The notes under the pieces were generated by a model. It was not told the origin of the DNA, ran no database searches, and saw only the letters and a list, made by a program, of their open reading frames with translations. 64,000 bases of DNA, taken from assembly GCA_046583315.1 (NCBI GenBank), contig JAYGCN010000067.1:1093-65092 (forward strand), given 5' to 3'. The number at the start of each line of letters is the position of its first letter. Within the stretch, counting starts at the first letter, position 1. Positions 1-64,000 of the stretch are shown here, piece by piece. The translations under genes were made by a program, and so were the position numbers. Source of the stretch: Candidatus Hydrogenedentota bacterium. Its GTDB lineage: Bacteria; Hydrogenedentota; Hydrogenedentia; Hydrogenedentales; GCA-2746185.

Positions 1-751
1 TCAATCCGGATCGCGTAGATAGCGGCGTGGATTTTCCGGTTCGACGGTCGTAGACATACAGAAACGGAAAGCGATCTTTATAGGAAAGGTAGGCGATGCG
101 TGTTCCATCCGGCGAAAACTCCGGTCGAATCGAGAGTGCCCCGTGATGCGTCACTTGCGTTAGCGTGCCGCCATCGTAATCGGCAATGTAGATTTCTTTC
201 ACCGTGCCCTTTCCTTTGGCACCGCTGAAGGCGATTTCCGTCGTAGCGATACCGGGAACGCCGGTCAGAAACCGTACGCTCTCATCGGCGAACATGTGCG
301 CCATGAGTCGGGCTTCTTTGGCGGTATCGGCGGACAATTTTTTACCGACCACCTGCTGCGAGGTAAGAATGTCGAAGAGACGGCTCTCGGCAACCATCTG
401 ATTGCCTTCTTGACGCAACGTGGTATGCACGAGATGCTCAGCGCGTGTGACACGCCAATTCTCAAAGTTTATTTTCGAGAAGTCGGAAGGCAAACCACGA
501 AAACGCGCAGGGTATTCGGTTTCAGGAACAATCACGAACTCACCTTCAAAGGCGAAATCCCGCGCCATGATTTTGGCAAGCGCGTCGCCATACTTCAACG
601 TGGCGACATCGGTCGGGAAGACTGGGATCGCGACCGGGATTCGGTTATCTGCGCCGCCACGCTCCGCCTCCAACTGAATCGGGTCTTGAGCCGAAGCGCC
701 TATCAATGCAACACCGAGCATAATAGTAAATAGAATATTGGTTACCTTCAC
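1..751 (-). CDS. tolB: Tol-Pal system beta-propeller protein TolB (3' end runs off the window)
   Basis: Not in the ORF track. Manual translation from GTG at 751: signal peptide MKVTNILFTIMLGVALIGASAQ, TolB_N-like RIPVAIPVF, then TEIAFS...KEIYIADYDGG...PEFSPDGTRIAYLSY (PD40-type repeats). Lies directly downstream of a TolA/TonB-like gene. Confidence 0.9.
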   Translation of the reverse strand, partial: MKVTNILFTIMLGVALIGASAQDPIQLEAERGGADNRIPVAIPVFPTDVATLKYGDALAKIMARDFAFEGEFVIVPETEYPARFRGLPSDFSKINFENWRVTRAEHLVHTTLRQEGNQMVAESRLFDILTSQQVVGKKLSADTAKEARLMAHMFADESVRFLTGVPGIATTEIAFSGAKGKGTVKEIYIADYDGGTLTQVTHHGALSIRPEFSPDGTRIAYLSYKDRFPFLYVYDRRTGKSTPLSTRSGL

Positions 752-767
752 AAGGATTCCCCCATTT

Positions 768-1556
768 TTATTTGTCGATCAGACTGAATACGTATACGAT
801 TTGCTGCTCGCTACCCTCAAATTCATTGGGTAACGGTGGCAACGGTAGTGCTGCTTGAATGGCTCGTAAGCCCGATTCCCCCAGAGCCAGATCGGTTGCC
901 TTTTTGACAATCTCCGGCTTGCCCAACAGGTTACCATTCCGGTCCACCCAAAACGAAATATGCACCTGATAATTATCCTGAGTCATCTTGACCCCGGAAG
1001 GCTTGCGCCATTGCATATCCACCTTACGCTGCACCATACGCCCCCAGGTCGAAAGAATATGCGGCAAACTCTTCGTCTGCACACCCTGCACCGGCTGCGC
1101 CTTGGCGACGACTTCCGGTTTGGGTTCGGGCGGCTTGGGCGCCGGTGGTTTTGGCTTGGGTTTCGGTGGCTTGGGTTTCGGTTTCGGCGGATCCGGTTTC
1201 TTTTCCACCTTCTTCGATTCAGGCTTCTTTTCAACCGGTTTTGGTTTGGGTTCTTCATTCTTGGGCTCCGGCATGGGTTCGGGCTTGGGCTTCGGTTCTT
1301 CTTTCTTGGGCGGTGGTGGCGGAGGAGGAGGAGGTGGCGGCGCATTTTCCGCCTGCTTGATTTCGGATTCCGGCACAAACGGCGCAACGAACTCCAACTG
1401 CACTGTAATGGGTTTGGGCTTGGGTATGGGGGCGTAGAGTTCCATCATGACCCAGTAGCCCGCGAAGGCATGAAAGATCACGGAAATCGCAATGGATAGT
1501 TTCATTCCCTGGGACGAATTAAAATGGTCCCAGTGGCTATCATACAACTCGTGCAT
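768..1556 (-). CDS. TolA/TonB-family energy transducer (TM anchor, Pro/Lys-rich linker, TonB_C-like domain)
   Basis: SIAISVIFH TM motif, poly-P and KP/EP repeats, C-terminal VDRNGNL...AIQAALPLPPLP. Start placed at ATG 1556 behind GGGGGG; the ORF track starts at 1613. Confidence 0.85.
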   Translation of the reverse strand: MHELYDSHWDHFNSSQGMKLSIAISVIFHAFAGYWVMMELYAPIPKPKPITVQLEFVAPFVPESEIKQAENAPPPPPPPPPPPKKEEPKPKPEPMPEPKNEEPKPKPVEKKPESKKVEKKPDPPKPKPKPPKPKPKPPAPKPPEPKPEVVAKAQPVQGVQTKSLPHILSTWGRMVQRKVDMQWRKPSGVKMTQDNYQVHISFWVDRNGNLLGKPEIVKKATDLALGESGLRAIQAALPLPPLPNEFEGSEQQIVYVFSLIDK

Positions 1557-1750
1557 CGAACCCCCCGATTCAGCGTCTACCAGCGTGAATTGTACAGAGG
1601 ACCCGAAAACCAAGTCAAAATCACGATGACTGCAACATCAGTAGGGACTTTATCCCTTGGCCCCCCTAAAAGGTTCCGCCCATTGTGTTTATGGAATAGA
1701 TGCCTTACCCCGGTACGTGGACTCACCAACGACCGAATCGCTACAATGGG

Positions 1751-3181
1751 ATGCCGATGACACCATTATCCACTATACGAGGACCTTTGTCGTCCGAAAC
1801 GCGTGCGTTGGCCGGTAGCTACATCCGCTTGGCCGTGGCCTATTTCATTCTTGTGACGTTCATGTGGACGGTGGGTATCGAGGGGATCTACGGACATCCC
1901 GCACCATTTTATGCCTTTCTGCGCCCCGCATTTCAGTTCGATAATCTGTTGTGGATTGTGCAGGCGATGCTTGTGGTACCCACGCTGTTGTTCGTAACCC
2001 TTAGCGCTCTGAAGCACCACCGTCTGCTCGAGTCGGATATGGGCAAGGGAACCGAAGGTCGCTTGATCGCGTGGTTTATCCTGCTCGCGTTCGTCCTACC
2101 CGCTTCAATCGCCATGATGCGCGGCGGCCTTGACGGTATCTCGGATGCCTACAACCGCCAAAGCTACGAGTACATCGGCGACATCGGCAAGGTCGGAAAT
2201 ATTAAAGCCCTGTTCGCGAGGTATGAAGAGATCCACGAGTACTTCTCGATGCATGCGAAAGTACATCCTCCAGGCCCCATCGTTATTCTATGGCTAATGT
2301 CCTACATTGTGGGCCAGAGTCCTCTCGGGCTCTCGTTGGCGACGATGGCCTTCGGCGCGTTCAGCGTGGTGCCGTTTTATCTTTGGATACGCGAATTGTT
2401 TAATCAACGTGTCGCGATTCAGACCACCTTGCTTTACATCTTCGTGCCGACCATCGTCATTTTTTCCGCGACGAGTGCCGATATCACCTTCATGCCCTTC
2501 ACGCTCTTTACGTTGTTCTTATTCACGCTATCGATCAACCGCGGGACACTGCGATACGCGCTCGCGGCGGGGGTGATGTACGCGTTCTGCAGCCTCATAT
2601 CATTTTCTCTCGTCTCCATCGGGGCCTTCTTCGGCTTGATGGGCCTCTGGAAACTCCGGGAGAGCAAGACGCGCTTCAACGTCGTCGTGACGGCGGGCGG
2701 CATGATTGCCAGCCTGCTCCTAACGCATTATCTCGTCTGGCTGTGGTCCGGCTTCAATGTGTTCAATGTATTCGAACTCTCCAAAGCCCAGTTCGACACG
2801 GATCAGGCGATGCTGGACATTTATGATCCGCGCTACCCTTCCTGGGTGTTCAAAATTCTTAACCCGTTGAGCTGGTTTTATTTCGCCGGACTGCCCGTGT
2901 CCCTTCTGTGCATTCGACAGATTTTCCAGCGAGGCGGCGATCACCGTGCGCTCTTTGTGATAATTGGGATCACTCTCGTGGCTTTCGATATACTGTATCT
3001 CGCTCGCGGAGAAGGAGAACGCTCGGCCATGTATATCCTGCCCTTCGTTCTCATTCCAGCGGGATATTTCATGGCCCAAATGACGCAGAAAACGAACTCC
3101 CTGCAACCTTTGGCCCTTACACTGGCGTTTCTGGCCCTGCAATGCTGGCTCACTGAAGCCATCTTGTACACCTATTGGTAA
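1751..3181 (+). CDS. Polytopic GT-C-type glycosyltransferase (PMT/GT39-like)
   Basis: Many hydrophobic segments, HPPGP loop motif, C-terminal GEGER; followed 6 nt later by a GT2 gene. Start uncertain (1700/1751/1757). Confidence 0.7.
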   Translation: MPMTPLSTIRGPLSSETRALAGSYIRLAVAYFILVTFMWTVGIEGIYGHPAPFYAFLRPAFQFDNLLWIVQAMLVVPTLLFVTLSALKHHRLLESDMGKGTEGRLIAWFILLAFVLPASIAMMRGGLDGISDAYNRQSYEYIGDIGKVGNIKALFARYEEIHEYFSMHAKVHPPGPIVILWLMSYIVGQSPLGLSLATMAFGAFSVVPFYLWIRELFNQRVAIQTTLLYIFVPTIVIFSATSADITFMPFTLFTLFLFTLSINRGTLRYALAAGVMYAFCSLISFSLVSIGAFFGLMGLWKLRESKTRFNVVVTAGGMIASLLLTHYLVWLWSGFNVFNVFELSKAQFDTDQAMLDIYDPRYPSWVFKILNPLSWFYFAGLPVSLLCIRQIFQRGGDHRALFVIIGITLVAFDILYLARGEGERSAMYILPFVLIPAGYFMAQMTQKTNSLQPLALTLAFLALQCWLTEAILYTYW

Positions 3182-3187
3182 AACTTC

Positions 3188-3916
3188 ATGTGGCGTAACC
3201 AAAAAGTTTCGATAATTTTCCCCACCTACAACGAGAAAGATTCCATCCGCGAGGCCATTGAAGATTTCTTTAGTTGCGAGCATGTCGACGAGGTTATCGT
3301 CGTCAACAATAACGCCGCTGAAGGTACTGACGAAGAAGTGAAACAAACCGACGCGCGTCTCGTGTATGAATCAGAGCAGGGATACGGCCACGCCATCTGG
3401 AAAGGACTCGATGAAGCGGAAGGCGACTTGCTGATTATCTCGGAGCCGGACGGTACCTTCTCGGGAAACGATGTCTACAAATTGCTCGCGTACTCCGACG
3501 ACGTGCCGGTGGTTTTCGGCACACGCACCTCGCAACAGTTCGTCTGGGAAGGCGCGAACATGGGGATCGCGCTAAAATTCGGAAACTGGGGCGTCGGCAA
3601 ACTGATGGAATTCCTGTTCAACACGACCATCCTCACCGACGTGGGTTGTTCGATGCGCCTGCTCAAACGCGAAGTTTACGAAGATATACGACCCCAATTC
3701 ACCGTCGGCGGCTCGGCTTTCGGACCGCAACTGATGTTGTTGACGATTTTGAACAAACATCGCTTCACCGAAATCCCGGTGAACTACAAAAAACGCGTTG
3801 GTGAATCCTCCGTCACAGGAAGTGTGCCGCGCGCCGTACTGCTCGGTATCGAAATGGCCCTTATGATTATCAAGTACCGCATTCTTTCGTGGGTGGGTGT
3901 GTTGCCGAAGAGATAA
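3188..3916 (+). CDS. Glycosyltransferase family 2 (polyprenol-phosphate sugar synthase, DPM1-like)
   Basis: VSIIFPTYNE, QGYG, EPDG (DxD variant), FGTR, TDVGC, EIPVNYKKRVGES motifs. Confidence 0.9.
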   Translation: MWRNQKVSIIFPTYNEKDSIREAIEDFFSCEHVDEVIVVNNNAAEGTDEEVKQTDARLVYESEQGYGHAIWKGLDEAEGDLLIISEPDGTFSGNDVYKLLAYSDDVPVVFGTRTSQQFVWEGANMGIALKFGNWGVGKLMEFLFNTTILTDVGCSMRLLKREVYEDIRPQFTVGGSAFGPQLMLLTILNKHRFTEIPVNYKKRVGESSVTGSVPRAVLLGIEMALMIIKYRILSWVGVLPKR

Positions 3917-3926
3917 CGGTGACGAA

Positions 3927-5711
3927 CTACTGCCCCGCCTTCAACTTGGCCTGAATGGCTGCGCGTAGTGATCGAGCCGGCTCGTAACTTCCATCGAGAG
4001 CGATACTCTGTTGCACGGCAGCAAATGCCTCTTCGGTTCGTTGCAATCCGAACAATGCGCCTGCCCGACTGTGATGGGCCACGTGGTCCAAGGGATTCAA
4101 CTCGATGGCCGCGTCGTATTGTTCCAGTGCCGACTCCAATTGTCCGAGTCGCGCCAACACGTTTCCGTAGTTGATGTAATAATTGGGCCGTGGATTCGGA
4201 AATGCGATGGCTTCGACATACCATTTTTGAGCAGTCGCGAAATCGCCTTGCACGCCCTTTAGGACGCCCATATTGTAATACGCTCTGGCAAATTCCGGGT
4301 GTTTTTCGATGCATGCGTCCAGAACTGTTTCGGCTTCTGAGAACTTCTTCTGATTCTGCAGCACCGTGGCCAAATCGATATGCACATCGCGGCTGTCCGG
4401 CTCGTACTCGAAATAGCTTCGGTACATGCGCTCGGCCTGTGGTGCGTTGCCCTCTTTGCGGTAGACGTTGCCCAGCTGGCGATAGGCCTGATAGTTATCC
4501 TCGCGAACCACAATTCCTCGGGCGGCCAGAGTCTCCGTGTTTTTCCAGTACGACGTTTCGAGCGTTGCAAGCACAACCAGGATGATCGCGATTGCAGGAT
4601 AGCCGAAGCGCATCACCTTTCGGCCCTTGGGCAACGCTTCAATTCGCGGGTGGATGTAGAATGCGAGCGCGATAAAGATCCCAATGAGCGGGATATAGGT
4701 ATACCGATCGGCAGAGGCCTGCTGGCCCGTCTGCACAAGTCCACTTACCGGAAACAGTGTGCCCAGATACCACAACCAACCGACCAGCACATAGGGGTGG
4801 ATTTTTCGTGTGCGCCAGGCAACAACACTGATAATCACGAGGATGGCCAGCGTGATCGATACCCACAGATAGTTAATTTCTTGTGGAAGTGGATAGAAAA
4901 ATGTGAATCCGAAAGGGAACACGGTTCGCCATAAATAGGCCCCGTAGGCTTGAATCGCAATCGCGACACGCTCATCGAATCCGAAGGCTTCGACGGTCAA
5001 TGTCGCTCCTCCCCCACGCTGAAGAACAAAGGTGATGATCGAAGACGCGATGGCCATGGCAAGCATCGGCAGTTTTTCCAATACCGCGCGCCGGATTTCG
5101 GATCGCTCGGCGAGACGTCCTAGCGGCCAGAAATCGAGCAGGAGCAATACGAAAGGAAGCGTGACCAGCATGGGTTTGGACATCAGACCGAGTGCATACA
5201 CCAGGAGAACCAATAGGTAGGCACTGAGTTTTTTCGTCACCGTATACCGATGATAGAGGAGCAAGGTGAGCGCCATGAAAAATCCGCTCAGAACATCCTT
5301 GCGCTCGGCAACCCACGCGACCGATTGCACGTGCTGCGGATGACACGCGAAGAGCACGGCGACAATCAGGCTTTCTGCACTGCACGCCGTCATTTTGAAA
5401 AGTGCCCAATACAACAGCAACGAGGCCAGGAGGTGAATAATGAGGTTGCTGATGTGATAGCCGCGTGCATCCATGCCGTAGACCGTGTTGTCCAGAAAAT
5501 AGGAGAGCCAGGTCACCGGATGCCAGTTCAAGAAATAACCCGTGGTAAAACTCCACTTGATGTTTTCCAGCGTGAGCCCGCCGTTGAACTGTGGGTTTTC
5601 CAGCAGATACACCTGGTCATCGATTTCCACGAAATCGAAGGAGGCTGTCTGACCGAATACGATGATAGTGAGAACAATTAGAAGAAAGAAGGCATAGAAG
5701 TGGCGCATCAA
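3927..5711 (-). CDS. TMTC-like membrane protein (GT-C fold + C-terminal TPRs)
   Basis: FVEIDDQVY (DD motif), NWHPVTWLS, HPQHVQSVAWVAERKD, ADRYTYIP, then TPR repeats. Confidence 0.85.
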   Translation of the reverse strand: MMRHFYAFFLLIVLTIIVFGQTASFDFVEIDDQVYLLENPQFNGGLTLENIKWSFTTGYFLNWHPVTWLSYFLDNTVYGMDARGYHISNLIIHLLASLLLYWALFKMTACSAESLIVAVLFACHPQHVQSVAWVAERKDVLSGFFMALTLLLYHRYTVTKKLSAYLLVLLVYALGLMSKPMLVTLPFVLLLLDFWPLGRLAERSEIRRAVLEKLPMLAMAIASSIITFVLQRGGGATLTVEAFGFDERVAIAIQAYGAYLWRTVFPFGFTFFYPLPQEINYLWVSITLAILVIISVVAWRTRKIHPYVLVGWLWYLGTLFPVSGLVQTGQQASADRYTYIPLIGIFIALAFYIHPRIEALPKGRKVMRFGYPAIAIILVVLATLETSYWKNTETLAARGIVVREDNYQAYRQLGNVYRKEGNAPQAERMYRSYFEYEPDSRDVHIDLATVLQNQKKFSEAETVLDACIEKHPEFARAYYNMGVLKGVQGDFATAQKWYVEAIAFPNPRPNYYINYGNVLARLGQLESALEQYDAAIELNPLDHVAHHSRAGALFGLQRTEEAFAAVQQSIALDGSYEPARSLRAAIQAKLKAGQ

Positions 5712-5825
5712 AAAATACTAGAAGAAATACGGCAAAACAGTCAAATTTCCATTCAATGCGCATTGAATGCTGGCAACCTTTCTTTTTCTCGGCAAAGAAA
5801 GTAGAATGCGTTTCAAGGGGGTTGC

Positions 5826-6215
5826 ATGTCTGGCAAGGCGAAAGCGGTGGAAAATGGGAATCAACTACGCGACGCGGTCGCGACTATGGGTGCAGGGTTG
5901 GGCCTGGTTGCTGAGATCGAAGTGGTGGTCGGTCGACGTATTTGGGGCGCGAAACGCAATATTGATGTCGTGCTCAAAGACCCCACGACCCGCGTGAGTC
6001 TCGGACTCGAATGCAAATACCAGGGCAGCAAAGGCAGCGCAGAAGAAAAGATTCCGGCGACGATTGAAGACATCCGTGCATGGCCAATTCGTGGCATCGT
6101 TGTGTACAGCGGCGAAGGATTTTCGACCAACATCAAATCGTATCTCCTTTCAACCGGCATGGCGGTCGAATTGTGCGATCTCGAGAAATGGCTGGAGTTG
6201 TATTTCGGCCTATGA
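5826..6215 (+). CDS. Small PD-(D/E)XK-superfamily nuclease, candidate restriction endonuclease
   Basis: GNQL N-terminal helix, NIDVVL and LECKYQ (D...ExK); stop overlaps the methylase start (ATGA 6212-6215). Confidence 0.75.
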   Translation: MSGKAKAVENGNQLRDAVATMGAGLGLVAEIEVVVGRRIWGAKRNIDVVLKDPTTRVSLGLECKYQGSKGSAEEKIPATIEDIRAWPIRGIVVYSGEGFSTNIKSYLLSTGMAVELCDLEKWLELYFGL

Positions 6216-7087
6216 CGCGCAAAACCAACAATCTCGAGACACCGCGTCCCTTTCTCAAATGGGTCGGCGGTAAGGGACAATTGCTGAACGAACTGCTTGC
6301 GCGCGTGGATGCGGCGGGTGACTTTGGGCGCTATCACGAACCTTTCATGGGCGGCGCTGCACTATTCTACGCCATGCAACGCACGAAACGGCTGAAGAAA
6401 AAAGCGTATCTTGCGGATTACAATCCTCGACTGGTCGCGACCTATGAAGGCGTGCAACAGAATGTTGAGGCGTTAATTAGACTGCTGAAGATGCACAAGA
6501 AGAAACATGCGGAACCCTACTACTATCAAGTCCGAGAAGCGTTGCGCGACGACGTTGCCTCTGGTGGACCTCGCAACCTAGTGCAACATGCCGCTCGCAT
6601 CATTTATCTCAACAAGACCGGATTTAATGGTCTCTACCGCGAGAACAATCAGGGACTTTACAACGTACCTATCGGGAGCTACACGAATCCTGCCATCTGT
6701 GACGAAGACAATCTACGAGCTTGCGCCAAAGCACTCAAAAAGGCGAATGTACAAGCCACCCACTTCGCGACCATCATCGAGCGCGTTGAAAAGGGCGATC
6801 TGGTCTATTTCGATCCGCCTTACGACCCTGTGTCCAAAACCGCCTCATTCACCAGTTACGCGAAGGGTGGTTTTGGTGAAGATTCACAGCGACTGCTTGC
6901 CCAGACCTGCAAAGACCTCCACGCGAAGGGCGTGAAGGTCCTGCTGTCGAATTCCTATACCGAATTCATCCGCGATCTGTACAATATCGATGGCTTTAAG
7001 ATCGAAGCGGTATCCGCGAATCGCAACATCAATTCCAACGCCAAGAAACGTGGCGCGATTCAGGAAGCCTTGGTTCGGAATTTCTAA
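6212..7087 (+). CDS. dam: DNA adenine methyltransferase, Dam/D12 family
   Basis: RPFLKWVGGK, YHEPFMGG (motif I), YFDPPY (motif IV), YLNKTGFNGLYR..G.YNVP target-recognition region, LLSNS. Real start is ATG 6212, not 6080. Confidence 0.93.
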   Translation: MTRKTNNLETPRPFLKWVGGKGQLLNELLARVDAAGDFGRYHEPFMGGAALFYAMQRTKRLKKKAYLADYNPRLVATYEGVQQNVEALIRLLKMHKKKHAEPYYYQVREALRDDVASGGPRNLVQHAARIIYLNKTGFNGLYRENNQGLYNVPIGSYTNPAICDEDNLRACAKALKKANVQATHFATIIERVEKGDLVYFDPPYDPVSKTASFTSYAKGGFGEDSQRLLAQTCKDLHAKGVKVLLSNSYTEFIRDLYNIDGFKIEAVSANRNINSNAKKRGAIQEALVRNF

Positions 7088-7131
7088 TTCAAACTACTTA
7101 ACGATTTATCTTCCCAAAGGCGCACAATGCT

Positions 7132-8538
7132 TCAGTTTAGCGGACGCCTGTCATCACGCACGCGCTTCGCCTGGACGATTACGAAGAGTGCATCCTCTGA
7201 ATGATCGAAGTTGCTCTTGCCGAGCACGACCGACTGACCTTCGCGCACATCGAGCGAGGAATTCATGCGCGCGCCGACATTCACTCGACTTATCGCATTA
7301 CGAGACTGGAATCCACTATTCGGATTCACATCCGATTGAGCGGTCACTATCGCTCGCGTCATGCCGACGATGAGATCCACGTCGAAATCAAAGACGTCAT
7401 TCCCACTCTGCTCATACATCGAGACTCTGCCGACTTCAATGGCGATCTTCAGGCTATCGTAACTAAACTCGTCCGTATTAACTTTCGACAACGGAAAGCC
7501 AGATGAATGGTTCACGCGGCTTCCCTCGCGAGCGCGGAGCTGGATGATATCCAACAAATCAAACGATTCGTATTGGAACGTCTTTTCAATTTGGTTGATT
7601 GCGGAATCAATTGCAGGTGGATACTTCGAACTTCTCTTGTTTTCGTGCGAGGCCATCACCAGATAAAACGTCAGCTCGACATTCGCGGGTTTCACGTCTA
7701 CTTCTTCAACTAATGTGCGAAATTCCTCGACTTTTTCCTTGGGGCCGGATACGCGAAGCCAACCGAGGGACTCACTGATGTGTATCGTGAGTGCGACGGT
7801 GTCGCCACCATTCGGCCTCGCCGTAAAACCTCCCCCAAAGCCACCGTTGAGATTGGAACTAAACATCTGGGCCAGTTCCTGAATTTTGTCGGTCACGCCG
7901 TTCTTCAAGCGATTCGTTAATTCAAAGGATTCTTGCCCACGCTCGAACAACGCGCGAATCGGTGCGATCTGATCTTCGCTACCCGGTACCGAAACGGACT
8001 CTCCGTTTTCAAGGGCGATCAAGATATCGAGAACTTCTTTTATCTCACCCTCGTTTCCGCTGAATTGAATAAACTCCTTATCCGCCGACACAACGCGCAT
8101 CATCGGGCTGTGCGCCTCGGCAATAATCTTATCCAGGACCTTTTTCAATTCACGATGATCGACCGATTGGAAATGAACTTTCGTCTGATATTCGCTACTG
8201 TCGATCCCATATAGTTTTCTTATCGGATCGAGTATCCCCGAATCATCGTCCATCGGGCTTCCATCCTCAAATCCTTGAACGACCCATATGATTTCCGCCG
8301 TCTCCTCCTTGATACCGGAGAAACGTAGTTTCTGTTCTCAGGGAACAATCTCTATCTGCGCCTTTTCGTCCATATTTTCAAGTATCAGGATTCGGTCTAG
8401 AATGCCTTTTAACTTATCGGGGTCGACCCGGACTTCAAAATCGACCACTAAGGGTAAGTCCTGCTTAAGTTCTGCGGTGGCACTCGCGCATAGGACTAAA
8501 CATATCATCGTATATCGACATATATTTCGCATATTCAT
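7132..8538 (-). pseudogene. Secretin N-domain-repeat / secretin-like exported protein interrupted by an in-frame TGA at 8338-8340
   Basis: ORFs 8338-8538 (signal peptide) and 7132-8253 share a frame; the gap reads IEIVP*EQKLRFSGIKEETAEII...SP-MDDD with no other stop. Secretin-N3-like LRVSGPKEKVEEFRTLVEEVDVKP and C-terminal LDVREGQSVVLG. Confidence 0.7.
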
Positions 8539-8547
8539 TTTTCTCCT

Positions 8548-9048
8548 TTAATCCCCAAACCAATGGATTACCACGTTCGGGTCATCGGTGTAGAGTATTA
8601 TTTTCGTAGACGGCACGTCCTGAACCAGATCGCTGGCAAACTCGGCATCCGGAATGACTGGAGCAGCCGCTTCCAGATGTTGCACAGTCTCGGCAGGCAC
8701 CGTCTTCGTTAGTTTAATTTCGACTGGTGTATCGTTCAGCACGTCAGGGCGTAGCAGGCTCGACACAATCAGCAGGGCCGCGAAGGCCGATACCACGGCA
8801 GGCACGCGCCACGACCGGGAATGATTCACCGGCTGCTCAAGCGCGTCGAACACCGCAGCCGTATTCAGGCCGGGCACATCCATCGTGCTCAACGTTTGCA
8901 ATTCATCAGCCAACCCGCGCATTTCTTCGTGATACATTTCACAAGCCACGCATGAATTCAGATGGTGTTCGACATTCGACACTTCCTTCGATGGCAAGTC
9001 GCCCGTCGCGTAAAGTGCAATCTTTTCTTTCATCGATTCACATCTCAT
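8548..9048 (-). CDS. Zinc-binding (ZAS) anti-sigma factor with one TM helix
   Basis: MRC...HLNSCVAC (HxxxCxxC), TM AVVSAFAALLIV; start overlaps the read-through stop of the ECF gene (ATGA). Confidence 0.88.
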   Translation of the reverse strand: MRCESMKEKIALYATGDLPSKEVSNVEHHLNSCVACEMYHEEMRGLADELQTLSTMDVPGLNTAAVFDALEQPVNHSRSWRVPAVVSAFAALLIVSSLLRPDVLNDTPVEIKLTKTVPAETVQHLEAAAPVIPDAEFASDLVQDVPSTKIILYTDDPNVVIHWFGD

Positions 9049-9683
9049 GGCTCGTTCCTTTGTATCGCGTCCCGATACGCTTTCAGTTTCACCCGTGCAC
9101 GACTAATCTACGAGCGCACGGTTTGTTCACGAGTGCCGAGTGTCTGCGCGACTTCCCGGGTGGTTAACCCTTCGATGTCCCGCAACACAATGGCGGCCCG
9201 TTCTTTCTGCGGCAAGGTCGCAAGCCCGGCCTCCAATACGGCCATCTGCTCATCCACCGTGAGTTTTCGCACCGTATCCGGGGCTATCGCCAGTTTCTCG
9301 GAGGGCACGTTCTCGATCGGTTCTGTGTGATGGCGTTTACGTTTACGCATTTGGTCCCGGCATACGTTCATGGCGATCGAATACAGCCACGGCGCGAAGG
9401 GCCGGGCGGGATCATACTTCGCGAGATTGCGCAGCATCCGCACGAGTGTCTCCTGTGCGGCATCCTGGGCATCCTCACGATTTCCCATCATTCGATAGCA
9501 AATCCGGTACGCCTACGCATGATGGGCGTTTAGTAACTGCTCCACAGCAGCGCTATCACCCACCTTCGCCTGTTCAATTCGTTCATCCACTGGTGTTGAC
9601 GGCTCTCTTTCCCGTGCCCCGGAAATTCCGGTCCACGCGATTCCCATCAACGGCGCCGTTGATTCTGTTGAATCCTGACTCAT
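9045..9683 (-). pseudogene. ECF sigma-70 factor interrupted by two in-frame TAG codons (9513-9515, 9108-9110)
   Basis: One frame: AKVGDSAAVEQLLNAHHA*AYRICYRMMGNREDAQDAAQE...WLYSIAMN...LPQKERAAIVLRDIEGL...TVRS*ISRARVKLK, ending at TGA 9045-9047 overlapping the anti-sigma ATG. Confidence 0.88.
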
Positions 9684-9907
9684 AAGTACACTTTCGTTAG
9701 GCCTTGTATAGATACACGCACGATAGGCCTGAATCGTTGATCTCAAATGTAACACAATGGTTCAAGGCGCTGAAATATTGATTGATTAAGCTGGGTACCG
9801 GCGCTCGCTATTATGCTAATAATGCTAAATTAAGCTTTCAATGCGGTCCGTTTTGTGGTACTATTTCTTTGGTATTTTATGCCCTGACGACAACTAGACG
9901 GTCATGA

Positions 9908-10327
9908 TTGATGAAAACAGTGTATAAAAAAGAGCTTAAGAGCACCACGGATGCCATCGCTGAAACGCTTTCGGAAGCGCTGGATGTGCTGGCTGAACAC
10001 AAGTGGTGTAATGCGGACCATACCTTCAATATTCGCTTGTGTCTGGAGGAGGCTTTGGTTAATGCGGTGGTGCACGGGAATCAGAATAAGCCCGATTGCA
10101 CGGTCACCATCAATATTGAAGAGCACGACGATATCTGCACGATTACGGTGAAGGATGAGGGCGGGGGTTTTAATCCTGAATCGGTGATGATGTCGGAATG
10201 TAGTGAACTCGGGGGCCGTGGGGTATGTTTGATCAAGGCGTTTATGGAGAATGTTGAATTCCATGGCGAAAATAATTGCCTTGAGATGACGTTCAACCGC
10301 GATACCTTCTGCAACTGTTGCGCCTAA
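9908..10327 (+). CDS. RsbW/SpoIIAB-type anti-sigma Ser kinase (HATPase_c_2)
   Basis: LCLEEALVNAVVHGN, VKDEGGGF, GGRGVCLI. Confidence 0.92.
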   Translation: MMKTVYKKELKSTTDAIAETLSEALDVLAEHKWCNADHTFNIRLCLEEALVNAVVHGNQNKPDCTVTINIEEHDDICTITVKDEGGGFNPESVMMSECSELGGRGVCLIKAFMENVEFHGENNCLEMTFNRDTFCNCCA

Positions 10328-10365
10328 ACCATTCGATTTAGCGCGTAGTCTAATTGAGAGACGTC

Positions 10366-10758
10366 ATGAGTGAAATATCCCTGGAATTAGAATTCAACAC
10401 ACACGACGGTATTACTGTGGGCACGATTACACATACACAGATGCTCGACGGCACCAATGTCGCGTCCTTCGGGGCGCAGGCTCTGGCCTACGTCGAGGAA
10501 CATCCGAATCCCAAATTGATTATCAACTTTGAGAACATCAACTACATGTCCAGCGCGGGATTGACCGAATTGTTGCGTATCAACGAGGCACTAAAACCTG
10601 ATGGCGAACCGGTTCACCTGTGGGGCCTCAACAACGACATTTACAACGTGTTCCGAATCACGAATCTCGACAAAATGTTCACGATACACAATGACGACAC
10701 GATCGATTCAGCCTGCTCCAGCTTTAAGGAGACCGTTCAGCCCGGATCGGGAATCTGA
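10366..10758 (+). CDS. STAS anti-anti-sigma factor (RsbV/SpoIIAA type)
   Basis: INFENINYMSSAGL phospho-Ser motif, VFRITNLDKMF. Confidence 0.9.
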   Translation: MSEISLELEFNTHDGITVGTITHTQMLDGTNVASFGAQALAYVEEHPNPKLIINFENINYMSSAGLTELLRINEALKPDGEPVHLWGLNNDIYNVFRITNLDKMFTIHNDDTIDSACSSFKETVQPGSGI

Positions 10759-12452
10759 TGGCCCTACGTTTCAGAACCCGCCTCAATCTAACCTTCTCAA
10801 CCCTTCTTTTTCTCGTCATTGTTGTCATGTCACTATCCCAAATCGGGATTCTGCTCTACGATACGTGGACGAGCGGCTGGTACAAAGGCCGCACACTCAC
10901 CGAGCTGATTAATCCGAATATCAGCCACGGACTCGAGCTCAAGGAAAATGCCGAAAATTATCTGAACGCCCAGATTACGCACCATGAGGCCCTGGAGCGC
11001 GAACTCCAAAAGTTGGCGAACAGCGATCACCCTGCGGACAGCAGCCTCCAGCCGCTCCTCACGCTTATTGAACAGCGACCGGCAATCATCGATCCAATTT
11101 CCTCGGAACTCGTGCGTGATTCGTTCGGGGTTCAGTCGCTTCTTGAACGCCACATGGTCAGCGAAGAGTTTCGCATGATGATCATTGTTAGTGATGAAGG
11201 CCATTTGTTGGCAGAGGTCACAGGAGAGGATTTTGCTCCTTCCGAGGAATTGCGCGACACCATTGACAGTTTCATTGAAGAATTCGTCGTGACCCTTGTG
11301 TCGGACCCTGTGAACCCCTTTAGTTTCAACATCTTCGGTTCGGACATGGGCGTTATCACGCCACTGTCGTACCCTTCGGACAGCGGTTCGCGGTATTGCC
11401 TGTTCGTTATGCACAGTTCCGAACGCCAAGCTCGCTTGATCGGCGACCGACTGGGTATATTGGCCGTGATCGGCAGCATTCTGTTTTTCAGCGCGCTCCT
11501 TGTATGTGTGTTCGTCAGCCGCGGATTGACGAAACCTCTGCTGGAACTTTCAAAGGGAGCCCAGGCCTTCGGTGAGGGGAATCTTAATTACCGGATGAAA
11601 CTCAAGCGCAAAGACGAATTCAATGAATTGGCGCAGTCCTTTAACGTGATGGCGATTTCGATTCAGGAATACATGCACGAGCTCGAACGTGAAACAGGCA
11701 AACGTGAACGTCTGGAAAGCGAGTTTCGCATCGCGTCCGAAATGCAACAGGCCTTGCTGCCGGATGAGCCGCCTCAAGTGCCCAGCCTGGAACTGATTGG
11801 GTGGAGTCAACCCAGTAAAGAAGTCGGTGGGGATTTCTATGACTTTCTCGAATTGGAAGATAACAAAATTGGGCTTGTGCTTGGGGATGCTACCGGTAAA
11901 GGAGTGCCCGCCGCATTGCTGACCACTCAGTGTGCAAGCGCCCTGCGAACCCTTTCCAACGAATTTCATGACCCTGCTGAATTGCTGTACCGAACCAACA
12001 ACGAGTTTCATAAACGGGTAGGCGCAACCCATCGCTTTGTCACCCTGTTTCTGCTCGTGATCGATACTCAGACCGGGATCGCGCGCTATACCTCTGCAGG
12101 CCATCCTGCTCCTATATTGGTGCGCGCGGATACTGGCAAGTCCGAGTGGCTGGTCGAGTCATCAGGTTTCCCCCTGGGCATCGTCAATCAGGCGACCTAC
12201 GAAGTGCATGATGTGGCGTTGCGGCCCGGTGACACGATTTATATTTTTTCCGACGGCCTGACCGACGCGCGCAATCACGAGAACACGTTATACGGCGAAT
12301 CCAATATCCAGCAAAGCGTGGAATCCACCGCAAAGGCATCGGTTGACGAGATTCTCCGAAACACGCGCCGTGATGTTGAGAAGTACATGAACGGCAAGGA
12401 ATCGACCGATGACATGACGGTGATTGTGATGAAATACCTTGGGAACGAATAG
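10758..12452 (+). CDS. Membrane sensor PP2C phosphatase (TM-periplasmic-TM-HAMP-SpoIIE), RsbU-like
   Basis: Two TMs, HAMP (KPLLELSKGA...DEFNELAQSFN), VGGDFYD, GDATGKG, FSDGLTD, DDMT. Confidence 0.93.
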   Translation: MALRFRTRLNLTFSTLLFLVIVVMSLSQIGILLYDTWTSGWYKGRTLTELINPNISHGLELKENAENYLNAQITHHEALERELQKLANSDHPADSSLQPLLTLIEQRPAIIDPISSELVRDSFGVQSLLERHMVSEEFRMMIIVSDEGHLLAEVTGEDFAPSEELRDTIDSFIEEFVVTLVSDPVNPFSFNIFGSDMGVITPLSYPSDSGSRYCLFVMHSSERQARLIGDRLGILAVIGSILFFSALLVCVFVSRGLTKPLLELSKGAQAFGEGNLNYRMKLKRKDEFNELAQSFNVMAISIQEYMHELERETGKRERLESEFRIASEMQQALLPDEPPQVPSLELIGWSQPSKEVGGDFYDFLELEDNKIGLVLGDATGKGVPAALLTTQCASALRTLSNEFHDPAELLYRTNNEFHKRVGATHRFVTLFLLVIDTQTGIARYTSAGHPAPILVRADTGKSEWLVESSGFPLGIVNQATYEVHDVALRPGDTIYIFSDGLTDARNHENTLYGESNIQQSVESTAKASVDEILRNTRRDVEKYMNGKESTDDMTVIVMKYLGNE

Positions 12453-12581
12453 GCGCCCTGTATACCCCGTAAATACATGGGAATTTCATTTCTTGGCACT
12501 CCTGAATGTAAATAATAGTTGGCGTGGGGCACGGTTATCTGTTTATAATTAACGGTTTAAAATTGTGCATGGGCAATTATT

Positions 12582-12869
12582 ATGGGTATGTTACAAACAA
12601 GCTTGATCCCGCTCGCTTGGGCTGTCGTTTTAGGGGTGATCCTCTATTATCGATTCCGCAAGGACGAGGATACACATTTGGGCCACGCGGAGCGTCGCAA
12701 AGGCGACCGCCGGGGTCCAGCGAAAAAACGTGCCCTGCGTAGAATGCCCAAGGCATCCCGATTTGATGCTGGTGAGAAGCGTTTGAGCCCGGAACGCCGG
12801 CAGAACCTGGACTGGCGTGAAGAATATCGTAGCCTGAAGAGCAGGCTTGAAAACGACCATACAGTCTAG
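12582..12869 (+). CDS. Small membrane-anchored hypothetical protein with ERRxxDRR-like motifs
   Basis: N-terminal TM, ERRKGDRR and EKRLSPERR; fills the gap between convergent operons. Confidence 0.6.
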   Translation: MGMLQTSLIPLAWAVVLGVILYYRFRKDEDTHLGHAERRKGDRRGPAKKRALRRMPKASRFDAGEKRLSPERRQNLDWREEYRSLKSRLENDHTV

Positions 12870-12883
12870 CCTGATTTCAAGAA

Positions 12884-13198
12884 TCAGGGGCGCTTGACCT
12901 TCTTGAGTTTTGCGTACACATCATTGAGTACGCGCATCGCATCTTCATCCCCGCCTTTGTCCGGATGATGAACCTGTGCTTTTTGCCGATACGCCCGTTC
13001 GATTTCGGCCCAACTGGATGACGGTGACAGGCCCAGAATTTTGTAGGCCATTTCCATGTCTTGTGGCGACATGGCATCCGATGATTCCCCGCGCAGTTCC
13101 CGAAATCCCTGGATAATGCGTGGCCATAGTCCTGTCGCGCTCAATACGCCGATGACGATCATCAGTATGATAATTTCTTGTATACCCGATCCAAACAT
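12884..13198 (-). CDS. J-domain co-chaperone with a TatA-like N-terminal membrane segment
   Basis: AYKILGL...IERAYRQKAQVHHPDKGGD...LNDVY (J domain, HPD); N-terminus MFGSGIQEIIILMIV. Confidence 0.85.
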   Translation of the reverse strand: MFGSGIQEIIILMIVIGVLSATGLWPRIIQGFRELRGESSDAMSPQDMEMAYKILGLSPSSSWAEIERAYRQKAQVHHPDKGGDEDAMRVLNDVYAKLKKVKRP

Positions 13199-13207
13199 GA
13201 ATACCTG

Positions 13208-13996
13208 CTATCGATTCCGATTCTTAAAGTCAAAGATGTTGTCAATCGCATCTGCCATTTTCTCTTCATCCGACCCTTTTTCCACGGGTCGCGTCGCCGT
13301 TTTGGAGGCACCTTGCCGCCGCCATTTCATGCGCATAAACATGGGACGCCATTTCATATAGGCAAAGGCGACCCCCATACCACCGAAGTGCGTGGCAAAC
13401 GAGGTTCCCGATGCACCTCCAGCGGCGGACATCAGATTCATGGCGATGATAAACATGACCAGGAATCGCGTCGTAATCGGGATGGGTATGGGAAACAGAA
13501 AAATCTTCCTGTCGGGCTCTATCATAGCAAATGCGACCAGCACGCCCAATGTCGCGCCACTCGCCCCGATCACCAACACGTTGGGATTCCATGCCGGCGT
13601 AATCATCGTCACGAAATTGGCCAGCACACCGAGACCACCACACAACAGATAAAATCTCAGGAATTGGCGGGAACCCAGTACCCGTTCCACTTCGGGCCCA
13701 AAGAAAAACAGCATGAGCATGTTTCCGAAGAGATGCATCAGACTGCCGTGTAGGAACATGTAGGTGAGTGGCATCCAGATAAATCCGCTCATCACGGCGG
13801 AGGGCATGAATCCGAGCCAGGTGACGGTATTCTCGCCGCCCGGCGAGTCAATCACCCGCAAATCGCCGAAGGGAACGTCCAGCATCAGTTGCACGACGAA
13901 AACCAACACATTGAGCATAATGAGCGCGTGCACAACGTAGGTAATTCCTTCGGTACGAAAACCGGATCGTGCTTCTTGTTGATAATAATCGCTCAT
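13208..13996 (-). CDS. Rhomboid-family intramembrane serine protease
   Basis: TYMFLHGSLMHLFGNM, GASGA (catalytic Ser), HFGG (catalytic His); start placed at ATG 13996. Confidence 0.93.
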   Translation of the reverse strand: MSDYYQQEARSGFRTEGITYVVHALIMLNVLVFVVQLMLDVPFGDLRVIDSPGGENTVTWLGFMPSAVMSGFIWMPLTYMFLHGSLMHLFGNMLMLFFFGPEVERVLGSRQFLRFYLLCGGLGVLANFVTMITPAWNPNVLVIGASGATLGVLVAFAMIEPDRKIFLFPIPIPITTRFLVMFIIAMNLMSAAGGASGTSFATHFGGMGVAFAYMKWRPMFMRMKWRRQGASKTATRPVEKGSDEEKMADAIDNIFDFKNRNR

Positions 13997-14071
13997 GGTG
14001 GATATCCCGGGCCACTTTGTGTGGCAATCGTTACTATTATTGTACATTGAAGTCGGCTCGGATTGCCAAGA

Positions 14072-14677
14072 CTACAGCGCGACCATGCCCCGCAACGGAT
14101 AACGCGTGATGGGTCCTTTCCGATCCAGTGGCAGATACACGCGCACGACTCGTCCGATGACAAAGTCCGCAGGGATGCTGCGTGGGGTACCCTTTTGGGC
14201 ATCGTCCCCGGAATCAGCCGACGATGTGGCTCCCCAGTTGTGGCTGTCAATGCTGGAGTTCGAATGATCGCCGAGCATAAAGTATTCCCCCTCGGGCACG
14301 GTATAGGATTCCATAAAATAGTCTATCGGGCTATGGCGATAGGGTTCTGAGGCGTAACGATTGTTCAAAAAAACCGCGCCTCCCTGAACCTCCACGATGT
14401 CGCCGCCGATTCCCACAATACGTTTTACAAGATATTCGGCATCGTTATCCGGGTCTCGAAATACGACTACATCCCCTCTGCGATAGTCGTTGCTTTGTCT
14501 GGCAACGATGAAATCTCCTGGGTACAGCGTGGGCTCCATGGAGCGCGAAGGAACTTTGAAGAATCGAATGCCGGATAGCATCACCAGCGAAACCAGGCTC
14601 GCGCATCCGATCAGGCCTATCCAACTGATCGCGCGGCGTTTACTACCGACCTGCCTGAATAGGGTCCGTTTTGTCAC
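14072..14677 (-). CDS. lepB: Signal peptidase I
   Basis: VPSRSMEPTL, RGDVVVF, YLVKRIVG, YFMLGD...SIDS; start GTG 14677 chosen to avoid overlap with the upstream gene. Confidence 0.92.
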   Translation of the reverse strand: MTKRTLFRQVGSKRRAISWIGLIGCASLVSLVMLSGIRFFKVPSRSMEPTLYPGDFIVARQSNDYRRGDVVVFRDPDNDAEYLVKRIVGIGGDIVEVQGGAVFLNNRYASEPYRHSPIDYFMESYTVPEGEYFMLGDHSNSSIDSHNWGATSSADSGDDAQKGTPRSIPADFVIGRVVRVYLPLDRKGPITRYPLRGMVAL

Positions 14678-14690
14678 GACGTTCCCTGAC

Positions 14691-15638
14691 TCATGGTTGC
14701 TTGAGCGCAGCCTTTGTTTTGACCACCAGCTCTTGCGTGATAATGCTCTGGGGCCGCAACGCAAGTGCTTGCTCATAACGCTCGAGCGCGCGCGCGGAAT
14801 CTTCGTCCCGCGTCCAGCAGCGTCCTTCGTTCAGTAGGGTGTAAAAGCGCTGTTCGCGATTGGTGACCAACGCACGCACGTCCACCCAAGCATCCGCGGC
14901 TGTCTTCCAATCGACCTCCACACCCAAATTCGCGCCCGCGAAAAAGTTCACCGCATAGTCCTGCACTATCTCGAAATCGTCAGGCGCATACTTGGCTGCG
15001 TCTTTCGAATACCTCATCGCTTCCCGAAAAAGTCTCTTGCGATCCTTTTTCAGAATTTCCTCAAGCTGTACGAAATACGTCAGATACATCTGGGCGATGT
15101 TGAATAGAAAATCCGGATTCGTTTCGTCCGCTGTCAATGCTTTCTGAAGATAATTATGACCGAATTTGTACTGCCCCGTGTGAAAATAATGCAGACCAAG
15201 ATTGTTGTCCGCGAAGCCCGTTGACGGATCCAAGGCTGCGGATCGTTTCCAATACGTTATCGCTTTATTCGTATCGCCGCCATAGTCGTACCAAAACTCA
15301 CCAAAATAGTTTAGTGCCCTTGGGTTGTTGGGGTATTCACCCAAGACATAGTCCCACACGGCCTTCATGTTCGCCGTGCGCTTGCGTATCTGGTCTGCCT
15401 TGCTGTCTCTCGATGCGTTTTCGTCCGCTTCATCGTGCCTGTGGGCAAGCTCTAGATCCCAGCCAGTTAAATCGGCCTGTTGCAATTGATAACGCCGCGC
15501 AGCATCCACGAGCTTGACCGGATCGTCGGAGAACTTTTGCAAGGAGACGATCTCTGGAATCAGTCGCACTTCCACTTGTGCGTAGCCATTCATGACCGTA
15601 AACACAAGCATCGTCAGGCAGAGAAACAGTCTCATCAT
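14691..15638 (-). CDS. Exported tetratricopeptide-repeat protein
   Basis: Signal peptide MMRLFLCLTMLVFTVMNGYAQ and several TPR-like helical pairs. Confidence 0.75.
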   Translation of the reverse strand: MMRLFLCLTMLVFTVMNGYAQVEVRLIPEIVSLQKFSDDPVKLVDAARRYQLQQADLTGWDLELAHRHDEADENASRDSKADQIRKRTANMKAVWDYVLGEYPNNPRALNYFGEFWYDYGGDTNKAITYWKRSAALDPSTGFADNNLGLHYFHTGQYKFGHNYLQKALTADETNPDFLFNIAQMYLTYFVQLEEILKKDRKRLFREAMRYSKDAAKYAPDDFEIVQDYAVNFFAGANLGVEVDWKTAADAWVDVRALVTNREQRFYTLLNEGRCWTRDEDSARALERYEQALALRPQSIITQELVVKTKAALKQP

Positions 15639-15686
15639 AGTGCCCTCATCGTTAAGGTATCCTCGTGCTTCCCAGCCTATCACACC

Positions 15687-16631
15687 CTAACGGGATGAAT
15701 GAACCGTATCCTTATGCCAGCCATATACGGTAACGTGCCGATGGTCTCGAAACGCCATACGTTTATACCAGTCGTGCGCAGGGGTCGACTGGGTAACACC
15801 CAGCATCACGTGGTCCATTCCGGCAACACGAAACAGCGCCAAAAGATCATGCATCAATAGGCCACCGTAGCCCTGACCCCAGTTATCTGGATGAACCGCA
15901 ATCTGAAATATGAATCCGGTGTCCGAAGCGAGCGCATTACCCAGCGCGATGCCGGCGATTTTCCCTTTAGCCCTGACAATCCGGCTCCATTCCGGGCGTA
16001 CAGGGCCGTAAAGTCCCCTCTCATAGTTTTTCAGCACGCCGGCTGTGGACTCGATAGTGCCGAGGCTTTTGGTAACCTTCTCTGCGGCATCTCGGGCAAA
16101 AGAGGTTTGCAGGAGGGTCGCGAGGGCTGGATCGTCCATGTTGGTGCAGATTTCGGAGTGCCCTGAATGCCGGTGGGGCACAACGGAATCGAGCTCGGCG
16201 CGCATCAACGTACGTTCTACCGAAGAGAACCCTAACCCGGCCAGAGGTCCATCGATATCCACCGCGCAAAATGGAATGGTCTCCACGAGAATCGATACTG
16301 CGCCTCGAATCCGAAGTGCCTGCACGACTTCTTCGATGAGACGGGCCTCGATTCCCTCGTTTTCAGCGCCGTGAAGCAGGTGGATAAATTCGATTCTGGC
16401 CTGGTTTCCGTTCATCGAGGCGACAATTATGCCTAGGGCTCGCTCCCGGGAGAATGCGGCTATTGCAATCACGTGGTCATGGGAGATATTTCGGACAAAA
16501 TTGTCCGGGAGGGCGGTTGCGTAGGCCTGTGCTGCGATTTTGCCGTAGAGGTCCCGATAGGCGGGAACGAGCTCGTTTCGATATTCCTCGAAATTATTGG
16601 GTAACACCTTGATTGCATTGTAGATATACAT
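15687..16631 (-). CDS. GNAT-family N-acetyltransferase (tandem GNAT domains)
   Basis: IAVHPDNWGQGYG acetyl-CoA motif A, WYKRMAF; weaker N-terminal copy ENEGIEARL. Confidence 0.8.
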   Translation of the reverse strand: MYIYNAIKVLPNNFEEYRNELVPAYRDLYGKIAAQAYATALPDNFVRNISHDHVIAIAAFSRERALGIIVASMNGNQARIEFIHLLHGAENEGIEARLIEEVVQALRIRGAVSILVETIPFCAVDIDGPLAGLGFSSVERTLMRAELDSVVPHRHSGHSEICTNMDDPALATLLQTSFARDAAEKVTKSLGTIESTAGVLKNYERGLYGPVRPEWSRIVRAKGKIAGIALGNALASDTGFIFQIAVHPDNWGQGYGGLLMHDLLALFRVAGMDHVMLGVTQSTPAHDWYKRMAFRDHRHVTVYGWHKDTVHSSR

Positions 16632-16780
16632 AAAACGAGACTCATAGAAACAATAAGATGACACGATCATAACGCGACCCGCAAAATGACACAACTTTTT
16701 GCCAATCGCCTACATTATGTAGGAACCGATGAGTCAAAACGGGGTTTATGCAAGCACTGTACCTTCGAGCCGAGGCGGTA

Positions 16781-16810
16781 TTGACTCCAACCTGTAGTAA
16801 ATGTTAAAGT
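16781..16810 (+). promoter_or_regulatory. Candidate sigma70-type promoter of the marR-RND operon
   Basis: TTGACT (16781-16786), 18-nt spacer, TG-n-TAAAGT (16802-16810). Confidence 0.45.
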
Positions 16811-16819
16811 TTCCATTCA

Positions 16820-16846
16820 TTAATAATTAGAGTCTCTAACGATTAA
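16820..16846. promoter_or_regulatory. Palindromic operator, probable MarR binding site
   Basis: TTAAT-aa-TTAGAG-t-CTCTAA-cg-ATTAA dyad centred at 16833, between the promoter and the marR start. Confidence 0.7.
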
Positions 16847-16876
16847 AAATACATACTGTATTTACGTGGACAACTC

Positions 16877-17380
16877 ATGTCAGACGATACGACCCTAAAT
16901 CAGGCGCGCCAGATACGCCGCACGATCAAACAACTTCAGGATCGCGTGTTGCGTCATCACGGCCCGTTTACCATCGAGACAGACGGTTTCAGTGCTGAAT
17001 TAACCTTTACCCAGCTATCGACGCTGATAGCCATTCGCGATCACGGGGAAATGAGTCTCAAAGAATTGGCCGAGGCGACCCATGTATCCCCACCATCGGC
17101 GTCGACCATGGTTGAAAAATTGGTCGAGATGAAGGCAATTACGCGCGAACACAGTAGCGTGGATCGCCGCGAGGTGCGGGTGGCCCTGTCACAGCGTGGA
17201 CTCCGGGCGGTCGATTCGCTTGAGCAAACGATGCTTGAGGAGTTGATTGAGCTCCTTGAGGGAATCGGCCCGGATTTCGCCGAGCAGTGGATTCAAGTGT
17301 ATGAGCGCATCGAAACCTACATTCAACAATCCGGGCAACGTCCCGCACCCACCAACAGTTCTGCCGAGGGAGTGAAATAA
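16877..17380 (+). CDS. MarR-family transcriptional regulator
   Basis: LTFTQLSTL, SLKELAE...STMVEKL, DRREVRVALS.RG wing motif. Confidence 0.93.
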   Translation: MSDDTTLNQARQIRRTIKQLQDRVLRHHGPFTIETDGFSAELTFTQLSTLIAIRDHGEMSLKELAEATHVSPPSASTMVEKLVEMKAITREHSSVDRREVRVALSQRGLRAVDSLEQTMLEELIELLEGIGPDFAEQWIQVYERIETYIQQSGQRPAPTNSSAEGVK

Positions 17381-17382
17381 CC

Positions 17383-18747
17383 ATGAGCAATCGATATATC
17401 ACCGTCGCATTGAGGGCGGTCGCAAGCTTTGCGATCCTCGCAGTAGCGTATGTTCTTTTCGGGGCGATTATCAGGAGTAAAGAACCTGCGGCCCAGGTGG
17501 AAATCCCGGAACAGGCGTTGCGCGTAGATATACTGGAAGCTACGTTTAGAGATGTCCCTGTTCTCATTGAAGGCCTGGGCGAAATGCGAGCGCGCGATGT
17601 GGTTCAGGTCGCTTCTGAAGTTGCTGGACTTGTCACGGCTATTCATCCGCATCTCGAAGTCGGCGGCATCATTCCTGCGGGCGAAGTCTTGTTCGAAATT
17701 GATGCGCGCGACTATGAAGCGTTGGCGGTTCAATCGTCGGCATCCGTGGATCAACTTTCCAATTCTATACGGAGACTCACCAAACAGTACGCCATTGACA
17801 AGGAGCGTTTGAAAACCTTCGAGCGGACGCGTGGTCTCGCCAAGGGCGAATTCGAGCGTGTGAAATCGTTGTATGAGAAGGATAAAGTGGGTACGCAGAG
17901 TCAGGTGGACAATGCGGAGATGGGCTTTAACAATGCCAACGATGCCTACGATCAGCTGTCTCAGTCTATCGACTTGTTTCCGATTCGAATCGAGGAAGCG
18001 AAGAATGCGTTGACCTCTTCCCAGGCCATGGCCGATCTTGCGGCGACGAATCTCGCTCGCACGAAGGTCTCGGTGACCTTTGATGCGCGAATCAAATCCG
18101 TAACCCTTGAGCGCGGACAGTTTGTGTCTCCTGGCGCGCCGATATTGACGTTGGCTGACGATTCGTTACTCGAAATCACCATCCCGCTAGATTCGCGAGT
18201 GGCCCGTAAGTGGCTCAAGTTTCAGGATTCAACAGGGAGTCGGGGCACTGCCTGGTTCGGGCAAATCCAAAAGGTTCCGGTTACGATTGGATGGACCGGC
18301 GATCAGGGCAAGTCGCAATGGAAAGGTACACTGGAGCGCGTCGAAAAGTTTGACCAGCAGACCCGCCAGACGGCCATCGTTGCCCGAGTGACGGCACAGG
18401 ATGCGAATCGTCCCACCAGTGGCGATCAACCGCTCGTGGAAGGGATGTTTTGCAAGATAGCGATTCCGGGGAAAACGGCCCACAATGTGGTTGAGGTCCC
18501 CCTGGAATGCGTGAGTTTTTCGCGTGATGACGAGGGGTATCGCTCCGTATTCGTGGCCAAAACTGCGGAGGACGGCCGATTTCGTCTGGATAGTATCAGG
18601 GTACGCGAGTCGCATATTGCTGGTGAGTCGATATTCCTGAGCGAAGGCATCGATGAGGGAACCATGATCGTTACTACGCGCCTTATCAATCCTCTTCCCA
18701 ATTCGCTACTCAATACGCAAGTAATTCCTTCTGCTGAGACCGATTAA
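17383..18747 (+). CDS. RND efflux periplasmic adaptor (MFP) subunit
   Basis: N-terminal TM, VASEVAG...G.VLFEID lipoyl half, long coiled coil, GQFVSPG, LVEGMF. Confidence 0.92.
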   Translation: MSNRYITVALRAVASFAILAVAYVLFGAIIRSKEPAAQVEIPEQALRVDILEATFRDVPVLIEGLGEMRARDVVQVASEVAGLVTAIHPHLEVGGIIPAGEVLFEIDARDYEALAVQSSASVDQLSNSIRRLTKQYAIDKERLKTFERTRGLAKGEFERVKSLYEKDKVGTQSQVDNAEMGFNNANDAYDQLSQSIDLFPIRIEEAKNALTSSQAMADLAATNLARTKVSVTFDARIKSVTLERGQFVSPGAPILTLADDSLLEITIPLDSRVARKWLKFQDSTGSRGTAWFGQIQKVPVTIGWTGDQGKSQWKGTLERVEKFDQQTRQTAIVARVTAQDANRPTSGDQPLVEGMFCKIAIPGKTAHNVVEVPLECVSFSRDDEGYRSVFVAKTAEDGRFRLDSIRVRESHIAGESIFLSEGIDEGTMIVTTRLINPLPNSLLNTQVIPSAETD

Positions 18748-21700
18748 TGAAACGTTTTATCTCCACAATGATACGCAATCAGGTGATGATCAACCTCATC
18801 ATGGTTGTGATTATTCTCTTTGGTGCCGTGTCCAGCTCAATGATGGTCAAAGAGTTTTTCCCGGAAATATCAGTGGATATGATCCAGATAGGCGTCCCCT
18901 TTCCCGGTGCCGATCCTGCCGAAGTTGAAGAAGGCATTTCGCTTAAGATTGAAGAAGCGATCGACGGCATGGAGGGCATCAAACAATATCGTACGATATC
19001 GAGCGAGAGCTTCAGCACGGCCGTAATCGAAGTCAAGGAAGGCTACGACGCGGATGTACTCTATCGCGATGTACGCAATCGAATTGATACCATTTCCACA
19101 TTTCCGGTTAACGCGGAAAAACCGAGTATAAGCAAGCCCACCATTTTTACCGAGGTCATACTCCTGGCTATTTCCGGAGACTTCGATGAACGCACGATCA
19201 AGGAATTTTCCGAAGAGGTTAAGGACGAGATCCAGGCACTTCCCTCCGTATCTCAGGTGGCCATTTCCGGCGCGCGTGAATACGAGATTGCCATTGAGAT
19301 CTCCGAAGAACAGCTGCGCGAATATGGCCTGAGCTTTCAGGAAGTCTCTCAGGCGGTACGGCGCGGCAGTGTCAATCTCTCCGGTGGTACGATGCGAACC
19401 AAAGGCGAGGAAATCCGCCTGCGCACGGTAGGGAGAAACTACAGTGGTGAAGATTTCGCGGATATCGTTGTCGTCGCGCGACCAAACGGTGACGTAATCA
19501 AGCTGGGTCAACTCGCAACGATCAACGATGGTTTCTCCGAGGATCGATTCATCTCGCGATTCAACGGCGAACCTTGCATTATGGTGTCGATTTCCAAAAC
19601 GCCCAGCGAAGACACAATTCAAATCGTGAAAGAGGTACGCGCCTATGTTGAGAAGAAACAGCAGCAACTGCCCGAAGGCATTAATCTGACCCTGTGGTCC
19701 GACTTCTCGATCATGATCAGCGATCAGATAGCGTTACTGGTCAAGAATGGCCTGCTTGGTCTCGCCATCGTGTTTTTTTCGCTGTGGTTCTTTCTCGATC
19801 TGCGATTGAGCTTTTGGGTGACCATGGGCATTCCTATTTCATTGTCCGGCGGCCTCTTGCTCATGTGGTTGCTCGGTGAATCGCTCAATACCTTTTCCAT
19901 CCTGGCACTCATCATGGTACTAGGTATTGTCGTGGATGACGCGATCATTGTGGGGGAAGCGATCTACGTTCACCGCAGACGCGGAGACGGCCCCGCGCAC
20001 GCTGCGGTAAACGGTGTCATGGAAGTCGGGATGCCGGTGCTTGCGGCGGTCACGACGTCAATCATTGCCTTTCTACCCCTTGGTGTCATTAACGGCGTAC
20101 TCGGCTCTTTCGTGAGAATCATCCCTGTTGCGGTCGTTGCCTCATTACTGGTGTCGATACTCGAATGCCTCTTCATATTGCCAGGGCATCTCAATCACCT
20201 GCCGGAATTTCCAGCGGCAGATGCGACACCCAAGAACGTTCTTCAGCGCAATCGCAAACGGGTGAACGGGTTGATCGATTTTGTGATTTTCAAGCTCTAT
20301 AAGCCGACTATTACGCAAGCCCTGCACTTTCGCTATATCACGTTGTCGCTGGCCATTGGATTCTTTTTTATTACCATTGCGTTTGTCGGCGCAGGGTATG
20401 TGAAGTTCGTTATCTTCTCAGAAGGCGGCAGCAACGAAATGACGGCCTCCGTCGAATTTCCAAACGGCACACCCATGGATACGACCCACGAAGCGATCAT
20501 GCATACCAGCGAATCGCTACAGCGTGTCATCGGACGCTATGAAGCGGAAGAGGGAAATCCGATTCTCATAAACGACTATTCGGTGACCGGCGTGACGGGT
20601 GACAGTTTTTTTGATCGCACTCCGGGCAATAACCTGGGCATGATCCGTGTCGAGTTGGTCGATGCCACAAAACGCACGGTGCAAGCCAAAGAGTTGGCCG
20701 TTGCGTGGGAAAAGGAGACGGGGAAAATCCCGGGAACCATCGCCCAGACGTTCCAGGAACGACAAATGGGGCCTCCGGGCACTCCCATTATGATTTCATT
20801 GCGGGGTCGTGATCGCGCGGAACTGATGGCGGTATCGGCGGAACTGCAAACCCTCTTGCGTGGCTATGATGGCGTTTACCAGATTCAGGACACCTTCCGT
20901 CCGGGTAAAAACGAAATGCGCCTCGACATTAAACCCGAAGCGCGCAATCTGGGGCTTACGCTTGAAGATCTGGCGCGTCAGGTTCATGCGGGATATTACG
21001 GTGACGAAGCCTTGCGCATTCAACGCGGTCGCGACGATGTGCGTGTGAAGGTTCGCTATACGGAAGATGAACGCAGCACGCTGGCGCAATTGGAGCAGGT
21101 CCGCATTCGTACTCCTCAGGGTTACGAAGTCCCGTTTTTCTCGGTCGCCGATGTTGAGTTTGAGGCGGGCAACTCGAATATCATTCGCGTGGATGGACAA
21201 AAAGACATTACGGTAACCGCTCAGGTGGTCGAAATAGTTGCCAATCCCACTGAGATTCTCCGCGAATTTTCCTCCATTCACCTTCCCGAGCTCAAGGAGC
21301 GCTACACCGGCTTCGAGTATACCTTTGACGGCCCGCAGAACAACGCCCGCGACGCATTCCTGGGACTGCAAGTAACACTGCCCATCGCGCTGTTTTTCAT
21401 CTTCCTTGTTATCGCATCCATTTTTCGCTCGTATGTGCAGCCCCTGGTCATCATGTTCACCATCCCCTTTGGAATCGTCGGTGCTATATACGGTCACATG
21501 TTTATGGGTATTCCCATCGCCATGTTCAGCATTTTCGGCATGGTCGCGCTGACCGGTGTCGTTGTCAATGATGCCATTGTGCTTATCGAAGCCATTAATG
21601 GATTCATGGCGACCGGCATGAAAGCCTTCGACTCGATCATTATGGGTGGTGTACGACGCTTTCGCGCCATCATGTTGACCAGTATATCCACGGTCGGCGG

Positions 21701-21968
21701 ACTGCTACCCCTCATCCTGGAAAAGGATGCGCAGGCCCAAATGGTTATCCCGATGGCACTATCCATCGCTTCGGGTGTGTTGTTCGCCACCTTCCTCACG
21801 CTGTTTTTCATCCCGTGCCTGATGGGTGTGCTCAATGACCTTCGACGGGTTACCTATATGCTGCTTCACGGCACATGGCCCACGCGCGAACTTGTGGAAC
21901 CGGCACGAACGAGAAATGTCGATCCGCTGGCCGAAGAAGCTGCGGGTGACGTGGTGATGGCGAAATAA
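18747..21968 (+). CDS. RND efflux permease (AcrB/AcrD/AcrF family)
   Basis: 1073 aa; PGADPAEVE, LGIVVDDAIIVGE, GVVVNDAIVL, RFRAIMLT. Confidence 0.95.
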   Translation: MKRFISTMIRNQVMINLIMVVIILFGAVSSSMMVKEFFPEISVDMIQIGVPFPGADPAEVEEGISLKIEEAIDGMEGIKQYRTISSESFSTAVIEVKEGYDADVLYRDVRNRIDTISTFPVNAEKPSISKPTIFTEVILLAISGDFDERTIKEFSEEVKDEIQALPSVSQVAISGAREYEIAIEISEEQLREYGLSFQEVSQAVRRGSVNLSGGTMRTKGEEIRLRTVGRNYSGEDFADIVVVARPNGDVIKLGQLATINDGFSEDRFISRFNGEPCIMVSISKTPSEDTIQIVKEVRAYVEKKQQQLPEGINLTLWSDFSIMISDQIALLVKNGLLGLAIVFFSLWFFLDLRLSFWVTMGIPISLSGGLLLMWLLGESLNTFSILALIMVLGIVVDDAIIVGEAIYVHRRRGDGPAHAAVNGVMEVGMPVLAAVTTSIIAFLPLGVINGVLGSFVRIIPVAVVASLLVSILECLFILPGHLNHLPEFPAADATPKNVLQRNRKRVNGLIDFVIFKLYKPTITQALHFRYITLSLAIGFFFITIAFVGAGYVKFVIFSEGGSNEMTASVEFPNGTPMDTTHEAIMHTSESLQRVIGRYEAEEGNPILINDYSVTGVTGDSFFDRTPGNNLGMIRVELVDATKRTVQAKELAVAWEKETGKIPGTIAQTFQERQMGPPGTPIMISLRGRDRAELMAVSAELQTLLRGYDGVYQIQDTFRPGKNEMRLDIKPEARNLGLTLEDLARQVHAGYYGDEALRIQRGRDDVRVKVRYTEDERSTLAQLEQVRIRTPQGYEVPFFSVADVEFEAGNSNIIRVDGQKDITVTAQVVEIVANPTEILREFSSIHLPELKERYTGFEYTFDGPQNNARDAFLGLQVTLPIALFFIFLVIASIFRSYVQPLVIMFTIPFGIVGAIYGHMFMGIPIAMFSIFGMVALTGVVVNDAIVLIEAINGFMATGMKAFDSIIMGGVRRFRAIMLTSISTVGGLLPLILEKDAQAQMVIPMALSIASGVLFATFLTLFFIPCLMGVLNDLRRVTYMLLHGTWPTRELVEPARTRNVDPLAEEAAGDVVMAK

Positions 21969-21983
21969 CGGCTTTCGCCTTCG

Positions 21984-23330
21984 CTAGCTGTTGCCGTCCG
22001 CCGCCGGGCGTTGCCCCGGATTGTAGACGTACACCTGATTGCCACCCGCTCGTTTGGCTTCGTACATCATGGAATCGGTGTATCGCATGAAATCTTTGGC
22101 AGTTGATCGGTTATCGTAGGTCATCAGTCCCAGGCTCAAGGTCAACAGATCAAAACGCCGGGCTTCGAAGGTTCGAATGATACGCTTGGCGACGCGCAAT
22201 GCCTGTTCTTCTCCCGCTTCAGGAAGGATGATCGTAAATTCATCGCCGCCGTAGCGAAATCCCATATCGACGCTCTCACGCGTGCATTCGTGAATGACTT
22301 TGCCGACTTCGACCAGCACGTGGTCTCCCTCAAGGTGCCCGCGAAAGTCGTTGTACGATTTGAACTTGTCTACATCCACCAACAGCAGCGACAATCCTCG
22401 GCCCTGACGTTTGGCACGGTCGATTTCCATTTCGATACGTTCGTAGAAGTAACGCACGTTGAACAAGCCCGTGAGGCTGTCACGAATGGTCATTTCTTTG
22501 AGTTCATGCTCAAGACGTTTCTGCTCGGTGATGTCCTTGCAGATGGCCACCATCAACACGGCATTTTCCCGGGAGTCCTGCGCCAACGAAAATGAAATGC
22601 TGACGGGAATCAAGCGACCGTCATGGTGACGCAGTTCGGTCTCAAAATTCTGCAGCGGCCTGTCCATCTCAACCACGCGCCGAAGATAGTGCAATTCCTC
22701 GCTACCGTTGGCCAACAGGGAAGAGTATTTTAGTCCGTCGAACTCTTCCTTGCGGTAACCGAGCATGCGCTGGGCCCCTCGATTGGCAAACTCGATAACA
22801 TCGTTCGTATCCACGGTAATAATGCCGTCGACCGTGCTATCAATAAGATTGTTGAGATATTTCTGGGTGTCTTCAAGCTGAAGGTGAGAAGTTTGCAGTT
22901 CCTGCGTCGCGTCATCTACACGACGTTTAAGCTCTTTTTCCTGTTCGAAAATCCGGCGGATGAGGTTGCGCTTTTCGATTCCCCGATCAATCGCATCGGA
23001 TACTTCGTCCATGTTGAACGGCTTGAGAATATAATCGTCGGCACCGATGCGAATGGAGCGCACGGCGGTCTCGACCTTGGCGGAACCGGTCATGATTACC
23101 ACAACCAACTCGGGTAACAACTGTTTGCCCTGACTGGCCACTTCGAGACCGTCGCTTTCCCCCAGCACGATGTCCGCGATGAGCGCATCAAAGGGGTGGT
23201 GCGACATTTCGGCTATCGCTTCCTTGGCCGTGGTCACGGTCGTGCATCGACACCCCAGCGAAGTCAGATGTTCATCCAGTAAATCGTTTACCGCCTGATC
23301 ATCGTCCAGAATAAGAACCCATGAATCCAT
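21984..23330 (-). CDS. REC-PAS-GGDEF diguanylate cyclase
   Basis: LILDDD/ADIVL/KPF receiver, PAS ending in DITEQK, DSLTGLFN, DVDKFK, RYGGDEF. Confidence 0.93.
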   Translation of the reverse strand: MDSWVLILDDDQAVNDLLDEHLTSLGCRCTTVTTAKEAIAEMSHHPFDALIADIVLGESDGLEVASQGKQLLPELVVVIMTGSAKVETAVRSIRIGADDYILKPFNMDEVSDAIDRGIEKRNLIRRIFEQEKELKRRVDDATQELQTSHLQLEDTQKYLNNLIDSTVDGIITVDTNDVIEFANRGAQRMLGYRKEEFDGLKYSSLLANGSEELHYLRRVVEMDRPLQNFETELRHHDGRLIPVSISFSLAQDSRENAVLMVAICKDITEQKRLEHELKEMTIRDSLTGLFNVRYFYERIEMEIDRAKRQGRGLSLLLVDVDKFKSYNDFRGHLEGDHVLVEVGKVIHECTRESVDMGFRYGGDEFTIILPEAGEEQALRVAKRIIRTFEARRFDLLTLSLGLMTYDNRSTAKDFMRYTDSMMYEAKRAGGNQVYVYNPGQRPAADGNS

Positions 23331-23346
23331 TAAAGAAGCCCCGGAC

Positions 23347-23613
23347 CTAGAGATATTTCATTACAATATACGCGACCGGTATGGAACCCAGCCCTAAACC
23401 CATCTGGAATCTTGTGGGCTTGCCAGTGGCATCCTCATCGTCATCATCGCCGCTGGCCAGAGAGTCTGACACACCGAATTTCGTTGCGGAATTCTTGTCG
23501 TTTTTCTTGATCTCATTGTTATCTTGAGCAAACGTAACAGGCGTGAACATGCCTACACAAAGGCAGCACATTACACACAAGCCCATGATAGCCAACAATT
23601 TATGCGCATTCAT
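23347..23613 (-). CDS. Small hypothetical protein (signal peptide, acidic linker, C-terminal hydrophobic segment)
   Basis: RBS GAGG, signal peptide ending FAQD, 16-nt gap to the downstream DGC. Confidence 0.6.
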   Translation of the reverse strand: MNAHKLLAIMGLCVMCCLCVGMFTPVTFAQDNNEIKKNDKNSATKFGVSDSLASGDDDDEDATGKPTRFQMGLGLGSIPVAYIVMKYL

Positions 23614-23751
23614 AACAATTTCCTCTTCTCAAGTGATTGGTCGAAACCATAGCCAGAACTGAATTAATGAGGCTACTCCGTGTAGTTTCTGTAACCGAAA
23701 TACGCCTCTAATGTACTATACTTTATATGAGATTCTGCAGGAGGTCAAGTT

Positions 23752-24537
23752 ATGGTACGTCTAATTCCGATGTTGTTGGGTACCCTGGTACTGGGGCTGA
23801 TTATTGGAAATCTACTGTCTGGGGACACAAATACTCCTACAGAGGTCGCCATAACGCCCATTTCGGGAGCTGAAACGGGTCCTGATAGTTATCAGGAGAT
23901 GATTGCCACCAAGGAAGCGGTCATCGCTCAGCTTACTGATAAAAATGTGGAATTGAACGCGCTTGTGCGCCGATATGCGGAGGAGATGCAGGAGCAACCT
24001 GAACCGCCCGTAGAGAATATTCCCACAGAGGAAATCGTGTCTGATGAATCTTCCGAGGCGGTGAATGAGGAGTCTGATCCCCAGGATGAGCGACGAAACC
24101 GTTGGGGCGATCGATCTCGCTGGGAAGATCCTGAACAGCGCGAGCAGATGATCAACTCCATGCGCGAGGGCATGGTTGATCGCTGGACCGAAGAGTGGGA
24201 GAAGGCCTCACCTGAATCCCAAGAGCGTATTACCGCGATTTCGACGTATCAGCAGGACTTGATGGATAGTCGTATGGCCATGCGGGATGCCGAAACGGAT
24301 GAGGATCGCGAAATATTGCGTGAGGAAATGCGGTACACGCAGGAAGCATTGCGGGAGACGATTTCTGCTGAGCAGAATGCCCAATTGACCCGAATCGCCG
24401 AAAGCTACGGGCTTAAAAGTGACAAGGAACGGAACGCATTCGTCCAGGAGACCCGCAAGTTGCTCTCCAGCCCAATATTCCAGAGCGGAGGACGTGGTCC
24501 CGGCGGATTTACGGGTGGTCGACGCGGTGGGCGGTAG
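23752..24537 (+). CDS. Membrane-anchored helical hypothetical protein with a Gly/Arg-rich tail
   Basis: RBS AGGAGG, N-terminal hydrophobic segment, E/R/M-rich helices, GGRGPGGFTGGRRGGR end. Confidence 0.75.
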   Translation: MVRLIPMLLGTLVLGLIIGNLLSGDTNTPTEVAITPISGAETGPDSYQEMIATKEAVIAQLTDKNVELNALVRRYAEEMQEQPEPPVENIPTEEIVSDESSEAVNEESDPQDERRNRWGDRSRWEDPEQREQMINSMREGMVDRWTEEWEKASPESQERITAISTYQQDLMDSRMAMRDAETDEDREILREEMRYTQEALRETISAEQNAQLTRIAESYGLKSDKERNAFVQETRKLLSSPIFQSGGRGPGGFTGGRRGGR

Positions 24538-24604
24538 AAGTTGTTTGCCCCCAAAAGTTGCGCTAGAATATGGGCTATTCTTTCGCAACAACAGGTACAT
24601 CACA

Positions 24605-27600
24605 ATGTCGTTCACTCAATCGGTTTTGCTCGTATCCTTGATACTCGCCGGATCATCGTTCAATGTTCTCGCGCAAGATGAGGAACCGGATCTTGCGGCA
24701 CAACTCTCTCAGGTTGAGCAGCAACTAGACCGGGCACAGCAAAATCTCGCGCGCAATGCCCCTACGCTTGAGTCTGACGAAGAAAAAAACGCCTTTTTCA
24801 AGGATGCCGTATTCCCCGTTCTGGAAAATCGCTGCCTCAAATGCCACAGCGAAGAAAAACAGAAAGGCGAACTTCGCCTGGATTCGCTGGAGTTTATGTT
24901 GGAAGGCGGGGAAACCGATGTGGCCATCATCCCGGGTGATGCGGAGAACAGCCCGCTGGTCAAAGCGATTCGCCATATCGAAAAACGCAAGATGCCGAAG
25001 AAGAAGAAACTTCCGCAGGGGGAAATTGACCTGTTGACGGCATGGGTCGCGATCGGTGCTCCCTGGCCTGAGAACGTGACCGAATCTCCTCAGCCTGTCC
25101 ACGCAGAAACCCCTCCCGCTCCGGCGAAAGATGTCCCCGCAATCACGCTCGCGGTGGATGCCGGAGAGCCACTGTCCTTCAACCGCGATATCCGCCCCAT
25201 TTTCTCCGACCATTGTTATGCCTGCCACGGTCCTGACGAAAAATCCCGGAAAGCGGGCCTGCGCCTGGATCTCGAAACAAATGCCTTCGGCGCGTTACCC
25301 TCGGGTCGACGTCCAATCGTTCCGGGAAGTCTCGAGGAGAGCCAAGTCATCCAGCGTCTTGCTGCCCACGATAGTGACGACATTATGCCGCCATCGGACT
25401 TCACGAAACCGGTGACGCAGGAGCAGATACATCGAATCGCGCGCTGGATTTTGCAGGGGGCCAACTGGGAATCGCATTGGGCATTTGTGCCGCCGGAACG
25501 TCTGGTCGCTGTAGAGGTCACGAAACCCAAAGACGTGGTTAATCCGATCGACCATTTCGCGCTGGCGACGATGGTGGAACAGGGATTAACGCCCAATACT
25601 CCGGCGGACAAACGCACGCTCATTCGCAGGGCGACCTTCGATCTCATCGGCTTGCCCCCCACCCGTAAAGAAATCGAAATTTTCCTGAATGATGAACGTC
25701 CCGATGCCTACGAACACCTGATTGATCGCCTGCTGGCCTCGCCAAATTACGGTGAGCACATGGCGCGTATCTGGCTGGATGCAGCGCGTTACGCGGACAC
25801 GAACGGTTACCACATCGACAATGAACGGCACATGTGGCGTTGGCGGGATTGGGTGGTGGACGCGTTCAATGACAATAAACCCTTTGATGAATTCACGCTG
25901 GAACAGCTTGCGGGCGATCTTCTGGAAAATCCGACGCAGGATCAGCTGATCGCGACCGGCTTTAATCGGAATCACATGATTAACTTTGAAGGCGGTGCCA
26001 TTCCCGAAGAATACCGCGTGCAGTACGTCGTTGATCGCGTCAATACGACCTCCACGGTATGGCTCGGCCTCACGATGGGCTGTGCGCAATGCCATGATCA
26101 CAAGTACGACCCTATCAGCCAAAAAGAATTCTACGAGATGTTCGCGTTTTTCAATACTGTGGACGAAATCGGGCTGGACGGCAATGCCACAGGAAATGCG
26201 AAACCCGTCATTCAGGCACCGCTCAGTGGTCAGCTAGCAACACTCGCCAAATTGAACGAGAACATCCATTCAACCAGAGCCGAGCTGTTCAGGCCGGATA
26301 AGAAGCTGGACAAAGCCTTCAAAAAATGGGAATCCAACTGGCGTAAAAAGCTGTCGAAACGTTGGACCCCGGTGCGTCCTGATGCGGCCGTTGCGCAGAA
26401 TGGAAGCACGCTCTCGATCAAGAAAGATCGATCCGTACTTGCGTCAGGAGACCTCCCTGATGTCGATACCTATACCCTCGAAATCCCGTTGTCGGAAGGA
26501 ACGATCACGGCGATTCAACTGGAAGCCTTAGCGGATTCAACCCACAACGACAAAATCGGTCGCGCGTCAAATGGCAATTTCGTGCTGACTGAATTCGAAG
26601 CGGAGATCGCGTCGCCCGACGAACCGGATGTCTATCAAAACATCATGTTTCGGCGCGCGATGGTCGACGTTGAGCAGGGCGAATTCCCGATTACCAAGGC
26701 TATCGACGGAGACGCTTCGTCCGGCTGGGCACCCAACGGTCACGGCCCCGACGGTAGCCGACTCGCCGTATTCATCCCCTCCAAATCCATCGTCGCGCAA
26801 GACGGCTCCCGACTTCGAATCAAACTCGTGCAGCAGAATGCGGGAAACGCACAACATCTCGTCGGACGTTTTCGCCTGTCGGTAACGGACGACCCTGCTC
26901 TCGGACTCGTTGTACGCAATCCTTGGCGCATCAGCGGCCCTTACCGCGCGACCACCAAGGAAGAAGCTGACACCAATGAATTTATCGAGGTCGCCCAGGT
27001 CGATCCGGATGCCGCGTATGCGGATGGTCGGAGCAAATGGAACCGCCTGCTCCCTGAGGTGAACGAGGAAGCGCCTCGGGATATTGAAGGCGGACTCGGC
27101 GCGACGTACCTGTATCGAAATTTTGAGTCACCCATCGACCGAACGCTCGACATACGCATCGGCGCGTCGGAAACGATGACCATCTGGGTCAATGGCGAGA
27201 TCGCAGTTGAAGCGGAGGATCGCAAGGCCCTGCGCAAGAATGAAGTGGAGATCAAGCTGGAATTGTCGGCGGGTCGAAACGATGTCGTCGTGAGACTGGT
27301 CAGCTACGGGAAGAATGCGCGCTTCTTTTTTGATGTCAAATACGAACCCGTCGATGACCTGAGTTACCCACTGGTTATGGCATTGCTCCGGGACAAAAAA
27401 GATCGTTCCCCTTTCCAGAATGAGTCCCTGCTCCGCGAATTCCGCTCGACGCGTTGGGACGATTGGGATTCTATCTCAGGCGACCTCGCGAAACTGGAGG
27501 AAGAACAGAAGGCACTCGACAACAGCATTCCAATTTCGATGGTGATGGGCGAAATGGCAACGCCGCGCAAAACCTTTATCCTCAATCGCGGGCAATACGA

Positions 27601-28621
27601 TCAACCCACCGAAGAGGTTTTCGCGAACACACCCGAATTCCTCTCGCGTCTTCCGGAAGATCTACCCAAGAATCGACTGGGTCTGGCCCGCTGGCTGGTC
27701 TCGAAAGATAATCCACTCACCGCACGGGTCACCGTAAACCGAATCTGGGCGCGCTTCTTCGGAACTGGTCTCGTGGCCACGGTAGAAGATTTCGGTTCAC
27801 AAGGAAAATGGCCGTCCCACCCCGAGTTGCTCGATTGGCTCGCGATGGATTTCGTGGAAAACGGCTGGGATCTCAAAGCGATACAGCGACGAATCCTGAC
27901 CTCGGTCACGTATCGGCGGTCCTCCAAAGTATCTCCGGCTGAATTCGCCTCCGATCCCGCGAATACCTACCTCGCCCGGGCGTCGCGCATCCGTTTTGAT
28001 GCCGAGGTCGTTCGCGACAGTGCCCTAGCCATCAGCGGACTGCTCAACACCGATCGCGGGGGTAAGAGTGTGCTACCTTATCAGCCTCTGGGACTTTGGC
28101 AGGAGGTTGGCTACGGCGGGAATTTCACGGCGCAGATTTTCAAGCAGGACGAAGGTGACGCGCTGTATCGTCGCAGTATGTATACCTTCTGGAAACGTAC
28201 CGCGCCACCGCCAAGCATGATGATTTTCGACGCGCCCAACCGGGAAACGTGTACGGTGCAGCGTGGACGATCCAATACACCGCTCCAGGCCTTGACGTTG
28301 ATGAACGATCCGCAATTCGTGGAAGCCGCGCGCACCTTCGCCGAACGTATCGTGAAGGAAGGCGGATCGACACCACGCGAGCGCATTGATTTTGCTTTCG
28401 AGACGGCCACCGCGCGTAGGCCTTCGGACGAGGAACGAAAAATTCTGAGCGACCTGTATGCGATCCAGCTCACTATTTTTTCTGAACAAGACGATCATGC
28501 AGAGCTGCTTGCAATCGGCGATTCGCCCTTCGACACGTCAATCGATACACGTGAGTTGGCGGCATGGAGCATCATCGCCAGTATTATTCTAAACATGGAC
28601 GAAACCATTACCCGAAGTTAA
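24605..28621 (+). CDS. Planctomycete cytochrome c (2x PSCyt1) - DUF1549 - beta-sandwich insert - DUF1553 protein
   Basis: Signal peptide; CxxCH at CLKCH, CYACH, CAQCH; [49 protein letters not shown]. Confidence 0.92.
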
Positions 28622-28644
28622 TGCGCACACTTGAGGACAGCAGC

Positions 28645-30087
28645 ATGAACCCCATATTCGAAGCCGAACAATTCATAAACCGACGCCAATTTTTCGGGCG
28701 AACGGCTACCGGTATCGGTGCGGCGGCTCTGGGCTCGATGCTTGGGGGTGGCGTTGCGGAAGCCTCGGGCGAATTGATGCCGAAGCCGCATTTTGCCCCG
28801 AAAGCGAAACGCGTTATCTACCTGTTTCAGTCCGGTGGCCCCTCCCAACTTGACCTCTTTGACTACAAACCCGAAATGCGCGGGCTTCAAGGCACCGAAC
28901 TGCCCGATTCCATCCGCAAGGGACAACGCATTACCGGCATGACTTCGGGGCAATCTACGCTACCCGTCGCGTCCACCATGTTCAACTTCGCGCAACACGG
29001 CGAGAGCGGCACGTGGATCAGTGAATTGATGCCTCATACGGCCAAGGTCGTAGATGACCTCTGCATCATCAGAACGCTCAATACCGAAGCCATCAATCAC
29101 GATCCCGGCATCACCTATCTTCAAACCGGACACCAACAACCGGGACGTCCCTCGCTCGGCTCGTGGATGAGTTATGGCCTGGGTTCGGAAAATAAAGATT
29201 TGCCCGGATTCGTCGTGCTCATCTCCCACGGCTCCTCGAAGCGCGATGCCCAGGCCTTGTTCCAGCGACTCTGGGGCGCGGGATTCCTGCCATCAGAACA
29301 TCAAGGTGTAAACTTTCGTGCGGCGGCCGACCCCGTGTTATATCTGTCCGATCCGCCGGGCATCGACAAGGCCACGCGCCGTCGCATGTTGGATGGTCTT
29401 GCTCAACTCAACGAAATTCAGCACAAGGAATTTTCCGATCCTGAAATCGTGGCACGCATCGCGCAGTATGAAATGGCCTACCGCATGCAGGCTTCCGTGC
29501 CGGAATTGGCTGATCTTTCCGACGAGCCGGAATCCACTTTTGAACTCTACGGCGAAAGTGCGCGCACTCCGGGAACCTACGCGGCCAACTGTCTTCTCGC
29601 ACGACGTATGGCCGAACACGACGTACGTTTTATTCAGCTATACCATCGCGGCTGGGATCAGCATGGCAATCTGCCCCGCGACATTCGACTGCAATCAGGC
29701 GACGTGGAACAGAGTTCGCCGGCACTAATCACCGACCTGAAACAGCGCGGATTACTCGACGATACGCTGGTCGTGTGGGCGGGCGAATTCGGACGCACCA
29801 TCTATTGTCAGGGGGCTCTGCGCCAGGATAACTACGGACGCGACCATCATGGACGCTGCTATTCCATCTGGATGGCTGGCGGCGGCATCAAAGGCGGCAT
29901 GACCTATGGCGAGACGGATGACTTCTGCTACAACGTCGTTGAGAATCCCGTGCACGTCCACGATCTGAACGCGACGATATTGCACTTGCTCGGTATGGAT
30001 CACGAACGACTCACACATCGATTCCAGGGACGCGATTACCGGCTGACCGATGTCCACGGAAACGTGGTCCACGACATTCTCGCGTAA
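28645..30087 (+). CDS. DUF1501 (sulfatase-like) protein with a Tat-like signal
   Basis: [57 protein letters not shown]. Confidence 0.92.
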
Positions 30088-30134
30088 ATCGACGAATGAC
30101 GGTATAATCCAAACACGAACGCGGGAGATCGGTT

Positions 30135-31196
30135 ATCGATATTGCAGTTATCACAGGAGCGGCAGGCCTTATCGGCTCGGAAGCCGTACGTTTTTTTCAC
30201 GAAAAAGGCTACAAAACAGTCGGTATCGACAACGGCATGCGCGAAGTTTTCTTTGGCGAGGACGCTTCGACGGATTGGAGTCGAAAAGCCCTGGAAAAAA
30301 ACATTCCCGACTACACGCATCACTCGGTAGACATCCGTGATCGCGAGGCCATTGAAGCGATCTTCAGCGAATACGGTAGCGACATCAAAATTGTCATTCA
30401 CGCCGCGGCACAACCCTCCCACGACTGGGCCGCGAAGGAGCCCTACACCGATTTCTCCGTGAACGCGAACGGCACGCAGACGATGCTGGAAAGCACGCGC
30501 CTGTATTGTCCCGATGCTACCTTCATTTTTACGTCCACCAACAAGGTCTACGGCGACACGCCGAACAATCTTCCTCTAATTGAACATGAGTTGCGCTGGG
30601 AAGTCGCTCCGGATCATCCTTACGCCGCGCACGGCATCGATGAGAGCATGTCCATCGACCAGTGCAAACACAGCCTCTTTGGCGTATCGAAAGTCGCGGC
30701 CGATGTGCTGGTGCAGGAATACGGGCGTTACTTCGGCATGAAGACGGCCTGCTTTCGCGGAGGATGCCTGACGGGTCCAGGACATTCCGGGGCGGAGTTA
30801 CACGGTTTCCTGTCGTATCTGATGAAATGCGCAATCACGAAAACGCCGTATACCGTCTTCGGCTACAAAGGCAAACAGGTTCGCGACAACATTCATTCCT
30901 ACGATCTCATCAACATGTTCTGGCATTTCTTTCAAAATCCGCGCGAGGGCGAAGTCTACAATGCGGGCGGTAGTCGATACAGTAACTGCTCCATGCTCGA
31001 AGCGATCACCATGTGCGAAACAATGAGTGGCAACACGATGGATTACACGCTGGTTGACGAAAATCGCATCGGCGATCACATCTGGTACGTCAGCAGTGTC
31101 CGAAAATTTCAGTACCATTATCCCGACTGGGCCTACCGTTACACCCTGGACGATATCATGCAGCAAATCCACGACGGCTTCGCGGAACGACTCTAG
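30135..31196 (+). CDS. NAD-dependent nucleotide-sugar epimerase/dehydratase (CDP-paratose 2-epimerase-like); apparent ATC start
   Basis: Frame extends upstream of ORF 30237 through [13 protein letters not shown]; STNKVYG, FGVSK, GKQVRD, RIGD. No ATG/GTG/TTG before the Rossmann motif; ATC at 30135 follows GGGAG. Confidence 0.85.
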
Positions 31197-31203
31197 AAAC
31201 CTC

Positions 31204-32193
31204 ATGGACACACTCGATACGATACGCAAAGCCCTGGCCGCACAGCTGGACGGACTCGCAGCCATCGCCGGACGCGCAGGCGAACGATATGTTGACGCTG
31301 TGAATATCCTGTTTGGCGCAAAAGGAAAAGTGGTCGTCATCGGCATGGGCAAATGCGGTCACATCGGCCAAAAAATCGCCGCGACTCTGGCGAGCACGGG
31401 TACGCCCGCGCAGTTTGTGCATCCGGCAGAAGCCATTCATGGGGATCTCGGCTACATTCAACCCGATGATGTGCTGTTGGTGTTGTCCAATAGCGGCGAG
31501 ACCTCGGAAATTGCGGCACTACTTCCGGTATTCGCGCGGCATGGGTGGAAAATGGTCGCGTTGACGGGTCAACCCAAATCGCAATTGGCCGAAGCCGCGA
31601 CCGTTTCCCTGAATCTGCGTGTTTCCACTGAAGGAGATTCGCTCGGCCTTGCTCCGATGGCGAGTACGACCGTGATGTTGGCTGTGGGCGATGCGCTTGC
31701 GGCGGCACTCATGCATAAACGCGGGTTTACCCGTGAGGACTACAGTGAACGTCATCCCGGCGGCAGTCTCGGCCAAAAATTATTGAGTCGGGTCGACACC
31801 CTCATGCATACGGAAGCAGCCTTGCCTCTGTGCAGTGAATCGACGTTGTTGCGTGAGGCGTTGGTTCTCATTACGTCAAAGCGTCTCGGTACAGCCTTTG
31901 TCGTGGACGAGAAGCGACATCTTATCGGCATCGTTTCGGATGGCGACGTACGCCGGATTTTTCAGCACGACGAAACGCCACTCGAAAGACCCGTCACAGA
32001 ATTCATGACACACCACGCGAAAACGATTCACGCCGACATGCTCGCGGTGGACGCTTTACGTTTGATGGAAGACGCGTTGATTACGTGCCTGCCCGTGGTG
32101 GATGATTCGGACGCGGTCATCGGTGCGCTACACATTCACGATCTCGTGCGCGCAGGTATCGGTGAGTATCCGGATTTTCTTAAAGAATCGTAG
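31204..32193 (+). CDS. kdsD: Arabinose-5-phosphate isomerase (KpsF/GutQ family, SIS + 2 CBS)
   Basis: GMGKCGHIG.KIAATLASTG, EAIHGDLG, SNSGET, HPGGSLG, C-terminal CBS pair. Confidence 0.92.
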   Translation: MDTLDTIRKALAAQLDGLAAIAGRAGERYVDAVNILFGAKGKVVVIGMGKCGHIGQKIAATLASTGTPAQFVHPAEAIHGDLGYIQPDDVLLVLSNSGETSEIAALLPVFARHGWKMVALTGQPKSQLAEAATVSLNLRVSTEGDSLGLAPMASTTVMLAVGDALAAALMHKRGFTREDYSERHPGGSLGQKLLSRVDTLMHTEAALPLCSESTLLREALVLITSKRLGTAFVVDEKRHLIGIVSDGDVRRIFQHDETPLERPVTEFMTHHAKTIHADMLAVDALRLMEDALITCLPVVDDSDAVIGALHIHDLVRAGIGEYPDFLKES

Positions 32194-32962
32194 AGCGAAT
32201 CGATTGAATCGTGTCCAGCAGACCCGGAACGGTGGCCAGTGCCAACGAATTGGGTCCGTCGCATTTTGCGTCGTCCGGATTTGGATAGACTTCTGTAAAC
32301 AAGCCATCGATTCCATACGCCGCTGCGGCGCGCGCAAGGGGCACGACGTACTCGCGATTGCCGGATGACTTCCCGCCTTGCGACGGAATCTGCACGGCAT
32401 GGGTGGCATCAAATATAACGGGATAGCCAAATTCACGCATGATGTCCAGCGATCGAAAATCCACGACGAGATTGTTGTAGCCAAAGGTCGAACCGCGCTC
32501 GGTCAGCCAAAGAGATTTCGCTCCACTGCCGACAAGTTTATTCACAACATATTCCATATCGGCGGGAGACATGAACTGGGCCTTTTTCACGTTGACGATG
32601 CAGCCAGATTGTGCGGCTGCAACCAACAGATCGGTCTGTCGCGACAAGAAGGCCGGAATCTGAATCACGTCCAACACTTCAGCCGCCGCATCAATCTGCG
32701 AGACGTCATGTACATCGCTTAGTACGGGCACACCCAGCTCGGCTTTGATTTCCGCCAGCATTGCAAGTCCGCGCTCGAGACCAGGTCCGCGATAAGCGTC
32801 CAACGAGGTGCGGTTCGCTTTGTCGAAACTCGCTTTGAAATAGAAGTCAACTTCGGGATGAGATTCGGAAAAATGTTTCAATTCACGCCCGATGGCTAGA
32901 GAGATTTCGACAGACTCCAACACGCAGGGACCTGCGATGTATATCAGTTTCGGTGTTGACAT
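32180..32962 (-). CDS. kdsA: 3-deoxy-8-phosphooctulonate (KDO8P) synthase
   Basis: IAGPCVLES, KASFDKANRTS, QIPAFLSRQTDL, ERGSTFGYNNLVVD, FDATHAVQ, CDGPN; start ATG 32962. Confidence 0.96.
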   Translation of the reverse strand: MSTPKLIYIAGPCVLESVEISLAIGRELKHFSESHPEVDFYFKASFDKANRTSLDAYRGPGLERGLAMLAEIKAELGVPVLSDVHDVSQIDAAAEVLDVIQIPAFLSRQTDLLVAAAQSGCIVNVKKAQFMSPADMEYVVNKLVGSGAKSLWLTERGSTFGYNNLVVDFRSLDIMREFGYPVIFDATHAVQIPSQGGKSSGNREYVVPLARAAAAYGIDGLFTEVYPNPDDAKCDGPNSLALATVPGLLDTIQSIRSTIL

Positions 32963-32966
32963 ACTG

Positions 32967-33509
32967 CTAGTGACTCTCTCGACGAACTTCGTATTCGGAT
33001 TGGGTGAGGCCGTCCGGGAAGGTAGTGGTGTTGACATGCTTAAGCTTAATATCGCGCGTGATCGGCCCGAACAAGGGGATTCCCTCACCGATCAAAATAG
33101 GGATTCGGGTGATAATAAACCTGTCGATGAGTCCGGCGTTGAGGAATTGTTGAACCGTGAGTCCCCCGTCGATGTAGAGATGTTTCGCACCGCGTTCAGC
33201 GAGACGTTCCACGACCTCGTTGGGCGGACAGTTCATCATCTCAATGGTTTCGGGGAATTCGTCGGGGATCGGGATGCTTCGACTGCTGAGCACGACGACC
33301 GGTTTGTCCTCATAAGGCCACGTGCCGTAGTCGAGGACGAATTCGTAGGTGTGGCTGCCCATGACGAGAACGTCTACGGTTTCGAAGAACTTGACGAAGT
33401 CGTAGTCCTCAGTGCTATCGTCGTCGGGATCGCCAAGCCAGTCTACGCTGCCGTCGGGGCGGGCAATAAACCCATCAATACTTGTCGCGAGGTATGCGGT
33501 CGTTTTCAT
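32967..33509 (-). CDS. Dihydrofolate reductase / RibD_C-family protein
   Basis: YLATSIDGFIA, LVMGSHTY, LYIDGG, PILIGEGIPLF; start ATG 33509. Confidence 0.9.
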   Translation of the reverse strand: MKTTAYLATSIDGFIARPDGSVDWLGDPDDDSTEDYDFVKFFETVDVLVMGSHTYEFVLDYGTWPYEDKPVVVLSSRSIPIPDEFPETIEMMNCPPNEVVERLAERGAKHLYIDGGLTVQQFLNAGLIDRFIITRIPILIGEGIPLFGPITRDIKLKHVNTTTFPDGLTQSEYEVRRESH

Positions 33510-33568
33510 GGGCGATAGTATACAGGATGGTGCGCATAGTGTGTGAGTGATTGATGAAAAACAGCGAC

Positions 33569-33596
33569 TGGAGCAATACCATTGGAGCAATACCAT
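33569..33596 (+). repeat. Perfect 14-bp tandem duplication TGGAGCAATACCAT covering an RBS
   Basis: Copies at 33569-33582 and 33583-33596; the second copy runs into ATG 33595. Confidence 0.85.
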
Positions 33597-33891
33597 GATT
33601 CTTGAAGTAGCCGTATTGGATGTAAAACCGGGGCTGGCGGACGCGTTTGAGGCGGCCTTCGCGAAAGCGCAATCGAATATTTCTTCGATGAAGGGGTATA
33701 TCTCCCATGAACTGAAACGCTGCGTGGAAACGGACTCCAGGTATATCCTGCTTGTGGAGTGGGAAACGCAGGAAGACCACACGCAAGGATTTCGTGGGTC
33801 AGAGGGCTATCAGGAATGGAAGGCGTTGCTGCATCAATTCTACGATCCTTTCCCTGTGGTGGAGCATTACGAGCCCGTTCAACTCGCTTGA
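33595..33891 (+). CDS. Antibiotic biosynthesis monooxygenase (ABM) family protein
   Basis: MILEVAVLDVKPG...FEAAF, GYISHEL, YILLVEWE...H..GFRGS, LLHQFYDPFP.VEH. Confidence 0.9.
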   Translation: MILEVAVLDVKPGLADAFEAAFAKAQSNISSMKGYISHELKRCVETDSRYILLVEWETQEDHTQGFRGSEGYQEWKALLHQFYDPFPVVEHYEPVQLA

Positions 33892-34015
33892 CTCAATGGA
33901 CCCGACGATGAATAATGGATGCCGTCGAAGTTGTATGAGATGAGGGCCATCGAAATGACTGAAGAGGAAAAGGTGAATCCGAATTCGTAAGTGGAATTGA
34001 TGGAGTGATGAAGCG

Positions 34016-34375
34016 ATGAAAGTAAATTCAACGTGGAAAGTTCAAGTGTGAGCCAAATCTGAAGCTGGCGCGAAGAAACTCGCGAAACGGTGTGCCAGTA
34101 AAGTTGGCCTAATCCCATACGACATGAGCGTCGATGAACATCCCCGGGGCGGATATCTCGTGGAATTCGAATTCCGCCACGAGGCGAAACAGGAATGGCC
34201 CGATATGGTGAAGACGATCATTACCTTAGGCCAGAAACTGGGCAAGGGCTGGGTGCTCGAAGGAGATATCGAGGAATTTCTCGGCGGGATTCTGTCTGAA
34301 GAGGACGGCGGCACATTCTTGATCAAAGGACTACTATGGGCGAATTGGGTCATCGTAAACGAATTTTCGGATTGA
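34016..34375 (+). pseudogene. Hypothetical protein gene with an in-frame TGA at 34049-34051
   Basis: GGAG then ATG 34016: MKVNSTWKVQV*AKSEAGAKKLAKRCASKVGLIPYD, continuing in frame into ORF 34124-34375. Confidence 0.55.
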
Positions 34376-34446
34376 GAACAGGCTAATGGCCTTGAATCGT
34401 GACGAAGTTGAGGGCTAATTTTTCCGAAAATTCAGGAGGGAAACGA

Positions 34447-35217
34447 ATGCTTCAACGACATGCATTAACCATTTTCTTCGTCCTCGTATTGTCGATTAGC
34501 GCAGGGATTGCCGCGTTCGGACATTCAATCGGGAATACGGATATTACGATCCTGACGGTTTTCGGCCCTTCGCTGGTGGCGATTTTGTTGACGGGATTGG
34601 TCGGCGGGAAGACGGGTATTCATGAACTGTTAATCGAGCAGACCTTTCGGCGTGTGGGGCTGGGGTGGGTTGCTGTAACGCTGCTGACGATTCCTCTGGT
34701 TGGGATTGTGGCGGTCGGGATGCATTCGATATTCGGCGGGCCGGCTCTGGGCTTGCGATCAACCCAGATTTTCCCCCAAGTCATCGTCATCCTGCTGATT
34801 TCGGTAGGAGAAGAATACGGGTGGCGAGGTTACGCGTTGCCGCGACTACTCGAAAAGTTCAGTCCGATCGTCGCGGGCACTATATTGGGACTCGTCTGGG
34901 GCTTCTGGCATTTCCCCGGTTACCTGATCGGCGTAGGCGTTCCGCTGGACATGTCGTTCGTCGTCTTCATGCTGTGGGTCATTCCAGCGACACTCTTGAT
35001 GACGTGGGTCTACGTCAATACGCGCAGTGTCTTGTTGGCGATCATAATGCACTCGGGCGCAAACGCGACCTTCAACTATTTACCCATGTTGCCCGAGTTC
35101 GTCGGACAGGTGACGACGTTTTGGATATTCGTTGGCGTGTTATGGGTGGTCGCTGGCGTTGTCGCGGTGTTTGGACTCACGGGGAGACGCGAAGGCGCAG
35201 AGGTTTCAATTGATTGA
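34447..35217 (+). CDS. CPBP (CAAX/Abi) intramembrane metalloprotease
   Basis: EEYGWRG, WGFWHFP, HSGAN motifs; RBS AGGAGG before ATG 34447. Confidence 0.92.
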   Translation: MLQRHALTIFFVLVLSISAGIAAFGHSIGNTDITILTVFGPSLVAILLTGLVGGKTGIHELLIEQTFRRVGLGWVAVTLLTIPLVGIVAVGMHSIFGGPALGLRSTQIFPQVIVILLISVGEEYGWRGYALPRLLEKFSPIVAGTILGLVWGFWHFPGYLIGVGVPLDMSFVVFMLWVIPATLLMTWVYVNTRSVLLAIIMHSGANATFNYLPMLPEFVGQVTTFWIFVGVLWVVAGVVAVFGLTGRREGAEVSID

Positions 35218-35237
35218 GATGCCGAGTGAGGCGGCTG

Positions 35238-35267
35238 TTGGTCGGCGTTTGGTCGGCGTTTGCGGTT
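35238..35267 (+). repeat. Short intergenic tandem repeat (TTGGTCGGCGT x2 + partial)
   Basis: ttggtcggcgt ttggtcggcgt ttgcggtt. Confidence 0.6.
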
Positions 35268-35332
35268 GAATTTGAGAACGGGTATTATTTGAGTGAATGC
35301 GATCAAGGTTTCGCCCGTAACAGGAGAAAAAA

Positions 35333-35787
35333 ATGTTTGGACATCGAAAAAAATCTATCTTCTGTTGACGGTTAGCGTTTTTACGATCGCGATTTACGGT
35401 TGCGACAAAAATGACTCTGTTACCCAGGACGATAATGGCGGATTCATGACGGAGATTTCTTCGGGTGAGTTAACTGATCAGGTTAAGGTGCTTTATGAAA
35501 AGGCTAAAGCAGACGGCGAACAGGTTTCGGAGGATGTAGTTGAGTGGGCTAAGAGTGACGTGAAAAAGATCGGATCTTGGAGTTACAAAATCGTATCCAT
35601 TTCCTTCGATTCTGAGGATGCGATTGTTGAGGAACTTAATAAACTGGGGGATGACCGATGGGAGTGTTATTGCGTGGAAACCGTACCTGAGGGCAAGCGC
35701 TTCTATTTGAAGAAGTCGGTGCGTAGTTATTTGCAGATGGCTGGAAAAGTGTCTGCGTTTATCCCTGTTCCGGGCGGGCAGCAGTAA
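35333..35787 (+). pseudogene. Lipoprotein gene with a one-base frameshift in an A7 run within the signal peptide
   Basis: AGGAG + ATG 35333 is out of frame with the body; one extra A at 35347-35353 gives MFGHRKKIYLLLTVSVFTIAIYG-C. C-terminal WSYKIV...ELNKLGDDRWE resembles DUF4177-type domains. Confidence 0.6.
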
Positions 35788-35800
35788 GGGTTTCGTCTAA

Positions 35801-36757
35801 CTACTCTCTAAAAAAATACTCAAGCAACTCCCTCGGCGTCCCTTCATAATCCGCGTATTGCAGGTCGCCGGCGTAGTGTTGTTCGCCTCCGGTGTAGTAG
35901 ACGATGGTTTTTCCGTTCCAGTAGCAGATTTCCGCGTCGGAGGCGTTGGTTTCGCGGAGGTGTACGGGGCGTAGGGGGTGGATTTTGTTTTCGGGTTGGT
36001 AGGTGACGAAGGGGCGACCGTCCGGCGCGTCTTGCCAGTGGATGAGATCGGTGGACCGGGTGATACGGGTTTCGTAATGACCTTTGCCGATGCTTTGCAG
36101 GTAGAGGGTATAGTAATGTCCGCCTTCGTAGTACAACGCCGGACCACCCACGTATTTATCGACACCGTAGAGCGCATCGGCCACGGGTGTCCAGTTCACG
36201 AGATCGTCCGACGTGAAATATTTGAAGGTGAAGGTCGGCCATGCGGGGTCGTTGGATTCGACGAGCATGACGAATTGGTCTTTGCCGCGACACACGGAGA
36301 CGTTGAAGAATTTTTCGTGATCCTGGGAGCGTAAAACTTGTTTGGGTTTGGTCCAGTTGATGAGATCGGTGGACGAGGTCATCAGAATGTTGCGGATGTT
36401 CCACTTCTTCTCGGAGCCCCAGTTCCCGGCGAAGACGTAGACGGTGTCCTCCCACACGAAGGTCATGCCGAGGCCGTGTCCAATGAGCGGCGTGGACACG
36501 ATGCGGTCAGCCGCCATGTCGCGAATACGGATTTCGTCTTTCGTAAAATGGCTTCCATCTTTATCGTGGGGATGTTCCCATTGTTTCTGCCAGCTTTCCA
36601 TCAGATACAGCTTGTCGTGAAACACGAAGGGCGTCACTTCGACAAGTGGGGACTCCAGCTTGGCCCAGTTTTCGAGCGGGTGGGTCCAGTCGGCGGCTTG
36701 GACATGGCTACTCGCGAGGAATGCAAGCGTCGCAACAGTTAGAATGACGGTCTTCAT
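35801..36757 (-). CDS. Secreted five-bladed beta-propeller protein (GH32/43/130-like)
   Basis: Signal peptide ending VQAA; three S.DL..W repeats (SSTDLINW, TSDDLVNW, RSTDLIHW). Confidence 0.75.
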   Translation of the reverse strand: MKTVILTVATLAFLASSHVQAADWTHPLENWAKLESPLVEVTPFVFHDKLYLMESWQKQWEHPHDKDGSHFTKDEIRIRDMAADRIVSTPLIGHGLGMTFVWEDTVYVFAGNWGSEKKWNIRNILMTSSTDLINWTKPKQVLRSQDHEKFFNVSVCRGKDQFVMLVESNDPAWPTFTFKYFTSDDLVNWTPVADALYGVDKYVGGPALYYEGGHYYTLYLQSIGKGHYETRITRSTDLIHWQDAPDGRPFVTYQPENKIHPLRPVHLRETNASDAEICYWNGKTIVYYTGGEQHYAGDLQYADYEGTPRELLEYFFRE

Positions 36758-36904
36758 ACTACACTCTCCGAAATCGGGCCTTTATTGCGATGGTATACTT
36801 TCTTATCCGCAGATTGACGTAATTTTCTCTCGCCAACGCGAATAAATGCGGCTACCGATTGTGTTTATAGTACAAGATTGAATCGCTATTACAAAGGAGC
36901 GAAC

Positions 36905-37018
36905 ATGAATATCACTGAAAATAGCAAGACAGGGCTTTGGAAACGATTTAAGCACTTCATGTGTTGCGTCTATAAGCACGATCAGAAAGCGTGGAATAAA
37001 CTATTCGGATCACGGTAA
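36905..37018 (+). CDS. Putative 37-aa small protein
   Basis: AAAGGAG at 36893-36899, ATG 36905, MNITENSKTGLWKRFKHFMCCVYKHDQKAWNKLFGSR*; below the ORF-track cutoff. Confidence 0.5.
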   Translation: MNITENSKTGLWKRFKHFMCCVYKHDQKAWNKLFGSR

Positions 37019-37132
37019 CCTGCGCCTCTTTACACTCCACACCGTGCTGTAGCAATCCGCTCATTGTCTGCGGACCTGGGATGGTATACAATTGAAGCGT
37101 ATACCATTGGGCGAAAGCTGGATTGAGTGTTT

Positions 37133-39523
37133 ATGAAACGTTTTTCTGGAATTCTCGTTATTGGCGCGCTGGTTGCCGCTTGTTTACCCTCCCTTGCTAC
37201 GGAGCCGATCTCGTTTAATCGAGATATCAAACCCATCCTCTCGAACAATTGTTTCGATTGTCATGGGCCGGATGCACGGGCACGGAAGCGTCGACCTCGC
37301 TTCGATACCTTTGAAGGCGTGACATCGCTGACGCGTTTCAAGAAGCATCCGGTCGTGCCGGGCAAACCTCATAAGAGCGAGATGATCAAGCGGGTCTCTT
37401 CGGACGACACGGCGTATCGCATGCCGCCGGAGGAAACAGGCAAACGTTTGACCCCGGAACAGATCGAATTGCTTAGCCGCTGGATTGAAGAGGGCGGCGA
37501 GTATTCGGCACATTGGTCGTATATCGCGCCGGAACGTCCGCCGTTACCATCCGTCTTGGACGAAAAATGGCCGTGGAACCCGGTAGATTATTTCGTAATG
37601 GCGCGTTTGGATGAGGAACAATTGCATCCTTCCGAAGAGGCAGATCGTCACACACTGATACGCCGACTTTCACTTGACCTCACCGGACTGCCCCCCACGC
37701 CGGAACAGGTCAAGAAGTTTGTCAAGAGCCGAAAGAAAAAGTCATACGAAAAATTGGTGGACGAATTGCTGGAGTCCCCGGCCTACGGAGAGTATTGGAC
37801 GCAGCTGTGGCTTGATCTCGCGCGCTATGCGGATTCAAAGGGGTATGAAAAAGACGCGACGCGCACGATTTGGAAGTATCGGGACTGGGTGATCGATGCG
37901 CTGAACGCGGACATGCCGTATACGCAGTTCACGGTGGAACAGTTGGCGGGTGACCTGCTGGAGAATCCTACCGAAAGCCAGATTATCGCGACGGCCTTCC
38001 ATCGCAATACGATGAACAATGACGAAGGCGGCACGGATAACGAAGAATTCCGGGTCGCGGCGATCGTGGATCGCGTCAATACGACGATGCAGGTGTGGAT
38101 GGGCACAACCATGGGCTGCGCGCAATGCCACGCGCACAAATATGACCCTATTTCGATGAAGGATTATTACAGCTTCTTCGCGTTCTTCAATCAGACGGCC
38201 GACGCGGACATTCCAGATGAACGCCCGACTTATTGGCATGCGTCCGAGGAAGAAAGGGCGCAGAAAAAGGATATTGATGCGCGTTTGAAAGAAGCCAACG
38301 ATGGCCTGAAGACCGTTAATGCGGCTCTGGAAGCGGCAGATGAATCCGGGAAGGCCGACCTGGAACAACAAAAGAAAGACTTCGACCGCCAGAAGCGCAA
38401 GGCGGAATCGGAACGCGGGAAATTATCGGATAACATTAATTTGCGCACGCCGATCATGGAAGAGTTGCCCGATGACCAGCGACGCACTACGCATATCTTA
38501 TCCCGTGGGAATTTTCTGTCGCCGGGCAAAGAAGTAAATGAGGATACCCCGGAAGCCTTCCCGCCATTCGCGGACGACCAGCCGCGCAATCGACTCGGAC
38601 TCGCGAACTGGCTGGTCTCGGAAGAAAACCCCCTGACCGCGCGCGTGACGGTCAATCGGTATTGGGAGCAATTCTTCGGCGCAGGTCTCGTCGCGACCAG
38701 TGAAGAGTTCGGCACCCAAGGCGCATGGCCGTCTCACCCGAAATTGCTCGATTGGCTGGCCGTGGAATTCATGGAACAAGGCTGGAGCCTTAAGGAACTG
38801 TGCAAAACCATCGTGATGTCGGCGACGTATCGACAGCGTTCAAGCGTGACCCCTGCTTTGCTTGAGCGTGATCCGAATAACGAACTACTTGCACGCGGTC
38901 CACGGTTTCGCCTCGGTGCTGAAGCCCTGCGCGATCAGGCTTTACACGTGTCCGGATTACTCAGCAACAAAATGTACGGCGCGCCCGTGAAACCGTTCCA
39001 GCCGGCGAACGTGTGGCAGATTGTCTACAACGGCGACACCTGGAAAACGAGCGAGGGCGACGATAAATACCGACGCGGCCTCTACACCTATTGGCGGCGC
39101 ACGAGTCCCTATCCCTCTATGATGGCCTTCGACGCAACCTCGCGCGAAGTGTGTACGATTCGCCGCATACGCACAAACACGCCGTTACAGGCACTGGTCA
39201 CCCTGAATGATCCAGTGTATGTGGAAGCCGCACAGGGCATGGCGCGGCGCGTGCTCGACGAGTCGAAGGGTTCTCTCGAAAAACAAATGGCCTACGCGCT
39301 GGGATTGGCGCTGAGTCGACCCGCGCACGACGTGGAAGTGGATCGACTGGTCGAATTGTACGCGGAGGTTCACGAAACCTACGCAAACGATTCTCCGAAC
39401 GCCGAGCTAATGGCGACCTCGCTGCTGGGGCCTGCACCGGACATGGAAGCGGACGTGCTCGCGGCATGGACAGTCGTATGCAACACGATTATGAATCTTG
39501 ACGAGTTTTTGACGAAGCGATAG
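37133..39523 (+). CDS. Planctomycete cytochrome c - DUF1549 - DUF1553 protein (short form)
   Basis: [58 protein letters not shown]. Confidence 0.93.
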   Translation: MKRFSGILVIGALVAACLPSLATEPISFNRDIKPILSNNCFDCHGPDARARKRRPRFDTFEGVTSLTRFKKHPVVPGKPHKSEMIKRVSSDDTAYRMPPEETGKRLTPEQIELLSRWIEEGGEYSAHWSYIAPERPPLPSVLDEKWPWNPVDYFVMARLDEEQLHPSEEADRHTLIRRLSLDLTGLPPTPEQVKKFVKSRKKKSYEKLVDELLESPAYGEYWTQLWLDLARYADSKGYEKDATRTIWKYRDWVIDALNADMPYTQFTVEQLAGDLLENPTESQIIATAFHRNTMNNDEGGTDNEEFRVAAIVDRVNTTMQVWMGTTMGCAQCHAHKYDPISMKDYYSFFAFFNQTADADIPDERPTYWHASEEERAQKKDIDARLKEANDGLKTVNAALEAADESGKADLEQQKKDFDRQKRKAESERGKLSDNINLRTPIMEELPDDQRRTTHILSRGNFLSPGKEVNEDTPEAFPPFADDQPRNRLGLANWLVSEENPLTARVTVNRYWEQFFGAGLVATSEEFGTQGAWPSHPKLLDWLAVEFMEQGWSLKELCKTIVMSATYRQRSSVTPALLERDPNNELLARGPRFRLGAEALRDQALHVSGLLSNKMYGAPVKPFQPANVWQIVYNGDTWKTSEGDDKYRRGLYTYWRRTSPYPSMMAFDATSREVCTIRRIRTNTPLQALVTLNDPVYVEAAQGMARRVLDESKGSLEKQMAYALGLALSRPAHDVEVDRLVELYAEVHETYANDSPNAELMATSLLGPAPDMEADVLAAWTVVCNTIMNLDEFLTKR

Positions 39524-39536
39524 ACGGGACACCACT

Positions 39537-40997
39537 ATGTTCGAACATGCAAAAGAGCCGCAGTGGGATTACATGCGCACGCAGACGCGGCGACACTTCC
39601 TGCGGACGACTGGCTCAGGATTGGGCGCGGCGGCACTGGGACTGCTCGCGGGCGGATCGGAAACGGCATTCGGCGCGACGAGTTCAGACGCGCTACCTGT
39701 CGGCGCACACTTCGCCCCGAAAGCAAAACGGATCATCTATCTGCACATGGCCGGTTCGCCGCCGCAACATGACCTATTCGATTACAAGCCGGTGCTGGAT
39801 GAATGGGACGGCAAACCGTGTCCGGATTATATGTTCCAGAAAGAGCGATTCCCCTTCATCAAGGGACATCCAAAAATCCTGCCGACGCCTTACAAATTTG
39901 GTCAGTACGGCCCGGATGGCACCCAAATTTCTGAACTGTTACCCGAGTTGCAGACCGTTGCGGGCGACATTACCGTTGTTCGCTCGATGTATACCGAGCA
40001 ATTCAATCATGCGCCCGCGCAGTTATTACTGTATACGGGTTCGCCGTTACTGGGACGTCCCGCGATGGGTTCGTGGCTGACCTACGGCCTGGGCTCGGCG
40101 AACGAAAACCTGCCCGGCTTCGTCGTGCTGGTATCGGGCGACAAGACTCCCTCCGCCGGAAAAAGCGTGTGGGGTAGCGGGTTCCTGCCTTCAGTACATC
40201 AGGGCGTGCAATGCCGTAGCGCAGGCGACCCGGTCTTGTATCTTTCCGATCCGCAAGGCATGGACCGATCGATGCGGCGCAAAACACTCGACGCGCTTCG
40301 TGACCTAAACGAGCATCAGGCGCAGGAAGACGGCGACCCGGAAATCCAGACGCGCATCGCCCAATACGAACTCGCCTTCCGAATGCAGATGTCCGTACCC
40401 GAGGTGATGGACATCGCGAAAGAATCATCAGCGACGCTCGAAGCCTACGGTGCCGAACCGGGTAAAGGCTCCTTCGCAAACAACTGTCTGCTAGCACGTC
40501 GACTCGTGGAGAAGGACGTGCGCTTTGTGCAACTCTTCGATTGGGGCTGGGACGTGCATGGCAACGCGATCACGTCGGACATTATTAACGAGCTGCCCAA
40601 GAAATGTAAACAGACAGACAAACCGATCACGGCGCTCTTGAAGGATCTCAAGCAGCGTGGTCTGCTCGACGAGACACTGGTCGTATGGACCGGTGAATTC
40701 GGACGCACGGCGATGAATGAAGAGCGGGACGGCTCAAAATTCTTGGGACGCGACCACCACCCCGGCTGCTACACCATCTGGATGGCGGGCGGCGGCATCA
40801 AACAGGGCGCGAACGTGGGTGCCACGGACGAATTCGGTTACAACATTACCGAAAACCCCATTCACGTACACGATTTACAGGCGACGATGTTGCATTGCCT
40901 GGGAATCAATCATGAACGCCTCATCTATCGTTTCCAGGGCCGCGACTATCGCCTGACGGACGTCCACGGGCGCGTGGTACCCGAATTACTCGCTTAA
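39537..40997 (+). CDS. DUF1501 (sulfatase-like) protein with a Tat-like signal
   Basis: [45 protein letters not shown]. Confidence 0.92.
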   Translation: MFEHAKEPQWDYMRTQTRRHFLRTTGSGLGAAALGLLAGGSETAFGATSSDALPVGAHFAPKAKRIIYLHMAGSPPQHDLFDYKPVLDEWDGKPCPDYMFQKERFPFIKGHPKILPTPYKFGQYGPDGTQISELLPELQTVAGDITVVRSMYTEQFNHAPAQLLLYTGSPLLGRPAMGSWLTYGLGSANENLPGFVVLVSGDKTPSAGKSVWGSGFLPSVHQGVQCRSAGDPVLYLSDPQGMDRSMRRKTLDALRDLNEHQAQEDGDPEIQTRIAQYELAFRMQMSVPEVMDIAKESSATLEAYGAEPGKGSFANNCLLARRLVEKDVRFVQLFDWGWDVHGNAITSDIINELPKKCKQTDKPITALLKDLKQRGLLDETLVVWTGEFGRTAMNEERDGSKFLGRDHHPGCYTIWMAGGGIKQGANVGATDEFGYNITENPIHVHDLQATMLHCLGINHERLIYRFQGRDYRLTDVHGRVVPELLA

Positions 40998-42884
40998 CGA
41001 AGACTGTTCTTCCAGTTGCTGCAGCAACGCCAGCCCCTGTGCGTGATTCGGATCAATTTCGAGTACCCTGCGAGCGTAACGAAGTGCCGCCTCCGTGTTG
41101 CCTTGATTGGAAAGCGTCACGGCGTAATTCACCAGCGTAACGACGTTGCCTGGATCCAGATCGAGGCTCTTCCGTAGCGATTCCGCAGCAGCATCAAAGT
41201 CCTTCAACAGGATATCCGCCGCGCCAAGGTTACTCCACGTTTCTGCCTTGTGCGGGTTCAATTCGATGGAAGCCTCAAAATGAACACGCGCCGAAGCAAT
41301 TTCATTCTGTGCCAACAACGCATTTCCAAGATTATTGTGCGCATCGGCATGAGAGGGGTCAAGGTCCAGCGCCAGTCGCAGCAATGGAATCGCATCCTCC
41401 GGTCTTCCAGATACGAACAAGGTCTGCGCAAGATGATTAAGCGTGTCCGGGTCGTTCGACTCGAAAGACAATGCCCAACGCAGCACCACTTCCGATCCGT
41501 TCAATTTCCGGCGTTCCCGAAGGGCCTGCCCAAGATTCCGAAGATTGTCTATGGATTCATTGTCGATCGACAGTGCTTCAAGAGAGATCGCAATTGCGTT
41601 CTTGTAATCCCCCAGCGCAAGATAGGCCTCGCCCAGATTGGTCAGTGCCGTCAAGTTTCGCGGACTATGCGCGACCGTGTGACTGAACAGCGTCACGCTA
41701 TTTTTCCAGTGGGCGGTCTGCTGCGCCGCAAGTGCCGTGAGTCCAAAAAGCCAGGCCACCGTGACGGCACCGAATACTTTTCTTCCTATCGATAAGCGTG
41801 CGGCAAGGGGCGCAACCCATGCCGCGACCAATATGGAGAGCCCTATGAAGGGAACGTAGGAATAGCGATCGGCCATGGCCTGTCCACCGACCTGAATGAA
41901 CCCGATCACGGGCAGCAGGGTAATCAGGAACCACAACCAGCCAACCAGCGCGGCAGGATGTTCTTTTCGGACACGCCAACACAGAAAACTAATTCCACTC
42001 AGGAACAACACCGATAGCGCGGGTTTCCAGAGCGGCAACGAGTCTTCGGGATGAGGATAGAAGGGAATCAAGGGAAAGGGGATGAAGAATTTTTCGATGT
42101 AGACCCCGTAGGAATGTAAAGCATTTCCGATTCGTTCGGATAACGCAAAGGTCGCGGTATCCTGCAGGGCCCCGACACCGGATTGGGTGAAGATAGTAAT
42201 GAACGCGATGGACAAGGCGACCAGCAACAATGGAATTTTTTCTTTAACCAGAGACTTGAACTGCTCCTTGTCTTCCCAGCGATTGAGTGGGGCGTAATCG
42301 AGCAACAGCAGCAACGCAGGCAAGGTGACTAGCATCGGTTTCGCCATGAGGCTACACGCAAACAGACCAATCGTCGCCGCGTAGGCTTTTCTCGATCCCT
42401 GAGTAGCGTATGCGTGATACGCGAGAAGACACCCGAAGGCGAAAAAGGTACTCAGCAGATCTTTGCGCTCGGAAATCCACGCGACCGATTCCACATGCAT
42501 CGGGTGAACGACGAACAGGACCGCGACAAAGATGCTGAAGGCGCGCTGTTTGGTGTACAGGCTCGCGACCCAATAAAGCAGAATCCCGTTGATCGCGTGC
42601 CACAACGCGTTCTCCAGATGATAGGCGCCTGCGTTGAACTCAAACAACGAAAAGTCGATGAGGTACGAGAGCCAGGTGAGTGGAATCCAGTTCCCGAAAT
42701 AGGTCGTCGTCAAGGCCCACTGAAAGGTCTGCGGCGTCAGGCCATTGAAAATTCGGATGTTCTCGTAAATGTACGAGGCATCGTCATAATTGACAAATGC
42801 AAAGCGATAGGTCTGACCGTAGATGAGCCCGGTCAGGCCCAGCAATAAAATAATGACCGACCCGTGAATACGCATGATGAGCAT
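40986..42884 (-). CDS. TMTC-like membrane protein (GT-C fold + TPRs), paralogue of 3927-5711
   Basis: FVNYDDASY, NWIPLTWLS, HPMHVESVAWISERKD, ADRYSYVP, multiple TPRs. Confidence 0.85.
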   Translation of the reverse strand: MLIMRIHGSVIILLLGLTGLIYGQTYRFAFVNYDDASYIYENIRIFNGLTPQTFQWALTTTYFGNWIPLTWLSYLIDFSLFEFNAGAYHLENALWHAINGILLYWVASLYTKQRAFSIFVAVLFVVHPMHVESVAWISERKDLLSTFFAFGCLLAYHAYATQGSRKAYAATIGLFACSLMAKPMLVTLPALLLLLDYAPLNRWEDKEQFKSLVKEKIPLLLVALSIAFITIFTQSGVGALQDTATFALSERIGNALHSYGVYIEKFFIPFPLIPFYPHPEDSLPLWKPALSVLFLSGISFLCWRVRKEHPAALVGWLWFLITLLPVIGFIQVGGQAMADRYSYVPFIGLSILVAAWVAPLAARLSIGRKVFGAVTVAWLFGLTALAAQQTAHWKNSVTLFSHTVAHSPRNLTALTNLGEAYLALGDYKNAIAISLEALSIDNESIDNLRNLGQALRERRKLNGSEVVLRWALSFESNDPDTLNHLAQTLFVSGRPEDAIPLLRLALDLDPSHADAHNNLGNALLAQNEIASARVHFEASIELNPHKAETWSNLGAADILLKDFDAAAESLRKSLDLDPGNVVTLVNYAVTLSNQGNTEAALRYARRVLEIDPNHAQGLALLQQLEEQSSLSE

Positions 42885-42996
42885 TGTATTTTTTTGCTCG
42901 ACCCACACGCAAACTTCGCACAATTCGGGCATCACGCCAACCTGTACTTAGGCGCGCCTTAGCCAATAGAATAGTGCTCGATTAACGGAGTAGCCG

Positions 42997-44250
42997 ATGC
43001 CTGACACAAACGAAATCCCGACCAATACCCATTGGCGAAACTTCCACATCTTCGGTTGGGAAGTTGCGCTGCACAACGCCGGCGTGCGCATGATCGGATC
43101 GATGGTGCTCATCCCCTTTCTGTTCGTGGAAGTCGGTATTCACGCGAGCTGGCTCGGACTGTTCCCCATTGCGCGCAACCTGATGTCCTTAACCGGGCCC
43201 ATCGGTGCCGCATGGGGAGGCGGACTCGAACACAAACTCGGCTACTGCGTGCGCTGGACGATTGTTCATTGCCTGCCGTTCATATTGATACCGATTGGCG
43301 TACTACTTTTTTTCGACCAACCGACAACTCTACTTATTGTGCTCGTCATTGCATGGATTTTCGCGCATCTCGGCCAGGGACTCGTCGAATCGGTAAAGCA
43401 AACGCTCATGGTCAACAGCATTCGCGAAGAATGGTGGGGTCGCACGATGGGGTATCGACAGGTGATGACCGCAGTAGTGGGCATCGCGGCATCCGGCGTG
43501 CTGTGGTGGATCAACCAGCGTTACGACGAGCCGCAGAATTTCGTGATGCTGGGTTGGATGTCGATCGGCATGATGGCTGCCTCGCTTCTTTTGTTATCCC
43601 GCTTGAAAGAAGTACCCGCCGAAGCGAAAGCGATACGACCACGTAAACCCTGGCGCGAATCATGGGGCATGGTATTCGAGATCTGGAAACGGGACCGCGC
43701 GGTACGTTGGCTGGTTTACGGTCGCTGGGCACGCTGCACGGGCATGTTTATTAACACCTTCGTGACGGTCGTGTTCATGCAACGCTGCGGACTCACCACC
43801 GAAGACATGTGGCTGCCGGTATTGCTCATCACCGTCGCCGAAATTCTTTCCTTCGCGCTGGCATCCTGGTTCGTCGATCGCATCGGCAGTAAAACCGCCA
43901 TGGTACTGTCCGGATTCCTGATGGCCGCCAACGCCTTGCTCATCATGCAAAGCAATTCCATCTGGGGATTCGTCATCCTCTTCCCCTTCCTCACCCTCGC
44001 CCAGGGACTCATGCGCAGCGGCTGGCCCACTCTCGTCATGAAAATGGCCCCCGTCGAACAACGCGCCGACTACCACGCCGCCGTAAACCTCGCCGTACTG
44101 CCCGGCATGTACTTGGCCTTCGCGTCCGGCATCGCCCTTGTGCGATACACCGACTTCGACATCATTTTCTATATCACACTCGTCGGCAGTCTCGTCGGAT
44201 CACTGTGCTTCTTCATCGGCCTACCCGGAAAACAAACACCAACCGCCTAA
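42997..44250 (+). CDS. MFS transporter
   Basis: About 12 hydrophobic segments, WWGRTMG, FVDRIGSK motif A, MAPVEQR. Confidence 0.85.
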   Translation: MPDTNEIPTNTHWRNFHIFGWEVALHNAGVRMIGSMVLIPFLFVEVGIHASWLGLFPIARNLMSLTGPIGAAWGGGLEHKLGYCVRWTIVHCLPFILIPIGVLLFFDQPTTLLIVLVIAWIFAHLGQGLVESVKQTLMVNSIREEWWGRTMGYRQVMTAVVGIAASGVLWWINQRYDEPQNFVMLGWMSIGMMAASLLLLSRLKEVPAEAKAIRPRKPWRESWGMVFEIWKRDRAVRWLVYGRWARCTGMFINTFVTVVFMQRCGLTTEDMWLPVLLITVAEILSFALASWFVDRIGSKTAMVLSGFLMAANALLIMQSNSIWGFVILFPFLTLAQGLMRSGWPTLVMKMAPVEQRADYHAAVNLAVLPGMYLAFASGIALVRYTDFDIIFYITLVGSLVGSLCFFIGLPGKQTPTA

Positions 44251-44261
44251 CCGCAACCACC

Positions 44262-44332
44262 TTCATCCGAAGATTACGCAGATTAAGAAACCGAAAACCG
44301 CATTTTTAACGCAAAGACGCAAAGGCGTAAAG
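44262..44332 (+). repeat. Left composite repeat (ccgaagattacgcagatt + cgcaaag 8-nt-period x3)
   Basis: Imperfect inverted copy at 45194-45258. Confidence 0.75.
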
Positions 44333-44340
44333 AGATGACG

Positions 44341-44410
44341 CGGGAGAGCGACGCTCCCGCGGAGCCGATACACGCGTTACCCCGGGCGCGGCAGGAGCCT
44401 CTCCATCCTG
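44341..44410. repeat. REP-like inverted palindrome pair
   Basis: cgggagagcgacgctcccgcggagccg (44341-44367) and gggcgcggcaggagcctctccatcctg (44384-44410) are imperfect reverse complements; the left copy has an internal GAGCG-a-CGCTC hairpin. Confidence 0.6.
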
Positions 44411-44680
44411 CGCACCACCCCGCCAGTGTCATTTCCGTAAGTGCTCCCCCACCGATTCAACACCAACGCCCACAGTACCGCGTCCGAGCCTAGACGTAGC
44501 CTCTACTTATCCTGCTTACCCGTTGCATCGCGGTCGGGCCAAGGCGAGGTGTGGTACCGGGAAACAATGGGTGCTACGGGGCTGATGTAACCGTTTAGGG
44601 GATATGGAAAACAATAGGGTGTGAGTCGTAAATACCTATCATATAACAGGTTTCGAAGGTTTATTATTGACAATTAGCGT

Positions 44681-44986
44681 CTAATCGTCGTCTGCCATTT
44701 CCGAGTACAACACATGCTTCGGCACGACTTCGGCCCTGCGCAGCCACGTCGCGACGCCGCACATGACAAGTCCTGAAATGACAGGAAGGTAATAGAGAAT
44801 CGCAAAGCGAAAAGACAAAATGCCTGAAAAGTCGCCCGCCGGACGTGCCTTGATCGCGCTGCTTCCCGCATTGCCGAACGCATTCACAAAAATGCCCCGC
44901 CCAGGCCAGATTTCCTCGTGCAACATCCACAAAGCCACAAAAAGCATCGGAAAGCCGATTAGGTATAGGATTTTCCAGGGTTTCAT
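44681..44986 (-). CDS. Small two-TM hypothetical membrane protein
   Basis: Two hydrophobic segments; GGAGG 15 nt upstream; only plausible gene in the repeat-bounded interval. Confidence 0.55.
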   Translation of the reverse strand: MKPWKILYLIGFPMLFVALWMLHEEIWPGRGIFVNAFGNAGSSAIKARPAGDFSGILSFRFAILYYLPVISGLVMCGVATWLRRAEVVPKHVLYSEMADDD

Positions 44987-45137
44987 GGTTTTAAAGTTAA
45001 ACCTCCAATAATGAAAAATGTGTCCGTTTTTCTGCGACTACGTAAAACGTGACTTCTTCATAAAGATCTCCTGACGTCATAGTTTACCAGAATACCTCTA
45101 CTTTTAACGTGTCTCGATATAGGGCAAGCTTACAAAG

Positions 45138-45175
45138 ATTCCACGGTGTGCGCTCCGTGATGCCGTGGAATGACG
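45138..45175. repeat. REP-like hairpin ending GGAATGACG
   Basis: attccacggtgt...atgccgtggaat stem followed by gacg; possible partner tgtcatttcc at about 44427. Confidence 0.5.
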
Positions 45176-45193
45176 ATTTTTTGGGGTCGCGAC

Positions 45194-45258
45194 CCTTTGC
45201 GCCTTTGCGCTGAAACAGTTAGTTGTTTGCACTTTAATCTGCATACTCTGCGGATGAA
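45194..45258 (-). repeat. Right composite repeat, inverted relative to 44262-44325
   Basis: Reverse complement reads ttcatccgcagagtatgcagattaa...tttcagcgcaaaggcgcaaagg. Confidence 0.75.
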
Positions 45259-45307
45259 AACACGGTTGAAGTTGCAAGATGCGGTGTCGCTTGGGTACCG
45301 TTGTCCG

Positions 45308-46099
45308 ATGCAAAATGATGATACGTTATTGACAGAGTTGGACGGCCCAATCGCGTGGCTGACGATTAACCGGCCGGACAAGCATAACGCGCTGACGCAG
45401 GCGATGTGGGCACGGTTGCCGGAGTTGCTGGATGAGCTGTCGTCGAATCCGAAGGTGCGCGTGATTGTTATTCGCGGGGCGGGTGAAAAATGTTTTTCGG
45501 CGGGTGCGGACATTTCGGAGTTCCTGGAGCGTGCGGAATCGGGCGTGGCGGATGAGGAAGGCCTCTCCCCCACGTCGAATGCCTTTGATGCCATCGCGGA
45601 CTGTCCCACGCCGACGATTTCGATGATTCATGGACATTGTTTTGGCGGTGGATGCGCGATTGCGTTGGCGACGGATATTCGGATCGCCTCGGAAGACGCG
45701 CGATTCGCGATCACGCCGGCGCGGCTTGGTCTAGGCTATCCCTTTAACGGCATCGAACGCGCCGTGCAGGAACTGGGTGCGGCCCATGCTCGGTATTTGC
45801 TCTTGACGGCAAATCATTTGAACGCGCAGGACGCGCTGCGCATCGGACTGGCTCACGAAATACATCCGTCAGACGAACTTGAATCCGCCACGCGAAAAAT
45901 CGCCGACACGATAGCTTCCAACGCACCAAAAACCATCCGCGCGATCCGAAATTCGATTACGCAGACACAGTTAACGCCGGAAAGTCGCGATATGGACCTT
46001 ATTGAATCACTGATCCGGGATTGCGCCACGAGCGAGGATTACCAGGAAGGCGTGCGCGCGTTCATGGAGAAACGTAAACCGGAATTCAATGATCGTTAG
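45308..46099 (+). CDS. Enoyl-CoA hydratase/isomerase (crotonase) family
   Basis: LTINRPDKHNAL, FSAGADISEF, GHCFGGG, SEDYQEGVRAFMEKRKPEF; start ATG 45308. Confidence 0.93.
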   Translation: MQNDDTLLTELDGPIAWLTINRPDKHNALTQAMWARLPELLDELSSNPKVRVIVIRGAGEKCFSAGADISEFLERAESGVADEEGLSPTSNAFDAIADCPTPTISMIHGHCFGGGCAIALATDIRIASEDARFAITPARLGLGYPFNGIERAVQELGAAHARYLLLTANHLNAQDALRIGLAHEIHPSDELESATRKIADTIASNAPKTIRAIRNSITQTQLTPESRDMDLIESLIRDCATSEDYQEGVRAFMEKRKPEFNDR

Positions 46100-47103
46100 C
46101 TGACCTTGACGAGCTGCTTGCCTTTGTTTTTACCGTTCAACATGCGAATGAAGGCTTCGGGCGTGTTTTCGAGTCCGTCCATGATGTCTTCGCGGTATTT
46201 GAGCTTGCCTTCTTGTATCCACTGACCCATCTGCAGCGCACCTTCCGGGAATCGATCGGCAAAACGCGAGACGATGAACCCTTCTGCACGCGACTGCGTC
46301 ACGAGAAGCATGGTCAACAAGCGTGGACCCATTTCCGGTTTCTCAAGGTTGTACTGGGAAATCGCGCCGCAAATACTGATGCGCGAAAAACCGGCAAGAT
46401 TCATCAGGACGGCATCCGTCATTGCGCCGCCGACGTTGTCGAAGTAACAGTCGATACCTTTAGGAAATCGAGACCGTAACGCGGCAGGATAATCGGTCTC
46501 GGTTTTGTAGTTGAAGGCATCGTCGTATCCGCATTCGTCGACAAGGCGAGCCACTTTTTCATCATCGCCAGCGCTACCAATAACGGTGCAGCCTTTAATC
46601 TTCGCAATTTGTCCGACGATTTCTCCAACGGCACCAGCCGCGCCCGATACGAATACCTGATCACCTTCGGTAGGTTCACAGATATCGAGGAATCCGAAGT
46701 ACGCGGTCATGCCCGGCATGCCGAGGATGCCCAACGCGGTCGTAACGGGAGCCAATTCGGGATTCAGCTTGTTGATGCCGGTTCCATCGCTCACGGAATA
46801 GTCCATCCAACCCCATCCACCAGCGACACTATCGCCTTCAGAAAAGTCGGGATGATTACTCTTGGTCACGACACCTATAGAGCCACCGTAGATAGCCTCA
46901 CCGATCTGAAAGGGTTGCGCGTAGGACTTGACGTCGTTCATGCGTCCGCGCATGTACGGGTCAACCGACAAGTATGTCGTGTGAATCTGGAACTCGCCGT
47001 CGCCGGGTTCGGGCATGGCTTGCTCGGTCAGCGCAAAGTCAGACTCTTTCGGGAAACCTTTGGGGCGCGCGGCTAGCGTATAGACTCGGTTCACTACGGG
47101 CAT
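46096..47103 (-). CDS. NADP-dependent alkenal/one reductase (PTGR/CurA-like MDR)
   Basis: YLSVDPYMRGRM, LGMPGMTAYFG, SGAAGAVG, YFDNVGG, CGAISQYN, GKNKGK. Confidence 0.93.
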   Translation of the reverse strand: MPVVNRVYTLAARPKGFPKESDFALTEQAMPEPGDGEFQIHTTYLSVDPYMRGRMNDVKSYAQPFQIGEAIYGGSIGVVTKSNHPDFSEGDSVAGGWGWMDYSVSDGTGINKLNPELAPVTTALGILGMPGMTAYFGFLDICEPTEGDQVFVSGAAGAVGEIVGQIAKIKGCTVIGSAGDDEKVARLVDECGYDDAFNYKTETDYPAALRSRFPKGIDCYFDNVGGAMTDAVLMNLAGFSRISICGAISQYNLEKPEMGPRLLTMLLVTQSRAEGFIVSRFADRFPEGALQMGQWIQEGKLKYREDIMDGLENTPEAFIRMLNGKNKGKQLVKVS

Positions 47104-47157
47104 GGTGGACTCTCCTTATCGGGTGTGCAGCCTGGTTGTCAGTATAGTGGATGATGC

Positions 47158-48270
47158 TCAGATACCCAAGGCCTGGGTACAAATGAGTTCGTCATAGTGA
47201 TCGGCATTGCCGAAGAGGAACTGGTTGTGTTTGGCACGTTTCAGGAATAAATGCAGATCGTATTCCCAAGTGAAACCGATACCTCCGTGCAATTGTAGGC
47301 AGGTCAGCGTCACGTTACGGTAGCACTCGGTATTGGTGTTGCGCGCCACGGCTACAGCCACCTCAACATCTTCCGATTCCGCGTCGGCGGCCCAGGTGCC
47401 GTAATGGAAGGCTGATTTCGCGGACTCGATCTGCGCGAAGAGATCCACCAGCGGGTGTTTTACCGACTGAAATGAGCCTATCAACGTGCCGAACTGGCTG
47501 CGTTCTTTGGCGTACCCGACGGTGAGTTTGTGAATGTACTCTGAACCACCCAGGCAGTCCGCCGCAATGCCGATGTTGGCGACCCGTAGCGTTTTTTGGA
47601 AGACGTCATCGGGATTCTGGATGACGGCGTCTCCACTGACTTGGACATTGTCGAGCGACAGGGTGCCGTTGCGGCTGGTGAGGTCCCAGACCTTGTTCGG
47701 AGTAACGGTGACACCGTCGGCATCTTTATCGACGATGAAAAATCCGGTTCCGCTATCGGTTTTCGCAGCAACAACGAATACGTTTGCGGCTGCGGCATCG
47801 ACGACGAGATCTTTCTGACCACTCAGCGTGAATCCGTCGCTGGAAGGCGTTGCTGTGCATGTGGTGTTCGTGAGGTCGATGCCCAGCTCAGGTTCGACGA
47901 TAGCGACGGAACCGACCGTAGCGCCTGCCACAAGATTCTCAATGTATTTTTCTTTGGCCGCGTCGGTGCCGCCCTTGGCGATCATGAAGGTCGCGAGGGT
48001 GGTTGACAGAAACGGTCCGGGTACAACGCCGCGACCGAGTTCATAGGCGACCACGCCAAATTCCTGGAGACCCATGTCGAGACCACCGAGTGCTTCAGGC
48101 ACAAGTATGCCGAGCCAGCCTTGTTCGGCTACGGTGTTCCACAAATCATCGCTCAATCCCTTGGGTTCTTCGGCAAGTTCCCGAACTTTCTCAAGCGATA
48201 CATCGTTCTCCACGAACTTCCGAACGCTGTCTTGCAGCATCGTTTGTTCTTCACTGAAATTCACATCCAT
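47158..48270 (-). CDS. Acyl-CoA dehydrogenase, beta-type subunit of a heteromeric ACAD
   Basis: YAKERSQFGTLIGSFQSVKH, QLHGGIGFTWEYDLHLFLKRA; no obvious catalytic Glu. Confidence 0.88.
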   Translation of the reverse strand: MDVNFSEEQTMLQDSVRKFVENDVSLEKVRELAEEPKGLSDDLWNTVAEQGWLGILVPEALGGLDMGLQEFGVVAYELGRGVVPGPFLSTTLATFMIAKGGTDAAKEKYIENLVAGATVGSVAIVEPELGIDLTNTTCTATPSSDGFTLSGQKDLVVDAAAANVFVVAAKTDSGTGFFIVDKDADGVTVTPNKVWDLTSRNGTLSLDNVQVSGDAVIQNPDDVFQKTLRVANIGIAADCLGGSEYIHKLTVGYAKERSQFGTLIGSFQSVKHPLVDLFAQIESAKSAFHYGTWAADAESEDVEVAVAVARNTNTECYRNVTLTCLQLHGGIGFTWEYDLHLFLKRAKHNQFLFGNADHYDELICTQALGI

Positions 48271-48316
48271 TTTCTATTCTCCAGCGACGACGCAGGGGCC
48301 GTCGAGTTGTTGTCAT

Positions 48317-49504
48317 TTACTTGGGCAGACCGAGTACGCGTTCGCCGGTGATGTTTTTGAGGATTTCCGAGGTGCCGCCTTCGATGGTATTGGCGCGAGA
48401 ACGCAGGAACTGGAACATCCAGCGACTGGTCGGATCGTCTTGTGCTTCCGTCATCAATTCGGCATAGGGGCCGAGAATGTCGATGGCCATTTCGAGCAAA
48501 TCCTGGTTGGCTTTACCCCAGATGAGCTTGAATATGGAGCCGATGGGACCAGGATCGCCGCCGGCTGTGGCGTTGGCACGCATCCGTAGATTGTTGAGAC
48601 GCTGTGTTTCGACGTTGGTATAGAAGTAAGCCAGCTTCTTGCGGATGACCGGATCTTCGCTGAGCGGCTTGCCGTTCTTCTTGATGGTCTTGGTCAGCTC
48701 AACAACGTCGGCTAAGGTACGTTTGATGCGGCCATACAAAATCGCCGCGATGTTCACGCGCTCATGCATGAGCGTGTGGATGGCGACCATCCAACCGTTG
48801 TCTTCGCCGCCGAGAATATTCTCTTTGGGAATGCGCACGTCGTTGAAAAATACTTCGTTAAATTCCGGATCGCCAGTCACCTGTACGAGTGGTCGGATGT
48901 CGATTCCCGGTGAGCTCATGTCGAGAATAAAATAGGTCATGCCCGCGTGTTTGGAGCCGGAAGTATCGGTACGCGTCAATAGAATGCAATACTGCGAGTG
49001 GTGTGCGCCGGAGGTCCAGATTTTCTGACCGTTGACCACATACTCATCGCCATCAAGCACGGCCGAGGTCTTCAGACTGGCCAAATCAGATCCCGCGTTG
49101 GGCTCGGAGAAACCCTGACACCAGATTTCGGTTCCAGAAAGGATGTTTTCCAAGTGCCGCGATTTCTGTTCGTCGCTGCCGTGGGCCATGATGGTGGGTC
49201 CGGCCATACCGACACCGATCGTGTTCAGCGGCGGCGGCGTAATGTAATTGCTCATCTCATCCTGAAAAAGAAACATCTCGATGGGACTCGCTTCGAGTCC
49301 GCCGTATTCTTTGGGCCAGTTGATGCCGGACCAGCCGCCTTCGTGGAGCTTGAGCATCCAACGTTTGGCCTCGGCGATGCGCTCGTCGGGGTCTTCGGGA
49401 ATCGGCCAGGCGTCGGTGCCGTAGTCTCCGGGTACGTTGTCTGAAATCCACGCTTTGACCTTGTCGCGGAACTCGAGTTCGGCGGTAGAGTAGCTAAAAT
49501 CCAT
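48317..49504 (-). CDS. Acyl-CoA dehydrogenase, alpha-type subunit of a heteromeric ACAD
   Basis: WPKEYGG, WCQGFSEPNAGSDLASL, NGQKIWTS, FNEVFF, LMHER, TIEGGTSEI. Confidence 0.92.
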   Translation of the reverse strand: MDFSYSTAELEFRDKVKAWISDNVPGDYGTDAWPIPEDPDERIAEAKRWMLKLHEGGWSGINWPKEYGGLEASPIEMFLFQDEMSNYITPPPLNTIGVGMAGPTIMAHGSDEQKSRHLENILSGTEIWCQGFSEPNAGSDLASLKTSAVLDGDEYVVNGQKIWTSGAHHSQYCILLTRTDTSGSKHAGMTYFILDMSSPGIDIRPLVQVTGDPEFNEVFFNDVRIPKENILGGEDNGWMVAIHTLMHERVNIAAILYGRIKRTLADVVELTKTIKKNGKPLSEDPVIRKKLAYFYTNVETQRLNNLRMRANATAGGDPGPIGSIFKLIWGKANQDLLEMAIDILGPYAELMTEAQDDPTSRWMFQFLRSRANTIEGGTSEILKNITGERVLGLPK

Positions 49505-49638
49505 AATTTGTGCCTCGCGCAGTATTGATTAAGGGATTAACAGTTAATTTCTAGGCTATTGTACAAAACTCGTGAAGACAATGCCAACTCACTGCGAGGT
49601 ACGCTGAAGAGGGGTAGAAAGAGGTATCGCGCGGAGCG

Positions 49639-50061
49639 TTAGTGGCGGAGTTCGGTGACGGTATCCATCAATTTCTGTTTTGTGATGGGTTTGACGATAT
49701 AGGCATCGTGTTTGTCCGTGAACCATTCTTTCACCTGATTTTCATCAGGGTATCCGGTGACGAGCACGACGCGCACGCGATTTTCCTCGACTACATGGGC
49801 ATGGTCTTCGTAGTTCCGAATCGCCTCGACCGTTTCCGGACCGTCCATTCGCGGCATTTCCAGATCGAGCAGAATGAGATCGTAGGGCTTCCCGCTTTCG
49901 AAGGCCTGCGCGTATTTGTCCACGGCCTCGTCCCCATCGCCACATTCGTCGGATTCGCCAATATATTGAGTGGCCAAACAGCGAACGGCATCCCGTATGA
50001 CCTGTTGATCGTCGACAACCAGCGTCTTCCAGTTTGGCATTTCGAACACGCTATCTACCAT
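49639..50061 (-). CDS. Single-domain response regulator (CheY-like receiver)
   Basis: LVVDD, LLDLEMPRMDG, LVTG, YIVKP; RBS GGGAGG. Confidence 0.9.
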   Translation of the reverse strand: MVDSVFEMPNWKTLVVDDQQVIRDAVRCLATQYIGESDECGDGDEAVDKYAQAFESGKPYDLILLDLEMPRMDGPETVEAIRNYEDHAHVVEENRVRVVLVTGYPDENQVKEWFTDKHDAYIVKPITKQKLMDTVTELRH

Positions 50062-50371
50062 AAAACTATCCTCCCATGTGCCTGGTAAATCGACACGTTA
50101 CGCATTGTCCACTCGTTGCGCACTACCCAATGCCAGAATAGCATTTTTTCGACATTTTGGGAGATTAAAAACGTTCCTGAGGGATCGTTTCGTGCTTCTG
50201 TTGGCCTGCAAAGTGTGAAAACCGAACAGAGACGTGTTTAGCGCGGTGTTTTCGGAAATTTTCATTTGCGCCAACCATAGGGTAAAATGAGGAATGTATA
50301 GACTGAATCATTGATTTCGTGGTCACGGTGCCAGGGGCCAATCTAGGCAGACGTGTGACAAGGAGGGGATA

Positions 50372-50611
50372 ATGAAACTTTGGACCTGGACCGTGATGTG
50401 TTTCGCGCTCGTCCTGACGTGGGATATTTCGGCTTATGCCTATTTAGATGGTGCGTCGGGCTCGGTGATCGTGCAGATACTCATCGGTGGCATCGCCGGA
50501 ATGGGCATTTTGATCAAAATGTTCGGGCAATCCGTTATGGCGAAACTTGGACTTCGCAAGCCGGCCGATGCCGAAGAAGATGTCGCTGAACCTGAACAAC
50601 CCGAAACCTGA
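50372..50611 (+). CDS. Small exported/membrane protein (AYLDxxSGSxxxQ type)
   Basis: RBS AAGGAGG, signal-like N-terminus, AYAYLDGASGSVIVQILIGG TM, acidic tail. Confidence 0.75.
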   Translation: MKLWTWTVMCFALVLTWDISAYAYLDGASGSVIVQILIGGIAGMGILIKMFGQSVMAKLGLRKPADAEEDVAEPEQPET

Positions 50612-50646
50612 GTGAAGCACAGCCGATTGCCGGGGGATGCGACCGC

Positions 50647-52062
50647 GTGAACGACTCAACTTTTCAACCCGAACCCGGTTCGTTTCGGGATCGTCTTGGC
50701 CGCGTGTATGTTCGCGAGGATGCCATATACCGTGGCTTGAGCGAGGTCGCTTGGGCCGAGTGGGAACTGCTGGCCAAAACTAAATTCTTTAAGGCGGCCC
50801 TTGAATCAGGTGCGGTAATCCCCACCGAAGAGACGGATGCGATAGACGTCGACACCTCGGATTTACCTGCACCGTGGTCGGGTTATCTTAGACATGAACG
50901 CCTGAGTTTTGTAACCTACGCCTACGAGTGGCCTTTCGACATGCTCAAGGATGCGGCGTTACAGCAACTCGATCTGATGGAACGTGCACTCGCCGAGGAC
51001 ATGGTACTCAAAGATGCCACGCCGTACAACACCGTTTTCCGCGGCGTGCAACCAGTATTCATCGACATCCCCTCTTTCGAAAAACTTAAAGTTGGCGACC
51101 CCTGGATTGGGTATCGCCAATTCTGCGAGATGTTTCTGTATCCGCTGATGTTGCAGGCCTACAAGGACATTCCCTATCGATTTTGGTTGCGTGGACGTGT
51201 GGACGGTATTGACCCGGCGGACTGCAACGCGATGATGTCGCTGCGTGATCTCTTTCGACCGGGCGTGCTGACGAACGTCTACCTCCAGTCGAAGCTCGTC
51301 TCGGCCTTTAGCGACTCGAGTCGATCCATCAAAAAAGAAGTGGCGGACGCGGGATTCTCGAAAGAGCTCATCAAGGTCAACGTCAAGAAGATGAAGAAAC
51401 TCGTGTCGGGACTGACGTGGAACAAGGGCAAGACGGAATGGTCGGATTATGCGCAGACCCACAGCTATGACGACGAGAATTTCGAGAAGAAAATCGATTT
51501 TGTTCGACGCGCTTCCGTCGCCAAACCGCGAAAACTCTCGTGGGATATCGGCTGCAATACGGGTACCTTCTCCAAAATTCTGGCGGAACATGCCGAGACG
51601 GTGGTCGCGATGGATATTGACCCGCTCGCGGTGCAGAAATTGTACAACGAGCTCCGCCACGGCAGCGAGGCACCGAAAAATATCATTCCCATCATCAACA
51701 ACATCGCGGACGCGTCGCCGGGCGTGGGGTGGCGCGGTCTGGAGCGCAAACGACTCGAGGAGCGCGGTCGACCTGACCTGACTATCTGTCTCGCGCTAAT
51801 TCATCATGTCGTCATCAGCGCGCACATCCCGCTGTATCAATTTGTGGCGTGGCTGGCCAGCCTGGGTACGGATCTCGTGATCGAAATGGTCACGAAGGAC
51901 GATGCGATGGTCAAAAAGTTGCTGCTGAATAAAGACGACATCTACAACGACTACGAAGTGGGGTTTCTGGAAGACTGCCTGGCCACGCATTTTGTAGTCG
52001 AGGAGCGGATGCCGTATCACAACGATACGCGAATTCTGTATTACGCGACTCAGAAGAAGTAG
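50647..52062 (+). CDS. Class I SAM-dependent methyltransferase with an N-terminal kinase-like region (NoeA-like)
   Basis: GSFRD, YAYEW, LKDATPYN, FIDIPS, WDIGCNTG, CLALIHH. Confidence 0.8.
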   Translation: MNDSTFQPEPGSFRDRLGRVYVREDAIYRGLSEVAWAEWELLAKTKFFKAALESGAVIPTEETDAIDVDTSDLPAPWSGYLRHERLSFVTYAYEWPFDMLKDAALQQLDLMERALAEDMVLKDATPYNTVFRGVQPVFIDIPSFEKLKVGDPWIGYRQFCEMFLYPLMLQAYKDIPYRFWLRGRVDGIDPADCNAMMSLRDLFRPGVLTNVYLQSKLVSAFSDSSRSIKKEVADAGFSKELIKVNVKKMKKLVSGLTWNKGKTEWSDYAQTHSYDDENFEKKIDFVRRASVAKPRKLSWDIGCNTGTFSKILAEHAETVVAMDIDPLAVQKLYNELRHGSEAPKNIIPIINNIADASPGVGWRGLERKRLEERGRPDLTICLALIHHVVISAHIPLYQFVAWLASLGTDLVIEMVTKDDAMVKKLLLNKDDIYNDYEVGFLEDCLATHFVVEERMPYHNDTRILYYATQKK

Positions 52063-52065
52063 GTA

Positions 52066-52458
52066 CTACTTTTCCTTTTTTTCGTCAGGCTCCACCATGT
52101 CACCAAGTCCCGCAAAAGGATTATGTCCCAACGAACCTTCGTCATGCGCCTCGCGCGTCTTGCCCCCATGAAACCCGCCTTCGCCATCCTGATGCTCGTC
52201 ATCGTGGCAATACAGGCACAACAGTTCCCAGTTGCTTCCGTCGGGAGGATTGTTGTTGTGATCGTGATCTTTATGATGCACGGTTAATTCGCGCAGGGTG
52301 GGCCCGGCGAACTCCCGCCCGCAACGCCCGCACACATGCGGGAACATCGCCATCGCCCGCTCACGGTATCCCTGGCCGCGTTCCGCCTGATACTTTCGCG
52401 CGTTGGCGAGTATTTTCGCCTGTCGTTCTGGGTCTGGTTTTTTTCGAGCTGGGGCCAC
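52066..52458 (-). CDS. yajD: YajD-family HNH nuclease
   Basis: YRERA...PHVCGRCGREF...LRELTVHHKDHDHNNNPPDGSNWELLCLYCHDDEH; start GTG 52458 or TTG 52485. Confidence 0.9.
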   Translation of the reverse strand: MAPARKKPDPERQAKILANARKYQAERGQGYRERAMAMFPHVCGRCGREFAGPTLRELTVHHKDHDHNNNPPDGSNWELLCLYCHDDEHQDGEGGFHGGKTREAHDEGSLGHNPFAGLGDMVEPDEKKEK

Positions 52459-52500
52459 GATTTTATCCTGTGTCGCTTGATACAATTACAGCTATGCGCA

Positions 52501-53259
52501 TCAACTCTCCGGAATTTCTCCACCGACATTTTTGTCCAGAAACACGGTGACCAAATCCGGGTCGAAGTGTTTACCACGCTCGTTTTCGAGATGGCCAAGC
52601 GCGTCTTCTTTTGATGAATGACCAGAGCGGTAGGCACGTGGACTGGTCATGGCGCAGTATACATCAATTATTTTTACGATACGGGCAAGGTACGGGATGT
52701 CGTCCCCTTCGAGTTTGTTCGGATAACCGTCGCCGTCGTAACATTCGTGGTGGCATCGAACGATGTCTTCGATGGGAGAGAGTCCGTGCATCCCGCGAAT
52801 CAGATCGGCCTCGATATTCGTGTGATCTTGTATGTGTTTCCACTCGTCGTAGCTGAGCAGGCCATCCTTGAGCAAGATATCATTGGGTATTTTGAGTTTG
52901 CCGATATCGCGCAACAATGCGCCTCGTTCGAGCACGGTTCGCTGCTCATCGTCCAGATTCAGCGCCCGGGCAAATCGGGTCGCATGCTGCACGACGCGTT
53001 GCGCACTGGTGGGTTCGAAGGATTCGCGACACCCAATCGCTTCGGCTAGTAAATACAGAATGGATTCAGATTGCTCGGCGAGCTGTACGGCCATGGGCAG
53101 GGCATCTTTGACCGATGTGTGGTGTAGCAGACCGTCCGTCAGGTCCGGCAGCAACTCGTCTTCCACGGGAACCAGTTGAATGCCGGAGCTTTTCACCCCT
53201 TTATCCAGTATCTTTTGTGCCTTTTCGTCCTCACCCAGAATTGAAATGCGTTTAAGCAT
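52501..53259 (-). CDS. HD-GYP domain protein with a degenerate HD motif
   Basis: GALLRDIGK (HD->RD), HHECYDGDGYP, RAYR, GKHFDP; start ATG 53259 behind GGGAGG. Confidence 0.88.
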   Translation of the reverse strand: MLKRISILGEDEKAQKILDKGVKSSGIQLVPVEDELLPDLTDGLLHHTSVKDALPMAVQLAEQSESILYLLAEAIGCRESFEPTSAQRVVQHATRFARALNLDDEQRTVLERGALLRDIGKLKIPNDILLKDGLLSYDEWKHIQDHTNIEADLIRGMHGLSPIEDIVRCHHECYDGDGYPNKLEGDDIPYLARIVKIIDVYCAMTSPRAYRSGHSSKEDALGHLENERGKHFDPDLVTVFLDKNVGGEIPES

Positions 53260-53383
53260 TCTTCCCCTCCCAACCAGAAATCGATACGACAGATTCATAC
53301 TACCACCAATTTTGCCAACTCTCCAGCGACACCGTGTTCGCCGTGTTATACTCCTTCTATGTTCGGTGGGGGGATTTGGCTCC

Positions 53384-54820
53384 ATGGCTACTGCAAAACT
53401 ATCCCAAGAAGCGCACGACCGTCGGCGCGATGTTCGCCGTCTTGCCGACGAACCCGTGTACCTATCAGAGGCATCCGGGTGGAGCGACTTATCGATTGGT
53501 ATGTTGCTTGATGCGAGCGAGACCGGAGTGGCCGTATACACCCAAACACCTTTCGCGGTTGGAACGCCGATCGAACTTGAGGTATTTAGCGGTTCTCCCG
53601 TCTCATTGGGCCGCAGCAATGTGATCCACGGGTGTATTCAAAATCTTCGCAACCATCATCGAGGCGGCTATCGTGTGGGACTGACGGTTCAACGCCCGCG
53701 ACCACCCAAGCCCACGCCGACTGTTTCGCGGTCGTCGCAGAGATCGAGTGAATTGGCACGCCCGAATCTAAAACTATATCCGTCAGAAAAGAAAATAGTC
53801 GACGGAGACAGGCGAAAACCCACCGCGAATCGTATTGAGACCGAAGATTCGTTGAAGATGGCGCGCGCGACGCTTCTTGCGATTGCGACACTGGTTTGCC
53901 TTGGAATTTTCACGCTGAATCAAGAGGATACGCGCGTGTATCGCACGGCGAGCGGTGCAGGCGCTGGGCATTACACGCGATCGCCTTCTGATTATGCAGA
54001 ATCATCGATTCCAATTGCTGAGAGCGCGGCATCGCCGACCGGAAATACTCCCGCAGACGCGCAGCCACTTGTGAAGCGCGCCGAGCTGCTTTTACTCAAG
54101 CCAACACGGATCCAGAACGGCGCTCTTCGCAAGGACGACATTCAATCTTCGGATGAGGGCCTGAAATCCGCCGACGACAAACCGATAGACGATTCGGAGT
54201 TACCGATTTCGCCTGGCTATTCCCGGGATGTGACGGCCTTGCATTCGGAACCCGGCCAAATATCGCCATCGGGCGCTTTCCCGACGCGTCCAAGGGATTT
54301 TCGGAGCGTGTCGCACGCGGTACAACTGCAAGAACTCGACTTCACCGCGTCACCATCCATGATGCAGAATTGGATTCCGCTCAGTGCAACGCTTGCGTCC
54401 AGGTTCATCGACGCACCAGTGGTTCTCTACGTGGACACGACCAATTTTGTGATGCACGTGGTGCGCAATGGTGATAAAGTCTGGCAGTTTCCTGTCGGGC
54501 TGGGTTATGCGGACTCTACGCCCCACGGCGTTTTTTCACTGGGCACGAAGCTGATCGATCCCACCTGGTACAACAATGGGAATCCCGTGCCAGCAGGTTC
54601 GGATGCCAATCCACTGGGTGACCGCTGGATGGGATTGAGCGATAATGACATTCCCACGCCGATCGGTATTCATCCCACCAGCGTTGCTTCGTCGGTGGGC
54701 CAACCCGCCAGTCGGGGCTGCATTCGTATGCGTCCGGCTGATGCCCATCGCCTGTATGCCATGGTTCCCGCCGACACGCCCGTGATCATCGGAGCAGGTG
54801 CCGTGGCACCAAAGTTGTAG
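53384..54820 (+). CDS. PilZ - TM - L,D-transpeptidase (YkuD) fusion
   Basis: RRRDVRR and DASETG PilZ motifs; TM ATLLAIATLVCLGIF; FPVGLG..STP.G, NPLGDRWMGL, IGIHPT...SRGCIRM. Confidence 0.85.
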   Translation: MATAKLSQEAHDRRRDVRRLADEPVYLSEASGWSDLSIGMLLDASETGVAVYTQTPFAVGTPIELEVFSGSPVSLGRSNVIHGCIQNLRNHHRGGYRVGLTVQRPRPPKPTPTVSRSSQRSSELARPNLKLYPSEKKIVDGDRRKPTANRIETEDSLKMARATLLAIATLVCLGIFTLNQEDTRVYRTASGAGAGHYTRSPSDYAESSIPIAESAASPTGNTPADAQPLVKRAELLLLKPTRIQNGALRKDDIQSSDEGLKSADDKPIDDSELPISPGYSRDVTALHSEPGQISPSGAFPTRPRDFRSVSHAVQLQELDFTASPSMMQNWIPLSATLASRFIDAPVVLYVDTTNFVMHVVRNGDKVWQFPVGLGYADSTPHGVFSLGTKLIDPTWYNNGNPVPAGSDANPLGDRWMGLSDNDIPTPIGIHPTSVASSVGQPASRGCIRMRPADAHRLYAMVPADTPVIIGAGAVAPKL

Positions 54821-54849
54821 GCGGCGGGTCGAATCAGTAGCATACTCTC

Positions 54850-56469
54850 ATGGGAAAATTCATTCACGACATAAAGGAATCCTTTCGGCGGGGGCGTCAG
54901 TTCGTCATGCGCGATGTGTGGCGCATCGGCAGACCCGGGGAAGAATTGCCGTCGGGCTTGTTCATCAAACAGATCCGCGTCGTATTCCTGCTCTTGTCGA
55001 AACTGGTGGACGGAAACATGATGCTGCGGGCGTCCGCGTTGACCTTTGCGACATTGTTGTCTGTCGTTCCCCTGCTGGCGGTCACCTTCTACATCATTCA
55101 GACCTTCAATCTTGGCGAAAGCCTTTACACAAACATGCAGGACAAGCTGGAAGATTTTATTGTCGTCTCGGCGGAGAAAGTGCCGGGCTTAAGTTCGGAA
55201 CCAACACCAATCGACGAGGTGCCTGTCGAGCTTGTTCCGGAAAAAGTCCCGCCAGTCGAAGAGCCGGTGCCTGACATTGAGGTACAGGATGACCCCGATA
55301 CGCCGGAGGATGAATCTGCGGTCGAGCCGGAGGACAAGGATCAGCAGCTTCAGCAACAATTTGTTCAATCCATATTCCAGGGTGTTGGCAGTCAGAATGA
55401 GGACATGGAAGACCCGGTCGTGTGGCTGGTCGATCTGGCAAATGACATGGCGGCACTGGCCGATGAAGCCGCCAAAAATACCGCCGCCTTCGGGTTGTCC
55501 ACCCTCCTCCTGGTATTCACGACGGTGTTCGGATTGATGCGGAACATCGAAAAATCGTTCAACAGTATCTGGGGCGTACGACGAACCCGATCCTGGTATC
55601 GCATGATTAGCGATTATGTGATGATCACCTTGCTAATTCCCTTCGTAATGGCTGGTGTATTGGGCGTGACCGGCGCATTATCGAGCGAACGCATCGTGGA
55701 GGCGCTGGGACCGCTTTCCTACGGCCTCCAATTCGTACAATATTTCCTGATTGTACTCGTGTTTTCGTCTCTGTATTACGTCGTGCCCAATACCCGCGTG
55801 CGATACGGCTACGCACTATTCGGCGGCGTCATCGCAGGCGCACTTTGGATATTGCTGTCGTGGACCTACATCAACTTCCAGATCGGACTTGCCCGTTATC
55901 AAGCGGTTCTTTCCGTGTTCGCGCAATTTCCGATGCTGCTCATGTGGGTTTATTCCAGTTGGGCAATCGTTCTTTTCGGATCGGAAATCACCTACGCGTA
56001 CCAGAACGAAAAAACATTTACGATGGAACGATTCGCGGATAACGCGAGTTTTGCGTATCGCGCCGCGCTTGGACTTCGTGCGATGATTGAACTGGGACGC
56101 CGATTTCAGGAGAGCGCGCCGAGTCTGCAACCCGAAGCAGCCGCGCTTGAGTGGAATGTGCCTAGTCGTCTGGTCCGGGAGACGCTGGAACGATTAGAGG
56201 AATCGGGATTCATCGCCGAATGCGCAACCGATCCGGTGAGTTATCAGCCAGCCCGGCCTCTGGACAAAATCACCGCGGGCGATATTCTTCAATCGCTGCA
56301 TGAACGGGGCGAGGATCCTTCGCTGTTTCTGCAGGATGAAGCCTTCAAGCCCTTGTACGACGAATTTTTGCGGCCGACTGATGGTGTACACCGAACGACC
56401 ATCGCCGAATTGATCAAACGGGTCGCCGAACAAAAAGAATCCTCAGTCGACGAGGAAACCCATGCCTGA
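54850..56469 (+). CDS. YihY/virulence factor BrkB-family membrane protein with a C-terminal wHTH
   Basis: ASALTFATLLSVVP, IEKSFNSIW, YYVVPN, WAIVLFGSEI, Rrf2-like YQPARPLDKIT tail. Confidence 0.88.
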   Translation: MGKFIHDIKESFRRGRQFVMRDVWRIGRPGEELPSGLFIKQIRVVFLLLSKLVDGNMMLRASALTFATLLSVVPLLAVTFYIIQTFNLGESLYTNMQDKLEDFIVVSAEKVPGLSSEPTPIDEVPVELVPEKVPPVEEPVPDIEVQDDPDTPEDESAVEPEDKDQQLQQQFVQSIFQGVGSQNEDMEDPVVWLVDLANDMAALADEAAKNTAAFGLSTLLLVFTTVFGLMRNIEKSFNSIWGVRRTRSWYRMISDYVMITLLIPFVMAGVLGVTGALSSERIVEALGPLSYGLQFVQYFLIVLVFSSLYYVVPNTRVRYGYALFGGVIAGALWILLSWTYINFQIGLARYQAVLSVFAQFPMLLMWVYSSWAIVLFGSEITYAYQNEKTFTMERFADNASFAYRAALGLRAMIELGRRFQESAPSLQPEAAALEWNVPSRLVRETLERLEESGFIAECATDPVSYQPARPLDKITAGDILQSLHERGEDPSLFLQDEAFKPLYDEFLRPTDGVHRTTIAELIKRVAEQKESSVDEETHA

Positions 56470-58636
56470 CGAAGGGCAGTCAGGAAGTCAGGATGTGTTC
56501 CCCGGATCGAGTCAGGCAGAGGCCGAGGGCATTGTCGAGCGCATCGTGTATGAAAATCCGGATAACGGATTCATGGTGGCCCGGCTGCGCATCGATGGGC
56601 AGCACGATCTGGTCACCTTTGTCGGCTCGCTGATGGCCGTGTCTCCGGGTGAGACCATTCAGATTATCGGCGAGTGGATTGATGACAAGAAATTCGGAAA
56701 ACAGATTCGTGTCACGAACTACAAGACCGTGCTGCCGAACTCCCTGATCGGTATCGAGAAATACCTGGGTTCGGGCCTGATCCACGGCATCGGTCCGGCG
56801 TATGCGGAACGCCTCATCAAAGCCTTCGGCATCGAAACACTCAAGGTCATCGATGAGCAACCCGAACGGCTGCGCACGGTGGAGGGTATTGGCCCCAAAC
56901 GAGCTTCGCAAATCCGGGAAGCGTGGTCGGATCAGAAAAATATTCAATCGATCATGGTCTTCTTGCAGGGCCACGGCATCGGCACGAATCAGGCCGTGAA
57001 AATTTACAAAAAATATGGGGACGGTGCCGTGACGGTGCTGCGTGACAATCCCTATCGCCTGATCGATGACATTTCAGGAATCGGGTTCGCCGGAGCCGAC
57101 AAGGTTGCTACGAATCTGGGCCTCGCGACAAACTCCCCCACGCGCATCGCGGCAGGCATCAATTTTTGTCTCAGGCAGATGGTCAGCGAGGGCCACACTT
57201 TCGGGTATCGGGCCGAATTGGTGTCGGATGCGGAAAAACTGTTGAGTGTTTCCGAGGAATTGGTGCTCCAACGACTCGACGCGATGGTGCATGACCGCGA
57301 ACTCCAATCTGAGGAGGACCGAATTTTTCTGCACGACTTGTACGACGAAGAATCGGATTGCGCCCACCATTTGAAGCGCATCTTTGAGGGCCCCAAGGAA
57401 ACAGTAACCGATAGGGTAGATATAGCACTGAAATGGGTGGAGAAAAAGCAGAATATCGCGTTGTCGGACGAACAAAAAGAGGCGCTGCGCACCGCTGTGG
57501 ACGCGCCGGTTATGGTGATTACGGGCGGACCGGGCACGGGAAAGACGACACTCATCAATAGCATCCTCGCGGTGTATCAACGGAAGAATTTTTCACTACT
57601 CTTGGCAGCACCCACGGGTCGCGCCGCAAAACGCATGGAAGTCACGACTGGCCACGAAGCGAAAACCATCCATCGTCTCCTGGAATTCAACCCCAAGATA
57701 CACGATTTCAACCGAAATCAGTTCAACCCACTCGATGCCGACGTAATCGTCATCGATGAAATGTCGATGGTGGATATCCATCTGATGGCGAGTGTGCTCA
57801 AGGCCATTCCGGATGAGGCGCGGCTCTTGCTCGTGGGCGATGTCGACCAGTTGCCCTCCGTTGGACCCGGCAATGTGCTTATGGACATCATCGCGTCGAC
57901 GGTGGTTCCGACCGTGCGTCTGAAAACTGTGTTCCGTCAAGCAGCAGAGAGCGGAATTATTTCGAACGCGCATCGCATCAATACCGGCGACATGCCTGAA
58001 TGGAACACGACCGATTTCTTTTTCGTGGAACGCAACGAGCCGGAGGCGGTTCGTGATACGGTGATCGAACTCGTGGCAAATCGCATTCCCAAAAAATTCC
58101 GCTTTGACCCGTGGAAAGATATCCAGGTGCTATCTCCGATGCATCGCGGTGAGGCGGGTGTTGCGAATCTGAATACCTATTTGCAGGAGGCACTCAATCC
58201 GGATGGACACCCGATCCCGCGCAAGGGCTTCCGCGTCGGCGACAAGGTTATTCAAACCCGTAACAACTACGAACTCGACGTGTACAACGGCGATGTCGGT
58301 CGAATTACCGTTGTGTCTGAGGAAGTAAAGGAACTTCACGTGGAGTTCGAGGACCGAACGGCACTATACACCTTTGACGACATGGACGATCTCAACCTGG
58401 CCTACGCGATCACGGTGCACAAATCACAGGGGAGCGAGTATCCCGCGCTGGTTATACCCCTGGCGAGTCAGCACTATCTGATGCTACAGCGGAACATCTT
58501 CTACACGGCCATCACGCGAGGAAAATCGCTGGTCGTGATTGTGGGCGACACCAAAGCACTTCGCCGGGCACTGAGCAATACCGATGTAAGCCGCCGCAAT
58601 ACGCGATTGGCCGAGCGGTTGCGGGGCACGACCTAA
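56462..58636 (+). CDS. recD2: ATP-dependent RecD2-like SF1B DNA helicase
   Basis: KYLGSGLIHGIG (HhH), ITGGPGTGKTT, APTGRAAKR, DEMSM, GDVDQLPSVGPG, YAITVHKSQGSE, YTAITR. Confidence 0.95.
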   Translation: MPDEGQSGSQDVFPGSSQAEAEGIVERIVYENPDNGFMVARLRIDGQHDLVTFVGSLMAVSPGETIQIIGEWIDDKKFGKQIRVTNYKTVLPNSLIGIEKYLGSGLIHGIGPAYAERLIKAFGIETLKVIDEQPERLRTVEGIGPKRASQIREAWSDQKNIQSIMVFLQGHGIGTNQAVKIYKKYGDGAVTVLRDNPYRLIDDISGIGFAGADKVATNLGLATNSPTRIAAGINFCLRQMVSEGHTFGYRAELVSDAEKLLSVSEELVLQRLDAMVHDRELQSEEDRIFLHDLYDEESDCAHHLKRIFEGPKETVTDRVDIALKWVEKKQNIALSDEQKEALRTAVDAPVMVITGGPGTGKTTLINSILAVYQRKNFSLLLAAPTGRAAKRMEVTTGHEAKTIHRLLEFNPKIHDFNRNQFNPLDADVIVIDEMSMVDIHLMASVLKAIPDEARLLLVGDVDQLPSVGPGNVLMDIIASTVVPTVRLKTVFRQAAESGIISNAHRINTGDMPEWNTTDFFFVERNEPEAVRDTVIELVANRIPKKFRFDPWKDIQVLSPMHRGEAGVANLNTYLQEALNPDGHPIPRKGFRVGDKVIQTRNNYELDVYNGDVGRITVVSEEVKELHVEFEDRTALYTFDDMDDLNLAYAITVHKSQGSEYPALVIPLASQHYLMLQRNIFYTAITRGKSLVVIVGDTKALRRALSNTDVSRRNTRLAERLRGTT

Positions 58637-58693
58637 ATTGGTAGAGTGGAACGCACGAACGAGGATTCATAATTACAACACGGGAGAAACACT

Positions 58694-59464
58694 GTGGCAT
58701 TTGCACCATTTGATTTATCAGGAAAAGTTGCGCTGATCACCGGCGGAAACTCGGGGATCGGTCTGGGATTTGCCGAGGGCCTCGCGCAATCGGGTGCCGA
58801 CGTGTGCATCTGGGGCACGAACGAAACGAAGAATGCGAACGCCGTCGAACAGTTGTCAACACACGGAACCAAAGTTGGTGCGTTTCAGTGCGATGTCGGC
58901 GACAAAGATCAGGTTGTCAAAAATTTCGCCGCCACCGTTGAGCAGTTCGGCAAGGTCGACTCGTGTTTCGCGAACGCGGGCATCAGCGGCAAGGGCACAT
59001 CCTTCGCCAAAATGACCCCGGAAGAATGGCACGACGTGTTTCGCGTAAACATGGACGGTGTATTCTACGTGTTCCAGGAAGCCATCAATCACATGGTCGA
59101 CCGCGGTGAAGGCGGCTCGCTTGTGGTGACGAGTAGCGCGTCTGCAATTTTTGGTGCACCGCGTAACGAGCACTACAGTTCCATTAAAGCCGGGGTGAAC
59201 TCGATGATTCGGGGGATAGCCGTAGAATACGCCCGCCACGGCATCCGCGCGAATTCGATTATCCCGGGCTGGATCGAAACGCCGATGACGGAGAAACATG
59301 TCCATAACGAAGTGTTCCAGAAAAAAGTAATCACGCGTGTGCCGTTGCGTCGGTGGGGTCAACCGGAAGACTTCAGCGGTCTGGCCGTGTATCTGGCCTC
59401 GAACGCGAGTTCGTATCACACGGGCGACTCGATTCTGATCGATGGCGGGTTTTGCGCGTTCTAG
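58694..59464 (+). CDS. Short-chain dehydrogenase/reductase
   Basis: TGGNSGIG, ANAG, YSSIK (YxxxK), PGWIET, IDGG. Confidence 0.95.
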   Translation: MAFAPFDLSGKVALITGGNSGIGLGFAEGLAQSGADVCIWGTNETKNANAVEQLSTHGTKVGAFQCDVGDKDQVVKNFAATVEQFGKVDSCFANAGISGKGTSFAKMTPEEWHDVFRVNMDGVFYVFQEAINHMVDRGEGGSLVVTSSASAIFGAPRNEHYSSIKAGVNSMIRGIAVEYARHGIRANSIIPGWIETPMTEKHVHNEVFQKKVITRVPLRRWGQPEDFSGLAVYLASNASSYHTGDSILIDGGFCAF

Positions 59465-59471
59465 GAATCAC

Positions 59472-60041
59472 CTATTTACGCATCATGGGCAACGGATTCC
59501 ACGGATGGGTGACCATGTATCCACTGAGACCCTTTGCAAGCGCCCAGTGAACTCCGTGGTCCGGAAATGCTTTCTTGACGCTCGATACAAACGGTTTTGG
59601 CAGTCCGCTCGCTTGCATACCGAGTGTCACATCGACGAGATCGGCGCGGCGAAACGCTTCCACCAGGCTGGCGTGATCGCTCGTGTACACCGATAACTTG
59701 TGATGGTACTCAATCATCCGATCCACTTCGGGTGCCCAATCGTTGAGCCCTCGTTCATCCAGCCACTGCGCGGCGTGCGCTCTCGACGGGTCAAGATAAT
59801 GCATTGTCTTGTTTAGCCAGATACCAACATCATGAAAACAGGCGGCTACCGCAATGCGATCCTCAATCTCCTGAGGTTTGCCGTAGCTGTTTAAATCGTC
59901 GTCCTGTTGATCAAGGAGTGCGCAGGTGAAATTGAGCACACGACAGACGTGGCCCTTGTAGGCTTCATAGGCGCTACCCAGTGGAAGTCGCCATGGCAGG
60001 AAAATGCGTTCTACCTGATCGTTTCGTTCAATAAGATGCAT
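59472..60041 (-). CDS. HD-domain metal-dependent phosphohydrolase
   Basis: YKGHVCRV, FHDVGIW, YHHK, EAFRRADLVD. Confidence 0.85.
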   Translation of the reverse strand: MHLIERNDQVERIFLPWRLPLGSAYEAYKGHVCRVLNFTCALLDQQDDDLNSYGKPQEIEDRIAVAACFHDVGIWLNKTMHYLDPSRAHAAQWLDERGLNDWAPEVDRMIEYHHKLSVYTSDHASLVEAFRRADLVDVTLGMQASGLPKPFVSSVKKAFPDHGVHWALAKGLSGYMVTHPWNPLPMMRK

Positions 60042-60074
60042 GGCATCATGCTAGATCGACACGCACGGAAAAGC

Positions 60075-60112
60075 AAAAAAAAGACCGCACCCAGTGGCAG
60101 CCCGGTGCGGCC
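60075..60112 (-). terminator. Rho-independent terminator
   Basis: Minus strand ggccgcacc...ggtgcggtc stem followed by T8 (A run at 60075-60082). Confidence 0.8.
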
Positions 60113-60190
60113 CTCCAATCAACCCCAAGGGTATGCCATCTTTCGATAGCGATTGGATAATGCGACCTGTGGTAACGGTGGGGTCGGGGG

Positions 60191-60361
60191 TTACCCGCTA
60201 ATCAGTACCCAGGTACGCGTGTAGAACATCATGCCAACGAAGCTAATCGTAGGCAAATAGTAGATGGCGGAAACTTTCTGTTTGCACAATGTGGTCAGGT
60301 ACCACATTTTCACTCGCGAGTGCGTGATGGTTCTTTTTGGCGTCTTCTTTGAATTCCACAT
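60191..60361 (-). CDS. Putative 56-aa small protein under a sigma54 promoter
   Basis: GAGG about 8 nt before ATG 60361; MWNSKKTPKRTITHSRVKMWYLTTLCKQKVSAIYYLPTISFVGMMFYTRTWVLISG*. Confidence 0.55.
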   Translation of the reverse strand: MWNSKKTPKRTITHSRVKMWYLTTLCKQKVSAIYYLPTISFVGMMFYTRTWVLISG

Positions 60362-60410
60362 GTTGGCTGCCTCGTTTCAGCTACGGTTTAGTTAATTATT
60401 GACAACTATA

Positions 60411-60427
60411 AGCAAACCGCATGCCAA
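60411..60427 (-). promoter_or_regulatory. Sigma54 (-24/-12) promoter
   Basis: TTGGCATGCGGTTTGCT versus consensus TGGCACGNNNNTTGCW: one mismatch, exact GG-N10-GC spacing. Confidence 0.8.
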
Positions 60428-60493
60428 TTATTGTAAAATACGCAATATATAGTATATTTGAAGATCCTTAACCACTTTGAGTAGAATCCTCTT

Positions 60494-60542
60494 ACAATTT
60501 TGTCCAAGTACGCGAGCTCTACTCAGCCGTGCACATTTTTGT
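60494..60542. promoter_or_regulatory. Two candidate enhancer (bEBP) sites
   Basis: Near-palindromes ACAATTTTGT (60494-60503) and ACATTTTTGT (60533-60542) upstream of the sigma54 box. Confidence 0.45.
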
Positions 60543-60623
60543 ACGGATCCACATCGGCAGCCTGTTGGGGCCGCAGAGAATACATGGTATGATGGGTTTC
60601 GCGCTTAAACCTCAGGGGGCACT

Positions 60624-61439
60624 ATGAAGCATAACCACACAGTCGCGTATCGCCTGTTGTCACTCGTCTTCGCTCTATCGATGCTTACGAGCTGCAAGAC
60701 ATCACAAAAGAGCGATATGCCGTCCGGGATAATTGAGATGCCACCTACCCCCATCGTTCACGCTCCATTTATTCCCGCGAATTTCGTGGCACGTGTGCAT
60801 TTCGATGAAGGTCGCTACAACAATCTTTTGGCTCCAACGACGCACGCCATCTGGGTGGACAAGAATATCTCCGAGGTTAAACTGGCGTATGAGCAAGAAT
60901 CAGGTGTTGAGCCTGTGCCGGAGGAGATGATTGCCGATGCAGGGATCATTTCAGATAATTTCCTGATCCTCGAATGCCATGTGGAGACGCTGTTTCCCGA
61001 TGCGAGCGTTGCGTATGACGTGTCGAGTCTGCGCAATCTGGATGTGTTCCTTCAAACCAGCGAAGGTCAGAACATCTTCCCCATTCAACAATTGGTGCTT
61101 AGCCCTGCCGACGAAGAACAGATCGGAGCGTTGAAACAATTCAATCGCACGAATTTGATTATTTTTCCGATGGTCGACATCATTACCGGTGAGCACACCT
61201 TTCCTTCAGGCAGCGGATCGGTCCGCCTCATGATTGAAGGATTCGGAAGCAGCTATTCGTTCAACTGGATAGCGCAGGAGTCGATTCCGTCGGAACCTGT
61301 GGTGGACACCCGGCCAAAGGATATGGCGGACGTGATTCGATGGCGCCCCAACGAGACAGAGACGTATCAGGTTCTAAAGGTGCGTTTCTCCGAGATGTAT
61401 ACGAAATTACGTGCATTGACCCATCTTCCGCAGGATTAG
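60624..61439 (+). CDS. Hypothetical lipoprotein
   Basis: Lipobox LTS-C after a hydrophobic stretch; RBS AGGGGG. Confidence 0.75.
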   Translation: MKHNHTVAYRLLSLVFALSMLTSCKTSQKSDMPSGIIEMPPTPIVHAPFIPANFVARVHFDEGRYNNLLAPTTHAIWVDKNISEVKLAYEQESGVEPVPEEMIADAGIISDNFLILECHVETLFPDASVAYDVSSLRNLDVFLQTSEGQNIFPIQQLVLSPADEEQIGALKQFNRTNLIIFPMVDIITGEHTFPSGSGSVRLMIEGFGSSYSFNWIAQESIPSEPVVDTRPKDMADVIRWRPNETETYQVLKVRFSEMYTKLRALTHLPQD

Positions 61440-61454
61440 GAAACGATTCTGAAA

Positions 61455-62186
61455 ATGCTTGCAGCAATAAAATTTGGCTTTACGGCCTTGGGCTTAGCTT
61501 TGATTACCTTGGGCATCGGCGGATTGGTCGTTTATACACAGGCCGAGAAATTCGCTTCGCGCTCGTTGTCCGAAATTCTGACTGATTCTTTCGCCGCCAC
61601 GGCCGAGGTGGAGTCCATCACCGTCGCGCCCACCAAAAAATCACTCATTCTGCATAACGTCAGCCTAAAAAATCCGATAGGCTTCAAAGAAGGCGACGCC
61701 ATAACGAGCAAACGCGTAATCGTGCGTGTCGATCCCTTCTCATTAATGACTTCCATGCCCGTGATTGAGCAGCTAACTTTCCTGGAAACCGAAGTGCATT
61801 TCCGCTACGAGGTGATGCAGGGCACCAATATCGGCACTCTGGCGAAACAACTGGAAGATTTTTCGGAGGTTGACCCGACACCCATCAAGTTTGTTGTCAA
61901 GAACATCCGTTGCAAGGATGCCAATGTTCAATTCAGTACGAATTTGATTCCGAAGGCGAAGATGGACATGAATCTGATGACGGTGGAACTAAACGATCTC
62001 AATGGTGACAATCCGGTCAACCCGTCGCAGATCGCATCGATTTTTCTGCGAGGCGTCATCAATGAAACGCTTACGCTGAACGGGTTGCTCTCTCCACTGG
62101 TCAAGCTTCTGCGCAAAGAATCGGTGGACGAATTGGAGCAGGCCGAACTCGAAGATCTCGTCGAGGAAGAAAAGCAGGCGAAGTGA
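61455..62186 (+). CDS. AsmA/DUF748-like membrane-anchored protein
   Basis: N-terminal TM, L.NVSLKNPIGF, VRVDPFSL, VIEQL, TNIGTL. Confidence 0.7.
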   Translation: MLAAIKFGFTALGLALITLGIGGLVVYTQAEKFASRSLSEILTDSFAATAEVESITVAPTKKSLILHNVSLKNPIGFKEGDAITSKRVIVRVDPFSLMTSMPVIEQLTFLETEVHFRYEVMQGTNIGTLAKQLEDFSEVDPTPIKFVVKNIRCKDANVQFSTNLIPKAKMDMNLMTVELNDLNGDNPVNPSQIASIFLRGVINETLTLNGLLSPLVKLLRKESVDELEQAELEDLVEEEKQAK

Positions 62187-63356
62187 TCAGGTTTTCGCCA
62201 ACGAACGCATCGCCAGGGAACTCATCAATTCGATGCCAATGGGCAGTGCTTCGTCACAGAAATTGAAGTGAGGACTGTGCAGTCCCGCGTGCCGTGTATT
62301 TGGATCGGGGTTGCTTCCCAGGAACAGGAACGCGCCCGGTTTTTGCTGCAGGTAGAACGCAAAGTCTTCTGATGCCATCGTCGCAAAGCGGGGTTCGTAT
62401 AAACGGTCATCGCCAAAAACCTCGCGCACCGTATCCTTAGCGAAGGCACTCATGGCGGGGTCGTTATTCAGGAAGGGGTAGGGTTCTCCATCAAATCTCA
62501 CATGCGCCACGGCGCGATGGGCTCGGGCGGTATGCTCCGCGATACGCGGGATGGCCTCGAATATATGTTTGCGGACCTCATCGCTGAGAGCGCGGAAGGT
62601 GCCTTCCATAATGGCGGTCTCCGGAATCACATTGGACGCGTGCCCCGCCTCAATACGCGCAACCGACAACACGGCCGGGTCCCAGGGATTGGTCTCGCGA
62701 CTAACGACCGACTGGAGTGCGCTTAGAATGTGCGCGGCGACCAATACGGGATCAACCCCCGAGGCCGGATCGGCTGCGTGGCATCCTTCACCCGTGACGG
62801 TGATGTTGAAAAAGTCTGCGCTGGCCATGGCGGGACCGCTCTTGATGCCTACCTGCCCGACTGGAAGCGAAGGCCAACAATGAAGCGCGAACACGCTGTC
62901 TACATCATCCAGAATACCTTCTTCGACGATGAGTCTCCCCCCCGCAGCCTGTTCTTCGGCGGGCTGAAATATGAGCTTGACCGTACCGCCCAACTCCCCT
63001 CGAAGTTGATTCAATACACGGGCCGTGCCGCAAAGACAGGCCATGTGGCCATCGTGTCCGCAGGCGTGCATGCGTTTGGGGATCGTGGAACGGTACTCGA
63101 CGCCCGTGTCTTCCTCAATTTCGAGCGCATCCATGTCACTGCGTAACGCCACCGTCTTCGAGCCTTCGCCCTTGATGGTGGCGATGATGCCCGTACCACG
63201 CGCGTGGCCTCGTGTGTGCTCAATTCCTTCGGCTTCGAGAAATTGTGCGATGCGATCGGAGGTCCACTGCTCTTCGAACCGAATCTCGGGATGTTGATGC
63301 AACTCGTGCCGGAGTGCCACCAACTCGGGCAGGGCTTTTCGGATGATTTCCTTCAC
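62187..63356 (-). CDS. M20D-family amidohydrolase
   Basis: RHELHQHPE, LRSDMDAL, MHACGHDGH, FQPAEE, SEDFAFY, LHSPHF. Confidence 0.95.
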   Translation of the reverse strand: MKEIIRKALPELVALRHELHQHPEIRFEEQWTSDRIAQFLEAEGIEHTRGHARGTGIIATIKGEGSKTVALRSDMDALEIEEDTGVEYRSTIPKRMHACGHDGHMACLCGTARVLNQLRGELGGTVKLIFQPAEEQAAGGRLIVEEGILDDVDSVFALHCWPSLPVGQVGIKSGPAMASADFFNITVTGEGCHAADPASGVDPVLVAAHILSALQSVVSRETNPWDPAVLSVARIEAGHASNVIPETAIMEGTFRALSDEVRKHIFEAIPRIAEHTARAHRAVAHVRFDGEPYPFLNNDPAMSAFAKDTVREVFGDDRLYEPRFATMASEDFAFYLQQKPGAFLFLGSNPDPNTRHAGLHSPHFNFCDEALPIGIELMSSLAMRSLAKT

Positions 63357-63430
63357 AACAGAATTTCTCCCTTTTTAGTTGGGTTCCATTATAGAACATG
63401 AAGGAGGCGCGGTCGAGTCCGGGTTTGCAG

Positions 63431-64000
63431 TTACGACCGTATTTCGGCACCGGCAATGTCGATAAGGCCGAATACGATGCTATAATCGGTGCCTATCTCT
63501 CGATCCCGTACGCGTACCCCCACATTCCACTTGTGGAGACGTCGCCGCACCTCATAGGTCTGTCGGGAGAGTTCCTTGCGATCCAGATCGTAGCGGTGGG
63601 CCACGGAGACGGACCATTGCGGCGAGAATTTGTAACCTGCACCGTAGAGAATTTCACGATTGATCCGCTCACCGTCAACGCGGGTCACGGTGTATCCGAG
63701 TTGCGCGTTCTTGCTGTTTTCAAATTTTCCGTCGTCGTAGAAAAGATAACTAAGCAGACTGGTCAGATCTTTTCCCGGTATGCCGACAACTTGATCCAGT
63801 TCGTGGGATTCACCTACCGCTCGCAGTCCCCACCACGGACGCGGGCGAATTTCCAGATCAACTTCGTAATCGGTCGCTTCTTGAGCGTTGTTGGATAGAT
63901 CATAGCCTTGATAAAACGCCAACCGCGCGACACGCCACGTCTGATCATCAATCGCGTTCCGACCCAGAATGATATTCTCGATTTTGCTTTCGATTCGCTC
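63431..64000 (-). CDS. lptD: C-terminal part of an outer-membrane beta-barrel, probably LPS-assembly protein LptD (5' end beyond the window)
   Basis: Frame open from 64000; amphipathic strands and KFSPQWSV..RYDL...YEVRRRLHKW, resembling LptD C-termini. Confidence 0.6.
   Translation of the reverse strand, partial: ERIESKIENIILGRNAIDDQTWRVARLAFYQGYDLSNNAQEATDYEVDLEIRPRPWWGLRAVGESHELDQVVGIPGKDLTSLLSYLFYDDGKFENSKNAQLGYTVTRVDGERINREILYGAGYKFSPQWSVSVAHRYDLDRKELSRQTYEVRRRLHKWNVGVRVRDREIGTDYSIVFGLIDIAGAEIRS

Follow-up and report, generated by a model that had tools for sequence, protein, structure and literature searches.

Bacteria use c-di-GMP to control development and motility as well as adhesins and exopolysaccharides. 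The action of L,D-transpeptidases alters the chemistry of the wall, the tethering of the envelope and susceptibility to beta-lactams; to our knowledge, the post-translational regulation of these enzymes is poorly understood. In the LapD-LapG system, c-di-GMP binding in the cytoplasm controls the activity of a periplasmic enzyme. Alg44, the alginate co-polymerase of Pseudomonas aeruginosa, has a single TM helix. It is described as a PilZ domain fused to an HlyD-family protein (10.1101/814665). In Sinorhizobium, polar growth is reported to require RgsP, a c-di-GMP phosphodiesterase-type receptor, and RgsM, a metallopeptidase of the wall (PMC6107284). Our literature search found no paper describing a PilZ-YkuD fusion and none in which c-di-GMP is sensed by a peptidoglycan enzyme, in agreement with the sequence-only reading of this DNA, which knew of no characterised protein with a PilZ-TM-YkuD architecture.

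The window analysed here, a stretch of 64,000 nucleotides from a Candidatus Hydrogenedentota bacterium, contains at 53384-54820 (+) an ORF for a membrane-anchored L,D-transpeptidase-type protein with an N-terminal PilZ barrel. The features of this gene and of its two flanking genes are as follows.

53384..54820, + strand: complete gene (478 aa and stop codon), PilZ - TM - disordered tether - YkuD
53384..53698, + strand: PilZ beta-barrel, predicted cytoplasmic (residues 1-105, strands 19-102; model, Pfam and Foldseek)
53420..53437, + strand: putative RRxxxR c-di-GMP-binding motif (R13, R14, R18; text D-RRRDVR-R)
53510..53527, + strand: putative DxSxxG c-di-GMP-binding motif (D43, S45, G48; text D43-A-S45-E-T-G48)
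53699..53845, + strand: juxtamembrane tether, cytoplasmic, R/P/S/K-rich (residues 106-154, 49 aa, pLDDT about 45-68)
53846..53917, + strand: single TM helix, N-in/C-out (residues 155-178; AlphaFold model and positive-inside statistics)
53918..54409, + strand: disordered periplasmic tether (residues 179-342, 164 aa, pLDDT below 50 for 184-335)
54410..54817, + strand: YkuD L,D-transpeptidase catalytic domain, predicted periplasmic (Pfam, structure match, YkuD alignment)
54671-54673, + strand: catalytic His430 (GIH430PT aligned to B. subtilis YkuD GIHGT)
54719-54721, + strand: catalytic Cys446 (SRGC446IRM aligned to B. subtilis YkuD SKGCIRM)
52501..53259, - strand: divergent HD-GYP-family gene with the 'HD' histidine changed to arginine (RD-GYP; Pfam HD_5 E 3.8e-31; alternative start 53298)
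54850..56469, + strand: downstream gene for a YihY/BrkB-family membrane protein (Pfam Virul_fac_BrkB E 1.7e-43)

An alternative, longer frame for the PilZ-YkuD gene opens at 53180. This start was discarded because the homologues P0002, P0003, P0005 and P0006 begin level with the Met at 53384 and because the added stretch would run into the divergent HD-GYP gene. An assembly chimera as the source of the fusion was ruled out, since a complete PilZ-like, TM and YkuD ORF is present in 28 of 30 independent loci, the remaining two being truncated by contig ends. A promoter and terminator scan of 53150-56700 gave no excess over shuffled sequence (3 versus 2.3 and 4 versus 3.6). Five marine or seawater DNA runs contain at least half of the sequence words of 53200-55400, against no RNA run listed.

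The YkuD domain is predicted from its sequence and model to be catalytically competent. The Pfam match (PF03734) covers residues 347-469 with an E value of 6.5e-21 and a score of 75.9 bits (cut-off 23.4), spanning profile positions 3-146 of 146, and residues 343-471 of the model superpose on 4xvo_A (Z 16.3, rmsd 2.7, 119 aligned) and 2mtz_A (Z 15.8). Foldseek pairs the domain with 4a1i_A (E 1.1e-9), and the family profile reaches known L,D-transpeptidases/YkuD at E 1.2e-25. YkuD was matched in 100/100 relatives and both H430 and C446 are invariant in these 100 sequences, which bears out the earlier recognition of a YkuD domain with His and Cys retained. That reading had also remarked on HP in place of the usual HG. 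The position after the catalytic His varies among relatives (HPT, HGT, HAT or HST), and a functional change was therefore discarded; the residue carries no meaning. A structure search of the ESM Atlas returned other YkuD architectures only, such as LysM-YkuD and TPR-LysM-YkuD, while a feature search there gave no usable match for the PilZ-YkuD protein.

At the N-terminus, the AlphaFold model has the six-stranded PilZ fold (strands 19-102, pLDDT about 90 or more). Residues 11-104 align with PA0012 bound to c-di-GMP (8u0i_A) at Z 12.8 and rmsd 1.7, with 83 of 85 residues aligned, and the PilZ domains of VCA0042, BcsA, MotI, YcgR, CeSA, PP4397 and Alg44 follow at Z 9-11, among them VCA0042 at 11.2, BcsA (4p00_A residues 579-676) at 10.8 and YcgR (5y6f_A) at 10.6. 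Foldseek places BcsA with c-di-GMP at E 7.2e-6. By profile, the window protein alone falls under the Pfam PilZ (PF07238) cut-off (20.1 bits versus 22.5, E 8.2e-4), its alignment spanning only profile positions 1-57 of 102, whereas 86/100 relatives match PilZ at E<=1e-3 (best 1.3e-13) and 14/100 do not. Against PDB sequences, our N-domain profile (A4) found nothing significant, the best PilZ-bearing match being BcsA at E 0.99 with both motifs in register, and the full-length profile (A3) reached BcsA residues 575-742 only at E 0.046.

Both PilZ motifs reported by the sequence-only reading are intact in the window protein. RxxxR, which we take to be the definition of the first motif, agrees with the consensus of relatives; it directly precedes the barrel, and DxSxxG follows some 30 residues further on. 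R13, R14, R18, S45 and G48 make up 5 of the 13 invariant N-terminal-domain columns among the six closest sequences, and since these are only 28-37% identical overall, the motifs are more than chance; across 100 relatives, S45 and G48 are conserved at 90% or more. We infer that the PilZ domain binds c-di-GMP. The earlier proposal of a PilZ fold for this region, and the retention of the N-terminal domain in homologues on which it depended, both hold (PilZ in 86/100 relatives, full architecture in 28/30 loci).

The PilZ domain is predicted to lie in the cytoplasm and the YkuD domain in the periplasm. One TM segment is present in 121/129 relatives, K+R around it averages 3.85 in the N-flank versus 1.65 in the C-flank, and the N-flank exceeds the C-flank in 104/127 relatives. 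A signal-like N-terminus occurs in 1/129 relatives and the window protein has no such segment. These observations sustain the placement of the two domains on opposite sides of the membrane, and the helix earlier put at about 53860-53920 is modelled at 53846-53917. The long Ser/Pro/Ala-rich spacer noted from the sequence is also there (S 13%, A 11%, P 9%). The TM helix sequence is poorly conserved in the consensus of relatives, and Pfam detected neither a HAMP nor another transducer domain in the window protein. By consensus comparison, the window copy lacks a three-helix TPR-like periplasmic module that is present in relatives; the closest of these, P0002, has confident helices at 261-319.

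Conservation of the PilZ-YkuD fusion extends across a marine phylum without cultured members (Candidatus Hydrogenedentota). Its long-ORF form is found in at least 73/135 genomes, counting 78 genomes with a best N-domain match at E<=1e-12, 73 of which have it in open frames of 418-569 aa. The family is inherited vertically within this one phylum. Among the best 80 loci, the PilZ motif pair is absent from all 25 examined YkuD loci that are not of Hydrogenedentota type. The search outside the phylum was seeded on YkuD motifs, and therefore unrelated PilZ-YkuD fusions could exist elsewhere. The branch leading to the window copy is long (1.8 changes per column), and the PilZ region of this copy is only 27% identical to that of a same-genus homologue. 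The loss of the helical module that relatives carry in the periplasm means that selection on this copy may be relaxed or altered.

On balance we lean, by a small measure, towards a bitopic inner-membrane enzyme in which c-di-GMP on the cytoplasmic PilZ domain governs where, with what or in which assembly state YkuD works. The receptor domain would sit in the cytoplasm, the one TM helix would anchor the protein in the inner membrane, and the long flexible tether would let the periplasmic YkuD domain reach peptidoglycan. Binding of c-di-GMP to PilZ would then set the site, partner or assembly state of the enzyme, likely by bringing it to a partner in the cytoplasm or membrane, by clustering it or by changing its stability, and not through conformational change across the membrane. 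L,D-type cross-linking or the tethering of proteins to the wall would then change locally with high or low c-di-GMP. Recruitment or clustering is the more likely route because disordered tethers flank an unconserved TM helix. The existence of one clade that has the barrel but not the binding motifs points the same way, since the barrel must then have a role besides ligand binding.

The output of such an enzyme could be something other than 3-3 cross-linking. It might act in protein-peptidoglycan tethering, with c-di-GMP controlling envelope tethering, or as an L,D-carboxypeptidase, an endopeptidase or a D-amino-acid exchanger. The YkuD fold is common to Csd6, Pgp2, DpaA, Bd1075 and the Tlde1a effector, all of which appear among our structure matches (Z 7.7-13.0), and members of the PilZ-YkuD family lack LysM and PG_binding domains, unlike the second L,D-transpeptidase of the genome. 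In sequence and structure, however, the domain comes closest to B. subtilis YkuD and to L,D-transpeptidases of mycobacteria or enterococci, a resemblance that does not settle substrate or product, and we regard a different output as possible but rather unlikely. This alternative touches the output alone and can stand beside the sensing part of our favoured explanation.

It is also possible, though in our view improbable, that the barrel is a c-di-GMP-independent interaction or anchoring module on a constitutive membrane L,D-transpeptidase, the motifs here being relics. In one whole genus (8/28 full loci), which forms a single clade with support 100, both PilZ motifs are lost but the barrel is retained; the sub-threshold Pfam score and the rapid divergence of the PilZ region within the genus of the window copy point the same way. 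Yet the tree shows canonical motifs in 24/32 of its ORFs and places their loss on one branch, the motif residues listed above persist in an otherwise fast-diverging N-domain, and the conserved c-di-GMP gene neighbours would be hard to explain otherwise.

Direct inside-out allostery, in which c-di-GMP on PilZ would alter TM conformation or dimer geometry and so switch the periplasmic active site as LapD does for LapG, fits a topology with the receptor inside and the enzyme outside, and most relatives (not the window protein) have between TM and YkuD a folded helical module that could serve as transducer or autoinhibitor, but we judge it very doubtful given a single, poorly conserved TM helix, cytoplasmic and periplasmic tethers of 49 and 164 aa that are both predicted disordered, no HAMP or comparable transducer domain found, and a window copy without even the helical module. 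The original proposal that one protein links cytoplasmic c-di-GMP to a wall enzyme accordingly survives in its architecture, topology and conservation, and loses ground where it had the signal pass directly to the active site (disordered tethers, unconserved TM, no HAMP).

The neighbours of the PilZ-YkuD gene are HD-GYP, HNH, YihY/BrkB and RecD2, with no polysaccharide-synthesis genes nearby. The His to Arg change in the RD-GYP protein was read from alignment to the HD-GYP structure 4mcw_A. An HD-GYP-type orthologue lies divergently upstream in 6/12 same-family genomes spanning 4 genera; no HD-GYP match occurs in 20 loci from other families (L008-L027), and phylum-wide adjacency was therefore discarded in favour of a trait limited to one family. 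The YihY/BrkB gene starts 29 nt past the PilZ-YkuD stop on the same strand and is directly downstream in 15/20 related loci, as well as in L122 and L124. A predicted complex of this neighbour with residues 1-190 scored 0.00, which bears neither way on binding.

Elsewhere, the genome encodes a c-di-GMP set of 8 GGDEF and 7 other PilZ matches. A second L,D-transpeptidase gene is followed by a GAF-GGDEF cyclase gene in 47/59 genomes of the order (counted by hand), and this points to a coupling of c-di-GMP with wall remodelling that belongs to the lineage and is no accident of one fusion. More tentatively than for the single protein, we propose that these genes could form a phylum-wide c-di-GMP-to-cell-wall circuit, in which a GAF-GGDEF cyclase co-transcribed with a housekeeping L,D-transpeptidase, a PilZ-fused second enzyme and, in one family, RD-GYP would let the messenger set the place and amount of L,D-type cross-linking or tethering. 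If true, no peptidoglycan enzyme with a second-messenger receptor of its own would have been known before this one. The order-wide pair widens the wall-c-di-GMP link beyond a single fusion. A receptor-enzyme fusion also offers a direct, testable handle on L,D-transpeptidase regulation, since the two soluble domains can be produced and assayed independently of each other, and the motif-less clade supplies a natural, built-in negative control.

The catalytic half is shared with B. subtilis YkuD, Ldtfm, LdtMt2 and LdtMs in fold (Z 15-16), His and the S-x-G-C-I-R-M cysteine motif. Known enzymes are secreted, are lipoproteins or carry LysM/PG-binding domains, and none of those named here has a cytoplasmic sensor domain. 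BcsA and YcgR-type PilZ effectors have the same barrel with RxxxR and DxSxxG, but the activity that they control (glycosyltransferase, flagellar motor) is cytoplasmic-side or intramembrane, while that of PilZ-YkuD would lie across the membrane. In RgsP/RgsM, too, a c-di-GMP-type protein is tied to peptidoglycan growth (PMC6107284), although the two are separate proteins with different domains and neither is a PilZ or YkuD fusion. The inside-out concept is common to LapD-LapG and our proposal. LapD, however, is a degenerate GGDEF-EAL receptor with HAMP and two TM helices that controls a separate protease by sequestration, whereas PilZ-YkuD combines receptor and enzyme in one chain with disordered tethers and no HAMP; neither HAMP nor degenerate GGDEF-EAL gave a Pfam match at E<=1 in the window protein. 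Alg44 is alike in placing an N-terminal cytoplasmic PilZ receptor before a periplasmic domain. Its PilZ with c-di-GMP (4rt0_A) aligns with model residues 11-108 at Z 9.0, and the same layout of cytoplasmic N-terminal PilZ, one TM helix and periplasmic C-terminal part is found here by model and positive-inside statistics. It differs in having an HlyD/MFP-like scaffold in the periplasm where the window protein has a YkuD enzyme (Pfam gives YkuD and PilZ only, and no HlyD/MFP-like domain), and in acting on a secreted polymer with a polysaccharide-synthesis operon, whereas the target here would be the wall, with no such operon. Alg44 offers a first case of a PilZ domain that acts across the inner membrane, and the PilZ-YkuD fusion is predicted to add a second.

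The fusion gene, an open frame of 478 codons that joins a PilZ domain, one transmembrane (TM) helix, a tether and a YkuD L,D-transpeptidase domain, lies among the following genes of the window:

50647-52062 (+), 471-aa protein with a weak methyltransferase match below Pfam cut-offs
52066-52485 (-), small HNH endonuclease, adjoining the RD-GYP gene
52501-53259 (-), HD-GYP-family protein (the RD-GYP neighbor), upstream of the fusion gene and divergent
53384-54820 (+), fusion gene
54850-56469 (+), YihY/BrkB-family membrane protein, beginning 29 nt downstream of the fusion gene

A longer frame starting at 53180 was set aside because the methionine at 53384 is level with the start in four of the five closest homologs; the extension would also overlap the upstream divergently transcribed gene. 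G+C across the fusion-gene region shows nothing unusual. The YkuD domain is a clear Pfam match (residues 347-469, E 6.5e-21, 75.9 bits, cut-off 23.4), and the PilZ match (residues 12-73, E 8.2e-4, profile positions 1-57 of 102) falls just below its cut-off, at 20.1 bits against 22.5; NCBIfam gave weak L,D-transpeptidase matches only. The PilZ ligand-binding motifs are present in the sequence as R13, R14 and R18 and as D43, S45 and G48, and five of these residues (all except D43) are among the 13 invariant N-terminal columns of six sequences with 28-37% identity. In the YkuD domain, His430 and Cys446 are unchanged in 100 relatives, with their regions aligning to GIHGT and SKGCIRM of Bacillus subtilis YkuD. 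The sequence-only reading had pointed out an HP in place of the usual HG, which is not significant, as P, G, A and S all occur at this position among relatives.

In an AlphaFold2 model based on 100 relatives, residues 19-102 form a six-strand barrel (pLDDT about 90 or more), 155-178 a single helix and 346-470 a YkuD domain (pLDDT about 96), with residues 121-150 and 184-335 lacking confident structure. In an exhaustive structural comparison, model residues 343-471 reached Z 16.3 with 4xvo_A and 15.8 with 2mtz_A (B. subtilis YkuD), both L,D-transpeptidases, and residues 11-104 matched c-di-GMP-bound PA0012 at Z 12.8 (rmsd 1.7, 83 of 85 residues). The structures next in rank (VCA0042, BcsA, MotI, YcgR, PP4397, MrkH, PlzA and Alg44) score Z 9-11, and unrelated barrels begin at about Z 8. 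Foldseek independently returned c-di-GMP-bound BcsA (E 7.2e-6) amid L,D-transpeptidases. One hydrophobic segment is found in 121 of 129 full-length relatives, and a signal-like N-terminus in 1 of the 129. Lys plus Arg in the 15 residues flanking the helix average 3.85 before it vs. 1.65 after, the N-terminal flank being the richer in 104/127 relatives. This excess and the one hydrophobic segment put the PilZ domain on the cytoplasmic side and the YkuD domain on the periplasmic side.

Of 1.84 billion representatives searched, 54 matched at E<=1e-30; most of these measure 430-560 aa and match over two stretches. Among the first 100 of 129 matches of at least 390 aa, all have a YkuD match and 86 a PilZ match at E<=1e-3 (best 1.3e-13). 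The best 18 complete loci among species genomes are almost all labeled Candidatus Hydrogenedentota; 12 carry both PilZ motifs and six a homologous barrel that has lost both. Another 25 YkuD loci, from Planctomycetota, Armatimonadota, Bacillota and further groups, were checked for the motif pair, and none has it. Within the phylum, 78/135 genomes have an N-domain match at E<=1e-12, and 73 of these 78 matches sit in frames of 418-569 aa. The complete ORF, with a PilZ-like domain, TM helix and YkuD, is found in 28 of 30 fetched loci, contig ends cutting the remaining two. The sequence-only observation of this arrangement is borne out. A tree of 32 ORFs plus outgroup roughly tracks taxonomic families; its eight motif-less ORFs belong to one genus and group as a single clade (support 100). 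Loci of this genus that keep the barrel and have lost RxxxR and DxSxxG are L094-L096, L099, L101, L102, L105 and L108, and also L016, L018-L020, L023 and L024.

The window's copy is a long branch in this tree. In most relatives the consensus shows that the stretch from the TM helix to YkuD holds a conserved, helical TPR-like module (4/100 reach Pfam TPR models); in the model of the closest homolog it consists of three high-confidence helices (residues 261-319). The window protein's tether (53918-54409, +) is of usual length, 160 aa vs. a median of 163, and has neither the module's consensus residues nor predicted structure. Its PilZ region is 27% identical to that of a same-genus homolog, which likewise retains the motifs.

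In 15 of the 20 best related loci the next gene downstream, on the same strand, is a YihY/BrkB gene; among the five exceptions is one whose downstream sequence is too short to judge. The window's YihY/BrkB protein extends about 140 aa past the Pfam match at its C-terminus, in a part that is conserved, and at about residues 100-190 it has a long acidic insert rich in Pro, Glu and Asp, as read by eye. An HD-GYP ortholog (48-54% identity) is divergently adjacent in six of 12 same-family fusion-bearing genomes, spanning four genera, and was not found adjoining the fusion gene in loci from other families. Aligned to 4mcw_A, the window protein has Arg for the His of "HD" (LLRDIGK vs. PMHDIGK), as do four of five adjacent orthologs, and HHExxDGxGYP is intact; the window protein could be a phosphodiesterase of weakened activity or a sensor of c-di-GMP. 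A 68% identical HNH copy occupies the same position in a same-genus genome (L120 3276-3644), and in locus L014 a 34% identical homolog of the 471-aa protein is encoded upstream of the fusion.

The window's genome has eight GGDEF matches, seven further PilZ matches and two YkuD genes besides the fusion:

22035-22487 (-) of the window, approximately (C220:23127-23579 in contig coordinates), GGDEF domain in a 457-aa frame, about 31 kb from the fusion gene
378-4394 of L118 (G000:C6), on another contig, three genes on one strand: Ser/Thr kinase, TM-TPR-LysM-YkuD (the second L,D-transpeptidase), GAF-GGDEF cyclase
2012-3796 (-) of L119 (G000:C245), third YkuD protein (594 aa), whose N-terminus is signal-like and whose catalytic domain (SSHGCIRL) is preceded by a rhamnosidase-C-like region

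The cyclase gene, with GGEEF and RxxD read by eye, begins 114 nt after the second L,D-transpeptidase gene. The latter is present in 59 of 61 sampled genomes of the order, and by manual count 47 of these 59 have the cyclase ortholog as the next gene downstream, sharing contig and strand.

Folds, motifs, topology, conservation and gene context were observed or computed; what we infer is that c-di-GMP would bind the PilZ domain and thereby affect the enzyme. We lean, with little more than even confidence, toward an action by recruitment, clustering or stability control. The YkuD output could be something other than cross-linking, for example a protein-wall link rather than a 3-3 cross-link, which we consider somewhat unlikely. 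The motif-less clade shows that the barrel is retained for something beyond ligand binding, most simply protein contact. This fits the recruitment model, but it also favors a reading that we judge improbable, in which the barrel serves as an adaptor independent of ligand. The sequence-only proposal that one protein passes a cytoplasmic signal to a wall-remodeling active site holds as to PilZ inside and YkuD outside, but through-membrane allostery is very doubtful since both tethers are predicted to be disordered, the TM helix sequence is unconserved and Pfam found no transducer domain in the fusion protein.

In the literature searched (full text, outside subscription journals), no title or abstract dealt with a PilZ-YkuD fusion, and, outside subscription journals, nothing relevant joined the phylum with c-di-GMP. 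A YkuD passage in PMC6416229 concerns a spoT gene cluster. The terms transpeptidase, YkuD and peptidoglycan are absent from a PilZ survey (10.1101/814665), as are peptidoglycan, transpeptidase, inside-out and cell wall from an effector review (PMC12564702). The fusion is a putative PilZ effector with a periplasmic wall enzyme as its output domain.
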